Virus record (IMG/VR): IMGVR_UViG_3300024308_000302
Span: 62,001-126,000 of that record
Strand: one strand, 5' to 3'
Length of the DNA: 64,000 nt
In this document: positions 1-64,000 of the stretch, piece by piece
How the letters are laid out: every line of letters begins with the position of its first letter
Position numbering within the stretch: the first letter of the stretch is position 1
The notes under the pieces: generated by a model
What the model saw: the letters and a program-made list of their open reading frames with translations, nothing else
Told to the model about the DNA's origin: nothing
Databases searched by the model: none
Program-made: the position numbers and the translations under genes

Positions 1-31
1 CCAAAGACCCTATCAAGAGCACTCAGAGACA

Positions 32-634
32 TTAGCAAATACCCATCGCAACATCAAGGTCTTCTGCCAGTTTTTGCTGGTTTTCTGGCGAGAACGTTTC
101 CATCAGGTTTTCGATTTCAGCATTGACGAATGCACGCATAGCTTTGATGTTGTCAGTGACAGACATTTTGCCATTCAAGGTTGCAACATACAATTGAGTA
201 TGGGAAATGTAGTTACGAACAGTAACCAGTTTCAGACCACCACCCAGCATGAAGTTAACAGGCACATTATTGTCGTTGTCAAGATGGAAACCATCGAAGT
301 CATCACCATTTTCAATGGTGCGATTATCAAGGTCTACAACAACAACTTTACGAGCACTGAGCGAAGTCATAGGGGTGGACTTGTTCAGGAAAATAGTGGT
401 ATTTTTTGCACCTTTTGGCTTGGCATAACCAATTACAACAAAGCGATTTTCGATAACTCGCACAACTTGCGTTTCACCACTGTCCATAACCAGAGACAGA
501 ACACCATCAACATCGGTTTTTTCCAGAACAAAGTTCTGAGTAAGCATTTTGGAAACAGCTTTCATTTCACTGTTTTTAGCAAAGATGCTGACCAGTTTTG
601 CTTTCAGTGCCGAATGATTCAGTGCTTTAGTCAT
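32..634 (-). CDS. hypothetical protein
   Basis: Open ORF; start MTKALN after AAGGA RBS; no motif recognised. Confidence 0.8.
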   Translation of the reverse strand: MTKALNHSALKAKLVSIFAKNSEMKAVSKMLTQNFVLEKTDVDGVLSLVMDSGETQVVRVIENRFVVIGYAKPKGAKNTTIFLNKSTPMTSLSARKVVVVDLDNRTIENGDDFDGFHLDNDNNVPVNFMLGGGLKLVTVRNYISHTQLYVATLNGKMSVTDNIKAMRAFVNAEIENLMETFSPENQQKLAEDLDVAMGIC

Positions 635-704
635 TGTGTAATTCCTTTCTTCGTTGATTTGATGTGTATAGTATAGCAAAAACCTGTTGTTTGAACAAGT
701 TTTT

Positions 705-1382
705 TTAAAGTTTTACGCAAACATTTCCGACTTCATCAAGGAATAAAATTTCACTAGATTCAACAACATCCCGTAGATGTTTCAAACGAGTTTCTTCAAC
801 ATCTTTATTGATACGAGTCACGATAACCGTAACAGTGTCTGGCAATGCAGTGAAATTCAAGATAGATTCTTTACCGGGCTGTGCTGGCTTAATCGCATAC
901 TTGTCTCGAACTTGAATTTTTTTACCTTCAAAAATCACAATGTCAGTAGGTTGATTTTTCAAAGAAACTTCAAAATAAGAATTATCAATAGAAACCAGAA
1001 TGTCAGTTGGACGCCGACCTTCCAACATAGGAATTTTAAGATTCAATACGGATTCAGTAAAAATACTATTAACAGAATTGAATTGCTCATTGGTTACAGA
1101 AACAGAGTGCATAACAGTTTCATTTTTAAGTTTATTTCGGAAGTTAACAATAAACTCTTGTTCAATATCAGCATCCAGATTTTTAACCAAGTCATTGGCG
1201 TTATTCAAAACATCCAGCACATGATCAAAATGAAATTCAAGACCACTGGATGGAAGCATACCTTCAACATTTGAAGCCGCCATAGAAACCACATCAGACA
1301 TTGAAGTCAATTGTTTAGAAAGACCTTGAACGGAAGCCAAAGAAGAAATGTTGCCAACGATAATAATAGACATGTTATTCAC
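705..1382 (-). CDS. hypothetical protein
   Basis: 225 aa co-oriented ORF, no motif. Confidence 0.8.
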   Translation of the reverse strand: MNNMSIIIVGNISSLASVQGLSKQLTSMSDVVSMAASNVEGMLPSSGLEFHFDHVLDVLNNANDLVKNLDADIEQEFIVNFRNKLKNETVMHSVSVTNEQFNSVNSIFTESVLNLKIPMLEGRRPTDILVSIDNSYFEVSLKNQPTDIVIFEGKKIQVRDKYAIKPAQPGKESILNFTALPDTVTVIVTRINKDVEETRLKHLRDVVESSEILFLDEVGNVCVKL

Positions 1383-1472
1383 CTGAATGTTTGTAGGTTC
1401 CTATTATACCTAAAAAAGAAAAAAATGACAACAAAAAAGCCGCTCGAAAGCGGCTTAAAAATTAAATTTATA

Positions 1473-2111
1473 TTATTCGTTCATCATAGCTTGCAGAATG
1501 GCAATAGATTTTACTCTTGGTTGTAAAAGCTCTTTAACCGCCCACATTTTTTCAAACAAATTAAACCAAAAAACAGAATCCCAAGATTTCAAAGAGTGAA
1601 GTTCGGTACTATTAAGGCTATGTTCAGTGCAAAGAGCTTTAATAATAGCTTCAATCAATTCACCACAAGCTTTTTTCCAACTGTTATCAATGTTTTCTGG
1701 CATATTGAATAAAAGTGGGTGACTTGCAAGTACAGTAAGTTCTTGAGAAGTAATACTTCGTTGTGAATCAAAATTGCAAGAAGCAAAAACATCAATATTT
1801 GCTTCAATATACTTATATTGCATAAGTTTCATTTCTCGTTCCACAACACGAGATTTATAAAAATCAGGAATAAGTTTTTTAATATCTTTGTCAATAATTA
1901 AAGGTTCTTGAAGATCTTTTGGAATATTCATGACTGCTTTACGAGGATTGGTTTCTTTCAAACCATCAACATGCAATTTACCATCACTGCCCCAATAGGC
2001 AAATGGTTCGCGTAAAAGAAGATGTGATAAAACAGAAAGGCGACTAGGAAAAATAGTAGGACTTTTAAGCATGAGACGCTTAACAATAACATCGGCATGA
2101 GCAAGTTTCAT
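1473..2111 (-). CDS. hypothetical protein
   Basis: 212 aa ORF, followed by terminator GCCGC-TCGAAA-GCGGC at ~1440-1455. Confidence 0.8.
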   Translation of the reverse strand: MKLAHADVIVKRLMLKSPTIFPSRLSVLSHLLLREPFAYWGSDGKLHVDGLKETNPRKAVMNIPKDLQEPLIIDKDIKKLIPDFYKSRVVEREMKLMQYKYIEANIDVFASCNFDSQRSITSQELTVLASHPLLFNMPENIDNSWKKACGELIEAIIKALCTEHSLNSTELHSLKSWDSVFWFNLFEKMWAVKELLQPRVKSIAILQAMMNE

Positions 2112-2191
2112 AAAATTTCTCCTGTGATAAGGACGCCATTATACACATTATACAAAAAGAATACAATAAAAAACCGCCCGAAGGCGGCTTT

Positions 2192-2593
2192 TTAATTGTT
2201 CAAGTCATCAAATGAGAACCGGAGTGGCATAATATCACCAAATTTAAACACTTTGAAGTCACCATCAATATTTGACAAGATAACTTCAGCGTCAGGTTCC
2301 AAAAATTCACTCATAACCTGAAGGCACGCACCACAAGGAACAATATGTTTTTCGGTATCAGCAGTAATAGCAATGCTGATGTAATCACCTTTTTTGCAGC
2401 CTTGCATATGGGCAGAATAAATAGCAGTACGTTCAGCACACATACAAAGTGAATATGAAGCGTTTTCGATGTTCGCACCCAAAAAAACACCTTTAGTGGT
2501 CAAAAGTGCGGCACCTACAGGGAATTTGGAAGCCAGCGAGTGAGTAAAGCTTTTAGCTTCAATCGATTTTTGAACAAGTTCCTTGTGATTCAT
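2192..2593 (-). CDS. cdd: cytidine deaminase (homotetrameric type)
   Basis: FPVGAAL, GANIENASY, Zn motifs CAE and PCGAC; start MNHKEL. Confidence 0.93.
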   Translation of the reverse strand: MNHKELVQKSIEAKSFTHSLASKFPVGAALLTTKGVFLGANIENASYSLCMCAERTAIYSAHMQGCKKGDYISIAITADTEKHIVPCGACLQVMSEFLEPDAEVILSNIDGDFKVFKFGDIMPLRFSFDDLNN

Positions 2594-2725
2594 TCGAAGT
2601 CTCTTTCTCATAAGTGGTTGATTATATGAGTGCAGTATAGCAAAGAAAGCATTATCAATCAAGCAAAATAAACATTTTCAAAATAAAAACCCGGCTTAAT
2701 GCCGGGTAAAGTATGCTTTGTAAGT

Positions 2726-3085
2726 TTAAACAGACATTTTTTTCAACTGTTCAACAAAAGCACTCGATTCAAAACGTTCAATGTCAGCAAAATTATTTTG
2801 CCCACCAGTAAAATCACGACGCCCTTTACAAGTTCTGAACAGAACTTTCAAGCCATCGCTGCCAAAGGATTGTCCAATTTGAATATAAAGTTTTTCACTA
2901 TGAAGAGTAACTTCACCAGAAACAGCAATACCAGCTTTATTGCTACGAATATCATAGGAACCAACAGGAAGATTAAGTTTCGTAGCAAGTTCTTTCAGGG
3001 CTTTTTTACCAGCACGATGAAAAGCGTCCTTGTCTTTTTCGTTATAAGAAAGATCTTTTTTGTTTAACTGTTGAAGAGTAGCCAT
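2726..3085 (-). CDS. hypothetical phage protein
   Basis: 119 aa ORF with RBS and own promoter/terminator. Confidence 0.8.
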   Translation of the reverse strand: MATLQQLNKKDLSYNEKDKDAFHRAGKKALKELATKLNLPVGSYDIRSNKAGIAVSGEVTLHSEKLYIQIGQSFGSDGLKVLFRTCKGRRDFTGGQNNFADIERFESSAFVEQLKKMSV

Positions 3086-3166
3086 TTTGTAAACCTCACT
3101 TGGTAAGAATTAAAGCTATTATACACATTTATTGATAAAGAGACAACAAATATTAACTGATTAAAA

Positions 3167-3412
3167 TTATTGTGAAATATGTAGCTGAACGGTGTCAGTG
3201 ACCAGACCAAAAACATCAATATCATATTGTTCAACACGCGGATCATCCCAGTTGAGTTCTTTCAAGTGAGCAACGAATTTCACATAATCATCATGATCTT
3301 TGAAATGAAAAGCGGATGAACGTGGGCCACCCATATAGAAATGACCAGCACTGGACTTGCAAAGGTATTGGTGCGAACCTGCAGAATTTACGGTGCTTGC
3401 AAAAATGGTCAT
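3167..3412 (-). CDS. hypothetical protein
   Basis: 81 aa ORF, AAAGG RBS. Confidence 0.75.
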   Translation of the reverse strand: MTIFASTVNSAGSHQYLCKSSAGHFYMGGPRSSAFHFKDHDDYVKFVAHLKELNWDDPRVEQYDIDVFGLVTDTVQLHISQ

Positions 3413-3510
3413 GACGAATCCTTTTTTTGAAAATGAGCTATGTATTGGATAAAGTCATTATACACATTTTAAGTTTTTAAGGCAAGAAAAAAGCGGCTCA
3501 TGCCGCTTTC

Positions 3511-3720
3511 TTATAGGAAAAGTGGTGAATGGGAAAGAGCAAGACCACACATCAATGAAAGCTTTTTCCGGGTTTGGTGTCTTTCATAACGTTGAGCATC
3601 AGTCATATTTCGCTCACGTTCTCTCATATCAGCTTCATACTGTGCTTGACGAACAGCTTTTGCAGCAACAGAAGCATTTTTACGTTCTTCAAAGGAACCA
3701 CGATTTTTAGCCTGCCCCAT
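3511..3720 (-). CDS. small basic hypothetical protein
   Basis: Start MGQAKNRG after GGAGG RBS. Confidence 0.75.
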   Translation of the reverse strand: MGQAKNRGSFEERKNASVAAKAVRQAQYEADMRERERNMTDAQRYERHQTRKKLSLMCGLALSHSPLFL

Positions 3721-3740
3721 AAACCCTCCAGAAAGTTTGA

Positions 3741-4109
3741 TTAACCTTGACGATGGTAACCATTTTTGTTCCAAAAATTACGGCTTGCAGAACAACCAAT
3801 TCCAACATACTGCTTACGGTCACCATTCAATTTATCGAGAAGAATAGTGCCAATGCCTTGACGACGTTTAGACTTGCGAACAAAAACCATTGTTTCATAG
3901 CCCACATAAGCTCTATCTGTAACGCTGACAGCCACACCTACAGGGACATTATGTTGATCATAGTGCAAGACCACATCTGCAAGGATGCCACCATTACGAA
4001 CAGCCACAAGCAAGCCAGAGAGCATATAACCTGAAACATACAAACGCGATTTCAAGGCAATGTCAGCATTAATCTGGTTTTGATTAGTGAGTACAAGTTT
4101 TTTAGCCAT
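3741..4109 (-). CDS. GNAT-family acetyltransferase
   Basis: Acetyl-CoA motif A: FVRKSKRRQGIGTILL; C-terminal FW..NGY. Confidence 0.75.
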   Translation of the reverse strand: MAKKLVLTNQNQINADIALKSRLYVSGYMLSGLLVAVRNGGILADVVLHYDQHNVPVGVAVSVTDRAYVGYETMVFVRKSKRRQGIGTILLDKLNGDRKQYVGIGCSASRNFWNKNGYHRQG

Positions 4110-4182
4110 GATAAGTGCTCTCTGTTAAGATAGGGGCATTATACCATAAAATGTTTTTCAAATGCAAAGAAAAAACGCTGGA

Positions 4183-5316
4183 TTAACCAGCGTCTTCGGT
4201 AGTCACACCAAGTGCTCCAAGGTCTACTTCGTCTAAAGACCAGTCAGACAAGTGATTACGAGAATAGAAAGTCAAGTAATCGTTTTTGAAGCCTCGAACC
4301 GCATTCATCACAAAAGAGAACTGTGGATGACCTTTCAGAGCAATTGCAACATCTTTGATAGGTTGGCCAACAAATTGCTTAGCAATTTCGTGGACTTCTT
4401 TATCAAGGTTTTCAATATGAGCCTTGATGCTATCATTGATATGATGAATGGTAGTCAAATCTGCTTCTGGTGCGTTCAATGCTAAGTAAGCAATATAATC
4501 ATCAAGTTTCTCTTCGACAACCAGTCGGGCAATGTCACGCTGACGAACAAAGGTAACAGCATGGTGCAATTCCATATACCATTTGGTTTTGATTTTAACC
4601 ATTTCACCATTCGCAAATTGAATTACATAACCTTCAATACCTTGAACAGTATTCAGCGACTTGATAAGGCTTGGCAAATCATAACCAACACCAAACAGCG
4701 GCTTGTTAACTGGAATATCAAACTTTGCAGCCAAAATTTCTTTTTCAACTGGCATGAGATATTCACCAGTGATATTGTCACGAACATGAAGCAAAGTCAT
4801 GTTTTCTTCGTCATATCGCAGAACAATACGATGGCTTGGCGAAGTGAACTCGAAAATAGGCGAAAGATTTGCCATCGAGCAATATTTAGTGAAATCGTAG
4901 TATTTCTGGTTTTTAGCAACAAACCCTTCTGATGCAACAGCAACATCAGATTTGAACGATTTTTTCGATTTCGCAAAGAACTGACCGTTCAGGAAACCAG
5001 CCGAAATCATCGAGCCGTCCATTTTGTCAAAACCCGCAACCATCGTATCCCAATTCAATACAGCGGGTTGAACTTCTGCACGCTCTGCAAGGTTGAAGAA
5101 TTTGTGCAGTGGGCGGGAAAGAATTTTGCCATCAGCATCAAAAGCGATACCACGGGCTTCTTTTTCCATCGGAGTGGTGAAGGACTCACCATTGCTGATA
5201 TTGTAGCAAATGACAGTAGCGTCATTCGATTGTTTGTTGATGCCAATGTATTCCTTATGTTGAACATGAGGAAGCATATCGTTGATGGTTTCGATACGTG
5301 GGAAGATACTGGGCAT
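4183..5316 (-). CDS. rnlA: T4 Rnl1-like RNA ligase
   Basis: Nucleotidyltransferase motifs KMDGS (I), EGYVI (IV), VKIK (V), plus KFFN and IFEF. Confidence 0.9.
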   Translation of the reverse strand: MPSIFPRIETINDMLPHVQHKEYIGINKQSNDATVICYNISNGESFTTPMEKEARGIAFDADGKILSRPLHKFFNLAERAEVQPAVLNWDTMVAGFDKMDGSMISAGFLNGQFFAKSKKSFKSDVAVASEGFVAKNQKYYDFTKYCSMANLSPIFEFTSPSHRIVLRYDEENMTLLHVRDNITGEYLMPVEKEILAAKFDIPVNKPLFGVGYDLPSLIKSLNTVQGIEGYVIQFANGEMVKIKTKWYMELHHAVTFVRQRDIARLVVEEKLDDYIAYLALNAPEADLTTIHHINDSIKAHIENLDKEVHEIAKQFVGQPIKDVAIALKGHPQFSFVMNAVRGFKNDYLTFYSRNHLSDWSLDEVDLGALGVTTEDAG

Positions 5317-5472
5317 TTGATAGACTCACTGTCTGTTTAAGTGTGATGATTATATCTCAAATACAATAATAAGACAAGGTAAAATCCGTTAAAAGAAAAA
5401 AAATATGATTTATAACGATTGAGAAAAACAAAAAAGGCCATCCCAAGATGACCTTTCAAGAAAACAGGACGA

Positions 5473-5913
5473 TTAATCCAACATCAGTTTTGGGCAGATC
5501 CTCAGAATATCTTGTTTCAGTTTGCGTTCAAGCTCATTGGCTTTTTGAAGAATGTCTTTTACATCATCCAGTTGACGGAAAAGTTCTTGTACGGCTGGGT
5601 TTTGGGCGGCGTCTTCACGAGCTTTACGAAGTTCAAGAATGCACCGACCACTCCAATCATGCTGCACAGATTCAACCAATGGATAATAGAACTCATCACT
5701 ACTGTCACGCTCATAATTGGACTCATAATGATATTCAGTATTACCAGCACGGTCATAGCCTTCGGCATTGTAACCATAGCTATCATAACCATCGTCATCA
5801 TAATCGGCATCTGGATTTTTGCCATTACCATAGCCACCACCATTTTTTTCGTACCAATCTTGGTCTTTGCTGTAGGAAGTGCCAACGGTAGGAGAGTATT
5901 TACCAACGCCCAT
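5473..5913 (-). CDS. hypothetical protein with short YDxxGY-type repeats
   Basis: DYDDDGYDSYGYNAEGYDRAG segment. Confidence 0.8.
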   Translation of the reverse strand: MGVGKYSPTVGTSYSKDQDWYEKNGGGYGNGKNPDADYDDDGYDSYGYNAEGYDRAGNTEYHYESNYERDSSDEFYYPLVESVQHDWSGRCILELRKAREDAAQNPAVQELFRQLDDVKDILQKANELERKLKQDILRICPKLMLD

Positions 5914-5989
5914 TTTTGAATCCCTCAATGATTTTTGATGAAGTGATTATAGCAAAAGACAGTTTTTACAGCAAGCAAAATCTACAATT

Positions 5990-6385
5990 TTAAGAATAAT
6001 CCCATTTACCATGGAATTGACGCAGGTTTTGTGCCAAATCAGCAAGAATAAATCCTTCACCTTCACCCTTGTAAGTTACAAGCCAAACATAAGTTGAAGT
6101 TTTGGCCATATTTTCGGCTTCTTCACGGGACAAACCTTCATGCAAGATTTCTGGATCAATACAGAAATCATATACACAGTCATCGTCATCATCACTATAG
6201 CGATGTTCACGTTTTGGTTCTGGTTTGTAGATGGGTTCCATGTGATAAGCAACAAGCTCTTCAAACATAGAAGGATTATCCGCCAGAGTGAAGGTTTCTG
6301 CTTTGAACGTTTCCGAATAAAATTCTTCTGCATAGGCGATAGCTGCTTGGCCAGCAGGGGAACGCAGAAATTCATTAGTCAACAT
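5990..6385 (-). CDS. acidic hypothetical protein
   Basis: 131 aa ORF. Confidence 0.8.
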   Translation of the reverse strand: MLTNEFLRSPAGQAAIAYAEEFYSETFKAETFTLADNPSMFEELVAYHMEPIYKPEPKREHRYSDDDDDCVYDFCIDPEILHEGLSREEAENMAKTSTYVWLVTYKGEGEGFILADLAQNLRQFHGKWDYS

Positions 6386-6484
6386 GATTTAGCCTTGTTT
6401 AAGATTTAAGCTATTATACCAAAAAATATAGAGAATGAAAAGAAAAAAGCCCCTTATGGAGCTTTATAAAAGAATGTTAGACCA

Positions 6485-6859
6485 TTAACCACCAATAGCA
6501 TGTCGTGGAGGGCCATCTTTAGGGAATTCAGTTGGTTTTTGAGCTTCTTTTTCCTCAAGTGCAGCACGTTCACGTTCTTCATCTTCTGGAAGAATTTGAG
6601 TCAAAATACATTTATCATCCATAAGAATTTTACGACCATCAGCATCTTTCATAGTAATAAACTTAATGGCTCGACCATGTGGAATTTCAGTAATAGAATA
6701 TGGGCCAGAATCGATCATAACTTTGTTATAATAAAAACATTTAACATCATATTTTTCAGTTTTGTCAGTATTACCCATATTGGCAGCATTTGCAGGTTGA
6801 AAACCAGACACTGCAGCCAGTGCAACAATAAAAACAAGCGATGCAAAAGTTTTATTCAT
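6485..6859 (-). CDS. putative exported protein
   Basis: Sec signal MNKTFASLVFIVALAAVSGFQPANA; two Cys. Confidence 0.75.
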   Translation of the reverse strand: MNKTFASLVFIVALAAVSGFQPANAANMGNTDKTEKYDVKCFYYNKVMIDSGPYSITEIPHGRAIKFITMKDADGRKILMDDKCILTQILPEDEERERAALEEKEAQKPTEFPKDGPPRHAIGG

Positions 6860-6951
6860 GATTTGTATTTTCCTGTAAAAGAGAGGCAATTATAGCATGT
6901 ATTAAAAAAATAAAAAGCCTACATTGAGATATAGGCTAATAAGTGTAATTA

Positions 6952-7143
6952 TTAAGCGTAAGTCACACGCTCAAATTTATGATCAGCAACAGCTTTCAAA
7001 GCAAGTTCTTGAGTGTAGCCAGAAGGAAGGACAAGCCACATTTCATTTGTACGACATTCAAAAAGGTTTACTGCAAATCCAGCCTGCATCGCTCGCTTGA
7101 AATCACCTTCATTTTTGATAACTTTTACACGAATCTCGCTCAT
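6952..7143 (-). CDS. hypothetical protein
   Basis: 63 aa ORF with promoter. Confidence 0.7.
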   Translation of the reverse strand: MSEIRVKVIKNEGDFKRAMQAGFAVNLFECRTNEMWLVLPSGYTQELALKAVADHKFERVTYA

Positions 7144-7201
7144 TTTGATAACTCTCTTTCTGTTTAAGATGGGGCTATTTTACCACCAAACAAAATCAAT
7201 A

Positions 7202-7951
7202 TCAACATTTTTTAACAAGTTCGATGATAACATAATTGTATACATCATGGATTTCTGATGACAAAATAAACTTGATATAATCAGCTTTCACATCAAAAAA
7301 TGTTGTGTCACAAAGAAGGTTTGCTTCTTCCCCACTAATCAGCTTAGGTTGACGCATGTTTTCAAACCATACAATAGAACTGGAATGAAGAGTTTCTTTC
7401 TTATGTTTAGAACTAAAAGGATAACTGCCAACATCCCAGATATAAGCATTATGCCCAATTAAAGATTCAAGTGAAAAAGTCGTAGCACAAAGAACATTGA
7501 ATTTGGCTTCTGCAACTTTAAAGGCCGCTTCTTGTGATTTCAAAGCCTCTCGCTGTGCCTCAAGTTCTTTCTTTTGAGTCACCAAAGCTGCCTGAGATTT
7601 TTCAACTTCATCAAATTTAGGGTCTTTCAACACTTCATTAGATGGTATTGTGATACGAACATGACAGTTATAACTATTCATAACATCACGGTTAGCAATG
7701 TTATGGATATATACCATATCATGAAAATCAATAGACAAAGATTGATCAGCAAAATGAACAGAATAGACGCGATCAACCAGATTATCTTTAGTCAAAAAGC
7801 GATAGCTGCCAGCACGCCCACCACCTTTTTCTGGATAGGATACATAGAGATGCACGCTTTTATGCAATTCAAACATATGCATAAGGCATGCTTCTGCTGA
7901 AACCCATTGATGTGGATTAACTGTAAACTTAGACATAACTGGAAGCTCCAT
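7202..7951 (-). CDS. hypothetical protein with central coiled coil
   Basis: 249 aa ORF. Confidence 0.8.
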   Translation of the reverse strand: MELPVMSKFTVNPHQWVSAEACLMHMFELHKSVHLYVSYPEKGGGRAGSYRFLTKDNLVDRVYSVHFADQSLSIDFHDMVYIHNIANRDVMNSYNCHVRITIPSNEVLKDPKFDEVEKSQAALVTQKKELEAQREALKSQEAAFKVAEAKFNVLCATTFSLESLIGHNAYIWDVGSYPFSSKHKKETLHSSSIVWFENMRQPKLISGEEANLLCDTTFFDVKADYIKFILSSEIHDVYNYVIIELVKKC

Positions 7952-7998
7952 TAAAGATGACTTATTATATCAAAATTAAGAATTTCAAGCAATACCTA

Positions 7999-8472
7999 TT
8001 AATTAGGCTTTAACATCTTGCCACGAAAATATTCTTGGAGCATCACAAAAAAATGAACAACTGCGGCCAAAACGCAGACAGCAAATATCGAAAAAACAAT
8101 AATAGACGCAAACATCCAAACGTTTCGCATACCTGTTTGAAGCTTATGACCACGACTAAATGTGAAAACCTGACCTTGAAGGGCATGAGCGTGCATATAA
8201 GGAGTTATTTCAGTTCGTTTAGTGATATTATCCACACCAAAATAAATATCACCATAATAACGATAAGTAGTTTTTTGTTTGTATTTATGAGGGTAGGCAA
8301 CCGGGTCTTTACTAACAAGCGTGCCAAAAACTGGCTCACTGTACCATTGAAGGTATTTTACCGCAAAAGGAGTCGCCATCAAAACAATAATGATCATAAA
8401 AGACCATACAATATTGTATTGAAAATTAAATTTTACTATAGAAAAATAAGATTTCCAAAAACCATCTTTCAT
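7999..8472 (-). CDS. membrane protein
   Basis: Two hydrophobic segments flanking a soluble loop. Confidence 0.75.
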   Translation of the reverse strand: MKDGFWKSYFSIVKFNFQYNIVWSFMIIIVLMATPFAVKYLQWYSEPVFGTLVSKDPVAYPHKYKQKTTYRYYGDIYFGVDNITKRTEITPYMHAHALQGQVFTFSRGHKLQTGMRNVWMFASIIVFSIFAVCVLAAVVHFFVMLQEYFRGKMLKPN

Positions 8473-8750
8473 GATGTTTCTCCAATTGAGATTAGAGATA
8501 TTTTATCAAAAAACAGAGTTAAAGGCAACCATCAAAGGTTGCTTTAATATGTATCGTCATCCTCATCAACCGTATCATGAAGGTTGTATTCACTTGATTT
8601 TTGTTGTTCACGTTGCTGCTGGTAATAAGATTCACGTTCTTGTTTATCTTTTGGAACACCAAACATATCAGTACCACCCTGATAACGTTTATTGCCATGA
8701 AGATCATAATCAGACATAAATACTCCTAATGTAGTTAGTTTGATAAATTC

Positions 8751-9227
8751 TTAAACAACTGTTTCTTTTAATGGAAAATGATATTTAGCAGACTCTTCCA
8801 ATGCTTGTTTGAATTCATAATAACCTTTTTGAAGAGCTTCAATGAATGTTTCAGTATCAGTAAAAAGCTGATGATGTTTAGTGTAAGGCATAATTTTCTG
8901 AGCGAACTCTTTGAGTTCCTTAATACGCTCTTCATAAGCCTTATCAATCATTTTTTTAGAATCAGCATCAATATCACGAAGAACTCGCAAATTGATAACT
9001 GCCTTTTGTACAATCATAATGCAGGAATGAAGTTTATCTACATTGGCATTGAAAAGGTTATCTTGAAGAGCAATAGCAGATTTAACTTCGTTATTAGCTT
9101 GTTGATTTGCAAAAAGAGAAATATGTTTTACCAAACGTTCATCACGCTCAATCGACTCTTTAGCCAAAGAAATCAAATTGCAGACTTGAGCAGCACAATT
9201 TTCAGAGATACGAATGGAATTGGACAT
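8751..9227 (-). CDS. hypothetical helical protein
   Basis: 158 aa ORF, AAGG RBS. Confidence 0.8.
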   Translation of the reverse strand: MSNSIRISENCAAQVCNLISLAKESIERDERLVKHISLFANQQANNEVKSAIALQDNLFNANVDKLHSCIMIVQKAVINLRVLRDIDADSKKMIDKAYEERIKELKEFAQKIMPYTKHHQLFTDTETFIEALQKGYYEFKQALEESAKYHFPLKETVV

Positions 9228-9329
9228 TTGATTATCTACCTTGGGAAGTGAACTACATTATAATAAATTTTAACGAATAAAACAACAAATTTTAGATATA
9301 AAAAAAAGGGCCGAAGCCCTTTTTGTTTT

Positions 9330-9980
9330 TTAATCTTCCTTCATAATCGAAAGAACTTTGATGAACAAGTTGATAATGTCAAGGTAAAGATTTGCAGCAG
9401 AATCGACAGCATTATCTACAGTTTTTTCAAGCGACATTGCAACAGCCCAATCGCCACCAATGAAACCACAGAAGATAAGTGCCACAGCCCAATCAAGAAT
9501 GGTCAAATGTTGCTCAAAAACAAACATGAGAACCAACTGAACCACAATCGCAATCAACAATGCCCAAAACAAACCAGACAAAATGCTTTTGAAGAAATTA
9601 GGAGCCAATGTACCTGCAGCAATCATACCAACTGTAACAAGAGCGGTCGTTTGAATGGCATTTGAAACAACTTCTGGTGATACACCATCCAAAATCAAGG
9701 TCAATACAATGCCAAGTGGAACAGCAATGAAATTATAACCAATAAAGCTTACAAGAGGGTTTGAAGATGCATGAATCATAATCGATCCAATAATACAAGA
9801 TACAAAGTATCCAACCAAAAGCATCCAACCCAAAGCCTTGACAGTCTCTACTGGAACAGTTGCCACAATATACCAGTTGATAGCAAAGCCATACAACAGA
9901 ACAGCACCAATGATAAAGTTATACATATTTGCAGAAATAGTGTCACTACCAGCAGTATAACTTTTATTAAGTGTAGTCAT
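9330..9980 (-). CDS. Bax inhibitor-1/YccA family membrane protein
   Basis: About 7 TM helices; C-terminal signature AANLYLDIINLF. Confidence 0.88.
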   Translation of the reverse strand: MTTLNKSYTAGSDTISANMYNFIIGAVLLYGFAINWYIVATVPVETVKALGWMLLVGYFVSCIIGSIMIHASSNPLVSFIGYNFIAVPLGIVLTLILDGVSPEVVSNAIQTTALVTVGMIAAGTLAPNFFKSILSGLFWALLIAIVVQLVLMFVFEQHLTILDWAVALIFCGFIGGDWAVAMSLEKTVDNAVDSAANLYLDIINLFIKVLSIMKED

Positions 9981-10049
9981 AATAAGTTCTAATCTCCTAT
10001 GTGTTTGAACGATGTTATTATATCAAAAAGCGATTATCAATGCAACATT

Positions 10050-10628
10050 TTAACTCGGAAGGAAGCTGAAAAATACAAACAAACTCTGTTTTTGCATGAC
10101 TTCTTTCAATTTTGGTTCAACATTGGCCAATCGAGCCAGCTTCGGATCACTCAACTTTTTGGCAATATCAATAGTGCTGTGAGTGCCTTTAACTGCAAGC
10201 TCTTTTGCAAAAGCAGTTGCCAATGCACTTGTTTTGAAATCTTTAGTAACAGTATTCCAACGTTCATACTTGAACTCTTCATAAGTTACAGTGTATACAG
10301 TTTCCCATTTGCGAACACCTTTAGCAGTATTCTTTTTAACTACCGTACCTGATGGTACTTTTACTTTTGATTTTCGTGCATTTGGAATTTCAAAATAATA
10401 CATTGGGCCATATTTATCACTGTATTGTGGCTTTTGAAGGTATTCATCAGCCAAATCATAAATATTCTTGATTGTAGCTTTAGCTGGAAGTGCCACTTGT
10501 TTAAGTTGCCCTTTTTGGCGTAAATGATTGGGGTGAGTGCCATTGTCAATAGAGTCTTGGCAAACCGAATCATAAACTTCACGAACGTTTACACCATAAC
10601 CAGAAGCTGTAAAATCGTAGGCACCCAT
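10050..10628 (-). CDS. hypothetical phage protein
   Basis: Start MGAYDF after AAAGGAG RBS. Confidence 0.8.
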   Translation of the reverse strand: MGAYDFTASGYGVNVREVYDSVCQDSIDNGTHPNHLRQKGQLKQVALPAKATIKNIYDLADEYLQKPQYSDKYGPMYYFEIPNARKSKVKVPSGTVVKKNTAKGVRKWETVYTVTYEEFKYERWNTVTKDFKTSALATAFAKELAVKGTHSTIDIAKKLSDPKLARLANVEPKLKEVMQKQSLFVFFSFLPS

Positions 10629-10721
10629 ATCAATGTCTCCTTTAAATAAGAGCAATTATAACAGTTTTCTATTGAAGTGTAAAACAAAAAAACCACCAGA
10701 AGGTGGCTTTTTTAATTTGGT

Positions 10722-10877
10722 TTAATTACCGATTTTTTGTGGAACACTTACAGTGGGTCGGTCACCACCCATAGTAAACAGAATGTTCACATTTTCTTTG
10801 TTTTTAATAGCATCAACAATTTCTCGGTTAAGTTCAAGTTGACGACTTTGCAAGAACTCTGCTGGTGTCATTTTCAT
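10722..10877 (-). pseudogene. probable C-terminal remnant of an SPFH/band-7-like protein (51 aa)
   Basis: MKMTPAEFLQSRQLELNREIVDAIKNKENVNILFTMGG...; no RBS; begins right after a terminator. Confidence 0.4.
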
Positions 10878-10918
10878 TTTACTTAGAATGGAAATTATGA
10901 AAAAGGGGCCTAAGCCCC

Positions 10919-11053
10919 TTATTCTGCATCACTGTGACGATTACGGCGTTTATCTCGCCATTTACGGTCATTTTTACGAGCTTTGATTTGCTCAGAATCT
11001 TTCACTTTACGACCGCTGAAACGTTCTACCATATCACCATGAGAGCCTTGCAT
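10919..11053 (-). CDS. 44 aa basic peptide (not in ORF track)
   Basis: MQGSHGDMVERFSGRKVKDSEQIKARKNDRKWRDKRRNRHSDAE; GAGG RBS; stop overlaps terminator. Confidence 0.7.
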   Translation of the reverse strand: MQGSHGDMVERFSGRKVKDSEQIKARKNDRKWRDKRRNRHSDAE

Positions 11054-11127
11054 CTTTACATCCTCGTTTGTTGTTTAATAAAGCAATAATATCAAAAAAA
11101 TGTTTTATTGTAAAGCTTTTTTATTGG

Positions 11128-11385
11128 TCAAAAAAGATTGTTTTGCTCAACTTCATCCAACAGTTCATTGGCCAACATAAGGTCTGCGGCAACGGAAGGA
11201 TTCAGAGTAAGGCCCCGTTCTTTTGCATCAGATTCAACACTTTCGACCACACAGCCAAGAACAGAAACCAGACGTTCATTTTGAGCACGAAGAGCAGCAA
11301 GTGCCTGCAGAAGTTTTGGGTCATCTTGAACAAGGCCAGTTTCATCGGATTGTTCAGCAATGTCAGCTTGAAGGCGAGTATTCAT
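11128..11385 (-). CDS. hypothetical protein
   Basis: 85 aa, GAGG RBS. Confidence 0.75.
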   Translation of the reverse strand: MNTRLQADIAEQSDETGLVQDDPKLLQALAALRAQNERLVSVLGCVVESVESDAKERGLTLNPSVAADLMLANELLDEVEQNNLF

Positions 11386-11439
11386 TTTTTATACCTCATT
11401 GTTTAGATGGTGAAAGTATAACAAAAAAAACAAAAATGA

Positions 11440-11841
11440 TCAAGCATTAAAAGTTAATTCATACTCTCGATATTTTGAATCATCCTCAAAAGACCAAGAT
11501 AAAGCTTTCTTTTGCAAAACGAAGGTCTTACAAAGTCTATCGTATAGCTTAACTCTAGATGGGAGATTCAAGGCAGACGCAAAAGAAAGTTTATTTTTAC
11601 CAGTCGTATGCATAATTTCTTGCAGAATGTAAAAAACAGCAGAGAAAACGGAAAAAGAATTACCCGTAGCATAAATTCCAGTGCCTTTACCAGCCAAAGT
11701 AAAACTAATTCTTAAATAGTCTGAATTTTCTGAATTGATAACATCCATGACATATTTATGGCTATTAATTGAAAACACATAATGTTTGAGATGATCACCA
11801 AAAACTGATTTGACTTCAAAATCCACTTTTGAATCAAACAT
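11440..11841 (-). CDS. hypothetical phage protein
   Basis: TG.(S)F.VF..V...SR.KLY.RL pattern typical of phage hypotheticals. Confidence 0.75.
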   Translation of the reverse strand: MFDSKVDFEVKSVFGDHLKHYVFSINSHKYVMDVINSENSDYLRISFTLAGKGTGIYATGNSFSVFSAVFYILQEIMHTTGKNKLSFASALNLPSRVKLYDRLCKTFVLQKKALSWSFEDDSKYREYELTFNA

Positions 11842-11923
11842 TGATATGACCTCTAATTGAATAGATGGAAAGTATAACAAAAATGAAAAATAAAAACAAG
11901 AAAAAATGGGCCGAAGCCCCTAA

Positions 11924-12652
11924 TCAAAGCAGTACAGCAACAGGTTCTTCAACAATTTCCCCATTTACTGCTCGGAAGATATTTCCTACATAAAATTTGT
12001 TAGTTGACATTTCCCAATAAACTTCATAAGACATATATGAAAGAACACCTGCTTTAACTTTTTCAAGCACATGATTCTTATCATTATGGCGAACAACATG
12101 AAGAAGAGAAAGTTCAGAAAGTTTCTTTGAACTATCAGATTTAACAACATGTTTAGAAAGTTGTTCTTGGTCAATAAAACCATAGGATTTTTGAAGATAT
12201 TTGCCATCAATAACACAAGTATTCAAATCCTCTGAAACTTTAAACTTGAAATAAACAATAGATTCAGGGATTTTACCTTTGGCATTATAGAAGAACTTAG
12301 AAGCAAAGAATCGTCCTTCTGCTGGGTTTTTAAAGGTGTATTCATCAAAAAGTGCCGCCAAGTCAAAAGCATCTTCAGCATAAATACCAGTGTCCCCCAT
12401 AAGTAACTGAGTTTTTTTATCTCGGCCAAATGGAGTTACAAAGTCAAACATAAATACAGAATTAACACTTTGAATATCAATGCCTTTTCGAAGTTGAGAA
12501 TCAGTGCCAAAGAACAAAGCTGCATCGCCATTTTCAAAATGAGCCATGAAAGCTACTGCAATACTGCTGTTAGGTTTTGCAAGAATAGCTGAAAGTTTTT
12601 CAACAAATTCATTTTGGTGTTTTTGGTCATGACAAGGAATAGTAGCAGACAT
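11924..12652 (-). CDS. hypothetical protein
   Basis: 242 aa ORF, GGAG RBS. Confidence 0.8.
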   Translation of the reverse strand: MSATIPCHDQKHQNEFVEKLSAILAKPNSSIAVAFMAHFENGDAALFFGTDSQLRKGIDIQSVNSVFMFDFVTPFGRDKKTQLLMGDTGIYAEDAFDLAALFDEYTFKNPAEGRFFASKFFYNAKGKIPESIVYFKFKVSEDLNTCVIDGKYLQKSYGFIDQEQLSKHVVKSDSSKKLSELSLLHVVRHNDKNHVLEKVKAGVLSYMSYEVYWEMSTNKFYVGNIFRAVNGEIVEEPVAVLL

Positions 12653-12709
12653 TATAAGATCTCCAATATTAAATAGAAAAAGTATATAAAAGGGGCATAA
12701 GACACATTA

Positions 12710-13255
12710 TTACACGGTTACATCACCATTTTTATCTACTGCTCCAATTGCAGTAAGCATGGCAATGATTTCTTCTGCTTTTTGAGCCTCAGCCAACTTG
12801 CGTTCTTCTACAGTCTCTGGCAGTCGATTGATAATGATTTGTACATTATCACTCAAATTTTTCCAAGTGTAAGAATTATGGCGAGAACGGCGTTCTGGGG
12901 CTGTGAAAGTATAACGAATCCTAGAACCAGAAATAATAATTAGCGGGCCAGGATTCTGGTCTTCATCCAAGATATAGCTCAAAACACCATCTTGATGTTC
13001 TACAATAGAATCATCTTGAAATTCAGCCACACCAATGGAACGAAGTGTATCAGCCAGACGGCTTTCTTCGTCATAAATTTCAGATTCATTGAAAATACGA
13101 GTTACACCTTGATTGCCGAGGGTATAACTGATGCTGTAACGTTGAGGTACTTTAACTACATTATCATTGACAATCGCAAGGATATCATTTGCCCGCTGCA
13201 ACAATGCTCGTGCATTGGTTCTTACAACGTTGATTTTTTGTTCATTGGTAGTCAT
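12710..13255 (-). CDS. hypothetical protein
   Basis: Start MTTNEQ; promoter upstream. Confidence 0.8.
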   Translation of the reverse strand: MTTNEQKINVVRTNARALLQRANDILAIVNDNVVKVPQRYSISYTLGNQGVTRIFNESEIYDEESRLADTLRSIGVAEFQDDSIVEHQDGVLSYILDEDQNPGPLIIISGSRIRYTFTAPERRSRHNSYTWKNLSDNVQIIINRLPETVEERKLAEAQKAEEIIAMLTAIGAVDKNGDVTV

Positions 13256-13365
13256 GGATAGCAATCTCTTGATTGATTTGAGAAGTGAAGTATACCAAAA
13301 ATTATTGGTAAAGCCAAGATAAAAAATTAAAAAAGGGCCGAAGCCCTTAAAAAAGTGTTTTTTGG

Positions 13366-13794
13366 TTACGAAGCAATTTTGTGTTTGCTGACTTGTTCCA
13401 AAATCCAAGACTCATATTTTTCAAGTCGTGGAAGACAAGAAGACAACGCTTCACGGTAATCAATATGGTAAAGAACAGAATTAAATTGAATATGAGCTTT
13501 TTGCCCAAGTAGCACAACATCACTTTGATGTTCGTTCAAATCAATAATTTTACCATCATTGACAACAAAAACATGGTTAGCATTGCCAGCCAAACGACCA
13601 CCAAAAAGACTTCTGGCAAGTAATGATGCAAATTTACAGCTACCAGAACGCGAACCATTAGGAACAACATCACGTTGTTTTTGGCGTTCTTCCCATAAAG
13701 CATCCAATGCTTCATTAGCAACCAGAATATTACGTGGAGTGTATGGAATTTTTGCTGGATAAATTGATTTAAGATCTTTCACAGTAAGAATCAT
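13366..13794 (-). CDS. hypothetical protein, possible Cys-His-Asp (papain/transglutaminase-like) fold
   Basis: GSCKFAS...NHVFV...IIDL spacing. Confidence 0.55.
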   Translation of the reverse strand: MILTVKDLKSIYPAKIPYTPRNILVANEALDALWEERQKQRDVVPNGSRSGSCKFASLLARSLFGGRLAGNANHVFVVNDGKIIDLNEHQSDVVLLGQKAHIQFNSVLYHIDYREALSSCLPRLEKYESWILEQVSKHKIAS

Positions 13795-13796
13795 TT

Positions 13797-14099
13797 TTAA
13801 ACACCTTTTAAATTTACATGCTTATTAACTAATTGTTTATAGAGAGAGAAAGCCTCAAAAAAATTAAGTTTTTCATATAGTTTTTTTTCTAAAGTATCTT
13901 CAACTATAAATTCTTTCGAATAAACACGTACAGATACAATAGGGTAATCTAATGCGTCACCAGATAAATCAACAGGTTTATTAAAAATAACCCCTTTAAT
14001 AATCTTGTTTTTATTATTACTTAAAAAAGAAATTTTTGCTGTCATCTTATTAAAGACTGACAACAAGAAAACAAAGATTAATACCTTGTATTTAATCAT
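13797..14099 (-). CDS. hypothetical protein with N-terminal hydrophobic segment
   Basis: MIKYKVLIFVFLLSV. Confidence 0.65.
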   Translation of the reverse strand: MIKYKVLIFVFLLSVFNKMTAKISFLSNNKNKIIKGVIFNKPVDLSGDALDYPIVSVRVYSKEFIVEDTLEKKLYEKLNFFEAFSLYKQLVNKHVNLKGV

Positions 14100-14100
14100 T

Positions 14101-14424
14101 TTATTGCTCTTTATCCAATGAAACACCATGAATAGAAGCAATAACTGAAATATCAGATTTAATATTTTCAATATATTCTTTCAATGTTTCAATTTTATCA
14201 AGATCTTTTTCACGAATACGATGAATCCAAACGTCAAAACTATTCCGATAGCTTTTTTTAAGAGTGGAATAACCACTAATCAGTTCTGCAAGACGATATT
14301 CATCTTTGTAAAGATATAGTCTCCCACTATGCTCATAAGCAATATAACCATCATCATTACGGAATACGATTTCTGCTGATGCTGGCATTGCATATTTATT
14401 TGGTGCGGCAGTGTGATAGCTCAT
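14101..14424 (-). CDS. hypothetical protein
   Basis: 107 aa, GGAG RBS. Confidence 0.75.
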   Translation of the reverse strand: MSYHTAAPNKYAMPASAEIVFRNDDGYIAYEHSGRLYLYKDEYRLAELISGYSTLKKSYRNSFDVWIHRIREKDLDKIETLKEYIENIKSDISVIASIHGVSLDKEQ

Positions 14425-14515
14425 AAATTGATCTCCAAAATATGCCTAATTTTAACATAAATCATTATTTTAGACAATAAAAAAAGGCTACTTAATGTAG
14501 CCTTTTGTCTGCAAG

Positions 14516-14791
14516 TCAGTGCATAATGTGCAGACCTTTAACGTGGCAAGCACAACGGCAGAACTTATACTGTCTCAACGTTGCAATGGGTTCTTTACCT
14601 TCCATGATACGTTCGATATTTTCTTTACATGGCCTACTTTCATCATGTTCTTCTAGAATTTGAAGTTTTAGCCCAGAAGGAGTTTCAATCAACTCAGCCG
14701 TTTGACCATAAACGTCTTTCAAAGCATTCATGTCAACAGAGCGATCTTCATTGATATATTTTTTGTAGCAAGCTCCACAACAAGGAAACAT
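14516..14791 (-). CDS. Cys-rich, probably Zn-binding small protein
   Basis: CCGAC and CRCACH clusters. Confidence 0.7.
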   Translation of the reverse strand: MFPCCGACYKKYINEDRSVDMNALKDVYGQTAELIETPSGLKLQILEEHDESRPCKENIERIMEGKEPIATLRQYKFCRCACHVKGLHIMH

Positions 14792-14800
14792 AATAACTCC

Positions 14801-15124
14801 TTACCATTTATACGTCATTTGCTTACGAAGGTTTTTTTCATAAAGACGTTGATAACCATTGTTCAGACATTTGTTATAACTGGTTTCAATACCAGAAATT
14901 TTTTTGTTAAAAACTTGTTGTGCTTTCAGAGCTTCGGCACGACTGTCAGCAAATCTAACAGTGCTTTCTTTGCGAATATAAGCATTTGTAGCATTTCGGT
15001 TAGCAGTTTGTTTGCATTTCAGTTCAACTTGACGTTGCTGATAACCAGAATTGTAACCACCACCTGCACAACCAGTCATCAATGCCAGAGCTACGGCAAC
15101 AACAGCGATTTTCAGTGCTTTCAT
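14801..15124 (-). CDS. lipoprotein
   Basis: Signal peptide with lipobox LMTG|C. Confidence 0.8.
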   Translation of the reverse strand: MKALKIAVVAVALALMTGCAGGGYNSGYQQRQVELKCKQTANRNATNAYIRKESTVRFADSRAEALKAQQVFNKKISGIETSYNKCLNNGYQRLYEKNLRKQMTYKW

Positions 15125-15238
15125 GGGTTTTCATCCTTTTGAAGTAGGCATTTGCAATGGTAAAGGCTTATTTGTATGCTCGACCATTGCTGCTTTGATG
15201 GGATAAGTATACTAAAAATATGAATTCAAGACAAGCTT

Positions 15239-15655
15239 TTAATCAAGCATTGCACCAAAATTTGTAATTGCAGCCTCTTGCATAATAGGAATATATAGAG
15301 AAAACATTTCTTCATCTGAGATTGGTCCATAAGCCTGTTTTCTCAATTTAACTCTGCGACTAATCTCTTTTAACAAGCCATCTTTATCCTGACTAAGATT
15401 ATACAAACGAATCTTAGGTGCAATATCACAAATTCCATTTTGATTAAATACATAAATGTTAAAAGGATTATCAGAAAAAACAGGTTCGGCAAAACCTGTT
15501 TTACAACGACTTCCAATAATAAAACCTTGAGAGTCTGAGTCTTTTACAATTTTGTGAACTTCACGCATAAAAACCTCTAGCTTATTAGCATAAAGCGTAG
15601 ACCAGTTTTTAACGTTCGTTAAATCCAAAACAAAATCACCAGTATTGTAATTCAT
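15239..15655 (-). CDS. hypothetical protein
   Basis: 138 aa ORF. Confidence 0.75.
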   Translation of the reverse strand: MNYNTGDFVLDLTNVKNWSTLYANKLEVFMREVHKIVKDSDSQGFIIGSRCKTGFAEPVFSDNPFNIYVFNQNGICDIAPKIRLYNLSQDKDGLLKEISRRVKLRKQAYGPISDEEMFSLYIPIMQEAAITNFGAMLD

Positions 15656-15711
15656 ATATCACACCTGAATTTATAAAAGAGATTAGATTATATCAAATTG
15701 AAGAAAAAATG

Positions 15712-16185
15712 TCAAAGAAGGTCACGATAAGTACCAAATGGAGCTAATCGCCCAAAATCTTTGGTATGAAATTTGCCAATAGTAATATGGCCACTATCTC
15801 TTGCACTTAATATGCCATAATGTTTACGCATTTCATCAATAAAGGTGGTATAAGCATTAATCCAGACATGATGTTCATTCCAAAAAATCTCATGCCCATA
15901 ATGAACATCCACAGTTGAGCCATCCATCCAACCCCAAGGAATGGATTTATCAATGTCCTTATAGCCTTTAAGCACAGAAATATGAGATTCCCATGATGGT
16001 TTCAATAAATCAATGCCGAACTTTTTATAAAATTGATAACGATAATAACTGGCTATCTCATCATCAATACGAATGATAGCCCAATGATCAACGTTTTTGG
16101 ACATTTTTTTGCGATCTGGATCATAAATGATGGTGCCCTCTGTACAAAAATGCAGACACCTATGTCTATAATAGAGATTTTCCAT
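15712..16185 (-). CDS. 2H phosphoesterase family protein
   Basis: Paired HxS/T motifs SHISV and GHITI. Confidence 0.75.
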   Translation of the reverse strand: MENLYYRHRCLHFCTEGTIIYDPDRKKMSKNVDHWAIIRIDDEIASYYRYQFYKKFGIDLLKPSWESHISVLKGYKDIDKSIPWGWMDGSTVDVHYGHEIFWNEHHVWINAYTTFIDEMRKHYGILSARDSGHITIGKFHTKDFGRLAPFGTYRDLL

Positions 16186-16187
16186 GA

Positions 16188-16427
16188 TTATAGCTCAGGC
16201 AATTCCAAATCAGCTTTTTTGAACTTACCAGTCCAATTATCTTTTCTGGAAGGATAAAAGAAATTGCCATCCACAACATAAGAAAGGCTTTTTTGAATTT
16301 TATGTACTTTAACAATAGACAAAGTGGCTTTAAAGTTAGGATCATCCTTATTAAAAACACTATCACCATAAAAGTAATAGTCACCCGGCTCAGTGGGGAC
16401 AACATCAGTCCAGTTATTCCAATCCAT
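16188..16427 (-). CDS. small phage protein, DUF551-like start
   Basis: W...VPTEPGDYYFY. Confidence 0.7.
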   Translation of the reverse strand: MDWNNWTDVVPTEPGDYYFYGDSVFNKDDPNFKATLSIVKVHKIQKSLSYVVDGNFFYPSRKDNWTGKFKKADLELPEL

Positions 16428-16484
16428 AAAAAATCTCCAATAAAGGAGATTATTATAACACAAAAACAATAATGAGCACAAGGA

Positions 16485-16979
16485 TTAAAAGTTAACTAAC
16501 TTCAAATAATGTGCATGAATTATTTTAGTATATACTGGAATAATGTATGGTTCTTTGATGTGTCCATTATTTTTGAATACTAATTTAGCATAAGTGTTAA
16601 AACATTTAATAAGAAACTTTTGATCTACTTTTTTTGTTTTTAGAGCAAATCTACTCGCAAACATTTCAGCAGTTAAAACTTTCTCAAAGTCTTTAACTTT
16701 ACCATTAATAGTATTAAGCATCAAAGTGTCAGGTGTTGGCATGAAATAAGTTGAATAATCAACTAATTTATGATGAAATTCATGGCCCAATTCGTGAAAA
16801 AGGAGAGATTTAAAATTTAAGCTAAAAGGATTGATATGGACAGATTTACCCTCTAAAAGACCACCTTTTTCTAGAGCATAAAAAGGATCGAATTTAATGT
16901 TATACCGCTTAGATAAAGCATAACCCATAAACAGGTTCTTGATAACTCTCAATGGATTGATAAAGTGTAAGATCTTCAT
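16485..16979 (-). CDS. HExxH metallopeptidase-like (ImmA/IrrE-like) protein
   Basis: LLFHELGH followed by AEMFASRFAL. Confidence 0.65.
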   Translation of the reverse strand: MKILHFINPLRVIKNLFMGYALSKRYNIKFDPFYALEKGGLLEGKSVHINPFSLNFKSLLFHELGHEFHHKLVDYSTYFMPTPDTLMLNTINGKVKDFEKVLTAEMFASRFALKTKKVDQKFLIKCFNTYAKLVFKNNGHIKEPYIIPVYTKIIHAHYLKLVNF

Positions 16980-17061
16980 ATAGGAGTCTCTGTAATGGAT
17001 AAACAGAGTATAGTAAAAAACAAAATGGTAGGCAAGAAAAAAGGGGCCGAAGCCCCTTAGA

Positions 17062-17571
17062 TTAAACAGCTAATGAAAGGTCAAGAACAAGCCCTTCATC
17101 ACGCGGAACAAGTACGTATTCTTGTTTTTGTGAGAGCAATGCCTGATCCATGCGTTCTTTTTGCTCTTTACCTTCATCTTTAACTTTTGTGATAATTACT
17201 GTCATACCAATGAATCGTTGAGTTTGCATAACAGTAGATTGATTTTCGGGAGACATAAATTCACGAATAAGCATATCATAAACTTCATCATATTCCCGAG
17301 CACGAATTGGGTTTTCAACAATAACAGAAGCCTCAACCAAACGTTCCAAACCATGTTTAAGGTCGATCTCAGGAATCATGAATGCGGTTGATTTGCCATC
17401 CTTCATAACAGTAAACAACAAATTAATCAGATTGCCAGTTTTTGCAACATGCTTGTTAAGCTCAATGGAATGGGATTTCAGAGTGTTCAGATAACCCATA
17501 AAGAGCATTTGAAGTTCATCGATGGTAACTTCTTTGTCTTCGATTACAAGCCGTGCTTTAATATTACGCAT
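17062..17571 (-). CDS. hypothetical protein
   Basis: 169 aa, GGGAG RBS. Confidence 0.8.
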   Translation of the reverse strand: MRNIKARLVIEDKEVTIDELQMLFMGYLNTLKSHSIELNKHVAKTGNLINLLFTVMKDGKSTAFMIPEIDLKHGLERLVEASVIVENPIRAREYDEVYDMLIREFMSPENQSTVMQTQRFIGMTVIITKVKDEGKEQKERMDQALLSQKQEYVLVPRDEGLVLDLSLAV

Positions 17572-17631
17572 TTGTATCTCCCATATTGAATTTGAGTAAT
17601 TATATCAAAAAATTAAAAAAAGAACAAGTGA

Positions 17632-17997
17632 TTAAAAATTAATCACTTCTTCTGCAACAAAACGTTTAATAATAGTAACATTGACAGTTTCATGATAGTC
17701 ATGAACATGAGCCACAATTTCGCTCAAAGAATAAGCCAATGCTACAGCAATATCTTTCTGGCCACCAACCAAAGTGAAAGTAAAATCAGTAGTCAAGCCA
17801 TCAGAAACATAAATGTCCAAATCTTTGAATTCTTTCAAGCGATTTGCCATCACTTCTGGGACATGGCTTTTGAACTTTTGAAAAAGGCTTCCACCGCCAT
17901 AGTTGAATTTTTCAACAGTAAGCAAATTCGAACGAGTAACGCCATCCAGTTTGAATTTGATTTGAAACCCAGTTACTTCAATTTCTTTAATAGCCAT
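17632..17997 (-). CDS. hypothetical protein
   Basis: 121 aa ORF. Confidence 0.8.
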   Translation of the reverse strand: MAIKEIEVTGFQIKFKLDGVTRSNLLTVEKFNYGGGSLFQKFKSHVPEVMANRLKEFKDLDIYVSDGLTTDFTFTLVGGQKDIAVALAYSLSEIVAHVHDYHETVNVTIIKRFVAEEVINF

Positions 17998-18060
17998 GAG
18001 AATATTCTCTTAGTGGGATAATGGGGGTATTATACCAAAACCCCCAAGTCAAAGCAATGA

Positions 18061-18690
18061 TTAAACGTATTGTTTGCTTTTTTCTGCAAAGCTATCAATT
18101 CCATTGATAGAGAATGGGCCTTTTTGCATATAGCCTTTCACATATTTAGCACAAGACCCACTGATTTCAGTCAATTTTCTGACAACATCATCAGCCATGT
18201 AAGGTTGTGCCTCTCTTACATAAATACCTTTTACTTTATTTTCAAGTACAGTAACAGAAATAAAAGGAAGTGCTTTGAAAGCTTGAACAACATCAGAAAC
18301 TTGCTGTTCAGTCAGTTTCGAAAAACTAACAGCCATGTAATAATTGGATTCTCTAAGAACATGATTTTTAGTGTCAACAATAAAAGACTGCTCAAGTTCA
18401 TCAATTTCTTTTTGAACTTCTCGGTTATTGTTATCAACATTATTGTTATGATCTTGAGTAATCATAAGGAGTTGTTCACCAGCCAGCAAAAATGCCTTGA
18501 ATGCTTGCTGAACAGAAATAGGTGTATTGGGATTAAGAGTGGATTTTTCAAGTTCACCCATAAAATCAGAAATACTGATGCTATAGTCTGAAATTTCTTC
18601 TGCCGCTGGAAGGACTAACCGTTCCAGTTTTTTTTGACGAAGTGCAGTCAATTTCGCAATGGCATTATTTACAATATCTTGAGAATTCAT
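18061..18690 (-). CDS. coiled-coil hypothetical protein
   Basis: Start MNSQDI; weak resemblance to 47732..48364. Confidence 0.8.
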   Translation of the reverse strand: MNSQDIVNNAIAKLTALRQKKLERLVLPAAEEISDYSISISDFMGELEKSTLNPNTPISVQQAFKAFLLAGEQLLMITQDHNNNVDNNNREVQKEIDELEQSFIVDTKNHVLRESNYYMAVSFSKLTEQQVSDVVQAFKALPFISVTVLENKVKGIYVREAQPYMADDVVRKLTEISGSCAKYVKGYMQKGPFSINGIDSFAEKSKQYV

Positions 18691-18706
18691 ATCTGATACC
18701 TTTAAG

Positions 18707-19201
18707 TTAGTATTCGTTTCGAACAATATTAAAAATAGTGTCTTTTTCAAAAATCATTTTTTTATCGCCAAATTCAATTTCTACAACTGAATGTGATTTT
18801 TTGAAAGTCAAACGTTCAAACCAGTCTTTAGCGATAGTTTTGTGAGTGACTTTGGTAACATAGCCAAGAGTTACACGGTCTTCTGTAGTGCCTTCATACC
18901 AACGTTCATTGTAGTCTGCATAATATTGACAACCAATAAACAGATAGTTATCTGGTTTGATTTTATGGCTTTCAATATTACGAACAATGCAGGTATCAAT
19001 AAGAAGATTAGTGGCAACATAGTGACGACCAAGAGAGTACGAAGACTTATCAAGAACCAATCCTTGCTGGATCAGCTTATTCAAAGCAATTTCGCAAGGT
19101 GGATATACACGAACTTTAGGAAGGGTATAAAAACGCTTACGGCGAAGAACAGAAAGGATCTCTTTCTGCACTTTTTCGATTTCTTCTTCTGCCCAAGCCA
19201 T
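18707..19201 (-). CDS. hypothetical protein
   Basis: 164 aa ORF. Confidence 0.8.
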   Translation of the reverse strand: MAWAEEEIEKVQKEILSVLRRKRFYTLPKVRVYPPCEIALNKLIQQGLVLDKSSYSLGRHYVATNLLIDTCIVRNIESHKIKPDNYLFIGCQYYADYNERWYEGTTEDRVTLGYVTKVTHKTIAKDWFERLTFKKSHSVVEIEFGDKKMIFEKDTIFNIVRNEY

Positions 19202-19265
19202 AATGGTATCACCCTTAATTGAATGACACCATTATATCATGTAGAAAGACCATAAACAACTATTT

Positions 19266-19757
19266 CTATTGTTTGACTTGCAGAATATCATCAGGAGCAA
19301 ATGTCATGCGTTCAGTCTTCGTCCTTCCATTAATGACTTTTTTGAATACAACATCAATAACACAATTTTCTGGATTGCCATTAATACGCTGCCAGAAGTT
19401 TTTGTAAGTATAACGAGTAGAGAGGGCAGTAACCGCCCCCAGTCGTTTGGCATCAGACACAGAACCTTCGTAGTTATCGCCAAGTGACTTCTCAACAAAA
19501 ACAAACCCGCTGAAAACATCAAGGTTTAATTTGAGTTCTTTGGCCCGAATATCTTTAACAATTGCAGTTCTATTAACTTTAGCAGTAGCACCAAAAAGAC
19601 CACATACTTGTTCAGGCTTCCCCTTGATAAGACCACGCTTAATCAGTTCTTGAGCAAAAGCCATATGAACTGTTGCACCATCAGCAACATAATAAGAGCC
19701 AAAAAGACGAAGGTAAGAAAGAACAGCTTTTTCGTCAATAAAATTAGCAGCAGTCAT
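19266..19757 (-). CDS. hypothetical protein
   Basis: 163 aa, GGAG RBS. Confidence 0.8.
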   Translation of the reverse strand: MTAANFIDEKAVLSYLRLFGSYYVADGATVHMAFAQELIKRGLIKGKPEQVCGLFGATAKVNRTAIVKDIRAKELKLNLDVFSGFVFVEKSLGDNYEGSVSDAKRLGAVTALSTRYTYKNFWQRINGNPENCVIDVVFKKVINGRTKTERMTFAPDDILQVKQ

Positions 19758-19775
19758 TTGATAACTCCAAATTAA

Positions 19776-20153
19776 TTATTGGCAAATACCAATGACTTTA
19801 TCAAGTGCTAACATTTGTGTACGAAGTGTTTGAATTTGGACATTGTAGAGAATCATGCCTTCACGATCATCAGTAATAAAGAAACGTTGTTCTGCTTGCT
19901 GGTCAAGACGTTGAAGTTCATGACTGTATGCACGACGAATAAAGTCAGCTTCTTCTTTGCTTGCCTTGATAGCAACCCCGTCATTCAATGCCGAGCGGAT
20001 AACTTTGAGAGCCTTGGTAGAATTTTTCGCAAAACTCTCTACTTTAGAGCTATCAATTCCCAATTTAGCATCAGAGATTTGCAGGTTGGCAAGAAATTCA
20101 ACGTAAGGAATGATGATAGTGCGTTCAATTGAAGCGGCGTTCAAAGGTGTCAT
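19776..20153 (-). CDS. hypothetical protein
   Basis: 125 aa ORF. Confidence 0.8.
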   Translation of the reverse strand: MTPLNAASIERTIIIPYVEFLANLQISDAKLGIDSSKVESFAKNSTKALKVIRSALNDGVAIKASKEEADFIRRAYSHELQRLDQQAEQRFFITDDREGMILYNVQIQTLRTQMLALDKVIGICQ

Positions 20154-20220
20154 GATTACTGTCTCTACCTGTTTGATTTGAATGTATTATATAGTAATTA
20201 AGGACGCGAAGCAACAAATA

Positions 20221-20454
20221 TTAGTTACAAATGCCCCAATGAGCCACGTCTACAGATTTACCATCAGTAATAACATGAGTATAAATTTTCTCAGCCATCA
20301 TAGAAGCATGATGCTCATCAGTAAGGTCTTTGTCATGACGATACTTTTCACCATTTTTCATTTTAATGATGCAAAAGAAAACTTGGCTTGCTGCAGCAAT
20401 GTAGGCTGATTCGTAATCAACTGTAAGCACATCGCTTGGAATGATTGCACTCAT
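20221..20454 (-). CDS. hypothetical protein
   Basis: 77 aa, AAGG RBS. Confidence 0.75.
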   Translation of the reverse strand: MSAIIPSDVLTVDYESAYIAAASQVFFCIIKMKNGEKYRHDKDLTDEHHASMMAEKIYTHVITDGKSVDVAHWGICN

Positions 20455-20537
20455 AAATGAATACCTTAAATCGTTTAATTGCCATTATTATAGCAAAAAA
20501 GCAACACCAAAACAAGCATTTTTAATAAATGGCAATT

Positions 20538-20768
20538 TTAATTTTCGTAAATATCAAAATAATCACCAAAGTGACGATCAAAAGTTGCCACAAGATGATT
20601 ATAATCTTGAGATTTCATATCCTTGAGAATATCTTCATAAGTAGCTGGATAAAGTTTTTTACCATAGCTACTTGCATATGCAAGGATCGCAAAAGCGTTA
20701 CCTTCTGGGCCAGATAAATTTAACTGAACTTTGTCAGGTTTTGGCATTGATTTAGTATGAATAGTCAT
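20538..20768 (-). CDS. conserved small phage protein
   Basis: LSGPEGNAFAIL...DY motif common in myophage hypotheticals. Confidence 0.8.
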   Translation of the reverse strand: MTIHTKSMPKPDKVQLNLSGPEGNAFAILAYASSYGKKLYPATYEDILKDMKSQDYNHLVATFDRHFGDYFDIYEN

Positions 20769-20817
20769 ATAACCTCCAAATAATTTGTATTATATCATAA
20801 AAAATAAGTATTGTAAC

Positions 20818-21282
20818 CTATCTTTTTTCAATAACGTCAAGACCATAAGTATCAGTTAACCAAGATAAATCTAACTTCCAGTCATATTTTGAGCGTTCTT
20901 CATATTCATTGAATGCTTTACCAATCAACTTGCCAGCTTGAGACATTGTTAGGGAATTAATAGCAGCAAAATGAGCTTTTGCAAGATCTGATTTACCTAA
21001 TACATTCGCAAACCCAATATGTTTAACCATATGACAATCAGGGCATAATGAAACCGTACCAGTCAACTTTTGAATTTTATTAACATCATCATATTCCCAT
21101 ACTTCATGACACTCAACAGGCCATTTAGGGCCAACAGAATTACAAATTTCGCAAACATGACCAGCTTTTTCAAAAGTATGTTTTTTTATCTTAGACCAAA
21201 TAGTAGAAGAAACATGATCTCGTACATTTGAAAACCAACAAGAACTTGGAACTAACTCAATAGTTAATTTTAATGATGACAT
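20818..21282 (-). CDS. HNH endonuclease-like protein
   Basis: CEIC...CHEVW...LCPDCHMVKH. Confidence 0.82.
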   Translation of the reverse strand: MSSLKLTIELVPSSCWFSNVRDHVSSTIWSKIKKHTFEKAGHVCEICNSVGPKWPVECHEVWEYDDVNKIQKLTGTVSLCPDCHMVKHIGFANVLGKSDLAKAHFAAINSLTMSQAGKLIGKAFNEYEERSKYDWKLDLSWLTDTYGLDVIEKR

Positions 21283-21393
21283 AAGAACTCCAATAGTTTG
21301 AAACAGTGTAACAATGCTTGAATTAAAATCAATAAGATAGAAACAAAAAACCCACTATGAAAGTGGGTGTCTTTTATTACCTTGATTGTTGAC

Positions 21394-22155
21394 TTACTCG
21401 CCAACAATCTCCACATTAGCTAGTTTTTTGGTATGGTTAATGAATCCTTGAATACCATCAGAGATACCTGAGTTGTATTCAAAGACAAAATCATTAAGCC
21501 CCGCAACTTGAGCCGCTTCGAAGTATTCGTACATTTGAGGAACATCCATACCAGTGGTATAAACATGAACAATTTTACCACCTTTTGCTTTGAAATCACT
21601 AAATACAGCGACAAGAGAATCTTTGTCATATTTCCGAAGGTTCAACACATAGGAGAAATTAGGGTCACGTTCGCCCAAATACTGCTTGGTACGAGCTTCC
21701 AGTTCTGGATCATTCTCCAAATTGATGTAAGTGGTGTTTTCATTGATTACATGAGTAGGTTTGAAACTGGTATCCAAAACACTGGTAGACAAGATTTCGA
21801 AGTCTTTATGCATGGTGCAGTATCCACCACGACGATTAACAAGAACTTCTTCACCTTTAATGATGTGCTCCAGCATGTTCATGAACTTCCGTTGCATGAT
21901 AGAATCCATTGCAAGGAGTGGGCGACCACCTTTAATCTGGCATTCAGCCAGAGCACCAGCCAAAATACTACCTTCTGGCGTTGCAGTAATCATATGATCC
22001 CAACGGCTAGGATTCGATTGGCTTTTCAGGAGTCGAGACGTTTGCTCAACTACTTTTTCTGAAACATGAGCGGAATACTCAAGCAGTTCATCCGGGTTAG
22101 ACAAAATGATCCATTCACCTTCACCATGAGGCATTTTAACAACTACTGTACGCAT
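21394..22155 (-). CDS. hypothetical protein
   Basis: 253 aa, AAGGAG RBS. Confidence 0.85.
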   Translation of the reverse strand: MRTVVVKMPHGEGEWIILSNPDELLEYSAHVSEKVVEQTSRLLKSQSNPSRWDHMITATPEGSILAGALAECQIKGGRPLLAMDSIMQRKFMNMLEHIIKGEEVLVNRRGGYCTMHKDFEILSTSVLDTSFKPTHVINENTTYINLENDPELEARTKQYLGERDPNFSYVLNLRKYDKDSLVAVFSDFKAKGGKIVHVYTTGMDVPQMYEYFEAAQVAGLNDFVFEYNSGISDGIQGFINHTKKLANVEIVGE

Positions 22156-22254
22156 TGGATAATACTCCTTGATTTAAGTAGAGCCATTATAGCAAAAAAC
22201 ATTAGACATAGAAAGCTAAATTTTCATGCCTAACGTTATTTTTAAGTTTTTTGA

Positions 22255-22686
22255 TTATGCACCAATTTGAATAGCATCTGGATGCTGTTCAAAACTGATT
22301 TTTTTATCTTCAACAACTTCTGCTGGTACATTATGTACGTTATCAAAATTGTGATACATTTCGAAAATACGAACAGGAATTTTTACTTCATTTGCAAAAT
22401 CAAGCAATTCTTGCATTTCTTGAAGTTTGGTATAAGTATTGCTTACAACAACAGAATGAGCGTCCAGCAGAGCATTTACAGCGTTCTGAAAACATGCATC
22501 TTTAGCGGCTTGATGGAAAGCAAAGTCAAATTTGTAGACGCCATTGGCATCAGTAAAGAAGCTATCATTTTCAAAATGCTTGTAACCTTTCTCAACAAAT
22601 TGTTTTGAAAAAGTCGTTTTTCCACTGCCGGGATGACCACGGACAATAACCAGTTCTTGATGAGAAGGAATAGATACAGAATTCAT
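22255..22686 (-). CDS. P-loop kinase (AAA_33 / polynucleotide-kinase-like)
   Basis: Walker A GHPGSGKTT, VVVSNT, HNVP. Confidence 0.85.
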   Translation of the reverse strand: MNSVSIPSHQELVIVRGHPGSGKTTFSKQFVEKGYKHFENDSFFTDANGVYKFDFAFHQAAKDACFQNAVNALLDAHSVVVSNTYTKLQEMQELLDFANEVKIPVRIFEMYHNFDNVHNVPAEVVEDKKISFEQHPDAIQIGA

Positions 22687-22751
22687 GATGAACACCTTAT
22701 GTTAATTTTTAAGAATTATAGCACAAAAGAAAGCTTTGGCCAACAAAAATA

Positions 22752-22926
22752 AAAAAAGGTCACTTGCAGTAAGCGACCTTATCATGTTGAAAGCCTTTTA
22801 AATAGGCTTTGGCACGGTTTTCCCCAATAGCTTGCCAAACTACTGAGAGCTACCTCGTCATCAGAGAATACGAGAGGTCATCCAATGCTGTGAAAATCCC
22901 TGAGAGTCTTGTGAACCATGCATTGC
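22752..22926 (-). ncRNA. candidate small RNA 1 (ORF-less promoter-terminator unit)
   Basis: TTGATC-17-TATTAT promoter; hairpins AAAGCCT/AGGCTTT and TTGGCA/TGCCAA; terminator 22758-22779. Confidence 0.45.
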
Positions 22927-22987
22927 AAAGCAATAATAACAAAAAAAACTGACAAGATCAATAAATATTTTCATGCTTTTTAGCAAA

Positions 22988-23249
22988 TAAAAAACCCCAT
23001 GCGTGAACATGAGGTTATTATTGTAAATTACATCAGACTATTGAGCTGTCGCAAACAGAACTCTTGTGCCAAAATCTCAAGATCCTTCCCAGCTAAGGAA
23101 GTAAATGGCAATTTCCCCTTACAGTACCCAATGGTCGAGGTATATCCCATCGGAATGAGAATCAGCACTATGATTCAGCAAATTACCAAATGCCAGTAAT
23201 GACAACAGTGAGTGCCTTACAAAAAACATGAAAGTTTTCCGTATTGGAT
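22988..23249 (-). ncRNA. candidate small RNA 2 (or decayed gene)
   Basis: Perfect TTGACA-17-TATAAT; several short hairpins; no RBS-led ORF; terminator 22993-23016. Confidence 0.4.
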
Positions 23250-23292
23250 TTCGCAATTATACAATAAAAATTAGATTGTGTCAAAATTTTAT

Positions 23293-23440
23293 AATAAAAA
23301 GCCACCGGAGTGGCTTAGTGATTCATATACCCATATAGTTCATCACATTATATGGAGCTACCATGTCGGCACTGGATCTGAATGGTCATCGGTCGCTACA
23401 AGTCCACCGAAGAATAAGCCTAAACTCATTCCGCGACCCC
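23293..23440 (-). ncRNA. candidate small RNA 3
   Basis: TTGCGT-17-TACTAT; +1 at GGGGTCGC pairing with GCGACC; 8 bp hairpin GAATGAGT-TTAG-GCTTATTC; terminator 23299-23316. Confidence 0.5.
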
Positions 23441-23482
23441 AAAAAAATAGTATCAAAATATATGGATTAACGCAAGCTTTTT

Positions 23483-23920
23483 TTAAAAATCACCATTGGC
23501 TTTATCAAAAGCTGCTTCAACCTGTTTGCGTACAGATTCTGGAAGAACAACATCACTGTTCAAAACACCACGAAGAGCCAGATACATATCAGAAACTGCC
23601 AGAATTTGCATAGAACCTTTTGAATATGTCATATATTTTGACAATTGTGCAATTTCGTCATCCGTAAAATCAAACCGCTTGGTTGCTTTTTTGAGTGCTG
23701 GGTAGATTTGATTCCAAAGATCTGGGTTGGATTCTTCAACACCAGAATCAGAAAGAGATTTGATCAATGCAATTAGCCGGGATGGTGTGCTGACAAACAT
23801 ATTGGTTCCCATGGAATTGCGAATGCAATGAACAAGATTTTCGTCATCAGAGTTGATGGCATGAATCCAATCCATCCGAACAGTAGCAGGGATATTGAGC
23901 CAAACTTTTTGATCTTTCAT
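23483..23920 (-). CDS. hypothetical protein
   Basis: Start MKDQKV. Confidence 0.8.
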   Translation of the reverse strand: MKDQKVWLNIPATVRMDWIHAINSDDENLVHCIRNSMGTNMFVSTPSRLIALIKSLSDSGVEESNPDLWNQIYPALKKATKRFDFTDDEIAQLSKYMTYSKGSMQILAVSDMYLALRGVLNSDVVLPESVRKQVEAAFDKANGDF

Positions 23921-23995
23921 GCGGATGCACCTATTTTTGAATATAGGCTTATTATACAAGAATAAGCCTGCACTGACAAGAGAATAAAGGTATCA

Positions 23996-25162
23996 TTAAA
24001 TATTTTGCATCATAAAGACTTCGCAATCCTTAAAAGACATATCAGACAATGATTTCTCCATGCTATCAATAAGCAAAGAATTAACAGTAGAATATACCAA
24101 ATCAAAAAGCTCTGAAAGATCATTGCTGTAAATAGTGGTTTTATTTATGTTGTCTTTTATTGTAAAAATGTGAAAATTATTAGATTCATTTTTATTCGAG
24201 AAGACGATAGCAAAATCACCAAATGAAATATCAAAAAATGCCCGCTCAAAATCCATAGGGTGACTTTCTGAAAAATTCATTGTAATGATATATTTTTTTG
24301 AAATAAGAGCTTGATAATTATGATGTAAATTAAAAGCTGTTATAAATTTTTCAAAAATAGAATTGTTCAAATGATTTTTTATAATATCAATAAAAAATGA
24401 AGTATTATTTGAAACAAGCATTAAATTGTTTTCGGCACAAAAACCTTGGCGTACACTATTTTGATAATTTAAAAGGTTAATAGCATTAAAAACATCATCT
24501 TTATTTGGATATGTAAACATGTCGTGTCTAGTATTTGCATTAAATGTTGATGATAAAGTCAAACTTTTAAATTGATCAATATTAGAAGATTTAACTTCTG
24601 GATAATCAAAACCTGTAATAATGGCAATTTGTTTTCTAAATAAATCAACAGCTTGAATTACTGCTGAGCTAATATCATCAGCAATTGGAGTTAATTGTTG
24701 ATTGATACTGCAATGAGCAGGTTTAACGATTACACCTTGCTTTGTAATGTCAATTAAAATATCTGACTTTAAAGACATAATTTGTAAACATTGAACACCA
24801 TTTGAATCAATAGACTTTTTAATAAAAATAGCATTAGTGTTTTCAAGAAAATAAGTAGGAACTTGTTCTTTTTTGTAAAGGGCCAGATTTCTCATTTTAT
24901 CTTTATTAAAAAAATAAGAATTAAAATCGTTAATCAATGAAATAAATGATGCACAAGCAAGAGAATCAAATTTAAACAGTTCCATCAAAATTGTTTTAAT
25001 ATCATATCCAATAAAAAATGAATGATCATTTTCTACATTATAATTATTTACATAAGATTGTTGACGAAGAGAAGTCATCCTACCTACCAAAGATAATTTA
25101 TGAGTATCAATAAAAGATTGAATACTATTTGCATAATTGGAAAAAATATTATCAAAATACAT
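23996..25162 (-). CDS. hypothetical protein (very AT-rich)
   Basis: 388 aa ORF. Confidence 0.85.
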   Translation of the reverse strand: MYFDNIFSNYANSIQSFIDTHKLSLVGRMTSLRQQSYVNNYNVENDHSFFIGYDIKTILMELFKFDSLACASFISLINDFNSYFFNKDKMRNLALYKKEQVPTYFLENTNAIFIKKSIDSNGVQCLQIMSLKSDILIDITKQGVIVKPAHCSINQQLTPIADDISSAVIQAVDLFRKQIAIITGFDYPEVKSSNIDQFKSLTLSSTFNANTRHDMFTYPNKDDVFNAINLLNYQNSVRQGFCAENNLMLVSNNTSFFIDIIKNHLNNSIFEKFITAFNLHHNYQALISKKYIITMNFSESHPMDFERAFFDISFGDFAIVFSNKNESNNFHIFTIKDNINKTTIYSNDLSELFDLVYSTVNSLLIDSMEKSLSDMSFKDCEVFMMQNI

Positions 25163-25238
25163 AAAAAATCCTATAGAATTAGTTTAAAAACAATTTTAAA
25201 ACAAAAAAAGACCACTAAAGCGGCCTTCTGTTATAATT

Positions 25239-25361
25239 TGGTGGTTTTTAGGGGTTCGAACCCATCAATTAAGCCGTAGCCCAAAAGTTCTCTGTTAAAC
25301 ATACCCGAAAACAAATTCCAAGAACTATCTAGATCATTCAAAGTCTTTGCCAGAGAAAACC
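25239..25361 (-). ncRNA. 123 nt tRNA-like RNA
   Basis: GGTTTT/AAAACC acceptor-like stem, GGGTTCGAACCC T-arm, ACCA end, own promoter and terminator; no cloverleaf middle. Confidence 0.6.
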
Positions 25362-25408
25362 ATAAAACATATACTATCAAAAATCGATCTTAGATACAAG
25401 CATTTTTT

Positions 25409-25693
25409 TCAAAATAGTGATTTAAATTCTGTCTCATAGCGAACACCATCAATATGTTTGAAGTTCTTATGAAAAGATTGCATTTTTTGAATGTTTTTAA
25501 AACCATTAGGCCAAACAACTACCCAATCACCAACATCCCATTCAAACCGATCAATAAAATCATCAATAGTCTGAACACATCGTTCTTGTCCTGATGCACT
25601 CACAACAACAGCAATTGGTTTATTTTCTTCGCCAAATGCAGGATACATCAATTCAAGAGATTTAACAATTTGATAAGCATTTACAATAGTCAT
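25409..25693 (-). CDS. hypothetical protein
   Basis: 94 aa ORF. Confidence 0.75.
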   Translation of the reverse strand: MTIVNAYQIVKSLELMYPAFGEENKPIAVVVSASGQERCVQTIDDFIDRFEWDVGDWVVVWPNGFKNIQKMQSFHKNFKHIDGVRYETEFKSLF

Positions 25694-25696
25694 TGT

Positions 25697-26173
25697 TTAT
25701 TCTTCCAAACGATCAATCAAAGCTTGTAGTGCAATTTTTGCAAAATAAGCTTGTGAAGTTGGACGGGCAACATATTTGTTATTTTCAATTTTGAATGTAA
25801 CAAAACTATTGTCAGAACGACGATAAACAGAAATATAGGCATAAGCCTTTTCAATTTCAACAGTAGGAGATACATAACCAGTTGTAGCGACACCAAAATC
25901 AGTATTCATCAAGGTAGAAATACCTTTCGCCATTTCTTCGGCTGTTTGAGCACTAACACAATTGCAAGCAGCAGCATTAGATTCATCAACACCCAAAATA
26001 TCAACTTTTTGACGAAGGTTGTAGGCAGTAACACCACCACTAAAATAAGCAGAAGAACCAGAAATAGCCGTCAAAAGAGCCTGAATATTGCCACCAGTCA
26101 GGCTTTCAGCAACTGCTAAAGTCATTTTGCGTTCAATAAAAATCTGCTGAATTTTTTCAATCTGTTGGTACAT
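25697..26173 (-). CDS. pncC: NMN deamidase (CinA C-terminal domain)
   Basis: AVAESLTGG, GSSAYFSGGVTAY..K, AEEMAKG, ATTGY. Confidence 0.88.
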   Translation of the reverse strand: MYQQIEKIQQIFIERKMTLAVAESLTGGNIQALLTAISGSSAYFSGGVTAYNLRQKVDILGVDESNAAACNCVSAQTAEEMAKGISTLMNTDFGVATTGYVSPTVEIEKAYAYISVYRRSDNSFVTFKIENNKYVARPTSQAYFAKIALQALIDRLEE

Positions 26174-26267
26174 GCTATCTCTCCTAAAAGAATTGTATTT
26201 TACAACATAATGCCATCAATATCAATTGAAAAATATTGTATTTGTATAAGATGTTTTTAAAACTGAC

Positions 26268-27026
26268 TTAATATTCTATAGCATCAATAACAGCAATCGC
26301 CTCAGAAATATCAATATTATCCAATGAAACATCCTTTCCATAATATTTAACAAGTTCTTTTCTCAAATTAGAATAATAAACTCTGTAGCGATATCGTGAA
26401 TCCACAACAGCCCAAAGAGTATCATTCAGATTATCAAAATCAATAGGTAAAATATCATTATCAGGGTGCCGTACTGATTCTGAATATTTTGGCACACTTA
26501 AATAATGAACGCCATCAATTTTTAATAGTGAGATAACAAATGATTTATTATAAGTTGGCACATAAATATCAAATCTTATACATGATTTTGAACTATCTGA
26601 GTACAAAGATTGTTTAAATCTAATATTCATATTTCTTTTACGAAGTCTGCGAGATTTAAACAAGAGTTTAGATTCTTGAAGTGTGAAGTCAAAAACTTTA
26701 TCTAAGTCAGAAATAAAATAACTATTATTGTCTTTGTATTGTTTGATATAAGGATCTCCATGTGAAAAAATCCCATAATCTACTGATAAGTTAATGATAC
26801 TTTGCACTAATTGTAATGCAATATCACGATCAACTAATGATAATGCAGGGAAATGATTCATGACATGAGGAATAATACGATATTCTTCCAATGACAAGCA
26901 GCCATGCTGTAACCAAAATGTGTTACGAACAGGATAACCAGATTCTTTATGAATTTTAATAATGAGTGGGTTACTCAAAAACGGGCCAGTGCCTGAGCAT
27001 TGAGCTACAAGGTCATGTAGGTGCAT
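26268..27026 (-). CDS. hypothetical protein
   Basis: 252 aa, GGAG RBS. Confidence 0.8.
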   Translation of the reverse strand: MHLHDLVAQCSGTGPFLSNPLIIKIHKESGYPVRNTFWLQHGCLSLEEYRIIPHVMNHFPALSLVDRDIALQLVQSIINLSVDYGIFSHGDPYIKQYKDNNSYFISDLDKVFDFTLQESKLLFKSRRLRKRNMNIRFKQSLYSDSSKSCIRFDIYVPTYNKSFVISLLKIDGVHYLSVPKYSESVRHPDNDILPIDFDNLNDTLWAVVDSRYRYRVYYSNLRKELVKYYGKDVSLDNIDISEAIAVIDAIEY

Positions 27027-27074
27027 ATAATCACTCCAAGAGTAGTGCTATATTAATAGAATATAAAATAAAAA

Positions 27075-27236
27075 TCAAGAAAAACCTAGCATTTTTTCAA
27101 GGCGAGAAATGCTGTGTTGAATAGATTTTAAGAATAAAGGGTTTTGAATAAAAATAAGCTGATACTCTGGATCTTGCAGTTGAGCTTTCAAAGTCTCAAG
27201 CAATACCAGAGCAGCTTCTTTTTCTTCGTAAGTCAT
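27075..27236 (-). CDS. 53 aa hypothetical protein (not in ORF track)
   Basis: MTYEEKEAALVLLETLKAQLQ... Confidence 0.55.
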   Translation of the reverse strand: MTYEEKEAALVLLETLKAQLQDPEYQLIFIQNPLFLKSIQHSISRLEKMLGFS

Positions 27237-27338
27237 GGCTTATGAAGAAAGCACACCCGGAACAAGAATATGTAAAAAATATTCATGATCACTACCGAGT
27301 GGTTTAATAAGTAATAAAGATGACATTAAAACTAAGCC

Positions 27339-27461
27339 TTATTTCTGGATAAAGTAGTTTTGTTGAAATTTGAAGCTTTTATCTTCTTTTGGGGCAAATG
27401 TCTTCTTCAACACTACAACTGCATTGCACAAACTTTTGAGAATGTTATCTTGTTTATTCAT
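27339..27461 (-). CDS. 40 aa peptide (not in ORF track)
   Basis: MNKQDNILKSLCNAVVVLKK...; AAAGGTGG RBS; TTGACA-17-TATAAT promoter. Confidence 0.55.
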   Translation of the reverse strand: MNKQDNILKSLCNAVVVLKKTFAPKEDKSFKFQQNYFIQK

Positions 27462-27596
27462 AGTTTATCCACCTTTGAAAAGAGTGTTTATTATACTACA
27501 TTTTGAGAAGTGTGTCAAAAAAAATGGCCATAACGTAGCTGTAGCGAGTACAGAAGAGGTTATGGCACTGTTGTTGGTTAACGCTTAGTTAAATCT

Positions 27597-27770
27597 TTAA
27601 TGGATTACTGGATATCCACTCAAATCAATTGGGTCAAAGTTTTCCGAAGAAATTTCAATGAATTCAACACCAGCAGCTTTAGCAACCTTCAGCATATGGT
27701 CACGATTTGCTTGTGCCCGAACCAGTTCCTGCTCAAGACGTTGATCCATTTGTTCTGCAGTAAGATACAT
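27597..27770 (-). CDS. 57 aa hypothetical protein (not in ORF track)
   Basis: MYLTAEQMDQRLEQELVRAQANRDH...; GGAG RBS. Confidence 0.7.
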   Translation of the reverse strand: MYLTAEQMDQRLEQELVRAQANRDHMLKVAKAAGVEFIEISSENFDPIDLSGYPVIH

Positions 27771-27826
27771 AATGATTCTCCAAGTGTTTATTTAATGTTA
27801 AATTGTACTCAAAAAGACAAAACAAA

Positions 27827-28564
27827 TCAACTGTTTTCTGTCAATTTATACTTGTTCAAAAAGATGCAAAAATCTGTATAATCAATATCTTTGTTTTTCA
27901 ATTCAAGAACATCATTTTCAAAATTATTGATAAAGAATTCAACTGGAACAAAATTAACATAGCTTTTTTCTTCAATATTGCCAAGCCAAGCAAGAGTTTG
28001 TTCACCCATCGTCTTAAAATCTTGAACAATACGAGACTTCAAGGTTTCAATAACCGAATTTTTGATGACAATATCATAGTCATCATTGGTATAAACAAAT
28101 TGATCTTTTTCAAAAATGAAACTAACAGGTTCAAAAACCGTATCAACGAAAAGATGTGGTTTTTCTTCTCGAAGTTTAGGAATTATACTGGCCGCTACTT
28201 CCAAAAATTCAACATATTTAAGTGTTTCCTTGAACTCTACAAAACTATCATATTCCATGCTATTGGTGCTAAAATCAAAGTTCAATTCTCGCAATGGGAA
28301 CGTAAAGACAGGCTCCATCACCGCGTTAAGCTGATAAGAAAGATGATGATACAGAGCATTCGCTTCTTGTACATTTTTATAAGTGAGAACTGGCTGGATG
28401 AAAGCTGCCGCCATTGAACTCAATTCAGGAATGTAATTGTCAATAAAGAGCAACAAATCAGATGGTTTGATTTTGATCTTTAAGCCATTACCAATTTCAA
28501 CATCATAAGAGAGGTTGGCAAGTTCAGAAGAATAACCATGTACTATTGATTTAGTGACAAACAT
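27827..28564 (-). CDS. hypothetical protein, paralogue of 28625..29362
   Basis: Shared DL..FI..Y(I/L)PE and C-terminal (C/A)F(L/M)NKY.L. Confidence 0.85.
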   Translation of the reverse strand: MFVTKSIVHGYSSELANLSYDVEIGNGLKIKIKPSDLLLFIDNYIPELSSMAAAFIQPVLTYKNVQEANALYHHLSYQLNAVMEPVFTFPLRELNFDFSTNSMEYDSFVEFKETLKYVEFLEVAASIIPKLREEKPHLFVDTVFEPVSFIFEKDQFVYTNDDYDIVIKNSVIETLKSRIVQDFKTMGEQTLAWLGNIEEKSYVNFVPVEFFINNFENDVLELKNKDIDYTDFCIFLNKYKLTENS

Positions 28565-28624
28565 AGCAAAACCTCTCATAGATATAATGAGAGGATTATA
28601 CACTTTTTCAATCTTATTGTATAG

Positions 28625-29362
28625 TTAAATTTTAGCTCCAAGCTGGTATTTGTTCATAAAAGCACACAGTTGTTCAAAACTGTTATCATTCCTTAGAATT
28701 TCAATATCTTTAGGGAATTGAACAATAAATGTGTCTAATGGCATCATACTGTAATCACTTGTTCTTTTTTTGGAATGTTCAAGAGTTTTAGCACCCAAAG
28801 AGTGATATCCATTTAACAGATGATTTGCAATAGCATCAATAGACTTTTTACCTACTTCAACTCTAATATCATCATCCAACTTGAGACACATAGAATCTGT
28901 ATTGAATGTCCAATTGTTCAAAGCAAAAGAAACAGGCTTAACAATATAAGCTGCATTTTCCTCAAGAATAGAAGGGATAACAGTGGTCATATGATCCATC
29001 AAACCATTGAATGTATAGTCTGGACCCATGCAAGGATCAAAAAGATCATCATAGAACTCCGTAGCAACTACATCACCATCTTTAAACTCGACATTAGCTA
29101 AAGAATCAAAAAAGTTGTCTTTAATATACTGCGAAATTAAATAACGAACTTTTTCACGCAAATGATAAGATTTGTTGGCTCGCAAATAATTAAGTGCTGC
29201 CAGTTTAAATGGTTCAATATCAACTTCGGGAAGATAACTTGTAATAAAAGAAATCAGATCACCATCACGAATGCTCAATGAACAGTTATTTGAAGTAAAT
29301 CCAACTGACATTTCAAGTAAAGGTGCAAAATAATTCTTAGATTTTTCTTCTTGGATTTGCAT
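28625..29362 (-). CDS. hypothetical protein, paralogue of 27827..28564
   Basis: As above; tandem arrangement. Confidence 0.85.
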   Translation of the reverse strand: MQIQEEKSKNYFAPLLEMSVGFTSNNCSLSIRDGDLISFITSYLPEVDIEPFKLAALNYLRANKSYHLREKVRYLISQYIKDNFFDSLANVEFKDGDVVATEFYDDLFDPCMGPDYTFNGLMDHMTTVIPSILEENAAYIVKPVSFALNNWTFNTDSMCLKLDDDIRVEVGKKSIDAIANHLLNGYHSLGAKTLEHSKKRTSDYSMMPLDTFIVQFPKDIEILRNDNSFEQLCAFMNKYQLGAKI

Positions 29363-29419
29363 AATAACTCCAAATATTAAAAATAAAAAAAGCCCCGAAG
29401 GGCTTCTTTCTGGATGCCC

Positions 29420-29551
29420 TTACAGGCGACCTTTGTTTTGCTCAGCTTCTGCTTGCTCCCAAGCAGCTTCTTTGTCACGTTTGTTTTGATCGTCACGCTG
29501 TTTGTAAGCGGCTTCGATTTCTTGTTCACGGGTCATTTTTTGAGTAGTCAT
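29420..29551 (-). CDS. 43 aa helical peptide, paralogue of 37754..37888 (not in ORF track)
   Basis: MTTQKMTREQEIEAAYKQRDDQNKRDKEAAWEQAEAEQNKGRL; AAGGA RBS. Confidence 0.8.
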   Translation of the reverse strand: MTTQKMTREQEIEAAYKQRDDQNKRDKEAAWEQAEAEQNKGRL

Positions 29552-29668
29552 TGTTTGTGTTTCCTTTTGCAGTTACCGACTTAGCGGCGATTTGGTTTTT
29601 TTTCTTTGTTGCTTTCTATGGGTCTAAGTATACACACATTTGAAGGCTTTGTGAAGCCTTTTTTCAAC

Positions 29669-29890
29669 TTAAACCAAAAGATTTTTCAATTGGTGAGCAG
29701 CTACAACGTCAACGCCAGAAGCATCACCATTTTTCCAAGCAATACTGAAAAGCACATCAGGTTCACCATTAATATTGATGGAAAAAGATGCAGATTGAAC
29801 AGTAAACGATTTATTTTGATCAACCTGAACAGTATCACCAACAGAAACAGTAGCTCGATTGACAACAGCAGCTAAATTGAAAGTAGACAT
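29669..29890 (-). CDS. hypothetical protein
   Basis: Start MSTFNL. Confidence 0.7.
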   Translation of the reverse strand: MSTFNLAAVVNRATVSVGDTVQVDQNKSFTVQSASFSININGEPDVLFSIAWKNGDASGVDVVAAHQLKNLLV

Positions 29891-30012
29891 AATAAGAGAT
29901 CCTAAAGATAGGTGAATTGAGCTATGATTATAGCACAAAACAGAAAAGCCAATCAAGAAGATTGGCTGTATTTAGGCTCGAAAGCCACTTTTAATGGGAA
30001 TCAACATCATTC

Positions 30013-30156
30013 CTATTTGTGTTTCTGATCTTTCTGAGTGCCTTTTTGATTCTGTTGATTAAGGTTTTGGCCCTGATTTTGCTTTGCACCAGTAGGCTGT
30101 GCCTGCTTATTTTGTGGTTGAGACTTATTTTGGTTTTGATTCTGAGTTGTATTCAT
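30013..30156 (-). CDS. 47 aa Gln/Asn-rich peptide (not in ORF track)
   Basis: MNTTQNQNQNKSQPQNKQAQ...; GGAGG RBS. Confidence 0.75.
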   Translation of the reverse strand: MNTTQNQNQNKSQPQNKQAQPTGAKQNQGQNLNQQNQKGTQKDQKHK

Positions 30157-30270
30157 AAATACCTCCAAGGAATGTTTTTTGTTTGCAATCTATCTGTGAT
30201 GGATACAGAATTTATGAGAAATTCAAAAGACTGATTACGTGCCTTTATATATTAGATAGCAAGATTAGTA

Positions 30271-30621
30271 TTAAGTAACCTTTTTAACACCATCTAAAAT
30301 ATGCTTTTGATCATCTGATAATAATTTATGAATCTCTTTCTTGGTTGATTCAAACTTAGAACCAAGAATTTGTTCAATATCTTTTATCTGACTATCATTC
30401 AAATTGAGTTTTTCATAATTATCTTTGAAAAACTGTTTCACTGAATCTTCTGAGTTAGAAACTCTATGTGAAAACTTGTGTGCATTTTCATTTATGTAGT
30501 CGATACCTTTATGTACATTTGTATCAACTTTCTTTTTAAACTGTTTATCATTACAGTATTTAAATGTTGCATATGCGAGAGGCAAAACTGCAGCAAACCA
30601 TAGATTATTTATCTTATTCAT
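30271..30621 (-). CDS. membrane-anchored hypothetical protein
   Basis: N-terminal hydrophobic stretch; GAGG RBS. Confidence 0.75.
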   Translation of the reverse strand: MNKINNLWFAAVLPLAYATFKYCNDKQFKKKVDTNVHKGIDYINENAHKFSHRVSNSEDSVKQFFKDNYEKLNLNDSQIKDIEQILGSKFESTKKEIHKLLSDDQKHILDGVKKVT

Positions 30622-30856
30622 ATATCAATCCTCTATTATTTGTTCAGCTAACGATAGCATGAATATTTGTTTTGTCAATAACAAGAATCATTCGCAACCA
30701 GCAAAATAGCCTTGTATAATAAGGATTTAGGTATAATTGTATATTGATAAAAACATTAATATTTAGGTAAATATAGAATAAGAAAAAATTGAGAATATTT
30801 TTTTTCAAAAAAAAACAAAAAACCGGCACTTGGCCGGTTATAAAATTGCAACTTTA

Positions 30857-31237
30857 TTAAAATGCTGTTGTTTCAATAATATGTTTTTTAACAAATTCCA
30901 CTATATCTGCACCATCTGGCAAAACAAATTTATGATTATTGGGATCTTCATAAAGAGCTTTCTTCAAATTGAAAGCATGACAAACAACCAAAATATTACT
31001 GGCAATGTAGCCAATGCTATTATCTTTTCTATCCAGAGTACGAGTATTGTAAGATTGTTTTTTGTCAGTAGGGTTTGCGTCAACAAGTGGCATACCAGTA
31101 ACTTGGCAATGCGATACAGAAAGATATTCTAACATTTGATCAAGATTGATATTGAATTCACGACCACGTTTTGCACATTTACGCTTCATGAAACCCAATT
31201 TTTCTTGTGCAATAGCGATTTGTTCATCTGTATACAT
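30857..31237 (-). CDS. T4 Srd-like / His-Me finger protein
   Basis: KRGREFNI, C..TG.PL, LDRKDNSIGY..NIL..C..FN.KK. Confidence 0.65.
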   Translation of the reverse strand: MYTDEQIAIAQEKLGFMKRKCAKRGREFNINLDQMLEYLSVSHCQVTGMPLVDANPTDKKQSYNTRTLDRKDNSIGYIASNILVVCHAFNLKKALYEDPNNHKFVLPDGADIVEFVKKHIIETTAF

Positions 31238-31291
31238 GGTGATAATCTCACTGGATTGATAAGCCATTATAGCAGAAAAGAAAACAGGCAG

Positions 31292-31795
31292 TCAAACTGC
31301 CTGTGGTGGAAAATACTCATGTTTTTCACGGTATAAGCCATGTTCTTTCAAATAGGTTTTAATGAGTTCAAACAATGCAGGAATTTCAATATAATCTTTA
31401 TCATAACCACAACTGGTGTAGTAGTCAGTTGAGCGATATCCATCGCTACCCACTCGCATATGTTTGCGTACAGCTAAAACCAATTGATCGACATGTTCAC
31501 TTTTGAGTCGTGGAACAATAAGTGAAACAATAACAGCAATTGCTTGATTTTTATGATATCCATTAAACAAACTTTCATATTCTGTGTCATCATCATCATC
31601 GTCAGATTCAGACCAAGAACTACGAACAAGTCTTGAAGTCATATAACCATATTTAAAAATTTTGTCGTCAAGTTGAGCGTAATCATCTGGCTCACTACGG
31701 GAATGAATGTTTGTTTTAGAAAAAGAATTTTTGCAATAGGTTTCAAAAGTCTTTTTAAGTGCTTCGATGTCAGTGTTCATCCAATAACGTAGCAT
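31292..31795 (-). CDS. hypothetical protein
   Basis: 167 aa ORF. Confidence 0.8.
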   Translation of the reverse strand: MLRYWMNTDIEALKKTFETYCKNSFSKTNIHSRSEPDDYAQLDDKIFKYGYMTSRLVRSSWSESDDDDDDTEYESLFNGYHKNQAIAVIVSLIVPRLKSEHVDQLVLAVRKHMRVGSDGYRSTDYYTSCGYDKDYIEIPALFELIKTYLKEHGLYREKHEYFPPQAV

Positions 31796-31836
31796 GTGAA
31801 AACCCTTCTGATTAAGTATGGCTTATTATACAATAA

Positions 31837-32115
31837 TCAAGCTTGATGCTCAAGCTGATTTTGAGGAAAATATGAATTAGCCATCTGTTCTATGGCATAC
31901 ACAACGTATTCAACAATTGATGTTATTTCATCTGTATAAATATCTGAAAAGTATTTGGGATCTCGTTTATATTTGGCAGCATAAGCAGCACAACGAAGTT
32001 CAGTTTCAACAGTGCCATCAACCAAAGCTCTAATATGTTTTTGCCAATAGCCAACAATTTCCATGCCTTTCATAACTTTAGCAGTAGGAAATGGTATTTT
32101 TGTATCATCTGTCAT
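31837..32115 (-). CDS. hypothetical protein
   Basis: 92 aa ORF. Confidence 0.7.
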   Translation of the reverse strand: MTDDTKIPFPTAKVMKGMEIVGYWQKHIRALVDGTVETELRCAAYAAKYKRDPKYFSDIYTDEITSIVEYVVYAIEQMANSYFPQNQLEHQA

Positions 32116-32408
32116 ATTTTCTTTCTCACTGAAAAACTAACGACACCACCAGACATGGTGCTTTCTTCATATTCTTGATCATAAAAAGATGAATAGCCAA
32201 TTGAAGTTTCTGAATGGATGGACTCATTAGAGGTTAAAAAGATTCTTTTTGCAAGAAGTCCACAACAAATACCAACGAGTAATGAACAAAAAATGTCAAT
32301 AACTGTAATACGATTACGTTGCCTAACCATCAAAAGATAGTTTTTAGCACCAATCAGTGTCCATATAGCAACAATAAACATAAAGCAGTATTGAATTGTC
32401 ATTATCAT
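32112..32408 (-). CDS. small membrane protein
   Basis: Two hydrophobic segments. Confidence 0.65.
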   Translation of the reverse strand: MIMTIQYCFMFIVAIWTLIGAKNYLLMVRQRNRITVIDIFCSLLVGICCGLLAKRIFLTSNESIHSETSIGYSSFYDQEYEESTMSGGVVSFSVRKKI

Positions 32409-32504
32409 ACTCCCTGTATTTTTATTAATAATACACCTATTTTAAAGAATTATCAATATTTTTTTATATTCATTGGAAATAAAAAAAGAGCACCATGCTC
32501 TTTT

Positions 32505-33023
32505 TTAAATTGAATGACTAGGAATATCTCTTGGACATAAATCTTCACCATTAAAATGCCCAGCTTGACCACAATAGGTTTTAAGGGCTTTTATATTATT
32601 ACTACACATAACTAAAGCATAGTTATCTATATATAAGGAAGGATCATAATCTGGAATATATCTATTTTGAAAAGTTCCTTTAGTCAAGTAGCCAGCGATA
32701 CCAGTAGTTGTTATAAAATTGTATTTAAAAGTTGTATTAATTTCTGGTGCATATCCAAGCGGAATTACATAATCATTCATGGCTAATTCAGAATCCTTTT
32801 CCTGATAAACCATCCAGTTAACAGTAGAATCATTATAATCAAACTCAATACAGCCAGCAGTATTTTCTGGTTCAATTGGAGTAGTTTGATCATTTATTTT
32901 AAACTGTATAGAACCATCAGGAAGTATGCCACCTTGTGGAACTTCTAACGGTGTATGAATAGAGTAATCAGCATAAGTGTTAAATATAAGAAGACTTAGA
33001 ATAGTTATAAGTGATTTGTTCAT
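32505..33023 (-). CDS. exported protein, PLE-motif family
   Basis: Signal peptide then DYSIHTPLEVPQGGILPDGSIQF. Confidence 0.8.
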   Translation of the reverse strand: MNKSLITILSLLIFNTYADYSIHTPLEVPQGGILPDGSIQFKINDQTTPIEPENTAGCIEFDYNDSTVNWMVYQEKDSELAMNDYVIPLGYAPEINTTFKYNFITTTGIAGYLTKGTFQNRYIPDYDPSLYIDNYALVMCSNNIKALKTYCGQAGHFNGEDLCPRDIPSHSI

Positions 33024-33132
33024 GAGAGTAATGAAATGTTAGTAATATTATAATAACATCGCATTATAAAAGATCAAGATTATGCTTGAAAAAAGGGAAA
33101 ATAATACAATGAGTGCTATTTTGTTAAAAATA

Positions 33133-33861
33133 TTAACAAATAAAAGAAGTGCTTTTAAAGAAAGATTCAGATTTAAAACCATCACTTCTGGCATCTTCAA
33201 GTAGTTGTAGAGTTTTAAACCGGAACAATTCACGCTTACTCCGAACATCAAAAACAACACGTTCAGTATAACCTTTAAGTTTAGGGTGTTTCTTTTGAAC
33301 TTCGCGGCTCTTTTCCTTATCAATGGCCATAGAGATAACAGCATCTTCAAGATCAATGCTCAAACCAATTTGATTTTGAACAAAATCATTAAAGGTGAGG
33401 AACTGAGTCAATTCAGGGTATTTCAAGTGTTCACGCAAGGCTTCAAGGGTCTTAAAGAAGCGGTCGTCAAAACCCACACCATGATGCACAATGAAAGAAG
33501 GCTCTTTCAGTGCTTGATAGGTCAAAATATTTTTATAGAGTTTTTCAATCATGGAACCTTTGCTTTCTTGATATTTGAACTCAAAGATAGAGCCAGTTTT
33601 CATATCAAAAAAGTCAGGGTCAATACGAATGTCTCCGATATGGATTTTACCTTGCACACCCCAACCACGAAGAAAACCTTCGGTTCCAAGGAAGCGAGTA
33701 AAATACAGATAATCATTATCAACCCAACGGGAAATGTCATCGTCACTTGTAGCGACATATCCGTTATTAACGAAATAGGGTTGACCAGCAGCGGCAATGA
33801 TCGCAAGACCAATCTGCTCAAAAACTGTACCGTTGCTTTTGCTGGAGTTTATCTTGCTCAT
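33133..33861 (-). CDS. PD-(D/E)XK nuclease-like protein
   Basis: IDPDF...IFEFKYQ.S.GS..EKL; start MSKINS. Confidence 0.65.
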   Translation of the reverse strand: MSKINSSKSNGTVFEQIGLAIIAAAGQPYFVNNGYVATSDDDISRWVDNDYLYFTRFLGTEGFLRGWGVQGKIHIGDIRIDPDFFDMKTGSIFEFKYQESKGSMIEKLYKNILTYQALKEPSFIVHHGVGFDDRFFKTLEALREHLKYPELTQFLTFNDFVQNQIGLSIDLEDAVISMAIDKEKSREVQKKHPKLKGYTERVVFDVRSKRELFRFKTLQLLEDARSDGFKSESFFKSTSFIC

Positions 33862-33996
33862 AATCAAAGACTTCAAATAACCTAATGAAGCCTGATTATA
33901 GCAAATTTGAGGTGTGCTGTAAAGGAAAAATGAAAGATTATATAGACAATAATCTATTATCACTCATAAAGAAAATAATTTTACAAAAAACATCAA

Positions 33997-34407
33997 TTAT
34001 GCAAAATCGTAAGCCTTCACATTACCTTTTTTGTCATAACCAACCTGCTGACAATCAATAAAGTCTGTCCAAGAAGGCAATTCTTTACGTTGTTCTTTTG
34101 TTGGCAACACCAACCGTTCTTGAATAACACAAAGGAAACCATCCAGAATAAAGCCACGGCTCTTTGCAGTAGTCTCATCAGAATAGCTGGACTCAACACA
34201 ATTATCATGAATTCCACTGTCAGAACGTGGGAATTTGATTACAAAATTTTTGCTGATAAATGTAGCCCGATTGCGACCACAAGATGGTTCGCCATATTTT
34301 GCAATCAATCGAGCCAGCACAAATTTAGCTCGGTCATTGATAGAAGCATCGTCCCAATCACAAAAATTAACTGATGGAATGCGTTGCTGAGTCATGTGAA
34401 GAGTCAT
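33997..34407 (-). CDS. hypothetical protein, possible minimal kinase-like fold
   Basis: R..F...FVIKFP...N..E and D...VGY..G.VKAYDF. Confidence 0.55.
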   Translation of the reverse strand: MTLHMTQQRIPSVNFCDWDDASINDRAKFVLARLIAKYGEPSCGRNRATFISKNFVIKFPRSDSGIHDNCVESSYSDETTAKSRGFILDGFLCVIQERLVLPTKEQRKELPSWTDFIDCQQVGYDKKGNVKAYDFA

Positions 34408-34452
34408 GTGAAAACTCCATTTTCGTTAGATGAAGCAATTATATCATACCTG

Positions 34453-35367
34453 TCATTTAAACAAAAGCATTTCTGCAAGATTAATTCTTTCCTCAAAAGA
34501 ATGAAGTGTATTGAATGGCCCAGTCATGAATATTTCTGGTAAAAGTTCTTTTATGTTATCGTCATTACACAACCTGAACTTTCTGAAAGTTACAAATTCA
34601 GATTCTGAAAAACCATCAGGATTACACTCAAATATACAATAAATGTCGTCAATAAATGCACGTTCAGAATATAATACTGAATTAAATGTCAATATCAACT
34701 TTTTATCGTAAAGTCCAAAAGAAGATGAAAAAGAAATATGTGTAAAATTCAAATTTAAGTCGAAATGAATTTGAATAGTAGGAAGCATGTCTTGAAAATA
34801 TTTCAGATTTTCTGGCAGTTTAACCCAATGGTTTTTAAAAGCAAAAGGTTTAACTTTAAAAGCAATGGAATTCGTAAGAATAACACCAACTCTTTCAATA
34901 TCCGTACCATATAAAAGAGAAAAGTCTCTATCAAATAAAGTATCAGTAATAAAGGGATCGAGTTCAAAATTTTCTTGAATTTTATCAAACTCAGAATAAA
35001 ATTTATTCAAAATAAATTCTAGAGAGTCATCTTTTCTAAAACTGTCGATCAAATAAGTTAACGAAGAATGAACTTTAATTGATTTGCGAGTTCCATTCAT
35101 GTTGTAATAAATACAGACACTATGTAAATCTTTATTTTCAAAAAAAATATCTAAATCAAGTGGTTCAATAGTATCATAGGGCAAATGTGAAACATATTGT
35201 TGAGAAAAATATTGTTGAATATCTATCTTATGAAATGGAATTTTGAACACAGTGCATTGGGCAACTTCTCTAATGTCATAAAACGAAGAAATAACAGATA
35301 TATCAGTCTCTGGAAAATTTAATTTCCGAAGAACTTCAATAACGTAAGGATAACGTGTTAAAGACAT
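34453..35367 (-). CDS. hypothetical protein, shares C-terminus with 37091..37687
   Basis: IKELLPEIF..GP...ERINLAEML. Confidence 0.85.
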   Translation of the reverse strand: MSLTRYPYVIEVLRKLNFPETDISVISSFYDIREVAQCTVFKIPFHKIDIQQYFSQQYVSHLPYDTIEPLDLDIFFENKDLHSVCIYYNMNGTRKSIKVHSSLTYLIDSFRKDDSLEFILNKFYSEFDKIQENFELDPFITDTLFDRDFSLLYGTDIERVGVILTNSIAFKVKPFAFKNHWVKLPENLKYFQDMLPTIQIHFDLNLNFTHISFSSSFGLYDKKLILTFNSVLYSERAFIDDIYCIFECNPDGFSESEFVTFRKFRLCNDDNIKELLPEIFMTGPFNTLHSFEERINLAEMLLFK

Positions 35368-35405
35368 TCTGCTAATTCCTTAAAATGGAAAAAGTCCCGA
35401 AGGAC

Positions 35406-35582
35406 TCATTCACCATCATCTGAATCAGATGGTTCATCTTCAATATCAAAGGAATAACTTCGACCATCACCTTTGTCAAAACCGGAAGTGAAACCAGATT
35501 CTACCTGTTCGCGGATTTTATCAAGGGCATCCAAAAGGTCTTCTGTAGTTTGACCAGTGCTTTCAAGTTTAAGAGTTAGCAT
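35406..35582 (-). CDS. 58 aa acidic protein (not in ORF track)
   Basis: MLTLKLESTGQTTEDLLDALDKIREQVESGF...; AAGGA RBS. Confidence 0.75.
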   Translation of the reverse strand: MLTLKLESTGQTTEDLLDALDKIREQVESGFTSGFDKGDGRSYSFDIEDEPSDSDDGE

Positions 35583-35596
35583 ATTTGTATTCCTTA

Positions 35597-36034
35597 TTAG
35601 TTGTGAGATTTATTAAGTTGAGTGTTGTTATAAACACTAGAAAAATGCATCTTTGCATCAATAAATACATTTTGATTTTCAAAAATCTTATTAACATCAT
35701 CATTGCCCAATGGTTTGTTGTGTTTAATACTTAGGGCAAAGTATTTTTGATAGCGTTTGATATAAACATTAACTTGATCTTCAATCAAAGAATGAATAAT
35801 AACATAATCATCAAACTTGATTTTGTCACAAAAACTTTTAGAAAGCTCACTGACTTTGAGGTCTTTTTCAAGTTCCGTAATAAAAAGATCCAACGCAGAC
35901 AAACTGGACTTGAAATCAAGCTCTTGAAGTTCACCAATAAGTTTTGAACCATAATCAGAAGATTCAACATGGTCCTCAATCAAGGTTTCCCGAGCTTTTT
36001 TTGCCATTTGATGCAGGGTAAGAACATGAGACAT
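35597..36034 (-). CDS. hypothetical protein
   Basis: 145 aa, GAGG RBS. Confidence 0.8.
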   Translation of the reverse strand: MSHVLTLHQMAKKARETLIEDHVESSDYGSKLIGELQELDFKSSLSALDLFITELEKDLKVSELSKSFCDKIKFDDYVIIHSLIEDQVNVYIKRYQKYFALSIKHNKPLGNDDVNKIFENQNVFIDAKMHFSSVYNNTQLNKSHN

Positions 36035-36086
36035 AAATGCACCTCTAATTTAAGATGACTAATTATACAATATCTAAACTATATAA

Positions 36087-36374
36087 TCAAGAAATGGTTA
36101 AAAAACTCTGAGTGTTAATGACTTTTATGTAAGCAAGTAGTAAATCCATGAATTTACGCTTTGTTTCTGGATTTTCTTGTTTTTGAACTAATTCGTAAAG
36201 GCGAAACATAGTATCACGATTTTCACAAGCTTTAATAAACCCAGATCGTGTATGTTGCAAATTGTAGTAACTAAGGAAAATATTCATTCCTTTTTGAATT
36301 TTTTTCATGATTTCTTCGTCAGAGTAAGGATAAAGACTAATCATTTTCATAAATTGAAGAATTGGATTATACAT
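36087..36374 (-). CDS. hypothetical protein
   Basis: 95 aa ORF. Confidence 0.7.
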   Translation of the reverse strand: MYNPILQFMKMISLYPYSDEEIMKKIQKGMNIFLSYYNLQHTRSGFIKACENRDTMFRLYELVQKQENPETKRKFMDLLLAYIKVINTQSFLTIS

Positions 36375-36465
36375 AAATTCACCTGTAATTTAAGCTACAA
36401 AGCATAAATATTAATGGAAAAATTATATCACAAACATAAAACTTTATCAAATAAAAAAGCCTGCA

Positions 36466-37029
36466 TCAGCAGGCTTCAGATTGTGGATTGAAGATATTTC
36501 TTGAAACTCCCAATAAGGCAATCACACCACAAACAACTTGCAATGTTGCAATAGGATAATTGCCCACATACATCAAGTGAACAAAAAATACAATATGAGT
36601 TAGCAAGTTGCTCATAAAGAACATCTTTTCACTGATTTTATGTTGTGTAAACAACATGAAAGTAAATGGTAAAGTAACAACTGGAATCCAACCAATACTT
36701 TGGAAGAACCAACCAGAAACATCATTCACAATATAGTTGGCTACAGCACCAATAAAAGTAAACAAAGAAATAATCATCATATTTTTAAAGGACACGAATT
36801 TAAAGTTCAACGTCACACCAAGAACAGCAAGAAGACTTGAAATGATAAACAATCCATTTGAAATAACAGACTGAATATTTTCAATCATTAAACTTGAAGC
36901 CATAAAAATAACAGAGGCCACTAACATGGCTGTTGAGAAAAACCAATGTTCTTTTTTAATTGTACCAAAGGAAATCAGGACAGATGCCAAAATGGCAATA
37001 AAGGAAGCAAACCAACTAATAACAATCAT
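36466..37029 (-). CDS. polytopic membrane protein (two 3-TM repeats, SWEET/PQ-loop-like topology)
   Basis: About 7 hydrophobic helices with internal W..ENIQ/GNYP-type repeat. Confidence 0.7.
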   Translation of the reverse strand: MIVISWFASFIAILASVLISFGTIKKEHWFFSTAMLVASVIFMASSLMIENIQSVISNGLFIISSLLAVLGVTLNFKFVSFKNMMIISLFTFIGAVANYIVNDVSGWFFQSIGWIPVVTLPFTFMLFTQHKISEKMFFMSNLLTHIVFFVHLMYVGNYPIATLQVVCGVIALLGVSRNIFNPQSEAC

Positions 37030-37090
37030 TGTTAACTCATTTTCTGAAATGGAACATTATTATAGCAAAAAATAGGTTTATTGGCAACTG

Positions 37091-37687
37091 TTAAATAATA
37101 AGCATTTTAGCTAAATCGATCCTATCTTTCAAATTAGGAATATTACTTGGACCTACAAGGAATAATTCAGGAAGAATCTCTATAATGGAATCTTTAATAT
37201 TTAAATGAATATGCAAAATATCTAAGACATCATCTTGAGGCAAACCAGTGAAATTTATATCAAGAATAGTAGTATATTTATCAGGAGCAGTATCATAAAG
37301 AATACCGTATGTTTTGATACAATGTAAAATATTACCACTTAAGTCAGTTGTAATCCTAGTTTCCATAACATGTTGTATATTATTACTTTTTTTCAAATAT
37401 TCTTTATATAAAAACATGACTGTGAAATTTGAATAATTATTAGAAGCCTTAAAAAGTATAATTCTTGGAAGCATATCTATAAGAGATGTCAAAAATTGTG
37501 GTATATAAGGAATATTAGGAGAAGAAATAATAACAGAACACTCAAGACGAATTTTATCATTATAAACAAGGTATTTATCAGAAACAGAATCTCTATTAAA
37601 GTCAAAATCAGTCAAATCTATATTAAAATTAGAAGACAATAAAGAAATAAAATGTTTGAGATTGTTCAAATAAGAGTTATTAGCCAT
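37091..37687 (-). CDS. hypothetical protein, shares C-terminus with 34453..35367
   Basis: IIEILPELF..GP...DRIDLAKML. Confidence 0.8.
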   Translation of the reverse strand: MANNSYLNNLKHFISLLSSNFNIDLTDFDFNRDSVSDKYLVYNDKIRLECSVIISSPNIPYIPQFLTSLIDMLPRIILFKASNNYSNFTVMFLYKEYLKKSNNIQHVMETRITTDLSGNILHCIKTYGILYDTAPDKYTTILDINFTGLPQDDVLDILHIHLNIKDSIIEILPELFLVGPSNIPNLKDRIDLAKMLII

Positions 37688-37753
37688 ATTTATTATTTCA
37701 CCTATATACAAAAACAAAAAAGCCCATACGGGCCTTTTTGTTTGAAGAAGGTT

Positions 37754-37888
37754 TTATTCATCAAAAACTTTTTTACTGTCTGCATCGATTTTATCCCAAT
37801 CGGCATCTTTCTCACGTTTTTGGGCTTGCTGATGTTGCTGGTAAGCCAGTTCAATTTCTTGTTCGCGGGTCAGTTTTTGTTGAGTCAT
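37754..37888 (-). CDS. 44 aa helical peptide, paralogue of 29420..29551 (not in ORF track)
   Basis: MTQQKLTREQEIELAYQQHQQAQKREKDADWDKIDADSKKVFDE; GGAG RBS. Confidence 0.8.
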   Translation of the reverse strand: MTQQKLTREQEIELAYQQHQQAQKREKDADWDKIDADSKKVFDE

Positions 37889-37956
37889 TTACATCTCCAA
37901 TTGCTTCGTTGTTTGTATGGGTTAATTATACTGATTTTTAGGCTTGCTGTAAAGCT

Positions 37957-38367
37957 TTATTTTGGTAAGTGATCCCAATATTGAGCGTCAACAGAATCAT
38001 AAATTTCTTCGTTTTCGCAAACGAGAACATACCAACCAGTTTCACGCTCACCAACAGGATGACCAAAGTACGCAATAATAGGTTTATCATAACCTTTGGC
38101 TTTAACCAGATATTCACCATAAGATTCTGGTTCTTTCCACACACGCTTCCAGTCAGCTTCTGTTGGAATCTCAGACCAAGACTCAATGTCAACAGCAACA
38201 TAGTCAGAATCGTTCTCAGAAACCAAAGAGTACCAACCAGTAGCTCGTTGACCAACAGGGTGATCGTAACGAGCGACAATTACTTTGTGATATCCTTTTA
38301 CTTTGACAAGATAGTCGCCATATTCTTCAGGCTCTTGATAAGGGCGTTTCCATTCTACAACTGCCAT
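37957..38367 (-). CDS. protein with two tandem DUF551-like repeats
   Basis: W(K)R..(Q/K)EPE.YG.YLVK.KGY...HPVG.R.TGWY.LV.EN repeated twice. Confidence 0.8.
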   Translation of the reverse strand: MAVVEWKRPYQEPEEYGDYLVKVKGYHKVIVARYDHPVGQRATGWYSLVSENDSDYVAVDIESWSEIPTEADWKRVWKEPESYGEYLVKAKGYDKPIIAYFGHPVGERETGWYVLVCENEEIYDSVDAQYWDHLPK

Positions 38368-38432
38368 TTTTGTTGCTCCAAGCTATCTGTTTAGGATTTA
38401 ATTATAGCAAAAAAGTTAGTAATGGTAAAGCT

Positions 38433-38678
38433 TTATTGTGCTGAGTCCATTACAGATTCAAGCCAACTTTGAGCTTCTTTAACATACTCTGCACCAGCTT
38501 CACTATTTTTAAGAATTCGACTCAAGATGCCCAAAACAGCATCTTTTTCAATCTTGTCAGATGCAATATCACGCATAAGATTGCTAATATCATTTTTGAT
38601 AGAAACATTGCCATGGTAACTATTGTCCATTGCATTTTTACTGGTTTGAAGTGCTTTTTTTACCAAAGGAGTCATCAT
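38433..38678 (-). CDS. hypothetical protein
   Basis: 81 aa ORF. Confidence 0.7.
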   Translation of the reverse strand: MMTPLVKKALQTSKNAMDNSYHGNVSIKNDISNLMRDIASDKIEKDAVLGILSRILKNSEAGAEYVKEAQSWLESVMDSAQ

Positions 38679-38679
38679 A

Positions 38680-38886
38680 TCATTCCTCTACGAGTTCAAT
38701 TTCAAGAGCCATCATGAAGCAACGACTTGAAACAGTATCATCATCCCAAAGAATTGAAATACTGGCTTCTCGGTCAGTTGGGTCAAATTCAATAACAGTA
38801 CCTTGCTGAGTTTTGGCGAAGTTCCATACACGTTTTCCAAAGATAGAATCATCTTCTGGATGTTGACATACTAACATGAAATTCAT
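38680..38886 (-). CDS. hypothetical protein
   Basis: 68 aa ORF, translationally coupled. Confidence 0.7.
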   Translation of the reverse strand: MNFMLVCQHPEDDSIFGKRVWNFAKTQQGTVIEFDPTDREASISILWDDDTVSSRCFMMALEIELVEE

Positions 38887-39095
38887 TCCTTGTCTTTATT
38901 TTTCGAGATTTTGTAATAAGCACTGGTCAGATACCAGCCAAGGGCACGAATTGCTCCGTCAGCACCCACATCAGGATGCTTTACGTCGAAAACGTCATCA
39001 ATAAGATAACCAACGTCATAGCGACCATCAGGGTACTTACGAACTTGAATAATTTTGTTTTGATCTTCGATTTCGGTAACGATTTCAAAAGACAT
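38883..39095 (-). CDS. hypothetical protein
   Basis: 70 aa, AGGT RBS. Confidence 0.75.
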   Translation of the reverse strand: MSFEIVTEIEDQNKIIQVRKYPDGRYDVGYLIDDVFDVKHPDVGADGAIRALGWYLTSAYYKISKNKDKE

Positions 39096-39158
39096 ATGGC
39101 ACCTATCACATCAAATTAATGATGCGATTATAGCATATGATAGGTGTACAAACAAGGA

Positions 39159-39572
39159 TTAGACTGTTGCTATTTCAGAAAAAATAGGGAAAAAGAATGC
39201 TATAACAAAAAGACCATCGAAAAGGCAAGCTGTGCCAGCTATTTGAAATAATTTTGATTTATAAGCATCTGTCATTTTAGTAGAGCAGTAGGTTAAATAA
39301 GAACCAACAATGAATAATAAAAATGAGACAAAAATTAATGCCGTAGACACTGGTATGTTTAAAACAGTAAGGCCAGCAAATGGTAATATATTTTGTAAAT
39401 AACAGCCTAGTGAAACTAATCCAGCAAAAAGAGACATAAACAATATAAAGCCTACAATACCACCAACCACTAATAAAATAAATGATCCTAAATGTGCAAA
39501 CATAAAAATCTCATAGTTCAATAATAAAAATATAACAGTTGTAAAATAGATTGCAATAAAAAAGGCCACCAA
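39159..39572 (-). CDS. membrane protein
   Basis: 3-4 hydrophobic segments; true start may be MFAHLG at 39503. Confidence 0.7.
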   Translation of the reverse strand: MVAFFIAIYFTTVIFLLLNYEIFMFAHLGSFILLVVGGIVGFILFMSLFAGLVSLGCYLQNILPFAGLTVLNIPVSTALIFVSFLLFIVGSYLTYCSTKMTDAYKSKLFQIAGTACLFDGLFVIAFFFPIFSEIATV

Positions 39573-39597
39573 AGTGACCTTAGTAATAACGGTTTAA

Positions 39598-39942
39598 TTA
39601 GAAATCAATATACTTCAAATTATAACCATGTTTGTTGGCAAAAAGATCAATATCATCTTTAGTCCAATCAGGATCAAACGATTTAACCAATGAGCCAGCA
39701 TCATCAAGCAAATCGTGAAAGAATGTCATGCCAGTCTCAACACGAACAACAACACCATCTTTGAGTGAACCTGAAAAATCAGGCAGACTAATCAATGTAG
39801 CCATCTGATAATTTTTACTTGCCGCTAATTTTTTCTTTTTAATCCGATTATAAATAATGAACGAAACATAAAGTGTCAAAGCAAAAGCTAGAAAAAGAAA
39901 TCCAAGAAAAATGTTAGAATACATAACAATATACCTCATCAA
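39598..39942 (-). CDS. membrane-anchored hypothetical protein
   Basis: N-terminal TM followed by RIKKKK. Confidence 0.7.
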   Translation of the reverse strand: MMRYIVMYSNIFLGFLFLAFALTLYVSFIIYNRIKKKKLAASKNYQMATLISLPDFSGSLKDGVVVRVETGMTFFHDLLDDAGSLVKSFDPDWTKDDIDLFANKHGYNLKYIDF

Positions 39943-39983
39943 TCAATGCTGTAATTATAACAAAAATCCGAATTAAATAAAAG

Positions 39984-40358
39984 CTATTTTACAACTCGTA
40001 ATGTTGGTTTGCCTTTAGGGCGTGGTGTATTATCTGGCTTGTCATCAATAGATTCTTTTTCAAAAATGTAACCTTTGCCATTTTCGTTTGCATAAATCGC
40101 TTGAATAGCACCAACCGGAACATAAATATCAAACAAAGAACCTTTAAAACGAGCAGAAAAAGATAAAGCGATATTATCAGACTGGAAAGATGTGATTGCA
40201 CCCATAGCAATATTCAGTACAATATACTCATCATTCTGATAAGCTGGTGGAACAATAACATCAGGATATTGAACAGAAACCTTAATATGTGGCGTCATAC
40301 CATTATCAACAATCCACTCATAGATTCCACGAATGATATAAGGTCGTCTTGAATTCAT
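39984..40358 (-). CDS. sspB: stringent starvation protein B (ClpXP adaptor)
   Basis: RPY..R..YEWIVDN..TPH, IVLNI, FSARF.G, AIYA.ENG.G and C-terminal ClpX-binding LRVVK. Confidence 0.95.
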   Translation of the reverse strand: MNSRRPYIIRGIYEWIVDNGMTPHIKVSVQYPDVIVPPAYQNDEYIVLNIAMGAITSFQSDNIALSFSARFKGSLFDIYVPVGAIQAIYANENGKGYIFEKESIDDKPDNTPRPKGKPTLRVVK

Positions 40359-40467
40359 AATCGTTCCTTTAAAATTTTGTCTATTATATTGTTTTTCAGG
40401 CTTTAGGTCAATTCAAATAGTTAAGTCAAAAAAACATAAATCTAAAGTGCTGTTTTATAGAAAAATA

Positions 40468-40695
40468 TTAATAATAAATAATTCGATTCTCATCTGTTTT
40501 TTTTGCTGTTTCAAAATTATCAACAGAATATGAGATACCAGTAAACATTAAAACCATAACTAAACTAAAAGCTCCAAATTCAAATAACAAAGAAAGTCTT
40601 GATTGTCGAAATGATATATTTTTTTTAACAAATTTAGTTTTAATCAGAGTTAATTCTTTTTCTTGAACAGTTTCAATAACCAAATCATCATTCAT
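40468..40695 (-). CDS. small membrane protein
   Basis: Single TM; start MNDDLV. Confidence 0.6.
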   Translation of the reverse strand: MNDDLVIETVQEKELTLIKTKFVKKNISFRQSRLSLLFEFGAFSLVMVLMFTGISYSVDNFETAKKTDENRIIYY

Positions 40696-40797
40696 ATAAA
40701 TCACCTTTAAGAATATCCTGCATAATAACAAAAAATACAAAAATGTCAATTTTTAGAACAAAAAAAAGCCTCCGAAGAGGCTCTTTTTGATTGTTAG

Positions 40798-40989
40798 TTA
40801 AAACAATTGCAAAAGATAGTTTTTCAATACTGGAAAGTAAACATCATATACCTTCATTTTCAAAATGGCAAAAATTGGCAACCCAAAAATTAGAGAGCAC
40901 AATACAGTTACCACAAGTTCTTCTGCTTTGTTCAGTTGTACATCATTATCAAAATTTTCGTTGTTCAAGTCCATAGCCCACCTCATCAT
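40798..40989 (-). CDS. small membrane protein
   Basis: Single TM; GAGG RBS. Confidence 0.6.
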   Translation of the reverse strand: MMRWAMDLNNENFDNDVQLNKAEELVVTVLCSLIFGLPIFAILKMKVYDVYFPVLKNYLLQLF

Positions 40990-41072
40990 TTACAATAGAG
41001 ATATTATACCACAAAGAGGTCGAGAGGGAAGAAAAAAGCCTCAATAAATGATACTTTTTTTAGAACTATTTG

Positions 41073-41762
41073 TTATCGTTTGAAGGGAAATTCAAAGGGA
41101 CGTTTCGTTTCCCGAGTGAAAAAATCATCATCTGTAACCATAGCCGGAAGCGATGCAATGATTCCGTCAAAATCATTTTTAAGATCTTCTGGTTTAACAT
41201 AGGTCGCATAAAATTGAGCAAGATACCAAGTAACTGACTGCCAGAAAACCATATTGTCAGTCAAATTGTTAGAAGTGGACATGAAATGACATTTAGCATT
41301 GCCACCTCGTTGACGAACAGCAAACTTGATATAATGATGAACTTGACCTTTAAATTCTTCAAATTCCTGACGAACTTGCAGCACTGGATCATCAAGGCCA
41401 ACAAGCTGTGCCAATTTTTCTAAAAGGGGCGTATTTTCTTTGGCTAAATTGTTATGCAGCGTAACCCAATCATCTTTAGGGCTTGGATTGGACTTAATAT
41501 AAACCTGCAAATACTTATTTTCATCATTTTCAATTTTATGAAAAGGCTTGTCAAATCGAGTCAAAAAGTGATTATTTGGGTCAAGAACAGATTTATCATT
41601 AAGACTGAATTCCATGCAGCGAATGGCATCACGAGACACATCTTTCTGCAGCAATGCACCATTGAAAAAACATACATCTTCATTTTCAAGAAGTTCACTG
41701 AATTCAGATTGACCAATAATGCTATTGACCAACAAAAGAACACGATCTTTGACAGTACGCAT
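41073..41762 (-). CDS. hypothetical protein
   Basis: 229 aa, AGGAG RBS. Confidence 0.85.
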   Translation of the reverse strand: MRTVKDRVLLLVNSIIGQSEFSELLENEDVCFFNGALLQKDVSRDAIRCMEFSLNDKSVLDPNNHFLTRFDKPFHKIENDENKYLQVYIKSNPSPKDDWVTLHNNLAKENTPLLEKLAQLVGLDDPVLQVRQEFEEFKGQVHHYIKFAVRQRGGNAKCHFMSTSNNLTDNMVFWQSVTWYLAQFYATYVKPEDLKNDFDGIIASLPAMVTDDDFFTRETKRPFEFPFKR

Positions 41763-41806
41763 GGATAGCTCTCCTAAAGAATAGCCATATTATAGCAAAG
41801 AAAAGA

Positions 41807-42250
41807 CTATTTCTCAAGCAGTGCTTGGACAGTTGTACCTGACATAAATTCATCAAACATATCAGAAACACACTGTTTAGACAACCCAGTATTAAAGTAA
41901 ATATCCATAACTCTACCAGAAGACATGAATACTTCTTTCAGTTTAGATTCTGGAATTCCATTTACACCAAGGAATTCAATGGCAACAAGAATGTCATGCT
42001 TGATATTATTTTTATAGGAAGCAAATTGAAGTTTAGCGTCTTTAAATTGCAGTTTGAAATCACTGCTGAAGCCATCAATAGGAGCTTCGCGGAAATAGAA
42101 GGAATGAGAATCATCAATCAAAGATGAATTCAAGTTGTCTACTTCAGCCTTAATCTCTTCATCAGAGCAATTACGAATAGCAACAATATGCTGAATAGAA
42201 GAGTAATAATCTTCAATGTCTTGCTGAATGATAACAAAATATTTTTTCAT
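41807..42250 (-). CDS. hypothetical protein
   Basis: 147 aa ORF with ~130 nt leader. Confidence 0.8.
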   Translation of the reverse strand: MKKYFVIIQQDIEDYYSSIQHIVAIRNCSDEEIKAEVDNLNSSLIDDSHSFYFREAPIDGFSSDFKLQFKDAKLQFASYKNNIKHDILVAIEFLGVNGIPESKLKEVFMSSGRVMDIYFNTGLSKQCVSDMFDEFMSGTTVQALLEK

Positions 42251-42288
42251 TTTTAAACTTTCTCAAGTGCATGAAAGAAATCTGGATA

Positions 42289-42379
42289 TGGTCAGAGGTT
42301 GTATCGGCCCCTCTCTTAAACGGCGTGATCCTCACACCTATAACGACAACTCACGTCTTCTGCCGTAACCATAATTTGA
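42289..42379 (-). promoter_or_regulatory. structured 5' leader or sRNA
   Basis: TTGCAT-17-TATTAT promoter; stems TGGTT/GACCA, ACGGC/GCCGT, AGAGG/CCTCT. Confidence 0.4.
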
Positions 42380-42484
42380 AAACAAATAATAGCAAATATT
42401 ACACATCAATGCAAGATATTTTTACAAAATTTGATTTTTCTTTAAACTACAATATAATCAACTTATAAACAAAAACAATAAGAT

Positions 42485-43351
42485 ATGATTAAACTATTAC
42501 ATATTGCTATGATGGCAATAACTTTGACGCCAATTTCTTTTGCTGGATATACTATTAAAATACCTTTAGATAGTAGTCATATCAATATGGGAAATAATCA
42601 ACCAACTAACCCGACTAATCCAACTACACCATCAAAAAGTTATGATGACTTTTTAGAAGATCTATTTGCTAATAACACTGGATTCCAAGATAAATATAAT
42701 AACTTATGTAGTCAATATGAAGGCGGAGTAAGAACAGATTATGTGCCATCAGATGATGGAATAATTGATGTGAATGCTAACTGTGTTCAATTCCCCGGTT
42801 ATGATTTTTCTGGTAAAACATTCGCAGATGCAGCTATTGGTTGGGCCAGTTTCATTGGTGCAGATCTAAGTAATATACAGATGTCTGAGTTATATATGGA
42901 ATATACAGATTTTTCAGATGCTAACTTATCTAATGCTGTTGTAAATAATGGAGCCTTCAACTACGCAAGTTTTGATGGTACTAATATGTCATCAGCACAA
43001 TTTAATAATCCAAGTTTTATTGATTCATCTTTTGTTGATACCAATTTATCAAATGCTACTTTTGCAACAAACACAACTGTAAATTCATCTACTTTTGAAA
43101 ATGCAAATCTAAGTGGTGCAACATTTGAAGGTAACAACTCATTAAGAGGAACAACATTTACAAACTCTAATTTAAGTGGCGTAACATTTGGAGCAGGAAC
43201 AGGTTTTGATAACACTATTTTTGATGGAGTTGATTTAAGAGGTGCAGTATTCAGTGACTCACTTAATATCTATGGTGCTACATTTATAAATGTCATTTAT
43301 GATGAAACTACAGTTTGGCCAAGGTGGTATACACCACCAGCATCAATGTGA
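42485..43351 (+). CDS. exported pentapeptide-repeat protein (PL-motif family)
   Basis: Signal peptide, GYTIKIPLD, TNP linker, A(D/N)LS.A.F pentapeptide repeats. Confidence 0.88.
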   Translation: MIKLLHIAMMAITLTPISFAGYTIKIPLDSSHINMGNNQPTNPTNPTTPSKSYDDFLEDLFANNTGFQDKYNNLCSQYEGGVRTDYVPSDDGIIDVNANCVQFPGYDFSGKTFADAAIGWASFIGADLSNIQMSELYMEYTDFSDANLSNAVVNNGAFNYASFDGTNMSSAQFNNPSFIDSSFVDTNLSNATFATNTTVNSSTFENANLSGATFEGNNSLRGTTFTNSNLSGVTFGAGTGFDNTIFDGVDLRGAVFSDSLNIYGATFINVIYDETTVWPRWYTPPASM

Positions 43352-43360
43352 ACACAAAAA

Positions 43361-43382
43361 AAAGACCTCCGAAGAGGTCTTT
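43361..43382. terminator. bidirectional intrinsic terminator, identical to 62760-62781
   Basis: AAAGACCTC-CGAA-GAGGTCTTT with A/T tracts on both sides (UUCG loop on minus strand). Confidence 0.85.
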
Positions 43383-43394
43383 TGTGTTACTTAG

Positions 43395-43465
43395 CAAAGT
43401 GGCAGGATTTAAACCTACAACCTCCACTCGGTTAGAGTGGCTATCTGACATTGATATACACTTTA
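43395..43465 (-). ncRNA. tRNA-like element without CCA
   Basis: Full cloverleaf: TAAAGTG/CACTTTG, TATC/GATA, CCACT-CTAACCG-AGTGG, GTAGG-TTTAAAT-CCTGC; lacks D-loop GG and T-loop C. Confidence 0.6.
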
Positions 43466-43489
43466 CCTGTTCCGGCGTTTCAGCCTAAA

Positions 43490-43568
43490 CCCATATCAGT
43501 GATGGGACTTGAACCCATGACCTTCTCTCTTCAGAGATTATCTACCGACTGATATACACCTTTATGGG
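43490..43568 (-). ncRNA. tRNA-like element with extended acceptor stem and 4 nt anticodon loop
   Basis: TATC-AGTCGGTA-GATA, TCTCT-GAAG-AGAGA, ATGGG-TTCAAGT-CCCAT, GGTG/CACT plus CCCATA/TATGGG. Confidence 0.6.
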
Positions 43569-43691
43569 AGAGAACCAACTTGTTCAAGAACAAGCCTGAT
43601 GCAAGCTAAATCTTAGGTTACATCTATTTTTTAATAGTAGTCGCTGACTACTGTGAACGATTATAGCAAATAGCTTGATGGTAGGCAAGCT

Positions 43692-43919
43692 TTATTTTTT
43701 CATGTAGATTTCATTAATTTTTGCTTGGTCACAAGATACAACATTTTTTTCATAAAGTTCTGCATAAGAACAAGCTTCAAAAAAAAGATTATTCTCAGAA
43801 CTCAAATCAACATCTGGTTTTTGAAACAAAATAGAATCTACATCAACATACAGAGTGCCCCAAACATCGTCTTCAAACTCAACATTTCGAAGCTCAATGC
43901 CAATAAATGATGCACTCAT
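43692..43919 (-). CDS. small acidic protein
   Basis: 75 aa, GAGGA RBS. Confidence 0.7.
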   Translation of the reverse strand: MSASFIGIELRNVEFEDDVWGTLYVDVDSILFQKPDVDLSSENNLFFEACSYAELYEKNVVSCDQAKINEIYMKK

Positions 43920-43921
43920 TA

Positions 43922-44224
43922 TTATTCCTCTACAAATTCTTCAAGAATATCATGATTAATACGTTGCTTCTCAGAACGCTTTTCACTACGACGAACAGCA
44001 ACTTTAAGGCGAGCTTTTGATTTACGCTCATTATGATTTTTATCTGGCATATGAGACAAATCATGATGACTAAGAGATGGGTCTTTAGCAATCAACTCAT
44101 CAGTTTTTGAATTGTAAGCAGAAATGCCATTACCAGTGCTTTTATGAGCATCAAATGCAACATTTGCTGCACGATGAATTTTTACCAGTTTCCAATTTTT
44201 TTGATCACGATGACTTCTGGACAT
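43922..44224 (-). CDS. basic hypothetical protein
   Basis: Start MSRSHR. Confidence 0.75.
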   Translation of the reverse strand: MSRSHRDQKNWKLVKIHRAANVAFDAHKSTGNGISAYNSKTDELIAKDPSLSHHDLSHMPDKNHNERKSKARLKVAVRRSEKRSEKQRINHDILEEFVEE

Positions 44225-44304
44225 AACCTTAATCTCCAATATTTTTTCTATTATATCAAATATACACTCAAAAAAAAAGACTTCTATCGAAGCCTTTCAC
44301 ATCT

Positions 44305-44769
44305 TTAAGCTAAAGAATCCACGCGATAAAAGAGTTTTTCACAATGATCTTTGAATTCGCCATCGTCAACAGAAAGGTCAGGACAATTTTTATTGATATG
44401 GATATCAAAAGACTCATAAAAATAGTCAACAGGAAAATCAATCTGATCAGATGCAGGAACAACATAGACAAGGCGGTTATCCTGATAGAAGTATGCATAT
44501 TGCTTGCCATTAACAGGGCAAACCATTTCAAGACCATATTTAATAGCAACTTGGCTTGCATAATACTTCACATAGGCCACACCATCTTCTGGCATGATTT
44601 TATAACTACAAAACAAGCTATTATCAATTTCTTGCGGATAAAAATGATCGTTAACATTCGCACTTACAGTAATGAATTTTTTGTAATGAGGGTATGGAAG
44701 CTGAAAAACACCAATCAAAGATACTGTATCAGTGTTATCTTTAAGTGGAACTGTCAAAGTATAAGGCAT
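44305..44769 (-). CDS. hypothetical protein
   Basis: 154 aa ORF. Confidence 0.8.
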   Translation of the reverse strand: MPYTLTVPLKDNTDTVSLIGVFQLPYPHYKKFITVSANVNDHFYPQEIDNSLFCSYKIMPEDGVAYVKYYASQVAIKYGLEMVCPVNGKQYAYFYQDNRLVYVVPASDQIDFPVDYFYESFDIHINKNCPDLSVDDGEFKDHCEKLFYRVDSLA

Positions 44770-44780
44770 GATATTAACCT

Positions 44781-45203
44781 TTATTTAAGAGGAAACAGAA
44801 CGATTTCGTAAACATCAACCATTTGCAATGGTTTAACATCTGGATAATCACATGCTTCATCTGGGACAACAAAAGCATAAAACTTATCGTCTGGATTGAA
44901 CTGTTTTTCAAAGTAACCAGCATTAACTGCAGCACCAGTCATAATGCCATTAAATTCCAGATAACTAAAACGCTTCAAGGATTCTTCTGTAAAAACAGAA
45001 TTTCGAGGATCTTGCCATTTATGTGGGCGGTCATGGATAAATGGTTTTCCCACGAAACTGTGCATAGGGTGTTCAGCACCTTCTGCTGTCAGTTTGGCCA
45101 TAATTGTTGCTTGCAAAGCGTTTTTCTTTTCAGCCAATTGAGTTTCAAGAATAGCACATTCTTGAGCCAGTTTGTCAATTTCAAGCTGAGTAGGTTGAGT
45201 CAT
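44781..45203 (-). CDS. hypothetical protein
   Basis: 140 aa ORF. Confidence 0.8.
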   Translation of the reverse strand: MTQPTQLEIDKLAQECAILETQLAEKKNALQATIMAKLTAEGAEHPMHSFVGKPFIHDRPHKWQDPRNSVFTEESLKRFSYLEFNGIMTGAAVNAGYFEKQFNPDDKFYAFVVPDEACDYPDVKPLQMVDVYEIVLFPLK

Positions 45204-45364
45204 TTCTATAATCCTATCTGTTTAAATTTCACTGATTATAGCACAATAAACCCCTATAAACAAGACGTTTTAAAATGGTTGCACAATCCAAGACATACAG
45301 TTGTTGCAGCAAAACCGAAAAAATGATATAATCATGCTTCAAATGAAATAGAAAGGTTAATTTT

Positions 45365-45802
45365 ATGACTGAAAATATTGAAATTGGAATCAAAGACATA
45401 AATGGAGTTGAACTTGTACATGGCGACTATGTAAGGTTTGATTTCTCCGATCTGATGGACACACCATTTATTGGTTCCAATTTTGGCAAAACCATCAAAA
45501 AACAGAATTTGGAAAAGTGTATTTTTCACTTTATGTCTGCAAAAAAATTTCAACCTGACTATGGTTGGCATAACACACTTTGCTATGTCATCTATTTTGT
45601 AAAAGATGGTGATATTTTCCTGACTAAAGAAAATCGTGACCCAGAAGACAAACCATATGTAAGAAAAGGCGATGAACCAAATTATTTTGATTTTGATGTT
45701 GATCCAAGATTTTTGGTTTACATCACTGGAAAAAACGGATTTACAAAAGTTGGGCATTCTGAAAATGTAACCTTGACTGTTGAAGAAGTTGTAAACAGTT
45801 AA
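45365..45802 (+). CDS. YopX-like domain protein
   Basis: GIKDINGVELVHGDYV ... VGHSEN; GAAAGG RBS. Confidence 0.7.
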   Translation: MTENIEIGIKDINGVELVHGDYVRFDFSDLMDTPFIGSNFGKTIKKQNLEKCIFHFMSAKKFQPDYGWHNTLCYVIYFVKDGDIFLTKENRDPEDKPYVRKGDEPNYFDFDVDPRFLVYITGKNGFTKVGHSENVTLTVEEVVNS

Positions 45803-45856
45803 ATAAAGGGAACAAAAAAAGATGGCAACTGCCATCTTTTTTATTGCCCGAAAGTT

Positions 45857-46195
45857 TTATCTAATTCGACTTGCAATCGATCCATTCCAGATAGTAAACA
45901 AGTCAGAACCAAGCCAAGACAAATCTTCTTTATCATAATCAATTACTGGCATTCCAGCTTTTTTAGCAAATTTGATAAAATCTTCTTTACTGTGTGAAGA
46001 TACAGTTAATGGAGCCAGCCAAAATGCAAAGACTTCTTTGAAGAACAAAGAATCCAAACCAAGCACTGATAATTTTGAGTTACTAAAGAAATGAGAATCT
46101 TTTTGTTCTTGCTCAACAACAAATGCTTGAAATTTTACTTTTTCTACATGAACAGTATCCATGTCCAGACCAAGAAAATCAGTAAGATTGAACAT
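45857..46195 (-). CDS. hypothetical protein
   Basis: Start MFNLTD after GGAGG. Confidence 0.75.
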   Translation of the reverse strand: MFNLTDFLGLDMDTVHVEKVKFQAFVVEQEQKDSHFFSNSKLSVLGLDSLFFKEVFAFWLAPLTVSSHSKEDFIKFAKKAGMPVIDYDKEDLSWLGSDLFTIWNGSIASRIR

Positions 46196-46541
46196 AGACA
46201 ACCTCCACATCTTCATCAGGATCATAAGAAGGCATCATAGAACCCAAATTATTACTGGAAAACCCATAACGCTCCATGTACATAAGCATCATGTTTTTTA
46301 CGTCTTTGCTAAGTTCAAGGGCAGCAGGAACTTCACTCAAATCATAGCCAACAGATTTATTGATATCAACAAATGAAAACTCACCATTACCAGTGAAGAA
46401 AGCAAAATGATGTTTTTTACAAGCAGGCTTGATATGTTCTTCAAAAATAGAATTGATCAAAGAAAAAACAGAATCTTCATATTGTTTATGCATAGCATCA
46501 AAATGCGTTGAAACAGCGTCAGTCGTTTGTGGAATAGTCAT
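46179..46541 (-). CDS. hypothetical protein
   Basis: 120 aa ORF. Confidence 0.75.
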   Translation of the reverse strand: MTIPQTTDAVSTHFDAMHKQYEDSVFSLINSIFEEHIKPACKKHHFAFFTGNGEFSFVDINKSVGYDLSEVPAALELSKDVKNMMLMYMERYGFSSNNLGSMMPSYDPDEDVEVVYVQSY

Positions 46542-46604
46542 TGTTATAGCCCTATAGTGGTAATTGGCTGATTATACCACTATTATAAAATGACAGCAAG
46601 AAAA

Positions 46605-46826
46605 TTATTCTTCAACAAGAATATAGTGACACCAAATTTTAAATTCTGGCAAATAACATTGATTATGATCATTTACTTCAACAGGTTCAAAAACAGAGTC
46701 ACCTAATGCAAGTAATGCTTTCAGTTTTCGAATAACATAGAAAGATTCCGCAATGGATAAGTCTAATAATTGTTCTTCTGAATACATATCTTTCATCATA
46801 TAATCTTTATCCAACTTTACTTTCAT
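46605..46826 (-). CDS. hypothetical protein
   Basis: Start MKVKLD after AAGGAG. Confidence 0.75.
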   Translation of the reverse strand: MKVKLDKDYMMKDMYSEEQLLDLSIAESFYVIRKLKALLALGDSVFEPVEVNDHNQCYLPEFKIWCHYILVEE

Positions 46827-47124
46827 TTGAAACTCTCCTTTTGAACGGAACAACATTTGAATATTTAGAATAATCAATTGGTTTTGAATTAACAACTTTT
46901 ATTGTATATATTAATTTGCGACTCTCAATAACTTTGAAAGAATAAAAAATGCCCAATAATAAAATATTAGGGATAGGAACAATAAGCATTAACTCAATAA
47001 ATGAATTAATTGTAAAAAAATAAGAATAAGAGGCAATCAACAAAGGAACACAAATAAAATTAACAGGAACTACACAACTGTAAAAATTATTATAGTCTTT
47101 TAAGTAATTAAGTAATTTTTGCAT
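46807..47124 (-). CDS. small membrane protein
   Basis: Two TM segments; GGAG RBS. Confidence 0.7.
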   Translation of the reverse strand: MQKLLNYLKDYNNFYSCVVPVNFICVPLLIASYSYFFTINSFIELMLIVPIPNILLLGIFYSFKVIESRKLIYTIKVVNSKPIDYSKYSNVVPFKRRVSNESKVG

Positions 47125-47194
47125 ATAACAATAACTCCAAAGTTATTTAAGTATACACAAAAAAATAAGGCTATCAAGTAGCCTTATAAATTTT

Positions 47195-47719
47195 TTATTT
47201 TTTGAGATTGAGATTGAGACTCGTTAGTAATGAGTTCATATAGTTCTCAAGTTTTGCGGACCAAATAAATGCTTCATCTTCTGTTTCAAAGAAACGATTG
47301 AAAACAGAAAGACCATGACTAAAACCAGCCCGTTCATTGTCCATAAACGGTACAACAAGACGAACATAAGGCAGTAGTCGAGTGCCATGTTCTTCTGAGA
47401 AATGACCATCCCAATAAATGGAAGTCCACATTTTAGAATCATAGTCATCATTTACTGTTTCAATAAAAGTAGTAAAATGCTTAGATTTAAAGAACTCTGG
47501 TTCTTCCAACAAAGTCTCTTTATAATCCTCAACAAATAAATTGAAATAATTATTGAGAGCAGCAATATAAGCATCTTCTTCTGATGGATCTTCGAAAGTC
47601 TCAGACCAAATAAGAACCCCAGCAGGAAATTGAGTTTCCGCAAGATTCATAAACTCTGGTGCCAAGTAAATGGAAGTAACACCATCTACCTTGTTTACAA
47701 TAAGAAAATTCTGGTTCAT
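47195..47719 (-). CDS. hypothetical protein
   Basis: Start MNQNFL after GAGG. Confidence 0.8.
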   Translation of the reverse strand: MNQNFLIVNKVDGVTSIYLAPEFMNLAETQFPAGVLIWSETFEDPSEEDAYIAALNNYFNLFVEDYKETLLEEPEFFKSKHFTTFIETVNDDYDSKMWTSIYWDGHFSEEHGTRLLPYVRLVVPFMDNERAGFSHGLSVFNRFFETEDEAFIWSAKLENYMNSLLTSLNLNLKK

Positions 47720-47731
47720 TTTAAACACCTC

Positions 47732-48364
47732 TCAAGAGTTTTTTTCAATGACTTGCAACAAATACACAAGATCATCTGGTAATAGTGGAATCAAACTTTC
47801 TTTAATGAAGTTAATTTGAATAAAATAATGGCCAGATTCTTTTTTGAAATGATAATCAACAGAATGAAGCATTGTTTTAATATCTTCACCCATAAGCCGA
47901 TCATAGTAAACAACAAGATTTTCATTTCGAACAAAAGCAAAACAATTAATTTCTTTAAACTTAGCAATAAGATAATCGACTTCTTTCTTATTCAAAGTTT
48001 TCAATTCAAAATGAAGAATACTTGAAAGTCGAGCTTCTGGAATTTTAAGTTTTTCTTCAAATTCAATTCGATTAGCTGTGATTTTTTCATTAATTTCGAT
48101 ATTATTGTTATAAGCAACCTGATTAATTTGATCTACACCCGACATAAATTGTTGAAGGGTTTCACGAAGCTCAACACGAAGTTTGCGAAGTTCAGGCGTA
48201 AGCAATGTTTCTTCTGGTTGTTCCAGCAAGCTGATAAGAGTGACCGTTTCGTCATCGTTGAAAACATCTGGAGTATTGATGACCTGTTGACGGCAAGCAA
48301 CAAGAGCAGCTTGTTTTTTCTTATAGGCTTCAACAATCTCTGCAATCTGAATAGCTTTACTCAT
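47732..48364 (-). CDS. coiled-coil hypothetical protein
   Basis: 210 aa ORF. Confidence 0.8.
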   Translation of the reverse strand: MSKAIQIAEIVEAYKKKQAALVACRQQVINTPDVFNDDETVTLISLLEQPEETLLTPELRKLRVELRETLQQFMSGVDQINQVAYNNNIEINEKITANRIEFEEKLKIPEARLSSILHFELKTLNKKEVDYLIAKFKEINCFAFVRNENLVVYYDRLMGEDIKTMLHSVDYHFKKESGHYFIQINFIKESLIPLLPDDLVYLLQVIEKNS

Positions 48365-48445
48365 GATAATAGATCCATTTTATTCAATAGGAGAATTATA
48401 GCACAAATAGATTAATCAAACAAGAAAAAACGGCCAGAAGGCCGC

Positions 48446-48700
48446 TTAGCAAATTGGAATGCCTTGTTTTAAAGTGTAACGCCCAGTCTCGTAACGAAAA
48501 AGTTCAATTATCATGTTGCTGTTATGGTCGATAATATCCAATACTCGTTCCATATCATCTTCAAAAAGATCAACTTTTTGAGCAACTACAGTACAAGAGT
48601 TAGCATTTACTTTGATAAAAACAGAATTTTTTTTCAAAGTTTTGATATCGTCTTCGTCAAGTTTCTCAAGTTCAATGTCTTGATTGATAACTACACGCAT
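48446..48700 (-). CDS. hypothetical protein
   Basis: Start MRVVIN after GGAG. Confidence 0.7.
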   Translation of the reverse strand: MRVVINQDIELEKLDEDDIKTLKKNSVFIKVNANSCTVVAQKVDLFEDDMERVLDIIDHNSNMIIELFRYETGRYTLKQGIPIC

Positions 48701-48717
48701 ATATATTCTCCAATAAA

Positions 48718-48927
48718 TTAAAAAACAATGAACCCAACAAAAGCCAGTGTTAAAACGAGAGTCCAAAACTTGAGTGATTTGAAAATCTCATAAGTAGAAG
48801 GTCTGAATAGAAAATTTGGCCTATGAGCATAGACAAAAGCTCTTGCATAGCCATTTTCACACATCACCAGTTCATCAGTTCCACCACAATCAACACAAGT
48901 GCAATATAGCATATTAGTCACCTTCAT
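48718..48927 (-). CDS. small C-terminally anchored protein with CxxC
   Basis: CVDCGG and C-terminal TM. Confidence 0.65.
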   Translation of the reverse strand: MKVTNMLYCTCVDCGGTDELVMCENGYARAFVYAHRPNFLFRPSTYEIFKSLKFWTLVLTLAFVGFIVF

Positions 48928-48974
48928 TTACTCATCTTTGGATAATTATAGCAGAAACCGAAAATATAGGCAAT

Positions 48975-49247
48975 AAAAAAGCCATCAAATGATGGCTTGA
49001 AGTGTGCAATATAGATGATGTTCAGAGAAGTTTAAAAAACATCAAAAATGGATTGCTAAGTTCCTAATATAGCGACCTCATGACTGTTGTAATCGTCGTG
49101 TCATTCAAAAGTATCGCAATTTCAACGACCGCTCGGGCGATTACACAGCACTTCTTTTCGATAGGAACAATATTGTTTTAAATTTTACCAATCATAATCA
49201 AACGAACCACAGTTTTTTTGAAGAATTTCTACTTTTACCAAAGACAG
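48975..49247 (-). ncRNA. candidate small RNA (or decayed gene)
   Basis: TTGCAT-17-TATAAT; GTAATCG/CGATTAC and GTCGTT/AATGAC stems; terminator 48979-48998; no RBS-led ORF. Confidence 0.35.
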
Positions 49248-49421
49248 AGCAAGATTATAACAGAATTAACGATAAGATGCAATTTTTTAAAACAATGATA
49301 ATGAGAATCAAAATCATGAATAGAATTGATTTAAATAAAGCTCTAAATGTATAAAAATTCAATATTTGACTTATATAATATATGAGGTATTATTTTTTAT
49401 AGCTAAAAATAAGGAATTAAA

Positions 49422-49850
49422 ATGCATCTAACTAATAAAGAATTAAATTATATAGCAGGGTTTAATGAATATCAATTTATGGAACTTAAAAATAATATTG
49501 ATAAAATAAAAAAAATATTAAATTTAAATGTCTATAATTATCCAGATCCAAAAAGTTTTGATACAAATTATTATTTTACAATTAGTGGGAACCATAGAAT
49601 AATAATTATACACGATGATTTTAAACATATATTAAAATATACACAGAATCAAAAAGATATTGCCTCTAATTTAATAACACAATTAAATTTTAAATTCGTA
49701 TTTAAAAATATAGATACATTAAAAATTGAGTTAGATGATTACAATTCAGTTGAATACTTTGTAAATAATGAAAATTTTATTAATAATTTTGACGATTTAA
49801 ACGGGCACTTATGGGATAAAGCTGTTTTGGTAATATATCAAAAAATGTAA
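49422..49850 (+). CDS. AT-rich hypothetical protein
   Basis: 142 aa, AAGGA RBS, opposite strand. Confidence 0.75.
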   Translation: MHLTNKELNYIAGFNEYQFMELKNNIDKIKKILNLNVYNYPDPKSFDTNYYFTISGNHRIIIIHDDFKHILKYTQNQKDIASNLITQLNFKFVFKNIDTLKIELDDYNSVEYFVNNENFINNFDDLNGHLWDKAVLVIYQKM

Positions 49851-49900
49851 AAATAAAAAGACATATTCATATGTCTTTTTTATTAAATGTAGAATAAAAA

Positions 49901-50171
49901 CTACTTGATAAAAATGTTGATTATTTTTACGAAAAAGTTTTTAAGAGAATAATGATTGCCATCAGTTTGAATATAAGTAGCCCAAACAATATTGAAACAT
50001 TCAAGAGCTAAAGCATGATGATCAGAATGAACAATCAAAGGGCCTTGTTTACGGTTTCAATCATATTGGAATTCAGAAGATACAAGATGGTCACAGATCC
50101 AATCAAACATATAGATCTGGTCATGACTCATTTTATAAAAATGACCTTTCCAGAAAAGACACATAAGATAA
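49901..50171 (-). pseudogene. probable gene remnant downstream of the tnpB right end
   Basis: Protein-like frame YLMCLFWKGHFYKMSHDQ...QYD*NRKQGPL... with one internal TGA. Confidence 0.4.
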
Positions 50172-51301
50172 TTGACATCCACCCCATAGCTAAAGCAAGG
50201 AGATTCCTTCCGCAAGACGGCCATGCCCGACCGCAAGAATGTTAATGGCTGCGTTTACATCTCGTTGATGTATGCCACCGCATACATCACATTTCCATTC
50301 TCTTATTCGCAGCCCATCTAATCCTTTCGGCCCAGTTAAAGACTTACAAAGATGACAGGTGCGGGTTGTGTCTCTTTCGTCAACATTATTATCTAGTAGT
50401 ATGCCTGCGTTATCGCATTTATTTTTCAGCATACTTCTAATCAGGCCAAAGCCTGCATCTAATGTTGACTTTCCTCTTTTTGCTTTGAGCATTTTCTTAA
50501 TGCTCAAATCTCCAACATAAATCTCACTAAAATTTTTGACTAAATTTGTAGTGAATTTATGTAGAGAGTCTTTTCTAATATTAGCAATTTTAGCATGAAT
50601 ATTACGAACTCTTTTTTTATTATTAGCTCTTTGTTGAACTTTTAATTGTTTTTCATATTGTCTATAAACTTGATTATATTTAGTTTCACTTCCATCACTA
50701 GCCGTAGCAGAAGCTTTGAACCCAAGATCAACACCAACAGCCCCTTGACCAGACGACAATACTCTTGGTACTTCAACAACAACATTGAAGTACCAACGAC
50801 CACGAGCATCTTCATTAAAAGAAGCATTTTTAAATTCGTATTTTGACAGTTCATAACTGTCAAATACTGAATAATATTGCTTATTGAAATAAACTTGACC
50901 ATTCACCCAAGAAGCTGCTTTTGAGTTTATTGGAATCCAACCAAGACTTCTTCTTGATCCAAATGTTTTTCGCCATTTGAGTTTTTGTTTTTTAAACTGT
51001 TTTCTTCGAGTAGCATATTCTTTACAAATGGATTGAATGGTTTGACTATGCAAACCAAGTTCTTTAGCAGAACCATTGGTATATTTTTGCAGATCATAAT
51101 TTGAAAGAAACTTTTTATGTTCAACTATGTTTCTATGACTTAATTCATTAAGATAATTCCAAACAAAATTAACGTTCTTAGCCATCTGGCAAAGAACGTT
51201 TTTATGTTTATCTTTAACTCTAACTTTTAGAGTTTTTGTTGTATATTCGGAATTATTCATAGGTGAAATTATAGATTAAAATAAGAAAAAAGTCAATAGT
51301 T
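50172..51301 (-). mobile_element. IS200/IS605-family tnpB-only element
   Basis: Right end GGAATCTCC...GGGGTGGATGTCAA overlapping the tnpB stop; no tnpA; left end uncertain. Confidence 0.75.
50190..51260 (-). CDS. tnpB: RNA-guided endonuclease TnpB (rearranged RuvC type)
   Basis: VDLG, IYVGDL, VDERDTT, CHLC...CDVC Zn finger, RDVNAA. Confidence 0.93.
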   Translation of the reverse strand: MNNSEYTTKTLKVRVKDKHKNVLCQMAKNVNFVWNYLNELSHRNIVEHKKFLSNYDLQKYTNGSAKELGLHSQTIQSICKEYATRRKQFKKQKLKWRKTFGSRRSLGWIPINSKAASWVNGQVYFNKQYYSVFDSYELSKYEFKNASFNEDARGRWYFNVVVEVPRVLSSGQGAVGVDLGFKASATASDGSETKYNQVYRQYEKQLKVQQRANNKKRVRNIHAKIANIRKDSLHKFTTNLVKNFSEIYVGDLSIKKMLKAKRGKSTLDAGFGLIRSMLKNKCDNAGILLDNNVDERDTTRTCHLCKSLTGPKGLDGLRIREWKCDVCGGIHQRDVNAAINILAVGHGRLAEGISLL

Positions 51302-51484
51302 ATAAAAATTCATCCCCATAGATAAATCAAGGGGCTTTCTTTTTACAAAAGCTTTGGTAAAAGCTTCACGGGTGTGGGATTTTGCCTGTTCTCTATTCGC
51401 ATTATTGCAACGAGCAGTAGAAAACATCTGGAAAAACGTGGTTTTATGCTCAACTGGCATATCATTAAGCGTTACAAGTGTCAT
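51293..51484 (-). CDS. hypothetical protein (possibly truncated by the IS)
   Basis: 63 aa; AAGGA RBS; ends at the putative IS left junction. Confidence 0.65.
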   Translation of the reverse strand: MTLVTLNDMPVEHKTTFFQMFSTARCNNANREQAKSHTREAFTKAFVKRKPLDLSMGMNFYNY

Positions 51485-51590
51485 TGCTCAATTCCTTGAA
51501 TGATGTCTAATACAGCCATTATAACCAATTAAACACCATAAAAGCAATCAAAAATAAGTTTTGTAATAATAAATTAACTCAACTGAAACT

Positions 51591-52088
51591 TTAAACTACT
51601 GTATTTGCAAAATTTTCTTCGCAAATTGTGTTCTCATAAATAAGATGTTTCCATTCAGTAGTAAACAAAGGATCAATTGCAAATTTTTTGAATACAACGG
51701 GTACACCAATATGATCGTAAGCTTCCTCAATCATACCTCTATTATATTCACTTTTGCCTATTTTAAGAGCGACTTCAATTGCCTTTTCTTGTGTTACGTA
51801 AAGCATTGATTGAGCAGCAGCACACTTATTTTTTTCATCAATATATGGGATGTTCAAATAAGCAACTTCATAGCCTTCATCTGGAATGATTTTGTCTTGA
51901 ATTAGTTTAGTGCGATCAATAGTTACAACACCAAAAGTATCAGCAACTGTAACTGGGCTTCTTCGTGGAGCAGTAATGTTAGCTTGAACTACATCAAGAT
52001 TATCATACAAACCTTTCTGAAGAAGCAATGGTCGGCTCGCACCTGTGCTATGTGGATGACGAAGATTGACATATTTAATAAGCAGCAT
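51591..52088 (-). CDS. hypothetical protein
   Basis: Start MLLIKY after GGAG. Confidence 0.8.
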   Translation of the reverse strand: MLLIKYVNLRHPHSTGASRPLLLQKGLYDNLDVVQANITAPRRSPVTVADTFGVVTIDRTKLIQDKIIPDEGYEVAYLNIPYIDEKNKCAAAQSMLYVTQEKAIEVALKIGKSEYNRGMIEEAYDHIGVPVVFKKFAIDPLFTTEWKHLIYENTICEENFANTVV

Positions 52089-52221
52089 AATAAACTCCAA
52101 ATAAATTAGCCTTCAAATTGAATGGATTATAACATAAAAAAGAAAAATTGACAACAAAAAAGCCTACTAGATCACTCTAATAGGCTTCTTTGTAAAGGCT
52201 TTCCACCTTATACGGAAGGTT

Positions 52222-52352
52222 TGGTGCGTATATGCCCACACAGGTCACGAACTGTTGCCAGTCTGGTAGCCACTTCACTATTGAACCAATGTCTTAACCA
52301 TAAAGGGATACGGGCACTGATTCTCAATATGTCACAGTTAGAACTATACTGC
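52222..52352 (-). ncRNA. ~131 nt CCA-ended structured RNA
   Basis: GC(A)GTAT/ATACGC+ACCA; D-arm-like GTTCT/AGAAT; long arm GTGCCC/GGGCAT. Confidence 0.55.
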
Positions 52353-52415
52353 AGCACCTTTGTTTCAAGTTCATATAGGCCATCGAGACAGCCATTCACA
52401 AAGGTTAATACAAAT

Positions 52416-52510
52416 TGGCAGGCTGGTCTGGCCTCGAACCAGAAACTTCCACTCACTCGTGGTGTTTTACCAGAGATCCTATGGCGGATCTATTTTAAAC
52501 TACTCAACCT
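52416..52510 (-). ncRNA. 95 nt aberrant tRNA (Trp-like ends)
   Basis: AGG...CCTGCCA; T-arm TCTGG-TTCGAGG-CCAGA; hairpin inserted in D-loop; 6 nt anticodon loop. Confidence 0.6.
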
Positions 52511-52545
52511 ATTAAATCATAAGACCTACACTATCAAGCAAAAAC

Positions 52546-52651
52546 TGGTGGAAGCGGAAGGATTCGAACCTCCGTGCGGCAAGGTATAGGTTGGTAACAC
52601 CACCCCTCCGCTTAGTTACCTCAGAGTTAAGCCAGACTACTCTACACTTCC
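52546..52651 (-). ncRNA. 106 nt aberrant tRNA with expanded anticodon arm
   Basis: GGAAGTG/CGCTTCC+ACCA, GAGT/ACTC D-arm, GGAGG-TTCGAAT-CCTTC T-arm, ~50 nt between D and T arms. Confidence 0.7.
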
Positions 52652-52667
52652 ATAATTTGTACAGGGC

Positions 52668-52742
52668 TGGTGGTTAAGCTTGGTTTACCTGTGTGACCAA
52701 TTTGAATGGAAGTGTTCCAATTACACTTGCATTCACCACTAC
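52668..52742 (-). ncRNA. degenerate tRNA-sized structured RNA
   Basis: D-arm GTGT-AATTGGA-ACAC, GAATG/CATTC, ACCA end; no T-loop. Confidence 0.4.
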
Positions 52743-52791
52743 TGATCTGGCATAAGCCATTTCTATAAGCAAATATGCATATCTGCTAAAC

Positions 52792-52869
52792 TGGTTGCGG
52801 GAGCAGGATTTGAACCTGCGATCTCCAGCCAATGAAGCTGGTGAGTTAACCGGACTACTCCATCCCGCG
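52792..52869 (-). tRNA. tRNA-Met(CAT), fMet-like acceptor
   Basis: 78 nt cloverleaf with C1:A72 mismatch, anticodon loop TTCATTG, encoded CCA. Confidence 0.88.
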
Positions 52870-52880
52870 TCAAATTTGTT

Positions 52881-52950
52881 CGCAGCACTAAGCCACTTGA
52901 CCTTCGCCCCTAACCTACGCTTGGCCCGGATGAACCTGATGTTCATCTCC
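52881..52950 (-). ncRNA. three-hairpin RNA motif, copy 2
   Basis: GATGAAC/GTTCATC; GGCC-AAGCGT...GGGGCG-AA-GGTC; GTGGC/GCTGC. Confidence 0.5.
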
Positions 52951-53015
52951 CGTATAAAAAAGAGCCGGTTCACCCAACCGTTTTATTTAGACATGTTACT
53001 TATCATCTAAATCTC

Positions 53016-53107
53016 TTGAAAACCTTGTGCCACTGGCACTGACCAACGCCCCGTCCACGCTTGGTCTATTGTAGAGCCTTTATTTCTCTACCCCTTGTTC
53101 GTTTCAA
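53016..53107 (-). ncRNA. three-hairpin RNA motif, copy 1
   Basis: Starts at +1; TTGAAA/TTTCAA closing GTAGAG/CTCTAC, GACCAA/TTGGTC, GTGCC/GGCAC. Confidence 0.55.
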
Positions 53108-53114
53108 TGAGATA

Positions 53115-53143
53115 AGTATAGCAAAATCCAATCTTCATGTCAA
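53115..53143 (-). promoter_or_regulatory. sigma70 promoter of the RNA operon
   Basis: TTGACA-17-TATACT with TG-C extension. Confidence 0.8.
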
Positions 53144-53197
53144 AGCTTTTTGCAGAGTTTTTCCAATAATTTTTCAGATCAAGATCATCACTGCACG

Positions 53198-54352
53198 TTA
53201 TCGATAATGATCTAGAACATCGATTAACAAACTGAAATCACCCCTCAGATTCCCTGAATGGTCAGAATGAAGGTTGAACCCACGAAGTGAATCATAGACC
53301 AGACCATCATCATCATTAAAGTTATCTAAATGATATTGAGACGATTTTACATAACCATAATGTTCTATCATAACTGGATAGCTTTTAGGACCATAATCAC
53401 GACCAATATAGTATTGAACCATTTCCAAATAATTAACGCAGGAATCAATCATTTCTGAATAGTAGAAATCATCTGGCGATGCCTTTACTTCATGGGCTGC
53501 TGTCCAAACTTTATAACGACCAGTAGATTTTTCAAAAACATAAGCATAAAGTGTATTTTGGCTCCTTTGAGACATTAACAAATGGGTTTCTGTTTCAGTC
53601 AAAAACGCATAGTTGTCCATGTCATTAAAAGCAAACTGTTTAACAGATGTTGCTTTTTTCTTTTTAAGCAGTTTTTTCCATCCATTAAACATAGTTTCCA
53701 GATCTTTTTGAGATCCATCAACCATTTGAAAACTTTCAACTTTATTTCTTTCAATGAATTCAAGTTGTTCAGCCGTGAACGCTTCTGGAAAATGATTGCA
53801 CAGTTCAATAAAATCTTTTGAAATGTAGGCAACAGGATATGCGTTGCTAAGACGAACAATGCAATATTCTGAAAATTCATTGCTGCTATATCGATCTTTG
53901 TTTTTAAATTGCATAAAGTCTTGTGCAGGATACAGACTGGTCAGTTTAATAAACTTTTCATGGATAACTTCAACATCATGCACAATTGGTTCTTTAAATT
54001 TATCAGGTAATGCAGAGAAATCAGGAGCTTTATATTTCGAATAAACTGTATACTGATCATATTTTTGTTTAACATGGTAACGAAAACCATCAAGATGAAA
54101 AACAATAGAATTATGAACATTATTAACATTGTTCAAACTTTGGAGTGTAATCTGCTCCATCAAGTCCAATTGCTCTGGAGTAGCAGTTTTATCAAGAATG
54201 GCTCGCATAAGCTCCATCGTCATTTCAACACGGTGAGCACGCAAGTGATGTTCTTTACTTTCAATCAGGCTTTGATCAAAACGGTCTGAAAAAAGATAAT
54301 CAGTGAGTGTATTTACAATAGAAACAACTTCTTGGTTTGAATTGTTGCTCAT
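53198..54352 (-). CDS. hypothetical protein
   Basis: 384 aa ORF. Confidence 0.85.
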   Translation of the reverse strand: MSNNSNQEVVSIVNTLTDYLFSDRFDQSLIESKEHHLRAHRVEMTMELMRAILDKTATPEQLDLMEQITLQSLNNVNNVHNSIVFHLDGFRYHVKQKYDQYTVYSKYKAPDFSALPDKFKEPIVHDVEVIHEKFIKLTSLYPAQDFMQFKNKDRYSSNEFSEYCIVRLSNAYPVAYISKDFIELCNHFPEAFTAEQLEFIERNKVESFQMVDGSQKDLETMFNGWKKLLKKKKATSVKQFAFNDMDNYAFLTETETHLLMSQRSQNTLYAYVFEKSTGRYKVWTAAHEVKASPDDFYYSEMIDSCVNYLEMVQYYIGRDYGPKSYPVMIEHYGYVKSSQYHLDNFNDDDGLVYDSLRGFNLHSDHSGNLRGDFSLLIDVLDHYR

Positions 54353-54657
54353 TACAGATTACCTTTTTCTTGTTCATATTTCGCTTTCATTTTGTCATGA
54401 TAAGCATCACGCTTTGCATCAAACTCAACAAGATCGCTTTCAGAAAGATTACCTTTTTCGTCTTCACGATCAATAAAATGTTCAACAGCCTCGTCAGGAT
54501 ACCAACCACTTGGCACAAGACCACTCAAAATACCAAATTCGATTGCCAAATCAAAAGCAATATTTTCTTTGGTTTCATTTTTAGCACATACTTCTGGAAT
54601 TAGACTAACAACGTGTGCAATCCATTCGTCACGCTTCATAATATATTGAATAGTCAT
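54352..54657 (-). CDS. hypothetical protein
   Basis: 101 aa, AAGGAG RBS, coupled to next gene. Confidence 0.8.
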   Translation of the reverse strand: MTIQYIMKRDEWIAHVVSLIPEVCAKNETKENIAFDLAIEFGILSGLVPSGWYPDEAVEHFIDREDEKGNLSESDLVEFDAKRDAYHDKMKAKYEQEKGNL

Positions 54658-54794
54658 CGTTTAGGCTCCTTAATAATTTTGTCTAATTTCATAGGTGAAT
54701 CATAGCAAAAATAGTTTAAAATGTAAACAAAAAACCATGCCGAAGCATGGTTCAATATTGGTATAAATGATTGAAGTTGCAACTATGGTTAGTA

Positions 54795-54905
54795 TCAGGA
54801 AGCACCACAATATTCACAAGGTGCATAACGAGTTGTTTTTCCACATGAAAGACATTGAAAACCAATCAATTGACAATTATTGCGTTTATATTGGATAATT
54901 TTCAT
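54795..54905 (-). CDS. 36 aa Zn-ribbon peptide (not in ORF track)
   Basis: MKIIQYKRNNCQLIGFQCLSCGKTTRYAPCEYCGAS; AGGAG RBS; terminator 54733-54752. Confidence 0.7.
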   Translation of the reverse strand: MKIIQYKRNNCQLIGFQCLSCGKTTRYAPCEYCGAS

Positions 54906-55013
54906 AAAAATCTCCTAATTATATATTAACCAACACGGTTAGGTACAGTGAAAAACCTTATTAATTTTGATGATATACTTATATCAAAATATCATCATTG
55001 TATCAAAGACTTT

Positions 55014-55451
55014 TTAAAGAAAATCTGCCAACATTTTGATGGCTGCATTTCCACGAACAAAAGTTTGCTCAACACGACCATCAGTATATTGCGTAATGAT
55101 AGTGATTTCTGGCTGAGTTTTTGAGCGTACAAAGACAGCAAAAGAGTCATCAAAACATAATGATTCATTCACTACCATACCAATCGTTACATAAAAATTC
55201 TGACCTGTAATATAGCTATTCACCAAGTTTGCAAACTCTTTAGTGACATATTCGGGAGTTTTATCAGAAAACCAAGCATTTGGATAACCACTGAGTGTTT
55301 CTTCATCATCATCAATAACAACATCAGCACTAGTACATTTTAGTTGCTTAAGGGTGATTTCAGACATTCCAATAGAAATAGTTGAAGTTGGGTAATAACT
55401 CATAAAATAAAAGCCATCGTCTTGCGGAATTTTTTCTTTCAAAATAAGCAT
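55014..55451 (-). CDS. hypothetical protein
   Basis: 145 aa, GGAG RBS. Confidence 0.8.
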   Translation of the reverse strand: MLILKEKIPQDDGFYFMSYYPTSTISIGMSEITLKQLKCTSADVVIDDDEETLSGYPNAWFSDKTPEYVTKEFANLVNSYITGQNFYVTIGMVVNESLCFDDSFAVFVRSKTQPEITIITQYTDGRVEQTFVRGNAAIKMLADFL

Positions 55452-55524
55452 TAATTTTCTCCAAAACGTTGTCTATTGATTAGGGCTATAATACTAAAAA
55501 GCATACATTACGTCAAAGATTTTC

Positions 55525-56478
55525 TCAAATGATTTTGAATTTTTTTACACCACCAAGAGAAAAATGAGCTATTTTGAAGTCCACCAACCTATACAGCAAG
55601 TCCAAAGTATAAGCAGAATCGTTGCCAGCATTATGAAGATAGCTTGAAAAATGGTTGACTTTAAGAGCTTTCAAAGCATCTTTAAGCGAAATATAATGAT
55701 TTTTGGCTGATTTTGCTGCAATGGATTCACATTCATTATAAATAACAGAAGATGTATCAATACATTTAATATGTTCAATTTGAGTCATATCAAAATTACA
55801 ATGACGCAAAATTTTGAATTCAATAGGTAATGCGTGACCAATAATAAAATCAACATCTTTTAGATGCTCAATGAGGATTGGGGCAAAATCATCATGAGTT
55901 ACGAGCACAGATGTGCCAAATTTGAAAGTGTCCATTCGTTTTTTAGTTGTTGTATAGTGAAAATGATTAACAACGCCATCAAAAGAAATAGTGACGCCCA
56001 TTTCAAAGATTTCTATTTTTTTTGATGAATCACGATATTCAAAATCAAGGGAAAGAATCTTTTTTCCTTCCAAGCTAATAGGAAGGGGAGATTCAAATTT
56101 TTCTGCAAATGCAGCTTTCTTTTCTTTGCGAACAGCAATACGTTTTTGTTCAATATCATTGAAAATAAGTTTGAATTCTTCATGGGAAGAAACATCAAAA
56201 AATTCAAGTTTTTCTTTTGAAAATTTTGCATACTTTTTGAATGCTGTAACTTTAAGTTCCAAAGAAAATAAACTATTTACATAATCAATAATTGGAATCA
56301 AAGAATTTTTTCCAATATGAATTTTATCTTCAAATATACAGAAAGAAGAAACAAGACCTTTATCAAAAAGATCTTGTTCATTGAAAACAGATTTAAATTG
56401 TGAAGCCAAATCACGATTTTCAATAAAAATAGATTGATTTAAAAAAGTAGATTTGAGAACTGCAAAGTTATAAATCAT
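55525..56478 (-). CDS. DEDDh 3'-5' exonuclease domain protein
   Basis: LDFEY, IIGH, IDTS, HNAGNDSAYT. Confidence 0.85.
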   Translation of the reverse strand: MIYNFAVLKSTFLNQSIFIENRDLASQFKSVFNEQDLFDKGLVSSFCIFEDKIHIGKNSLIPIIDYVNSLFSLELKVTAFKKYAKFSKEKLEFFDVSSHEEFKLIFNDIEQKRIAVRKEKKAAFAEKFESPLPISLEGKKILSLDFEYRDSSKKIEIFEMGVTISFDGVVNHFHYTTTKKRMDTFKFGTSVLVTHDDFAPILIEHLKDVDFIIGHALPIEFKILRHCNFDMTQIEHIKCIDTSSVIYNECESIAAKSAKNHYISLKDALKALKVNHFSSYLHNAGNDSAYTLDLLYRLVDFKIAHFSLGGVKKFKII

Positions 56479-56596
56479 GGTTAATCCTATTTTCATTAAT
56501 CAAAGGAATTTAAATAATTAATGCATTATAGCATAGGCTGGAGAAAAAGACCAACAAAAAAGGGCCGACTGGCCCTCTCTGAAACTTTTTTGATGT

Positions 56597-56986
56597 TTAA
56601 ATAGTCATCATGGATCTTAAAATCAAATGATCTTTAATGGACACATCTTCGTTGATAGTATCTCTCATTCTGATAATGTTCTCAATCATAGACTTGATTA
56701 CCATTTTATTTAAAATCATATCTGGAGACAAGAGTAAATTTTCTATAGTTGTACCAGCATAGGAAAACAAAAAATATTTATTTTTTATAACTATATCTAT
56801 ATCAAGCGATCTTTCTTGAAAGTGATAACGAAGAGAAAATGGACTATAGCCTATATATAAATTTTCTAACTCTAAACATGAAATTCCATTTGGATTTGAA
56901 TTATTTATAAATTTATCATATAAATCATCAAAGCCGATAAGTTCGACTGCAAATTTAAAAGATAATGATTCGATATCGTGTTCCAT
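56597..56986 (-). CDS. hypothetical protein
   Basis: 129 aa, GAGG RBS. Confidence 0.75.
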   Translation of the reverse strand: MEHDIESLSFKFAVELIGFDDLYDKFINNSNPNGISCLELENLYIGYSPFSLRYHFQERSLDIDIVIKNKYFLFSYAGTTIENLLLSPDMILNKMVIKSMIENIIRMRDTINEDVSIKDHLILRSMMTI

Positions 56987-56993
56987 AAAAACC

Positions 56994-58061
56994 TCAGAAT
57001 GAATAAATATTCATTTTAGGAAGTTCCCAAAGATAAGGTGCAATTTTAATACGTTTCTTTTGAATATTATAAGGATGCTCAATAAATTCAACCATTTGAA
57101 GAACAGCCATCAAAGTATAAGCCGCATCATTACCAGCATTATGCAAAATCAAAGAGTTATGTTCAATTTTCAAAATATGAAGCATATTTGACAAAGAAAC
57201 AGATTTATTTTTCATGTTTTCAAAGTAAAAATTGAAACGAGATTTCATTAGACCTTGAGAATCAATTACTTTCAGGTTATCAATAGACAGAATATCAATA
57301 CCATGATGTTTGAGAACAATATGTTCACTTGAAACAGAATGGCCAATAAGGTAATCAACATTAAGCAAGCGATCTTTAACAATAATCAACAATTCTTGAA
57401 CTGTAACAAATTGACTGTTACCAAACAGAAACTTATTACTTACATCTTTAGGATAGTGGTTCTCACCAATAGTGTCATTAACAATATAATGCTCATAGCT
57501 AATGACACCATCCTTAAAAATAGCCATACCACATTCCAAAATCGTCCAGTCTTTATTGGAATCAAACTCAAAATCAATAGCCATGATACGATTTGACTTG
57601 AAATTGGCAGATAACTGACTATTGAGTTTTTCTGTAATTTGAATTTTTTCTATACTTTCGGCTTTCTTTTCTTCTTTAATAGCAGCCCGAACAGCATCTT
57701 TACTTTCTTTATGCTCACCATTCATATTGAAACGAATTTGCTCAACAGCATCTTCAAATGTCAAGTAATCAGAAACTGTAAATGCAATTTCAGCTTTAGT
57801 TGATTGCGGGTCTTGAATATCAAATCCAAATTGATTTTTAATAGCATTCATGATTTTTGCAAGTTGCATTTCATCAAAAAGAATTGTTGAGCTTTTAGAA
57901 ACATAAAGTTCATCAACAAAATCTTTTTTTGCAACTTTAGAAAGCTTATAATTTTCCATGAAATCTGCAAAGACAATTTTTCTTTCTTTTTTAGTCTTAA
58001 ATTGATCAATCAAGCTTTCTTTGAAAGCTACTTGAACAGAGTTCCAGAAATAAAGGTTCAT
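56994..58061 (-). CDS. DEDDh 3'-5' exonuclease domain protein (paralogue of 55525..56478)
   Basis: IDFEF, LIGH, IDSQ, HNAGNDAAYT. Confidence 0.85.
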   Translation of the reverse strand: MNLYFWNSVQVAFKESLIDQFKTKKERKIVFADFMENYKLSKVAKKDFVDELYVSKSSTILFDEMQLAKIMNAIKNQFGFDIQDPQSTKAEIAFTVSDYLTFEDAVEQIRFNMNGEHKESKDAVRAAIKEEKKAESIEKIQITEKLNSQLSANFKSNRIMAIDFEFDSNKDWTILECGMAIFKDGVISYEHYIVNDTIGENHYPKDVSNKFLFGNSQFVTVQELLIIVKDRLLNVDYLIGHSVSSEHIVLKHHGIDILSIDNLKVIDSQGLMKSRFNFYFENMKNKSVSLSNMLHILKIEHNSLILHNAGNDAAYTLMAVLQMVEFIEHPYNIQKKRIKIAPYLWELPKMNIYSF

Positions 58062-58238
58062 TTTTGTGATTCCTTGAAAAGATATGGCTATTATACCAAA
58101 AAAAGGGCTTCATGAAAAGAAAAAAATAGAGAAACATGTAAAATATTAAACAAATAATTATAAATGAAATAAATTTCCCTATATGATTATTGATTTTACT
58201 TATAAAATAAATATAATTTAAATAAAAAAGGAGGTTTT

Positions 58239-58835
58239 ATGAGTAAAAATAAAGAAATAACATCATATATTGAGTTATTAAAAAATATACAATTAAAAAA
58301 TGAAAAAATTATAGAATCAATATTTACTGAGCCATATGAATGGTATAAAGGAACACCGACAGAAATAAGAAAAGAAGATTCTATGACTAATGCTTTAATG
58401 TATAATGCATTAGCAAGAAAGATGATTGTTGAATATTATGATAAGTTCATGAATCCAATAAATTTGAAGTTTCTTGTTGAAAGGATTAAAAAAGAGAATG
58501 CTGTTTCTATATACAAAGATGATATAGATTATTTAAATGAAAAATATACAGATTTTATTAACAAAAACAGCTATAATGAACATAATACAGTAGAAAAAAA
58601 TAGTATTAACAAGAATGAATTAAATATAATGATTAATAAAACAATCAATAGTTATGAAGAGTTCAAGGTATTATCAGATTACGTTAAAAATTATAAAGTA
58701 GAAATTACAACATCTTTTTCATTTTTTAGTGTCAACAAAATTGAAATGGTAAGCAAAAACTTAATAGCAAATTATCCATCATTAATTGGTATTTTTGGCA
58801 TTATGATGAATGTAAAAAGAAAAATGAAAGAATAA
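58239..58835 (+). CDS. very AT-rich hypothetical protein
   Basis: 198 aa, AAGGAGG RBS, opposite strand. Confidence 0.8.
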   Translation: MSKNKEITSYIELLKNIQLKNEKIIESIFTEPYEWYKGTPTEIRKEDSMTNALMYNALARKMIVEYYDKFMNPINLKFLVERIKKENAVSIYKDDIDYLNEKYTDFINKNSYNEHNTVEKNSINKNELNIMINKTINSYEEFKVLSDYVKNYKVEITTSFSFFSVNKIEMVSKNLIANYPSLIGIFGIMMNVKRKMKE

Positions 58836-58867
58836 AAGCCACGTATATGGCTTTTAGTTTGCTGTTA

Positions 58868-60403
58868 TTATTTAATACAACCAACTTCACAACTGTATGA
58901 AGCACCTTGCGTCTCAGAAGATATATACCAGTGCCCATTTAAGTTTTTATAGACCTTACAACCAGTAGGACCAGCACCAGAACCAATATATAGACCAGTT
59001 AAAAAACAACCAGAATACTGTCCAAGAGATCGTATAACAGGAGCAGTTGTTCCAGAATCTGAGCCACCACCAGCATAAGTACCCATAGAAATTAAATTAG
59101 ATCCAGAATTATTACTCCATATACCACTTATACAAGATAAAACACCACCTGTTGAATTTCTCGCAAGAGAACCATTAGGTGAACATGAACGACCTTCAAC
59201 CTCAACTTTAGTAAGATTGATATTGTTATCAAATTGAGCAGTACCTCTTGTATGTAAAGTACCATCCATAGATGTATTACCATTAACAACTAAATCATTT
59301 TTAACTGTCAAATAATTAGTATTTACAGCATTTGAAAATATAGTATCAGTATAAAGTTTATTGATCAAACCTTTCTGAGCAGATATGTTGTCAACTACTT
59401 GGTAGGCTACAGTAGATCCATTGTCGTCCATAGAGAATATTCCACATGGAGCAGTCTGAGCAGAATCAACCAATCCATCATCAGTGTTCTTATAAATAGG
59501 GCATAATTTATCAAGCATTATTCTTGAACTGATAGAAGAGTTTGTAACAACATCAACAGCAACAGGTGCTCCTGTCGTATTTTGAATGCCAATACCACAG
59601 TCAACATTAGAAGAGTTCCAAGAACCTGTTACTGTATCTTGTATCCATTTTAAACAAAGAAGTTTATCATTATCTTTAGTTGATTTAAACGTAACTGATG
59701 AACCAATCATAGAATTTGTGCCATCAACTCTTAAATGTTCATTACCACCCTCTCTATCATAAGTAGCAACTAACACACAATTGTTTTTCAAAGCCAAACA
59801 TTCTTTATTAGTTATTTTAGAATTTGTATCGGATGTTGAGGCAAAATAGAATTGATGACCACCAGTAATATTAAGAGAGTCATTTGCTTTTGCTGTCATA
59901 ATTGCTTTGTTATAATATCTGAAATTTTGAGAAAATACTTGTTGATTCTTTGCTTGGAATGTAACTTTGAAGTTCTTTATAAAACCTTCTGCATCTGGTG
60001 TTATCTTTGCCTTAATGTCAAAATTATAAGGTGATTTTGACCAGAAGTTACAAGGAATTAATTGTGTTGATTTTTCTGAGTCCAAAACAGGAACCCAGTT
60101 TTTTGCTCCACCACATGAAGATTGTTGTGCGATAAACTCTGTGCTGAGCATAGAAAGAATAGCATTAGAGCCAACCCATTCAGTGCCATTTTTAAAGTTA
60201 TTGATATCTAATCCATCTACATGAATTCTTTTATCAAATGCCGTAACAATTGAAACAATGTCTTTACCAAATATTAGTGCTTGTTCTTCACGCTGTCTTT
60301 CTAAGTACCAATAAAGAATACCCACAACGATTATCATGATTATACTAAGTGAAATGAGAGTTTCCAGAAGTGTTAAACCATCAGTTTTTTTTATAGATTG
60401 CAT
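58868..60403 (-). CDS. type IV prepilin-like PilV-type tip adhesin
   Basis: Prepilin cleavage G|LTLLE plus TM helix; GRSCSPNGSLARNSTGGVLSCISGIW as in shufflon PilV constant region; Cys-rich C-terminal module. Confidence 0.8.
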   Translation of the reverse strand: MQSIKKTDGLTLLETLISLSIIMIIVVGILYWYLERQREEQALIFGKDIVSIVTAFDKRIHVDGLDINNFKNGTEWVGSNAILSMLSTEFIAQQSSCGGAKNWVPVLDSEKSTQLIPCNFWSKSPYNFDIKAKITPDAEGFIKNFKVTFQAKNQQVFSQNFRYYNKAIMTAKANDSLNITGGHQFYFASTSDTNSKITNKECLALKNNCVLVATYDREGGNEHLRVDGTNSMIGSSVTFKSTKDNDKLLCLKWIQDTVTGSWNSSNVDCGIGIQNTTGAPVAVDVVTNSSISSRIMLDKLCPIYKNTDDGLVDSAQTAPCGIFSMDDNGSTVAYQVVDNISAQKGLINKLYTDTIFSNAVNTNYLTVKNDLVVNGNTSMDGTLHTRGTAQFDNNINLTKVEVEGRSCSPNGSLARNSTGGVLSCISGIWSNNSGSNLISMGTYAGGGSDSGTTAPVIRSLGQYSGCFLTGLYIGSGAGPTGCKVYKNLNGHWYISSETQGASYSCEVGCIK

Positions 60404-60645
60404 ATAGGAAGTGTTGTGACTTTATAATAAAATAACATAGAGTCCAATAATAAAGTATTACAATATGGTTAATATTTGATGAAATTTTTATTAAATTGTT
60501 ATTTATAAAGGATTTTTTGATAATTAATATTATATTTAAATAAATAGTGAATAAAAAATAAATGTTAAAATATATCAAATTATTAGATTAATTAAGAGTG
60601 TTGAATAATATTAAAAAAGCACTTATTTCTAAGTGCTTTATTTAA

Positions 60646-61410
60646 TTATAACAATATTTTTCTAACTCTACAAATTTCTGTATATTCGTAATTTGGATTA
60701 GGGCCAGAAACTGATGGTATGCGATTAGCATTGTGTAGATAAACATAAGAACCTTCTCTATCTGGATCATAATCTGATGGCACATGATACCATGTGTTGG
60801 ATATAACAGATATACCAAAAGTAGATGATTGCATAACATACTTACCGTTTACAGTATCATATGCTGAATAATCAGAATTTATATTAAAAATACATTCTGG
60901 AGTCCAATCAGGGCCTGATTGATCTTCTTGTTCTGGTGGATTATATGGTGGTTCTTCCTCATCATCTTCATATCCACCACCTGATGGCATTGGTACTGTA
61001 GGATAAATTTTACTGTCATCAACACAAATTTCATAGTTATCCATTTGTGGATTAGATTCTTTTAAAGCTCCTTCAGTAACCCCACTTGGCGGGCCACTAT
61101 GACCATTAGATGGACTATAAAACCCTATTATTCTTCCTTGATATACATAACCTTTATCTCCAGCTTTCAAAGCACCCATAGGTTGCTTAAAATAAGTAAC
61201 CATGTAGCCTGTTTCACCATTGTACTGACAATTACCACTCTGGTTGTCATTTGATTCAGAACCACTACCAGAGCCAATAACAATACTACCAGTTGGCAAA
61301 CTGCCACCATTGGTAAGTTCTAATGGAATCAAGACTGAAAACTCTGCAAATGAAGGTGAAACACTTGCAATTGCTACTAACAAGGCAGTTAATTTTATTC
61401 TTTTTTTCAT
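60646..61410 (-). CDS. exported protein, PLE-motif family, two Cys-bounded repeats
   Basis: Signal peptide then EFSVLIPLELTNGGSLPTGSI; C...YEIC and C...TEIC modules. Confidence 0.85.
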   Translation of the reverse strand: MKKRIKLTALLVAIASVSPSFAEFSVLIPLELTNGGSLPTGSIVIGSGSGSESNDNQSGNCQYNGETGYMVTYFKQPMGALKAGDKGYVYQGRIIGFYSPSNGHSGPPSGVTEGALKESNPQMDNYEICVDDSKIYPTVPMPSGGGYEDDEEEPPYNPPEQEDQSGPDWTPECIFNINSDYSAYDTVNGKYVMQSSTFGISVISNTWYHVPSDYDPDREGSYVYLHNANRIPSVSGPNPNYEYTEICRVRKILL

Positions 61411-61562
61411 ATATACCTTAATTATTATATTTCGTATATAAAAAGTTTACTACATTATAAAGATAAGTCAAAGTTTTGACTGAATATATTTAGATAAAAA
61501 TAAATTAAAAGACATTCCGAAGAATGTCAATATATTGTTGTCTATAATTTTAAACTTGTTCA

Positions 61563-62690
61563 CTAACCAAGTTTTTCAATTGTACAAATAACAGGCCGAT
61601 CTGTATACACATTTGAATTATAATTGGTTATTTTATATCTACCCGGAATTACAGGCACAACAACACCACCAAGGTCATCTACAACTTCTTCAAATGACAA
61701 GTTACGTTCGACTGCATATTTTTCAACAAGCTCACTGTTAACAGCTTGAATACACCATGCATCAGTGATCACTTTTCCTTTTGATTTAAATCCTTCATGA
61801 GAAATAGGGAAAATATAGTCCTTTTTAGATCGCCAAGCTTTAGAGTTAACAGCCATAATACTGCCAGTTTTTTTATTGAATGCAATAATAGGAGAAGAGT
61901 TTTGAACTGGAACCATCAATAATCCATGTTTAAGCATAAATTCCTGATGATATAAAGACCCAATAAGAGAATTTGTGTTATTGTAATAACCTGTGCGTTC
62001 TATAATGTAGTTGATAGAATCTGAATGGCCTTGAGGAATCAAATTATTCTGTAGATCATTGGCAAAAACAAGATGATCTGATGTTACATCCATAAAGCTT
62101 TGATGTTCTTCAATGCCATTAGGGTAGTTGCATTTTCTTTGAATTCCTTCACCCCAAATAGAAATTTGTTGAACATCATCAAGTTTATCCCAATGTGGGC
62201 CATCTTTAACCAAAACAGACCCCATAGAAATAACACCATCTTTCATATAGTATGAAGTAGTAGATCCACAAACATGACAATAAGTAGATGGAGCATGAGT
62301 TGGCATAATTGCTTGTTTATAAAAGTAAATTGGAGCATCCATAATTTCATCACGGATTAACTCATAACTTTTTCCCTTTTTAATAGCAATATGAATATCA
62401 CATACCATTGATTTTAAACATGTCATAACATTTTGTTTAATACTTTCTAGAACAAGCTTGGCCATTCTGGATTTATCATTAGCAAGATTCCCCAGAGTGT
62501 AGCCTGAAAAAAGGTTGCTATTGTGCCCACCAAGATCAAGTAGAGTAGAATTGAAAGCATCATTCAATTCGTTTTGAAAAACAGAATGAGTAATAGTATG
62601 TTCAGCCATAGACCAAGAAGTATCGCCAGTGGATGCCGATATGCATTTTTGGTGAATAGCTTTGATTAATTGTTCATAATTAATAATCAT
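61563..62690 (-). CDS. hypothetical protein with CxxC
   Basis: 375 aa; YCHVCG. Confidence 0.85.
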   Translation of the reverse strand: MIINYEQLIKAIHQKCISASTGDTSWSMAEHTITHSVFQNELNDAFNSTLLDLGGHNSNLFSGYTLGNLANDKSRMAKLVLESIKQNVMTCLKSMVCDIHIAIKKGKSYELIRDEIMDAPIYFYKQAIMPTHAPSTYCHVCGSTTSYYMKDGVISMGSVLVKDGPHWDKLDDVQQISIWGEGIQRKCNYPNGIEEHQSFMDVTSDHLVFANDLQNNLIPQGHSDSINYIIERTGYYNNTNSLIGSLYHQEFMLKHGLLMVPVQNSSPIIAFNKKTGSIMAVNSKAWRSKKDYIFPISHEGFKSKGKVITDAWCIQAVNSELVEKYAVERNLSFEEVVDDLGGVVVPVIPGRYKITNYNSNVYTDRPVICTIEKLG

Positions 62691-62786
62691 AGTTAACCTT
62701 TTGGTGAAAATTAATACTTGATTATACAACAAAACAAAATATTTGTCACCAGAAATAAAAAAGACCTCCGAAGAGGTCTTTTAAAT

Positions 62787-62845
62787 GTGTAGTAGGATTC
62801 GAACCTAACAAATGGTTAACAAACCAAGCTCCCAACTGAGTACAC
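62787..62845 (-). ncRNA. miniature tRNA-like RNA (Asn-derived?)
   Basis: GTGTA/TACAC, CTC-AGTTGG-GAG, TGGT-TTGTTA-ACCA, TAGG-TTCGAAT-CCTA; own TTGCAA-17-TATAAT promoter and terminator; no CCA. Confidence 0.55.
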
Positions 62846-62880
62846 TGGCAATTATATCTAATTAGAGGAATTATTGCAAG

Positions 62881-63288
62881 TTAATAAGAATAAAATTTTC
62901 TCATTCTAATTGATTTGTTAATGATTTTCCTAAGCTCTACTTTTTTCTGAACAACATCAGAAGTAGCTTCGATTACCTTGAAAATACGATTTTGTAAGGC
63001 TTCTACATCTTCCTGAAATTTAAAGTAGCGTGATTTAGAGAAGTCATCCATTTCTTCATTGAATTCATCATTTTTCAAGTTAACTATGTCTGTCATGTAA
63101 AGACAGGTAGCATAGTTATTCATGTCAGAATAAAAAGTGGCATTAGCTAAAGAAAGCTCATGTTTAGCCAGAGCAACCATCGAATTTACTGATCGCATTT
63201 TATCAAAAAGAACATTTCGTTTTTTAATGTATACTCGCTTGCATGCACGATAAGCACTAAAACTGTTCAAAAATGACATGGAAAACAT
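62881..63288 (-). CDS. hypothetical helical protein
   Basis: 135 aa, AGGA RBS. Confidence 0.75.
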   Translation of the reverse strand: MFSMSFLNSFSAYRACKRVYIKKRNVLFDKMRSVNSMVALAKHELSLANATFYSDMNNYATCLYMTDIVNLKNDEFNEEMDDFSKSRYFKFQEDVEALQNRIFKVIEATSDVVQKKVELRKIINKSIRMRKFYSY

Positions 63289-63418
63289 CCTATATGTATT
63301 TGAATATCTATTTTAGCAAAATACGATAAGAAAGTAAAGAAAAAAGCCACTCAATTTTCTTTTTAACTGACATATAAACTCCTGCTAAATATGTTATGTA
63401 CTTAATAAAGATAATTAA

Positions 63419-63886
63419 TCAAGTGCAAAACAGACCAGAATCTTTTGAGTATAAAATATGTTCAGCATCATTTTTAACAACGAACATAATTTGACCGGCT
63501 GATTCAACCACTTCTTTATCGTTATGGATATGAGCAAAATAAGTATCACAAGTCAAAACACCAAATGGTTCATGTGCAGTTTCTGGATACAAATCGAAAA
63601 GGACAGACAATTGAGATTTTTTCTGTTCTCCTTTCGAAAACCCAAAAAGAACAAAATCTTCGTCAGCAGTACAAACATCAATATCGAATTTGTATTTATG
63701 TGCCAGTGCAATATCAAGTGGATTATCATTGAATGAGTCCCAACCAACAGGATCGCAATCTGTAAAATCTGCCATCACCTTAGTAAGTTGGTCAGATGAC
63801 AAACTTGAAATTTTAGCCAAAGAAATAGAGTGGGATAGGCCCACAATGTCATGTACTTTAAATTGATTCTCTTGCTCATTAGACAT
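63419..63886 (-). CDS. hypothetical protein
   Basis: Start MSNEQE. Confidence 0.8.
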   Translation of the reverse strand: MSNEQENQFKVHDIVGLSHSISLAKISSLSSDQLTKVMADFTDCDPVGWDSFNDNPLDIALAHKYKFDIDVCTADEDFVLFGFSKGEQKKSQLSVLFDLYPETAHEPFGVLTCDTYFAHIHNDKEVVESAGQIMFVVKNDAEHILYSKDSGLFCT

Positions 63887-63974
63887 GTTTGATATCCACT
63901 GTGTTAATGGATGTATTATATCAAAAAAGGATTTTAAAGTAAATAAAAAACCATGCCGAAGCATGGTTTCTAAG

Positions 63975-64000
63975 TGGTGCCCCCGATAGGAATCGAACCT
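63975..64000 (-). tRNA. 3' end of a tRNA gene truncated by the window edge (isotype unknown)
   Basis: AGG-TTCGATT-CCTAT-CGGGGGC-A-CCA. Confidence 0.85.

Follow-up and report, generated by a model that had tools for sequence, protein, structure and literature searches.

In this study, we found that an uncultivated jumbo phage carries a protein-free operon of roughly 960 bases that specifies one initiator-type tRNA, two tRNA look-alikes that are inferred to be unable to read codons, and five other folded RNAs. All of these units are strongly conserved in related phages, and the arrangement extends the old unsolved puzzle of RNA C and RNA D of phage T4. The window analysed was a stretch of 64 kb, and the whole operon lies on its minus strand. 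The observation behind the original prediction, a noncoding operon dominated by tRNA-like RNAs, was confirmed. The parts of the operon are as follows, in the order of transcription.

53143 to 53115, minus strand: near-consensus sigma-70-type promoter, TTGACA-17-TATACT with a TG extension.
53100 to 53020, minus strand: unit A, a three-hairpin RNA (HP1, HP2 and HP3), in which HP2 is a stem topped by the conserved AGCG-N-GG..GGGGCG element (motif copy 1, 53064-53040).
52985 to 52955, minus strand: HP0, a terminator-like hairpin plus T6 run (52980-52955), the 5' element of module M2 and possibly an attenuator.
52954 to 52872, minus strand: unit M2, a paralogue of A, with GGGAG, an invariant 7-bp hairpin, the motif hairpin (copy 2, 52924-52898) and a 3' hairpin, directly 5' of tRNA-Met.
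52869 to 52792, minus strand: tRNA-Met(CAU) with an initiator-type acceptor end, an altered anticodon stem and loop (UUCAUUG) and encoded CCA.
52765 to 52660, minus strand: unit D, a hairpin followed by a three-way junction (closing helix GUGGU..ACCAC, a 6-bp hairpin with a 7-nt loop and a 5-bp hairpin with an 11-nt loop), directly 5' of unit B.
52651 to 52546, minus strand: unit B, a 106-nt tRNA-like RNA with a 7-bp acceptor stem, a D arm with GG, T arm GGAGG-UUCGAAU-CCUUC and A73-CCA, in which the anticodon arm is replaced by a predicted long two-part arm (5-bp stem, 13/3-nt internal loop and distal 6-bp hairpin with a GUU loop).
52510 to 52416, minus strand: unit C, a 95-nt tRNA-like RNA with a 6-bp acceptor stem, a 4-bp D stem whose loop carries an inserted hairpin, a 4-bp stem with a 6-nt loop at the anticodon position, T arm UCUGG-UUCGAGG-CCAGA and G73-CCA.
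52405 to 52327, minus strand: unit E, a 7-bp closing stem with an inner hairpin and then a second hairpin, directly 5' of unit F.
52326 to 52222, minus strand: unit F, a predicted multi-hairpin RNA with closing helix GUGCCC/GGGCAU, a 5-bp hairpin with a GNRA loop and a small AUUG/CAAU hairpin, the 3' tail ending in ACGCACCA.
52221 to 52194, minus strand: small invariant hairpin.
52193 to 52154, minus strand: intrinsic terminator, an 18-pair hairpin plus T run.

The promoter matches the consensus at 11 of 12 positions. Its -35 and extended -10 boxes are conserved in the relatives L050, L051, L053 and L047 (these and other L-numbers denote loci of related phages), while the spacer varies. In the small hairpin and the terminator, only loop changes were seen in the relatives. 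The ORFs of 82-122 aa inside the operon are not kept in L051, and no conserved ORF was found. The global minimum-energy fold of the 963-nt transcript was uninformative.

ARAGORN and Rfam call only one of the eight units a tRNA, namely tRNA-Met(CAU), with 56 bits. Running ARAGORN with introns and lowered thresholds gave mutually inconsistent calls for the odd units, and these were not used as evidence. The tRNA-Met has the C1xA72 mismatch and the A11:U24 pair that are hallmarks of bacterial initiator tRNA-fMet. On the other hand, it lacks the three consecutive G-C pairs at the bottom of the anticodon stem (29-31 with 39-41), as the stem is CCAGC/GCUGG (A29-U41, G30-C40, C31-G39) and the loop has U37 and G38. 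Homologues of this tRNA are present in L026, L047 and L053.

A scan for a 7-bp acceptor stem, a 5-bp T stem, a T loop and NCCA found two more units, B (7/7 acceptor pairs) and C (6/7). The whole window has 7 such 3' ends against a mean of 1.2 in shuffles. Neither B nor C gave a match to the tRNA family (RF00005, gathering score 29 bits), even at E<=10 in searches of 1.5 kb and of 256 nt, and default ARAGORN found neither. A covariance model of C finds L051 and L053 at 82-84 bits but aligns canonical tRNAs end to end only weakly, at 17-22 bits. The same phages carry canonical tRNAs of 60-75 bits, so the odd forms are not the normal tRNA shape of the lineage. Neither unit has the 5-bp anticodon stem with a 7-nt loop, U33 and a conserved anticodon. 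B has no such hairpin anywhere in its 50-nt arm, and the loop of C is GAGUGA in this phage and GCGGUA in L051. The similarity of B to tRNA-Pro (19/28 and 22/28 at the two ends) is not beyond what tRNAs of one genome share. The Shine-Dalgarno-like GGAGG in B is lost in L051.

Units A, M2, D, E and F are folded RNAs and not tRNAs. The motif CCAAGCGT-N4-6-GGGGCG-NN-GGTCA occurs twice, in A and in M2, with 0 expected by chance. The idea that the motif stem-loop is a D arm, or that the motif region is a known ribozyme or riboswitch, has no support in Rfam. None of the five units has a match at the gathering score in Rfam 15, where the searches returned only tRNA hits, and no DNA match other than that of tRNA-Met was found in 50,697 deposited phage records.

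The original prediction counted seven units, but there are eight, as unit E was missed or merged. It also described four units, besides the near-normal tRNA, as ending in N-CCA with re-engineered cores, but only B and C have a real acceptor/T-arm/NCCA end. In D, the first C of the 'CCA' is the closing pair of a helix with 3 double changes, and there is no T loop. In F, the G-to-A changes in L050 and L051 break the proposed acceptor pairs and support a different closing helix, and no T arm is present. The 'CCA' ends of D and F are therefore not acceptor ends.

Relatives L050 (98% identical) and L051 and L053 (81%) carry the same units. The neutral divergence to L051 is saturated, as only 13 of 38 four-fold sites of the neighbouring gene are identical and the ungapped gene is 61% identical. 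Nevertheless, the difference to L051 is 3/106 positions in B, 6/105 in F, 11/79 in E, about 12/103 in D, 17/81 in A and 25/95 in C. B is 103/106 identical to both L051 and L053; two of the changes fall in the internal loop and one turns G2-C71 into G-U. In F, which is 99/105 identical to L051, G-U changes to A-U in the closing helix and GCAA to GUAA in the tetraloop.

The original prediction could have been refuted by a lack of compensatory changes or by a match of each unit to a standard tRNA in relatives, and neither was found. Across the window, L050, L051, L053 and L047, HP2 of unit A has 3 pairs changed on both sides and HP1 has 2, and the fold z-score of A is -2.7. In D, all 22 pairs are kept in 4 sequences and 7 of them are changed on both sides, whereas slid controls give 0-1. 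In C (z-score -2.2), the inserted hairpin has 3 pairs changed on both sides and the anticodon-position stem has 1, while the loops vary. Across six copies of E, A-U changes to U-A in the second hairpin, and there are several single compensating changes. Five copies of M2 are paired in 100% of cells with 1 double and 4 single compensating changes, although its conservation is mostly at the sequence level. Only three distinct sequences were found for B, C and F, so the long arm of B and the fold of F rest mainly on thermodynamic prediction, and their fold z-scores (-1.2 and +0.4) are not significant. In L050, L051 and L053, B and C have the same non-canonical form and are not standard tRNAs.

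The modules recur in other cassettes in a reshuffled order, with M2, D and E directly upstream of a tRNA or tRNA-like unit in L047, L026 and L009. D sits 5' of tRNA-Pro in L047, E sits 5' of tRNA-Met or tRNA-Asn in relatives, and M2-tRNA moves as one block between relatives. The T run of HP0 is lost in the L009 and L047 copies, and a different hairpin sits at this place in L047 copy b. Five IMG/VR relatives, found through the upstream 384-aa gene (68-81% aa identity), lack the operon, and synteny ends at that gene. Near-identical copies from other samples carried no useful variation. A motif scan of metagenomes gave 27 loci, of which 23 are chance hits in GC-rich coding DNA, three come from this phage's own 1.54-Mb contig and one (L032) is a true relative. 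Scans of IMG/VR with the unit E and unit B patterns found only this genome, and two scans of 185,579 reference genomes found nothing.

Taken together, the data suggest a phage 'stable RNA' operon, built like a tRNA operon but made mostly of non-decoding RNAs. We give this reading as a whole a probability of about 0.45. The analysis itself establishes the single strong promoter and terminator around eight folded units without a conserved ORF, the initiator-type tRNA-Met, the upper half and elbow of a tRNA in B and C (acceptor stem, D-loop GG, canonical T loop and encoded NCCA) without a 7-nt anticodon loop, the independence of the modules A, M2, D, E and F, the purifying selection on all units in related phages, and the recurrence of M2, D and E upstream of tRNAs. 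The rest, including expression and function, is inferred. We presume, from anatomy only, that the precursor of roughly 960 nt would be cut by host RNase P at the 5' ends of tRNA-Met, B and C and trimmed in the AU-rich spacers, which would release the tRNA, the two mimics and the leader modules as separate stable small RNAs, as in the T4 tRNA / RNA C / RNA D cluster. The leader modules might, however, act only in cis. In this view, B and C cannot decode and most likely act as tRNA-shaped ligands that occupy or recruit proteins recognising the acceptor/T-arm/elbow of tRNA, which may be host defence enzymes or phage or host tRNA enzymes. B would have a second, sequence-specific partner for its nearly invariant long arm, and the tRNA-Met, with its changed anticodon stem and loop, would supply an initiator tRNA. 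No protein partner was identified, and apart from a T4 Rnl1-like ligase 47 kb away, the window has almost no annotatable RNA enzymes.

The interpretation in the original prediction was partly supported. A single promoter-to-terminator noncoding operon with odd units maintained by selection was borne out, but only two units are tRNA mimics, and the proposed role as decoys or inhibitors against tRNA-targeting immunity, or as aminoacyl carriers, has no direct evidence. The decoy idea remains possible but unlikely. Phage tRNAs act as counter-measures to tRNA-cleaving defences (PMC10264068, PMC11464382, PMC11555353), the phage carries the T4 Rnl1-like tRNA-repair ligase, and neighbouring cassettes hold tRNAs with altered anticodon loops, including non-U33. 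Moreover, B and C keep the intact acceptor/T/elbow surface and the CCA that acceptor-end-modifying toxins would recognise. On the other hand, the absence of an anticodon loop in B and the unconserved 6-nt loop of C argue against mimicry of the site that anticodon nucleases cut. The known cases work by supplying functional, resistant tRNAs, no decoy case turned up in our literature searches, and a generic decoy role does not explain the near-invariance of the long arm of B.

A broader possibility, which we regard as doubtful but not excluded, is that jumbo phages of this lineage deploy a modular toolkit of RNase P-released noncoding RNAs. It would combine non-decoding tRNA mimics (B, C and the 196-nt and roughly 115-nt CCA-ending RNAs in neighbouring cassettes) with recurring structured leader modules, and these RNAs would act directly on tRNA-recognising host or phage proteins, for example by blocking acceptor-end or elbow-binding defence enzymes. 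If true, they would be the first RNA-based, tRNA-shaped anti-defence or enzyme-hijacking factors in phages and would suggest a function for T4 RNA C and D.

Two further readings are less likely. The first is that the non-tRNA modules are only cis-acting leaders and spacers that set the order, efficiency or stability of precursor processing, and that B and C are unusual but real translational tRNAs. M2, D and E always sit directly 5' of a tRNA or tRNA-like unit, and in E. coli transcribed tRNA spacers are functional pieces of precursors. However, the missing anticodon loop of B and the 4-bp stem and variable 6-nt loop without U33 in C are incompatible with ordinary decoding, F follows E but is not a tRNA, and the sequence conservation of 86-94% in E and F is more than a spacer role would need. 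The second is that the units are trans-acting regulatory small RNAs or protein sponges unrelated to tRNA biology, with the tRNA-like ends serving only as a processing and stabilising handle. The 50-nt arm of B is 48/50 identical across saturated divergence, which suggests a sequence-specific partner, and tRNA-like handles give defined ends through RNase P. However, a search for antisense targets gave only chance-level complementarity within the 64-kb window.

It is very unlikely that B is a minimal tmRNA-like tRNA domain that binds SmpB or enters stalled ribosomes. The Rfam tmRNA model (RF00023) aligns the 3' two-thirds of B at 15.8 bits (E = 1e-4 in a 256-nt search), with a shared ACUAAGC element and T arm/acceptor, and a long helix replaces the anticodon arm as in tmRNA. 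However, the score is far below the gathering score of 47, ARAGORN finds no tmRNA, and B has A3-U70 instead of the G3-U70 needed for alanine charging, no tag reading frame ending in a stop, no pseudoknots and a normal 4-bp D stem. B as a tRNA(CUA) carrying a 25-nt insert that would be cut out and rejoined by the phage ligase is equally remote. Removal of 25 nt leaves a GAGGU/ACCUU stem with the loop AACUAAG, but position 33 is A, no splice motif or endonuclease is evident, and recoding TAG as sense does not lengthen the long ORFs of the window. Decay into tRNA pseudogenes and neutral spacers, although a truncated tRNA-Thr piece follows tRNA-Met in L053 and ordinary tRNAs occupy the slots after D and E in L047, is already contradicted by the 74-97% identity of the units beside saturated four-fold sites, the many compensatory double changes and the intact, conserved promoter and terminator.

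Phage tRNA clusters have held unexplained tRNA-like stable RNAs since T4 species 1 and 2 were sequenced in the 1970s. This locus offers seven new RNA motifs without an Rfam match, all with clear signs of selection, and two of them keep the tRNA-like upper half while the lower half is replaced. As phage tRNAs have recently been recognised as weapons against tRNA-cleaving immunity, these RNAs are concrete candidates for the use of tRNA shape, without decoding, to manipulate tRNA-binding proteins. If they are only processing elements, they still define new conserved RNA structures and a modular way of building phage RNA operons.

The closest known analogues are T4 RNA C (species 1) and RNA D (species 2), small stable noncoding RNAs encoded at the end of the T4 tRNA gene cluster, whose function is described as still unknown (PMC9697503). 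T4 rnaC has a canonical T arm (CCGGG-UUCGAAU-CCCGG) next to its 3' end, with long inserts in place of a normal cloverleaf. With respect to stable small RNAs processed out of a tRNA-cluster transcript, only the genomic arrangement of the present operon is analogous. However, only the 11-nt T-loop string is shared in sequence, T4 rnaC and rnaD do not encode CCA, and the present operon has eight units, two with full acceptor/D/T/NCCA anatomy, plus five recurring leader modules that T4 is not known to have. Compared with canonical tRNA, B and C share the acceptor stem, D stem with GG in the loop, T stem and T loop, discriminator and CCA, but B has the 50-nt arm and C an extra hairpin in the D loop. 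The tmRNA tRNA-like domain shares with B the acceptor/T-arm module with CCA and the long helix at the place of the anticodon arm, but B is 106 nt long and lacks the tmRNA features described above. The phage-encoded functional tRNAs that bypass tRNA-cleaving defences, such as T5 tRNA-Lys against PARIS and tRNA-Tyr against retron effectors (PMC10264068, PMC11464382, PMC11555353), are phage tRNA-cluster genes with altered anticodon loops, a pattern that the present tRNA-Met and the non-U33 tRNAs of neighbouring cassettes fit. Those are decoding tRNAs, which B and C are inferred not to be, and the five other modules have no counterpart there. GOLLD and ROOL are large structured noncoding RNAs of unknown function that are often next to tRNAs in phages. 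No Rfam hit to either was found here, and the present units are 80-125 nt each and shuffle independently between cassettes, so they are not one large RNA.

The feature lies on the minus strand, where a near-consensus sigma-70 promoter and an 18-pair hairpin followed by a T run bracket about 960 nt. Within this region, ARAGORN and Rfam call a single tRNA, a tRNA-Met(CAU) scoring 56 bits. A scan written for a 7-bp acceptor stem, a 5-bp T stem, a T loop and an encoded NCCA found two more units, B and C, and the whole window has 7 such 3' ends against a mean of 1.2 in shuffled sequence. The remaining sequence resolved into five further folded units, which we named A, M2, D, E and F. The observation itself was confirmed, although with corrections, as the operon holds eight units and not the seven of the original prediction. 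The repeated motif that had been noted is real, since two exact matches to a 19-base pattern were found with none expected by chance. In order of transcription, the elements are as follows:
53143-53115, minus strand, promoter, TTGACA, 17 nt, TG-n-TATACT
53100-53020, minus strand, folded unit A
52985-52872, minus strand, folded unit M2
52869-52792, minus strand, tRNA-Met(CAU)
52765-52660, minus strand, folded unit D
52651-52546, minus strand, tRNA-like unit B, 106 nt, 7/7 acceptor pairs
52510-52416, minus strand, tRNA-like unit C, 95 nt, 6/7 acceptor pairs
52405-52327, minus strand, folded unit E
52326-52222, minus strand, folded unit F
52193-52154, minus strand, terminator hairpin with T run

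The window is part of the 290-kb IMG/VR contig UViG_3300024308_000302, and it is AT-rich (about 33% GC) and packed with small ORFs on one strand, few of which have any family match. The identical sequence also lies inside a 1.54-Mb JGI contig and an 811-kb ENA contig; it could be a provirus, a misassembly or a much larger element. No deposited phage genome matched the operon apart from the tRNA-Met. The window encodes a T4 Rnl1-like RNA ligase at 4183-5316 on the minus strand (Pfam RNA_lig_T4_1, E = 3.5e-27), whose closest isolate match is the 344-kb Ralstonia jumbo phage RsoM2USA at 40% identity; this is a tRNA-repair-type enzyme in the same genome as the tRNA-like RNAs. The few other annotatable genes are a pentapeptide-repeat protein on the opposite strand (42485-43351, plus), a Bax-inhibitor-1-like membrane protein (9330-9980, minus), a cytidine/dCMP deaminase-like protein (2192-2662, minus) and two paralogous DEDDh exonuclease-domain genes just upstream of the operon region (55525-58061, minus).

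Five IMG/VR relatives found through the upstream 384-aa gene lack the operon, but homologues were found by three other routes. A metagenome scan with the motif gave L032/L047, a 132-kb contig. The downstream 165-aa protein gave two relatives, L050, in which the operon is 97.8% identical, and L051, in which it is about 81% identical, while a further downstream protein gave L053, which is 98.5% identical to L051 but has more upstream sequence. A second operon, which carries another copy of M2, lies just past the window's end in the same genome (L009/L026). A TnpB / IS605 OrfB-like gene (356 aa; 50190-51260, minus) lies about 0.9 kb downstream of the operon, after the intervening 165-aa gene. In the 98%-identical L050, the same-sized gene sits at a different place (2457-3527) and on the other strand, inside the homologue of the 384-aa upstream gene. 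The element therefore looks recently mobile in these phage genomes.

The units are maintained and are not decaying. Between the window and L051, the adjacent protein gene is 61% identical in an ungapped comparison and only 13 of 38 four-fold degenerate sites are identical, indicating that neutral divergence is saturated. The differences in the units are listed here.

Positions differing between the window and L051, by unit
B, 3 of 106
F, 6 of 105
E, 11 of 79
D, about 12 of 103
A, 17 of 81
C, 25 of 95

Where the sequence does change, the helices are kept. In unit D, all cells of 22 pairs are paired in four sequences and 7 pairs are changed on both sides, while slid-partner controls gave 0-1. 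Unit A shows 3 double changes in the motif stem (GACCAA/UUGGUC against AAUCCA/UGGAUU) and 2 in the first hairpin, and unit E shows an A-U to U-A exchange across six copies. In unit C, the hairpin inserted in the D loop changes from AGAUCC/GGAUCU to GAGC/GCUC, and the stem at the anticodon position changes from CCAC/GUGG to CCUC/GAGG, while both loops vary; a covariance model built from the window copy recovered L051 and L053 at 82-84 bits. M2 is conserved mostly at the sequence level, with 1 double and 4 single compensating changes and 100% pairing. The ORFs inside the operon are not conserved, and the promoter boxes are conserved while the spacer varies.

B and C each keep an acceptor stem, a D arm with GG in the loop, a canonical T arm, the discriminator and an encoded CCA. 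In B, a 50-nt domain stands where the anticodon arm should be. Our best model for it consists of a 5-bp proximal stem (GAGGU/ACCUU), an internal loop of 13 nt on one side and 3 nt on the other, a distal 6-bp hairpin with a GUU loop, and a 7-nt variable loop. The only two internal substitutions in L051 and L053 fall in the internal loop, and the third substitution turns G2-C71 into G-U. In C, the D loop holds the extra hairpin, and the anticodon position has a 4-bp stem with a 6-nt loop. Neither unit has a 7-nt anticodon loop or a U33, and neither received any Rfam tRNA hit, although the same phages carry ordinary tRNAs scoring 60-75 bits. B and C are therefore tRNA-shaped in the upper half but cannot decode. 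B gave a weak alignment to the tmRNA model (15.8 bits against a cut-off of 47), and it lacks G3-U70, a tag frame and pseudoknots.

On the other hand, D and F, which had been read as two further units ending in N-CCA, did not hold up as tRNA-like. In D, the first C of the 'CCA' is the closing pair of a helix with three double changes. In F, the substitutions seen in L050 and L051 break the proposed acceptor pairs; they fit a GUGCCC/GGGCAU closing helix instead (G-U to A-U), and the change from GCAA to GUAA preserves a GNRA loop.

The same modules occur in other cassettes in different orders.

Order of elements in the operon and in related cassettes
Window: promoter, A, M2, tRNA-Met, D, B, C, E, F, terminator
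L053: promoter, A, M2, tRNA-Met; then a 198-aa gene; then promoter, A, D, B, an extra unit, C, E, F
L047, first run: M2, tRNA-Lys, E, tRNA-Met
L047, second run: promoter, A, D, tRNA-Pro
L047 and L026, elsewhere: E, tRNA-Asn
L009: M2, tRNA-Thr

In L053 (3227-4670), the operon is split by the inserted 198-aa gene, the promoter plus unit A are duplicated on both sides of it, and a truncated tRNA-Thr fragment follows the tRNA-Met. M2, D and E always sit directly 5' of a tRNA or tRNA-like unit, so RNase P cleavage would release each one with a defined 3' end. Another member of the CCA-ending tRNA-like set is a roughly 196-nt RNA with a 7/7 acceptor stem, a T arm with a UUCGAAU loop and an ACCA end, conserved between two phages (L009 3127-2932, minus, about 4 kb past the window end; L047 about 12800-12990). 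It is too short for tmRNA or a group I intron and is not called by ARAGORN or Rfam. The window also holds three more small RNA cassettes, each with its own promoter and terminator, for which no homologues were seen in L047 or L053 by BLAST:
25200-25400, minus strand, a roughly 115-nt RNA with a GGUUUU/AAAACC terminal stem and ACCA end
43360-43700, minus strand, two low-scoring tRNAs, Val(AAC) and a 38-bit tRNA
62760-62880, minus strand, a 63-nt mini tRNA-like unit without CCA

The tRNA-Met has the initiator hallmarks C1xA72 and A11:U24, but it lacks the three G-C pairs of the anticodon stem, and its loop reads UUCAUUG. Neighbouring cassettes hold tRNAs without U33, and several otherwise tRNA-like genes of this lineage lack this near-universal base (L047 9212-9287 and 1819-1893; L009 2782-2706; L026 893-968). 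Lys(UUU) and Thr(UGU) have G33, Ser/Phe-like genes have A33, and the orthologous gene reads UUU in one phage and UGU in the other. This agrees with the published idea that phage tRNAs carry anticodon-loop changes to escape tRNA-cleaving defences (PMC10264068, PMC11464382, PMC11555353).

Taken together, our analysis established the operon structure, the non-decoding tRNA-like anatomy of B and C, the modular structured RNAs and the purifying selection, whereas the mechanism is inferred from these data. Most likely, RNase P and spacer processing would cut the precursor into separate stable RNAs, B and C would act as tRNA-shaped ligands for proteins that read the acceptor/T-arm/elbow, and the nearly invariant long arm of B would have its own sequence-specific partner. 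We found no antisense target in the window and no candidate protein partner nearby. The interpretation first proposed for the locus was supported in part. Enzymes that act on the acceptor end remain possible targets, but the version in which the RNAs are decoys for anticodon nucleases is not favoured, because nothing in B or C imitates an anticodon loop.

Literature searches found no description of non-decoding tRNA mimics or of these modules in phages, and a large survey of viral structured RNAs reports 'tRNA or tRNA-like' candidates only in general terms (PMC10690425). The closest known case is the T4 tRNA cluster with RNA C and RNA D. T4 rnaC has a canonical T arm next to its 3' end and long inserts, and its function is described as still unknown (PMC9697503), but nothing beyond the T loop is shared in sequence with the units of this operon. 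We regard these units as new RNA families within the known but unexplained class of tRNA-cluster-associated stable RNAs of large phages.

What the first reader, a model, noticed from the sequence alone, without database searches (positions are those of the whole stretch)
52222..52358. 131 nt CCA-ended RNA with a large central domain
An acceptor-like helix with ACCA and a D-arm-like hairpin are followed by a GTGCCC/GGGCAT helix enclosing ~70 nt that includes an ACAG-TTCGTGAC-CTGT T-loop-like hairpin, i.e. the T-like element is displaced inside the arm.
Basis: partly seen in the sequence, partly recalled or inferred. Interest (0 to 1): 0.6.

Follow-up and report, generated by a model that had tools for sequence, protein, structure and literature searches.

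The report
Unannotated phage RNA family beside tRNAs
The flagged stretch is not a CCA-ended tRNA-like RNA but overlaps a member of a widespread, so far unannotated structured RNA family that large phages (including about 280 sequenced Ackermannviridae) carry inside or next to their tRNA gene arrays, and whose function is unknown.

Summary
However, the fold is no better than shuffles (z -0.85) and its long-range helices are not conserved in relatives.

Comparative data redraw the gene. Window 52194-52326 (-), plus the terminator to about 52156, belongs to a structured RNA family with at least 54 distinct members:
- five covarying helices, P1-P5;
- an almost invariant 23-nt P1 loop;
- an invariant UGG junction;
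- a GNRA hairpin;
- a CAAAC junction;
- a UGGAAAG loop.

The 'T-like' hairpin competes with the conserved GNRA hairpin. The 5' 28 nt belong to a separate upstream hairpin module.

The family matches nothing in Rfam 15 and shows no detectable homology to T4 rnaC/rnaD. In 15 of 47 loci it lies within 25 nt of a same-strand tRNA. It also sits in the 'gene-free 2 kb' next to the tRNAs of Ackermannviridae.

Loop positions 11 and 14 are Watson-Crick in 53 of 53 sequences, forming a self-complementary tetranucleotide.

One wastewater RNA-seq run holds a closed 174-nt cycle (52311-52484). One of its ends lies inside the invariant loop. This is unexplained.

Function is unknown. My best guess is a stable trans-acting RNA of the tRNA/translation sphere.

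The parts
52194..52326 (-). Core of the conserved structured RNA (family member): 5' UGAG, P1, J1/2, P2, J2/3, P3, P4, J4/2, P5
   Evidence: CM R1 scores 99.5 bits, E about 1e-20. An independent profile HMM built from 30 members without the window hits 52195-52325(-) at E 1.4e-20; it is single copy in the 290-kb record. BLAST finds the core in five related phage records.
52283..52323 (-). P1 hairpin: 9-bp stem (52315-52323 with 52283-52291) closing the nearly invariant 23-nt loop CCCGUAUCCCUUUAUGGUUAAGA (52292-52314)
   Evidence: Eight of nine P1 pairs change on both sides across 54 sequences; the loop is invariant except at positions 3, 5, 11, 12 and 14. Loop positions 11 and 14 (52304, 52301) are Watson-Crick in 53 of 53 sequences, with four pair types.
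52215..52276 (-). Three-way junction domain: P2 (GAAG 52273-52276 with CUUC 52215-52218), J2/3 UGGCUACCAG (52263-52272), P3 ACUG-GCAA-CAGU (52251-52262), P4 long hairpin (52224-52248), J4/2 CAAAC (52219-52223)
Evidence: P2, P3 and P4 all covary: every pair changes on both sides and 83-96% of cells are paired. P3 and P4 changes relative to the nearest relative L206 are compensatory.
52195..52209 (-). P5 hairpin AAGG-UGGAAAG-CCUU with conserved loop
   Evidence: All five pairs covary; loop consensus is GGU(G/U)GAA(A/U)NCC.
52154..52193 (-). Intrinsic terminator (10-bp core stem 52161-52186, U-tract 52156-52160) ending the RNA cluster
   Evidence: Terminator scan. Relatives G001-G005 and L074 carry a different terminator at the same place.
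52331..52406 (-). Separate upstream module: hairpin H1 (52398-52405 with 52356-52363) and hairpin H2 (52348-52353 with 52333-52338).
   Evidence: A paralog at 83% identity lies directly upstream of tRNA-Asn at genome 126651-126726, with compensatory changes in H2. It was not found in five related records.
52416..52510 (-). 95-nt CCA-ending tRNA-like gene (acceptor and T arm good, anticodon region aberrant). Its middle resembles a degenerate copy of the family's P1-loop and J1/2 region.
   Evidence: ARAGORN finds it only at a lowered threshold or with an intron allowed; there is no Rfam tRNA hit. The resemblance was seen by eye in the sequence.
52546..52651 (-). 106-nt CCA-ending tRNA-like gene with an oversized anticodon/variable region
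   Evidence: ARAGORN finds it only at a lowered threshold. There is a weak match to the tmRNA tRNA-like domain (14.6 bits).
52792..52869 (-). tRNA-Met(CAU) with C1-A72 mismatch (initiator-like), first gene of the cluster
   Evidence: ARAGORN and Rfam, 56 bits.
52311..52484 (-). 174-nt segment recovered as a closed cycle (circular or head-to-tail RNA) in one wastewater RNA-seq run. The joint lies at a CCG present at both ends, so the 3' boundary falls between 52314 and 52310 inside the invariant P1 loop and the 5' boundary between 52488 and 52484 in a hairpin of the 95-nt tRNA-like gene.
   Evidence: In read laying a contig of 204 nt (174 + 30) at depth 17.4 with 0 mismatches 'goes back 174', with no coverage on either flank. 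The DNA run X6 is colinear across the same region.

Best explanation
SHOWN: The interval straddles two units of a minus-strand, CDS-free RNA gene cluster. The cluster runs: initiator-like tRNA-Met, two aberrant CCA-ending tRNA-like genes, a leader hairpin module, a structured RNA, and an intrinsic terminator. The structured RNA (52194-52326, about 170 nt with its terminator) is a full-length member of a conserved phage RNA family. The family has five covarying helices (P1; a P2-closed three-way junction with a GNRA-capped P3 and a variable P4; P5). Its near-invariant single-stranded elements are the 23-nt P1 loop, UGG at the start of J2/3, CAAAC in J4/2 and the UGGAAAG-type P5 loop. The family occurs in phages of 48-448 kb from many hosts. 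It sits preferentially inside or at the edge of tRNA gene arrays on the tRNA strand. INFERRED: It is transcribed with the tRNAs. It is released as a discrete stable RNA by the enzymes that mature tRNA precursors and, where a flanking P0 helix exists, by a double-strand-specific RNase. In the window the terminator makes the 3' end. Conservation pattern: the loops are invariant across phages of unrelated hosts and no phage protein gene is linked to the RNA. I therefore think it most likely acts in trans on a universally conserved host component of the tRNA/translation apparatus. The invariant UGG in a helix-flanked bulge and two T-loop-like motifs (UAAGA in P1, UGGAA in P5) are candidate contacts for a tRNA 3' CCA end and elbow. 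The self-complementary apical tetranucleotide is a candidate homodimerisation (kissing) site. The specific target and the output are not shown.
For: Family and fold: 54 distinct members; 89.8% of cells paired against 33-45% when partners are slid; 28 of 33 pairs change on both sides; covariation score 0.60 against 0.15 in shuffles (the 19-sequence set is). Window membership. Not in Rfam 15. tRNA linkage: 24 of 47 loci have a tRNA in the fetched flank, all on the same strand, 15 of them within 25 nt. In phage Ag3 it ends 20 nt before a tRNA, at the end of a 1.85-kb CDS-free stretch, the 'unusual 2 kb region' noted for CBA120 (PMC3184105). About 280 GenBank phages carry it unannotated. Flanking P0 helices of 6-13 bp occur in six tRNA-array loci. 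No conserved neighbouring protein is seen beyond close relatives, and Rnl1 is present in only 3 of 25 carrier records. Loop 11-14 pair: 53 of 53 Watson-Crick with four types; position 12 is A or G in 48 of 53 and never C. Terminator.
Against: There is no direct expression data for the mature RNA. The one RNA-labelled run that holds this locus covers 52311-52484 but not the body 52194-52310. Either the body is not stable in that sample, or only a circular species survives there. The invariant motifs show no significant complementarity or similarity to E. coli rRNAs, RNase P RNA, tmRNA or three tRNAs. The T-box and T-loop resemblances are recalled from memory, and the Rfam T-box model gives no hit. 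In several loci the RNA sits directly upstream of an ORF with a ribosome-binding site, which fits a cis-regulatory role as well. The alignments used for pair counts were fitted to the model.
Confidence: 0.55

Rival explanations
1. One reading: a discrete 131-137-nt tRNA-like RNA, 52222-52358, with an acceptor-like helix ending in ACCA, a D-arm-like hairpin and a T-loop-like hairpin displaced into a large central arm. It would be comparable to T4 species 1/2 RNAs and perhaps aminoacylatable.
For: The complementary segments exist. The gene lies at the end of a tRNA(-like) cluster, as T4 rnaC/rnaD do. T4 rnaD shares short strings (AUGAG start, GCUACC, GACUGAU-GG, GCGCACCA end; read).
Against: The fold is not better than shuffles and there is no tRNA or tRNA-like call. 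The acceptor helix consumes the CC of the CCA. The ACCA lies inside the conserved P4/J4/2/P2 segment, and the transcript continues through P5 to a terminator 35-65 nt further on. The T-like hairpin overlaps the covarying GNRA hairpin P3. GUGCCC is P1 stem plus invariant loop. None of these helices is kept in the nearest relative L206. Models R1 and R2 do not hit T4 rnaC/rnaD at E <= 10.
Confidence: 0.04
2. RNA-processing element or ribozyme. The invariant P1 loop would be a cleavage (and perhaps ligation) site, self-catalysed by the conserved core or made by a conserved host nuclease. In this phage, cleavage there and at a look-alike CCG site in the upstream tRNA-like gene, followed by ligation, would release a 174-nt circular RNA.
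For: A closed 174-nt cycle is seen in RNA-labelled run X19. One boundary falls inside CCCG|UAUCCC of the invariant loop and the flanks are not covered. The conservation pattern (invariant loops and junctions, covarying helices, a GNRA loop for docking) is the pattern of small ribozymes. The upstream boundary lies in a segment resembling a degenerate copy of the P1-loop region. This genome encodes a T4 Rnl1-type RNA ligase.
Against: The evidence is one contig in one run whose RNA label is a guess. A linear RNA with terminal CCG repeats plus reverse-transcriptase template switching gives the same cycle. There is no hit to any Rfam self-cleaving ribozyme. Ligase is absent from 22 of 25 carrier records, and G000 has no RtcB and no reverse transcriptase. 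No tRNA emerges from the circle or from the joined flanks. No bulge-helix-bulge motif was found by inspection.
Confidence: 0.15
3. Cis-acting leader (riboswitch or T-box-like tRNA sensor, or an antitermination signal) that controls read-through of the terminator or translation of the gene or tRNAs that follow.
For: In L206 it lies between a sigma-70-like promoter and an ORF. In L060, L063, L065, L077, L221 and L244 an RBS and start codon follow within about 30-60 nt. In the window, G001-G005 and L074 a terminator follows directly. In Ackermannviridae it precedes the tRNA array. The P2-UGG(N)(N)ACC-P3 arrangement resembles the T-box antiterminator bulge (my recollection of that family).
Against: The downstream genes are unrelated between lineages. 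No alternative pairing between the RNA core and the terminator was found by inspection. Many copies lie between two tRNAs with nothing to regulate. The Rfam T-box model does not match. There is no Stem I or specifier architecture.
Confidence: 0.15
4. DNA-level element (recombination or att site, homing target, mobile mini-element) rather than an RNA.
For: In L054 the element is flanked by a 16-nt direct repeat of the 3' end of the preceding tRNA-Gln. L069 has tandem copies. The 23-nt block is near invariant.
Against: Helices tolerate G-U pairs and covary strand-specifically. The apical tetranucleotide is a palindrome only if G-U is allowed (UGUA and GGUC, 20 of 53). The orientation always equals that of neighbouring tRNAs. 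The tRNA-end repeat is unique to L054.
Confidence: 0.03

Closest known systems
T4 species 1 and species 2 RNAs (rnaC, rnaD)
   Same: Small non-tRNA RNA genes at the distal end of a phage tRNA operon, on the tRNA strand, a few nucleotides from a tRNA. Their function is also unknown (PMC3014915).
   Different: No detectable sequence or structure homology. The T4 RNAs end in CCA or tRNA-like 3' parts, while this family ends in a P5 hairpin, a terminator or the next tRNA. The P1 loop is absent from T4.
T-box riboswitch discriminator (antiterminator with UGGN bulge)
   Same: From my knowledge of the family: a helix, a bulge starting with invariant UGG and often continuing (N)NACC, then a capped hairpin, preceded by an A-rich linker and a hairpin. 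The theme is tRNA-related.
   Different: No Stem I, specifier or K-turn arrangement. An extra hairpin P4 lies inside the closing helix. There is no mutually exclusive terminator pairing, no link to aminoacyl-tRNA synthetase genes, and no Rfam T-box match.
Large ornate phage-associated RNAs (GOLLD, ROOL) and other tRNA-adjacent phage motifs
   Same: Structured RNAs of unknown function that recur next to tRNA genes in phage genomes (my knowledge). A self-complementary apical loop would allow multimerisation.
   Different: This family is much smaller (130-210 nt), has a different fold, and gives no Rfam hit to GOLLD or ROOL.
Retroviral-type kissing-loop dimerisation hairpins
   Same: An apical loop with a short palindrome that changes between lineages while staying self-complementary.
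   Different: Only 4 nt in a 6-nt loop, and dimerisation is untested. A cross-loop 11-14 pair closing a two-nucleotide loop explains the same covariation.

Membership tests
tRNA / tRNA-like (Rfam RF00005, ARAGORN) | Cloverleaf with 7-bp acceptor stem, free NCCA or discriminator end, and a 5-bp T stem with a 7-nt T loop | tested here: not met
   No hit on 52194-52358 at gathering score, at E <= 10, or at lowered ARAGORN thresholds. The 5-bp 'acceptor' includes the CC of the CCA, and the T-like loop has 8 nt.
T4 rnaC/rnaD (species 1/2 RNAs) | Location within or after the phage tRNA operon on the same strand | tested here: met
T4 rnaC/rnaD (species 1/2 RNAs) | Sequence and structure homology to the T4 RNAs | tested here: not met
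   CM R1 (whole RNA) and CM R2 (3' domain, filters off) give no hit on rnaD and only a 13-bit chance-level hit in rnaC. R2 also misses divergent true members, so remote kinship is not excluded.
New family defined here (P1-loop RNA of phage tRNA arrays) | P1 hairpin closing the loop CC(C/U)G(U/A)AUCCC-NNUN-UGGUUAAGA with a G-C closing pair | tested here: met
   Window 52283-52323; the loop matches the consensus, with tetranucleotide UUUA.
New family defined here (P1-loop RNA of phage tRNA arrays) | P2-closed three-way junction with UGG after the P2 5' strand, GNRA-capped P3, P4, and (C)AAA(C/U) before the P2 3' strand | tested here: met
   GAAG/CUUC, UGG, ACUG-GCAA-CAGU, and CAAAC.
New family defined here (P1-loop RNA of phage tRNA arrays) | P5 hairpin with a GGU(G/U)GAA-type loop | tested here: met
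   AAGG-UGGAAAG-CCUU at 52195-52209.
T-box riboswitch (RF00230) | Stem I with specifier loop, plus an antiterminator/terminator switch carrying the T-box sequence | tested here: not met
   No Rfam hit at E <= 1 on five relatives or at E <= 10 on L054. Only the UGG..ACC bulge resembles it.
tmRNA / RNase P RNA / 6S / SRP / Y-RNA-like | Match to the curated covariance models | tested here: not met
   No match on the element. The weak tmRNA-like matches lie elsewhere: window 52546-52651 and Ag3 locus L264:1901-2137.
Known self-cleaving ribozymes (hammerhead, twister, twister-sister, pistol, hatchet, HDV-like, hairpin) | Match to the Rfam models | tested here: not met
   Self-cleavage itself cannot be tested with these tools.
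DRT2-type template RNA (rolling-circle reverse transcription, 'neo' gene) | Adjacent reverse transcriptase; repeat unit with short terminal direct repeats and an endless reading frame | tested here: inconclusive
   The 174-nt cycle has a CCG at both ends, is a multiple of 3, and has two stop-free circular frames (2% of shuffles). But the 290-kb record has no RVT_1 gene, and neither frame has an AUG with an RBS.

The most novel reading that the evidence does not exclude
The family is a new catalytic or processing RNA. Its invariant P1 loop is a site of specific cleavage and ligation, so phage tRNA-operon transcripts give rise to small circular RNAs (here 174 nt). Alternatively it is a homodimerising tRNA-binding RNA that manipulates host tRNA or translation. 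Either would give a function to the 'gene-free 2 kb' of Ackermannviridae and would be a new class of phage RNA.
Probability: 0.2. Interest if true: 0.85.

Novelty: new variant of a known kind. Interest (0 to 1): 0.62.

Why it matters
Phage tRNA operons have been known since T4 to carry extra stable RNAs of unknown role. This is a second, much more widespread example with a well-defined fold. It is present in hundreds of cultured phages of Salmonella, E. coli, Shigella, Klebsiella, Dickeya, Vibrio and Acinetobacter, and in many uncultured phages. It can therefore be studied at once in laboratory systems.

The 23-nt loop is nearly invariant across unrelated hosts, which points to a universally conserved bacterial target. 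The possible circular RNA and the self-complementary loop are unusual for bacterial systems.

For annotation, the family explains part of the 'empty' region next to Ackermannviridae tRNAs. It also shows that CCA-like strings in such clusters can mislead.

Tried and rejected
- tRNA, intron-containing tRNA or permuted tRNA. ARAGORN with introns and lowered thresholds, run on the locus, on the doubled 174-nt circle and on the joined flanks, gives nothing credible.
- Synteny through neighbouring proteins. The 169-aa ORF has no relatives. The 384-aa ORF has relatives, but the RNA lies elsewhere in those records.
- The 16-mer from the upstream module gave only chance matches in viral contigs. The module is absent from five related records.
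- Exact loop pattern in 185,579 prokaryote genomes: none. A looser pattern gave 118 places, of which only one is a true member: a 526-bp contig of a Flavobacterium assembly.
- Conserved protein neighbours: none beyond close relatives. Rnl1 co-occurrence: 3 of 25 records. RT and RtcB are absent from G000.
- An intraloop helix P1a (loop positions 2-6 with 13-17) is rejected: the 5-14 pair is unpaired in 34 of 54 sequences.
- A pseudoknot between J2/3 (CUACC) and the P5 loop (GGUGG) has partial support only and no mutual-information signal.
- A tRNA 3'-end direct repeat as a general feature: seen only in L054.
- Antisense or mimicry relation to E. coli 16S, 23S, 5S, RNase P RNA, tmRNA or tRNAs: not above shuffles. 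Isolated 14-17-nt similarities to 23S and M1 RNA were judged chance.
- Alternative genetic code: ORF lengths do not improve with TAG or TGA read through. No code other than 11 was used.
- A third covariance model without the window could not be calibrated. A profile HMM was used instead.
- Supplementary tables of the phage structured-RNA catalogue (PMC10690425) are not held, so I could not check whether an unnamed candidate there overlaps this family.
The big protein searches, structure prediction and complex prediction were not needed.

Full report
**1. What is at the coordinates**

The RNA strand is the minus strand. Reading it from 52990 downwards, the region contains:
- a terminator-like hairpin (52979-52963);
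- an initiator-like tRNA-Met (52869-52792; 56 bits);
- a 106-nt CCA-ending tRNA-like gene (52651-52546);
- a 95-nt CCA-ending tRNA-like gene (52510-52416);
- a spacer with two hairpins (52406-52331);
- a strong intrinsic terminator (52193-52154);
- a sigma-70-like promoter (52154-52126) for a 169-aa ORF.

The two tRNA-like genes are seen only by ARAGORN at lowered thresholds. No CDS of note lies between 52160 and 52990.

The window is part of a 290-kb IMG/VR virus record (32% GC, 35 tRNA genes, all genes on one strand). That record sits in a 1.54-Mb metagenome contig.

**2.

As a fold, however, the 137 nt are unremarkable. The MFE is -39.5 kcal/mol against -36.2 +/- 3.9 for shuffles (z = -0.85), and the MFE structure does not contain the GUGCCC/GGGCAU helix. 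No tRNA finder and no Rfam family matches. The 'acceptor' helix GGUGC/GCACC uses the two C of the supposed CCA.

**3. Relatives redraw the gene**

BLAST of the cluster against five related phage records found one conserved block only, window 52265-52315 (79-87% identity). Pattern scans with the conserved loop, followed by a covariance model (R1), brought the family to 54 distinct sequences from viral and metagenome contigs.

BLAST with one of these sequences showed that about 280 GenBank phages carry the element, unannotated. Most are Ackermannviridae of Salmonella, Klebsiella, Escherichia, Dickeya, Serratia and Shigella, with some Acinetobacter and Vibrio phages.

In the 185,579 prokaryote species genomes I found a single true member, on a 526-bp contig.

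A profile HMM built from 30 members without the window hits window 52195-52325 (-) over its full length at E = 1.4e-20. It hits nothing else in the 290-kb record.

**4. Architecture**

From 5' to 3' the family has:
- 5' UGAG (in about 60% of members);
- P1, a 9-bp stem closing a 23-24-nt loop, CC(C/U)G(U/A)AUCCC-N11-N12-U-N14-U(U)GGUUAAGA;
- an A-rich linker (AAUAG);
- the P2 5' strand;
- invariant UGG followed by (C/A)(U/A)ACC in most members;
- P3, capped by GNRA;
- P4, variable and sometimes with large insertions;
- (C)AAA(C/U);
- the P2 3' strand;
- P5, with loop U(G/U)GAA(A/U)N.

On the 54-sequence alignment 89.8% of cells are paired, against 33-45% when the 3' partners are slid. Of 33 pairs, 28 change on both sides. 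The covariation score is 0.60 against 0.15 in shuffles (the 19-sequence version is). The alignment was fitted to the model, which favours the model. The slid controls and the number of pair types (up to six per pair) nevertheless leave little doubt about P1, P2, P3, P4 and P5.

A helix I first drew inside the loop (P1a) is rejected: its 5-14 pair fails in 34 of 54 sequences. A blind mutual-information scan found one new pair, loop positions 11 and 14. It is Watson-Crick in 53 of 53 sequences, with U-A 31, G-C 17, C-G 4 and A-U 1. Position 12 is A or G in 48 of 53 and never C, next to U13, which the search pattern fixed. The tetranucleotide is therefore self-complementary if G-U is allowed (UAUA, UGUA, GGUC, GAUC, CAUG, CGUG, AAUU). 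The exceptions are UUUA (as in the window) and CUUG. This fits either a kissing homodimer or a cross-loop pair over a two-nucleotide loop.

**5.

In window coordinates:

| Element | Coordinates and sequence |
|---|---|
| P1 | 52315-52323 with 52283-52291 |
| P1 loop | 52292-52314 |
| P2 | GAAG 52273-52276 with CUUC 52215-52218 |
| J2/3 | UGGCUACCAG 52263-52272 |
| P3 | ACUG-GCAA-CAGU 52251-52262 |
| P4 | 52224-52248 |
| J4/2 | CAAAC 52219-52223 |
| P5 | 52195-52209 |
| Terminator | to about 52156 |

It follows that:
- the 'T-like' hairpin ACAG/CUGU takes the 3' strand of the covarying GNRA hairpin;
- GUGCCC is the last three P1 pairs plus the first three invariant loop bases;
- the first 28 nt (GGUGCUGCAG...) belong to another module.

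That upstream module has a paralog at 83% identity in front of tRNA-Asn elsewhere in the genome, with a compensatory change in the 'D-arm-like' hairpin.

**6. Context**

In 24 of 47 loci a tRNA gene lies in the fetched flank, always on the same strand. In 15 loci it lies within 25 nt, upstream or downstream. In several arrays the RNA is enclosed by a flanking helix of 6-13 bp formed by its 5' and 3' flanks, as expected for a unit excised from a polycistronic precursor.

In phage Ag3 the RNA ends 20 nt before the first tRNA of the cluster, at the end of a 1.85-kb CDS-free region. [quoted passage not shown]

Elsewhere the RNA follows a protein gene and ends in a terminator (G001-G005, L074). In other loci it lies between a promoter and an ORF (L206), or just upstream of an RBS (L060, L063, L065, L077, L221, L244).

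No protein family recurs beside it. A T4 Rnl1-type ligase is encoded in this genome but in only 3 of 25 carrier records.

**7. Comparison with known families**

- Rfam 15 has no match at any threshold I could use.
- T4 rnaC/rnaD share the genomic situation and a few short strings, but two covariance models do not detect them. Their role is itself unknown (PMC3014915).
- The helix-UGG(N)(N)ACC-hairpin arrangement recalls the T-box antiterminator bulge, and UAAGA and UGGAA recall T-loops. These are recollections, not tests, and the T-box model does not match.
- The invariant motifs show no above-chance complementarity or similarity to E. coli rRNAs, M1 RNA, tmRNA or tRNAs.
- A catalogue of more than 8,000 unnamed candidate structured RNAs from IMG/VR exists (PMC10690425). 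I could not check it for overlap.

**8. Reads**

The locus is held colinearly by DNA runs from 13 studies, covering subsurface, freshwater, soil, food and plant samples and several isolates.

Of the RNA-labelled runs, X19 (wastewater) has one contig of 204 nt, depth 17.4, with no mismatch. It maps as 52413-52484 followed by 52311-52442. This is a closed 174-nt cycle, since 174 plus the 30-nt overlap of a k = 31 graph gives 204. There is zero coverage on both flanks.

Because CCG precedes both boundaries, the joint can lie at any of four positions. On the RNA strand the segment starts in the hairpin GAUCC-GCCAUA-GGAUC of the 95-nt tRNA-like gene. It ends within CCCG|U of the invariant P1 loop. 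This means either a circular RNA or a linear RNA of about 177 nt with terminal CCG repeats joined by template switching.

Caveats:
- the run's RNA label is a guess;
- contigs cannot show ends or strand;
- this is a single observation.

The cycle has two stop-free circular frames (2% of shuffles). There is, however, no reverse transcriptase or RtcB in the record, and no tRNA arises from the circle or the joined flanks. I leave this as unexplained. It is the main reason to keep a processing or ribozyme reading alive.

**9. Verdict**

The finding as written is largely wrong in its anatomy, but it sits on a real and interesting object. That object is a full-length member of a widespread, unannotated, well-structured phage RNA family linked to tRNA arrays.

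Shown:
- the family and its fold;
- the window's membership and the gene boundaries;
- the linkage to tRNA genes;
- the absence from Rfam.

Inferred:
- co-transcription and excision with the tRNAs;
- trans action on a conserved host component (my best guess is tRNA or the translation apparatus);
- possible dimerisation.

Not settled: whether the P1 loop is a cleavage or ligation site.

Noticed in passing
window 52416-52510 and 52546-52651 (-): Two CCA-ending tRNA-like genes with good acceptor and T arms but aberrant, oversized anticodon/variable regions. The Rfam tRNA model misses both. The 106-nt one gives a weak match to the tmRNA tRNA-like domain (E 0.004).
   Followed up: partly
window 52331-52406 (-); paralog at G000 126651-126726 (about 650 nt beyond the window's end): A 76-nt two-hairpin module occurs twice in the genome: once before the structured RNA and once directly before tRNA-Asn, downstream of a perfect TTGACA-17-TATAAT promoter. 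It has a compensatory change in hairpin 2 and may be a leader or processing module. A similar string (UGCAG-GUAUAGUU-AAC-CUG) stands at the start of the tmRNA-like region of phage Ag3.
   Followed up: partly
L264 (Shigella phage Ag3, NC_013693) 1350-3200: The 'gene-free' region of Ackermannviridae holds a tmRNA-like reading frame, ANDDVVLMAA followed by two stops, preceded by AAAAAUAAAU. It also has a T-arm/acceptor piece upstream (ARAGORN 'permuted tmRNA' at a lowered threshold; Rfam tmRNA_permuted 29.8 bits) and a 33.7-bit match to the enterobacterial sRNA family STnc100.
   Followed up: partly
window 50190-51260 (-): TnpB (OrfB_IS605 plus the Cas12f-like TNB domain) lies 1 kb downstream of the RNA cluster. 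A TnpB-like gene also follows the RNA in relative G005 (L041), and a longer TnpB-like ORF lies at genome 264692-266527.
   Followed up: no
window 4183-5316 (-): T4 RnlA-type RNA ligase 1 (phrog_562, E 1e-66; PF09511), that is, tRNA-repair equipment.
   Followed up: partly
G000 whole record; L075: The 290-kb 'provirus' is identical to part of a 1.54-Mb metagenome contig, and relative G005 to part of a 1.86-Mb contig. Its largest ORF is 666 aa, nearly all genes are on one strand, and most large ORFs have no PHROG hit. It has 35 tRNA genes, with many copies of Leu(UAA), Arg(UCU) and Met. The nature of the replicon (giant phage, island or other) is unclear.
   Followed up: partly
G000 179840-179914 and 180849-180923 (-): Two tRNAs with anticodon CUA (amber-suppressor type). 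ORF lengths give no sign that TAG or TGA is recoded.
   Followed up: partly
window 43393-43466 and 43494-43563 (-): ARAGORN calls a tRNA-Val(AAC). Rfam calls a neighbouring tRNA (38 bits) whose anticodon loop is only 4 nt in the alignment. They form another pair of odd tRNA genes.
   Followed up: no
window 52960-53145 (-): A sigma-70-like promoter (TTGACA-17-TATACT with TG) is followed after about 130 nt by a terminator-like hairpin, just upstream of the tRNA-Met. It may be a short transcript or an attenuator.
   Followed up: no
L069 2012-2143 and 2598-2728 (+): Two full copies of the family RNA lie 455 nt apart on one metagenome contig, with different apical tetranucleotides (UAUA and GAUC). 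There may be a third, degenerate copy at 2799-2925.
   Followed up: no
L054 9847-10140 (+): Here the family RNA is bracketed by tRNA-Gln and a 16-nt direct repeat of that tRNA's 3' end (CTGCTTTCCCATCCAA). This is the signature of an insertion or a deletion between two tRNA copies, and it is unique to this locus.
   Followed up: yes
window 55525-56496 and 56994-58061 (-): Two paralogous ORFs with the C-terminal domain of DEDDh (DNA polymerase III epsilon-like) exonucleases.
   Followed up: no

What the first reader, a model, noticed from the sequence alone, without database searches (positions are those of the whole stretch)
52546..52651. 106 nt tRNA with intact acceptor, D and T arms but a 32 nt anticodon loop
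GAGGT/ACCTT can form the anticodon stem around 32 nt that fold into a further GGTGGT/ACCAACC hairpin. The D-arm nearly duplicates that of the neighbouring Met tRNA. If the extra 25 nt were excised after position 37 the loop would read AA-CTA-A-T (amber-reading but lacking U33); this is speculative but testable because an RNA ligase is encoded in the window.
Basis: partly seen in the sequence, partly recalled or inferred. Interest (0 to 1): 0.6.

Follow-up and report, generated by a model that had tools for sequence, protein, structure and literature searches.

The report
Conserved tRNA-shaped RNA lacking an anticodon arm
A 106-base gene in a giant (pro)phage keeps every part of a tRNA except a usable anticodon arm, and it is strongly conserved in a distant relative, so it is most likely a working non-decoding tRNA look-alike rather than a spliced amber suppressor or a dead gene.

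Summary
The element is real: window 52546-52651, minus strand. It has a 7-bp acceptor stem, A73 and an encoded CCA. The D and T arms are intact and carry the usual tertiary nucleotides. ARAGORN finds it only in intron mode, with no hit in 5.8 Mb of shuffled genome.

About 50 nt sit where 23 belong. A different long arm (GCGG/CCGC, apical loop GUUACCA) is 5-6 kcal/mol better in both known copies.

Splicing to an amber reader is not supported:
- There is no bulge-helix-bulge motif.
- The 290-kb record has no splicing endonuclease or RtcB.
- Every 7-nt loop obtainable by one excision has A33.
- The genome already has two normal CTA tRNAs, and TAG is not recoded.

One diverged copy (L014) is 93% identical, insert included. 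Shared protein genes are only 44-49% identical at four-fold sites, so a pseudogene is unlikely.

The element lies in a roughly 1-kb promoter-to-terminator block of structured RNAs, next to other aberrant tRNA-like genes.

Best reading: a non-decoding tRNA-derived RNA, comparable to T4 species 1 RNA. Its function is inferred, not shown. No usable RNA reads covered it.

The parts
52546..52651 (-). e1: the 106-nt tRNA-like gene (genome 114546-114651). Element position p = window 52652-p.
   Evidence: Identical in four other assemblies. 93% identical in L014.
52645..52651 (-). Acceptor 5' strand, GGAAGTG (positions 1-7)
   Evidence: Pairs 7/7 with positions 96-102. Unchanged in L014.
52624..52642 (-). 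D arm, GAGT / AGTCTGGCTTA / ACTC (positions 10-28)
   Evidence: In L014 only the D loop changes (2-nt deletion and T18C).
52574..52623 (-). Central region, positions 29-78: 50 nt where a tRNA has about 23. Either GAGGT/ACCTT closes a 32-nt loop (positions 35-66 = window 52586-52617), or a 12-nt linker is followed by the long arm 41-76 with apical loop GUUACCA.
52557..52573 (-). T arm, GGAGG-TTCGAAT-CCTTC (positions 79-95)
   Evidence: The G80-U94 pair becomes A-U in L014.
52546..52556 (-). Acceptor 3' strand CGCTTCC, discriminator A, encoded CCA. Followed by GTTTT, as at many tRNAs of this genome.
53115..53143 (-). Sigma-70-type promoter TTGACA-17-TATACT (extended -10) at the head of the non-coding block
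   Evidence: L014 has TTGACG-17-TAGAAT at the equivalent place, read directly from the L014 sequence.
52154..52193 (-). Intrinsic terminator closing the block. A weaker terminator-like hairpin lies at 52963-52979.
52792..52869 (-). Neighbouring tRNA-Met(CAT), 56 bits, with the non-canonical loop TTCATTG (T37)
52662..52764 (-). Element X: a structured RNA just upstream of e1, also upstream of the L014 copy, with compensatory changes
52416..52510 (-). e2: a second aberrant tRNA-like gene. Its body resembles the tRNA-Ile at genome 163284. It carries a hairpin of about 22 nt (AGATCC-GCCATA-GGATCT) inside the D loop and has a 6-nt anticodon-like loop.
4183..5316 (-). T4 Rnl1-family RNA ligase gene. 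Context only; no link to e1 has been shown.

Best explanation
e1 is a functional, non-decoding RNA derived from a tRNA.

What it keeps: the whole tRNA body, meaning the acceptor stem with A73 and encoded CCA, the D/T elbow and the T loop.

What differs: the anticodon and variable region is replaced by a conserved irregular region of about 50 nt. Its most likely form is a 12-nt single-stranded linker followed by a 36-nt arm with a 3x3 internal loop, a UAU bulge and a 7-nt apical loop.

Expression (inferred): it is transcribed as part of a roughly 1-kb block of structured RNAs, from a consensus promoter to an intrinsic terminator. It is presumably cut out like a tRNA by RNase P and 3' processing, because its ends and 3' trailer look like those of the genome's real tRNAs.

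Mode of action (inferred): it acts through its tRNA shape plus the special arm. It would be a mimic, decoy or scaffold for a factor that binds tRNA bodies, or a tRNA frame that stabilises and presents the arm. It would not read a codon.

Shown: the anatomy, the significance of the tRNA-like features, the operon setting and purifying selection on the whole element. Inferred: transcription, processing, stability and the partner.
For: 1. The tRNA body is intact and not due to chance.
2. No register gives a 5-bp stem with a 7-nt U33/R37 loop. The Rfam tRNA score is 18 bits against a 29-bit cut-off.
3. The L014 copy differs by 5 substitutions and 2 indels in 104 aligned nt. The insert has 2 substitutions and 1 indel in 32 nt. 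Two shared protein genes are 67-81% identical in amino acids and only 44-49% identical at four-fold sites. A real tRNA-Pro is 93% identical and element X is 82.5% identical.
4. The changes respect structure. The T-stem G-U becomes A-U. U53-A61 becomes U-G. The other three central changes fall in the internal loop of the long-arm fold.
5. The long-arm fold is 5-6 kcal/mol better than the anticodon-stem folds in both copies.
6. A consensus promoter and a terminator on the same strand bracket the block. The 3' trailer CCAGTTTT resembles those of other tRNAs of this genome.
7. This lineage reuses tRNA modules in non-decoding RNAs. A circularly permuted tRNA-like fold at genome 132330-132460 has 5 compensatory pairs against L014. 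e2, e4 and e5 are further oversized tRNA-like genes.
8. T4 species 1 RNA (rnaC) is likewise a tRNA-derived RNA at the end of a tRNA cluster.
Against: - There is no RNA evidence for e1. The only reads call returned assembled contigs, and the RNA-labelled runs had none over 52515-52676.
- Only one diverged homolog was found, with no double compensatory change inside e1, so the fold of the central region is undecided.
- The inner hairpin is not above chance.
- Neighbouring tRNA-like genes also have odd loops, which could mean a decaying cluster.
- A recent transfer of the RNA block between lineages would inflate the apparent conservation. Element X next to e1 has diverged 17.5%, which argues against this.
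- No partner or function is known.
Confidence: 0.5

Rival explanations
1. Intron-bearing pre-tRNA. About 23-25 nt are cut out of the anticodon region by an unknown endonuclease, the halves are sealed by the phage Rnl1 ligase (helped by the AAA_33 kinase), and the product decodes a codon (CUA amber in the reader's version; ACC or UAC in ARAGORN's placements).
For: - ARAGORN's intron mode models it.
- Rnl1 lies at window 4183-5316 and a small AAA_33 kinase at window 22363-22653.
- A closed 174-nt junction next door, in an RNA-labelled run, hints that RNA ends in this block may get joined.
Against: - I saw no bulge-helix-bulge motif when I inspected the sequence.
- No splicing endonuclease or RtcB is in the record.
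- All 7-nt loops obtainable from the GAGGT/ACCTT frame have A33. ARAGORN's own placements differ between runs (23 nt against 19 nt; Gly against Val), so they are arbitrary.
- Two normal CTA tRNAs already exist and TAG is not recoded.
- The insert is conserved like the exons.
- No joined form was seen, though coverage was absent.
Confidence: 0.07
2. Dead gene. A tRNA (with a Pro-, Tyr- or Ser-like body) had its anticodon arm wrecked by an insertion or partial duplication of tRNA-derived sequence, and has no function of its own.
For: - The central region looks like a patchwork of tRNA pieces. Positions 37-48 resemble the 3' anticodon half of the genome's tRNA-Arg(TCT) at 11 of 12 positions. Positions 41-47 and 68-76 echo the T stem.
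- The genome has about ten other tRNA-like genes with abnormal loops or inserts.
- The inner hairpin is not above chance.
Against: - It is 93% identical to L014, where four-fold sites are 44-49% identical. With that neutral rate, 29 of 31 aligned insert positions staying identical by chance has a probability of about 1e-7 (my own binomial estimate).
- All 21 body pairs are kept, with G-U changing to A-U in the T stem.
- In the near-identical strain L026, the only two changes in 1.1 kb fall in the spacer, not in e1.
- The 12-mer match to tRNA-Arg is within chance expectation for this search.
Confidence: 0.18
3. Processing punctuation. The tRNA-shaped body serves only as an RNase P / 3'-end cleavage signal that separates the neighbouring structured RNAs (X, e2) from the polycistronic transcript. 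The released e1 has no role.
For: - e1 sits between other structured RNAs in one transcription unit.
- X and e1 are neighbours in both genomes.
Against: - It does not explain conservation of the central 32-50 nt.
- In L014, about 165 nt of unrelated sequence separate X from e1.
Confidence: 0.08

Closest known systems
Phage T4 species 1 RNA (rnaC), the stable RNA at the end of the T4 tRNA cluster
   Same: Both are encoded on the tRNA strand inside or behind a tRNA cluster. Both are tRNA-derived, with a canonical T arm and an acceptor-like stem. Both have no usable anticodon loop and are oversized (139 nt against 106 nt). The function of rnaC is unknown.
   Different: There is no sequence homology beyond the 11-nt T-loop motif. 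rnaC has a 5' extension and no encoded CCA. e1 has a perfect 7-bp acceptor stem, A73 and CCA, and its extra sequence is internal.
Intron-containing pre-tRNAs of archaea and eukaryotes (intron at 37/38, bulge-helix-bulge, EndA/Sen plus ligase)
   Same: Extra sequence of 20-30 nt sits in the anticodon region of an otherwise normal cloverleaf. A ligase gene is in the genome.
   Different: There is no bulge-helix-bulge motif and no endonuclease. No canonical loop results from excision. The setting is bacterial (sigma-70 promoter, intrinsic terminators, encoded CCA). The insert is under selection.
Class II tRNA-Tyr / tRNA-Ser of phages (e.g. Sulfitobacter phage vB_SupP_AX tRNA-Tyr)
   Same: The acceptor stem GGAAGTG/CGCTTCC with A73 is identical, and the T arm is nearly identical. 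In the long-arm fold, e1's arm emerges 2 nt before the T stem, where a class II variable arm sits.
   Different: e1 has a 4-bp class I-type D stem, which is closest to its own genome's tRNA-Pro (47 bits with model R1). It has no anticodon arm, and its arm is 36 nt rather than 13-21 nt.
Bacterial Y-RNA-like YrlA and other tRNA mimics (tmRNA tRNA-like domain)
   Same: A tRNA-shaped module is used outside decoding. The same genome holds a circularly permuted tRNA-like fold of the YrlA topology.
   Different: e1 has open ends with CCA, so it is not permuted. No Ro60/TROVE gene was found. The tmRNA model scores 14.6 bits against a 47-bit cut-off, and there is no G3-U70 and no tag frame.
Engineered 'tRNA scaffold' RNAs, in which a cargo RNA replaces the anticodon stem-loop (from my own knowledge of the Ponchon and Dardel method, not checked here)
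   Same: The architecture is the same: a tRNA body provides processing and stability, and a foreign arm sits in place of the anticodon arm.
   Different: That is an artificial design. Whether e1's arm is a cargo with a partner is unknown.

Membership tests
Canonical decoding tRNA (Rfam RF00005) | Score at or above the 29-bit gathering cut-off | tested here: not met
   18.1 bits, E 0.064, and only over the 3' 61 nt. It was absent from the gathering-threshold scan, and default ARAGORN misses it.
Canonical decoding tRNA (Rfam RF00005) | 7-bp acceptor stem, discriminator, D and T arms with conserved tertiary nucleotides | tested here: met
   U8, A14, G18G19, A21, G53, T54-T55-C56-G57-A58 and C61 are all present.
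Canonical decoding tRNA (Rfam RF00005) | 5-bp anticodon stem closing a 7-nt loop with U33 and a purine at 37 | tested here: not met
   No register provides it. The apical loops on offer (GUUACCA, GUGUUAC) sit on an arm about twice the normal length.
Protein-spliced intron-containing tRNA | Bulge-helix-bulge (or relaxed BHB) at both exon-intron junctions | tested here: not met
   By my inspection of positions 35-71 and of the predicted folds. No 3-nt bulges are separated by a 4-bp helix at any junction.
Protein-spliced intron-containing tRNA | Splicing endonuclease and matching ligase available | tested here: inconclusive
   PF01974 and PF01139 are absent from the 290-kb record. Rnl1 is present. 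The host genome could not be searched.
Protein-spliced intron-containing tRNA | A joined, shorter RNA exists | tested here: inconclusive
   The single reads call gave contigs only. The RNA-labelled runs had no coverage of 52515-52676.
Group I intron in a tRNA anticodon loop (the bacterial and phage type) | Ribozyme core of roughly 200 nt or more, with an Rfam match | tested here: not met
   The insert is 25-32 nt. There is no intron family hit at gathering threshold or at E<=10.
tmRNA (RF00023) | Score at or above 47 bits, G3-U70, tag reading frame | tested here: not met
   14.6 bits. Position 3-70 is A-U. ARAGORN finds no tmRNA.
tRNA pseudogene | Evolves at about the neutral rate | tested here: not met
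   93% identity against 44-49% at four-fold sites in the same pair of genomes. This rests on one homolog only.
T4 species-1-like tRNA-derived stable RNA | tRNA-derived, non-decoding, encoded in a tRNA cluster on the same strand | tested here: met
T4 species-1-like tRNA-derived stable RNA | Sequence homology to rnaC, and stable accumulation during infection | tested here: not met
   The only shared sequence is the T-loop 11-mer. Accumulation cannot be tested with these tools.

The most novel reading that the evidence does not exclude
The tRNA-like genes of this block may be substrates of a phage-borne cut-and-join RNA pathway (Rnl1 plus kinase). Their inserted arms would be cleaved and the ends re-ligated, yielding re-joined tRNA-like molecules and small circular RNAs.

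The one hint is a closed 174-nt junction (window 52484 joined to 52311). It starts in the loop of the hairpin inserted in e2 and was seen in a contig of an RNA-labelled wastewater run. If this is right, e1's conserved arm would be a processing module, and this would be protein-dependent tRNA-type splicing or circularisation in a bacterial virus.
Probability: 0.07. Interest if true: 0.85.

Novelty: new variant of a known kind. Interest (0 to 1): 0.45.

Why it matters
Phage tRNA clusters are usually read as codon supplements or as replacements for tRNAs that host defences cut. Here a tRNA gene has lost decoding ability yet stays under strong selection, with its whole non-tRNA arm conserved. It sits beside other re-engineered tRNA modules: a hairpin in a D loop, and a circularly permuted tRNA fold elsewhere in the genome.

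This suggests that large phages use the tRNA body as a general-purpose frame for small RNAs, or as bait for proteins that bind tRNA. That would give T4's long-unexplained species 1 and 2 RNAs some company, and a comparative handle.

It also shows that intron-mode tRNA finders can mislabel such genes as spliced tRNAs.

Tried and rejected
Searches for homologs:
- GenBank phages by blastn gave only tRNA-end matches.
- Seven exact or degenerate pattern scans of IMG/VR gave none.
- Two scans of GTDB genomes gave none.
- One gapped scan of JGI metagenomes gave the source contig plus one real relative, L014.

Synteny route:
- Five IMG/VR relatives share the upstream 384-aa gene but lack the RNA block.
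- They carry only 4-5 tRNAs each.
- Model R1 finds no e1-like gene in them.

Exact-protein look-ups returned only near-identical strains.

Ideas rejected:
- Amber recoding. TAG is 6% of stops, and read-through lengths are ordinary.
- tmRNA, YrlA and ribozyme identities. There are no Rfam hits and no TROVE gene.
- The TnpB guide RNA. TnpB lies at 50190-51260(-), and its guide RNA would lie downstream of its 3' end, about 2.3 kb from e1.
- A base-pairing target for the insert in the phage genome. The 12-mer hits are at chance level.
- A tandem repeat as the cause of the 174-nt junction. This genome has no tandem repeat and no e2/Z homology there. A relative could still have one.

Other limits:
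- I did not build or search a joined (spliced) sequence. Hypothetical loops were only read off the sequence.
- The host contig (1.54 Mb) is not held by the genome tools.

Full report
WHERE IT LIES. The window is bases 62001-126000 of a 290,157-bp virus record that IMG/VR classes as a provirus. CheckV rates it 96% complete and its GC content is 32%. The record is cut from a 1.54-Mb metagenome contig. The same region lies in a 0.81-Mb contig of an independent assembly. Its nearest cultured kin are jumbo phages: the Rnl1 ligase is 40% identical to that of Ralstonia phage RsoM2USA. Twenty DNA runs from 11 studies hold near-identical sequence.

THE OBSERVATION. On the minus strand, 52651->52546 reads as follows:
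- a 7-bp acceptor stem (GGAAGTG/CGCTTCC, one G-U), A73 and an encoded CCA
- U8
- a 4-bp D arm with A14, G18G19 and A21
- a T arm, GGAGG-TTCGAAT-CCTTC

Default ARAGORN and the Rfam gathering scan miss it. The Rfam tRNA model reaches only 18.1 bits. ARAGORN in intron mode calls exactly this one additional gene in the genome, and nothing in 5.8 Mb of shuffled genome. So the tRNA-like body is real. The D arm nearly copies that of the tRNA-Met 140 nt upstream. An Rnl1-type ligase is encoded at 4183-5316(-).

THE CENTRAL REGION. Fifty nucleotides (positions 29-78) lie where a class I tRNA has about 23. However, the hairpin is not better than shuffles (p about 0.2). A register shifted by two (GGTAA/TTGCC) is equally good.

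RNAfold and RNAalifold prefer another fold:
- a 12-nt linker
- then an arm made of 41-44/73-76 (GCGG/CCGC), a 3x3 internal loop, 48-50/67-69, a UAU bulge and 51-53/61-63
- topped by a 7-nt loop, GUUACCA

With the acceptor, D and T arms fixed, this fold is 5-6 kcal/mol better in both known copies. No register yields a normal anticodon stem-loop. ARAGORN's intron placements change with its settings (23 nt and Gly-ACC; 19 nt and Val-TAC), so they carry no information.

THE SPLICING AND AMBER IDEA.
- I saw no bulge-helix-bulge at any candidate junction when I inspected the sequence.
- The insert is an order of magnitude too short for a group I intron, and no Rfam family matches.
- The record has no tRNA splicing endonuclease and no RtcB. 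It has Rnl1 and a small AAA_33 kinase.
- Every 7-nt loop that one excision between GAGGT and ACCTT can give (AACCTAT, AACTTAT, AACTAAT, AACTAAG) has A33.
- The genome already carries two canonical CTA tRNAs with CTCTAAA loops.
- TAG is a rare but ordinary stop: 18 of 294 long minus-strand frames, with ordinary read-through lengths. I therefore name no other genetic code.

CONSERVATION. One diverged relative was found: L014, a 7-kb contig of NCBI assembly GCA_013565755.1. Its copy is cut at position 104 by the contig end. It differs from e1 as follows:
- T18C and a 2-nt deletion in the D loop
- deletion of A45
- G47T, A61G, G72A and G80A

All 21 pairs of the body are kept, and G80-U94 becomes A-U. 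In the long-arm fold, A61G keeps the pair (U-A to U-G), and the three other central changes fall in the internal loop.

Two protein genes shared by the two genomes are 81% and 67% identical in amino acids, and only 49% and 44% identical at four-fold degenerate sites. Against that background:
- e1 is 93% identical overall
- its insert has 2 substitutions in 31 aligned positions
- a genuine tRNA-Pro is 93% identical
- the neighbouring structured RNA X is 82.5% identical

So e1 is under strong purifying selection, insert included. In a near-identical strain (L026), the only two changes in 1.1 kb lie in the spacer after e1. This argues against a pseudogene and against a discarded intron. It rests on a single homolog, and I found no double compensatory change within e1.

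SETTING. A consensus promoter (TTGACA-17-TATACT, 53143-53115) and an intrinsic terminator (52193-52154) on the same strand bracket about 1 kb without plausible genes. The block contains, in order:
- a leader RNA
- a 114-nt repeat, with a 95% copy at genome 129842-129954
- tRNA-Met, with the odd loop TTCATTG
- X
- e1
- e2
- a 76-nt repeat
- a further structured stretch

X shows compensatory changes against L014: TGGTG/CACCA becomes CGAGG/TCTCG, and AAGTGT/ACACTT becomes AAGTAT/ATACTT.

e2 has the body of the genome's tRNA-Ile, but with a perfect 6-bp hairpin inserted in its D loop and a 6-nt anticodon-like loop.

Elsewhere the genome holds:
- 35 standard tRNAs, including twelve Leu-TAA
- about ten aberrant ones, with loops of 6, 8 or 9 nt, or with inserts of 35-100 nt
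- a circularly permuted tRNA-like fold at genome 132330-132460, with five compensatory pairs against L014

This lineage evidently reuses tRNA modules in RNAs that cannot decode.

ORIGIN (weak inference). The acceptor stem with A73 is identical to that of a Sulfitobacter phage tRNA-Tyr, and the T arm is nearly so. Both are close to those of phage tRNA-Ser genes. Within its own genome the body is closest to tRNA-Pro(TGG). Positions 37-48 resemble the 3' anticodon half of the genome's tRNA-Arg(TCT), but that match is within chance expectation.

READS.
- DNA runs X12 and X17 carry e1 unchanged.
- The two RNA-labelled runs had no contig over e1, so expression and splicing remain untested.
- X18 (labelled RNA, which the tool marks as a guess) holds a 204-nt contig that is a closed 174-nt cycle joining 52484 to 52311, at depth 17 against about 5-7.5 for the run's other contigs of the region.
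- On the minus strand this cycle starts in the loop of e2's inserted hairpin.
- This genome has no tandem repeat there.
- It could be a circular RNA, a tandem array in a relative or an assembly effect. I leave it unexplained.

VERDICT. The splicing and amber suppressor interpretation is not supported. The best explanation (confidence 0.5) is a conserved, non-decoding, tRNA-derived RNA that uses the tRNA body for processing and recognition and presents a specialised arm. It is a new variant of the kind represented by T4 species 1 RNA. The partner and the function are inferred, not shown.

Noticed in passing
window 52311-52484 (minus strand; overlaps e2 at 52416-52510): Run X18 (labelled RNA-Seq, wastewater; Logan contigs) holds a 204-nt contig that is a closed 174-nt cycle joining 52484 to 52311, at depth 17 against about 5-7.5 for the run's other contigs of the region. 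The junction lies in the loop of the hairpin inserted in e2's D loop, and 3 nt (CCG) fit both sides. It could be a circular RNA, a tandem array in a relative or an assembly effect.
   Followed up: partly
window 52416-52510 (-): e2 is a tRNA-like gene. Its 3' half aligns with the genome's tRNA-Ile(GAT) at 163284. It carries a perfect hairpin, AGATCC-GCCATA-GGATCT, inside the D loop, has a 6-nt anticodon-like loop and ends in an encoded CCA.
   Followed up: partly
window 52662-52764 (-) and L014 6701-6803: Element X is an unclassified structured RNA of about 100 nt upstream of e1. It is 82.5% identical in L014, with compensatory changes in two helices. It includes a 6-bp stem with a 7-nt loop and a TTCAAAT T-loop-like hairpin. 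There is no Rfam match.
   Followed up: partly
window 52792-52869 (-): The neighbouring tRNA-Met(CAT) has the non-canonical anticodon loop TTCATTG (pyrimidine at 37). Its 86% paralog at genome 126236 has the normal CTCATAA.
   Followed up: no
window 52880-52993 and 52331-52406 (-): Two non-coding repeats flank tRNA-like genes. A 114-nt unit (terminator-like hairpin plus conserved tail) has a 95% copy at genome 129842-129954. A 76-nt unit with an inverted repeat ACCTTTGT/ACAAAGGT has an 83% copy at 126651-126726, upstream of tRNA-Asn.
   Followed up: no
genome 132330-132460 (-), outside the window (L019 226-366); L014 4444-4580: A circularly permuted tRNA-like fold: T arm, then acceptor 3' strand, loop, acceptor 5' strand, then a Leu-type D arm, closed by a 10-bp helix. 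It has five compensatory pairs against L014. It has a YrlA-like topology, but there is no TROVE/Ro60 gene in the record and no Rfam hit.
   Followed up: partly
window 25240-25370 (-); genome 39660-39826 and 129991-130104 (-): Further oversized tRNA-like genes (131, 167 and 114 nt) have a T arm and acceptor end with CCA but no normal anticodon arm. The first has its own promoter-like site and terminator, and the second is followed by a terminator.
   Followed up: partly
window 43393-43466 and 43494-43563 (-); genome 35401, 125975, 129761, 163041, 163284: Other tRNA genes have abnormal anticodon loops: 6-nt CGGAAA, 8-nt ATTTTGCC, 9-nt CTGTGTAGG (a GTA loop with two extra bases), TAAGACA and GCGATTA. 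Some lack CCA.
   Followed up: no
genome 179840-179914 and 180849-180923 (-), outside the window: Two canonical tRNAs with anticodon CTA (amber-reading) sit in a genome where TAG shows no sign of recoding. The genome also has twelve tRNA-Leu(TAA), six tRNA(CAT) and four tRNA-Arg(TCT).
   Followed up: partly
window 50190-51260 (-): A TnpB (OrfB_IS605 plus Cas12f1-like TNB domains; PHROG transposase, E 3e-68) lies two genes downstream of the RNA block. Its guide RNA was not looked for.
   Followed up: no
window 55525-56496 and 56994-58061 (-); 42485-43351 (+); 22255-22695 (-): Two paralogous DEDDh exonuclease-like genes, a pentapeptide-repeat protein on the opposite strand, and a small AAA_33 kinase that could serve RNA-end healing beside Rnl1.
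   Followed up: no
whole record: The 290-kb 'provirus' lies at about 268-558 kb of a 1.54-Mb contig and in a 0.81-Mb contig of another assembly. It is therefore integrated in, or assembled with, a much larger genome whose identity could not be examined. Relatives sharing 68-81% identical proteins have only 4-5 tRNAs in their 50-59% complete fragments.
   Followed up: partly
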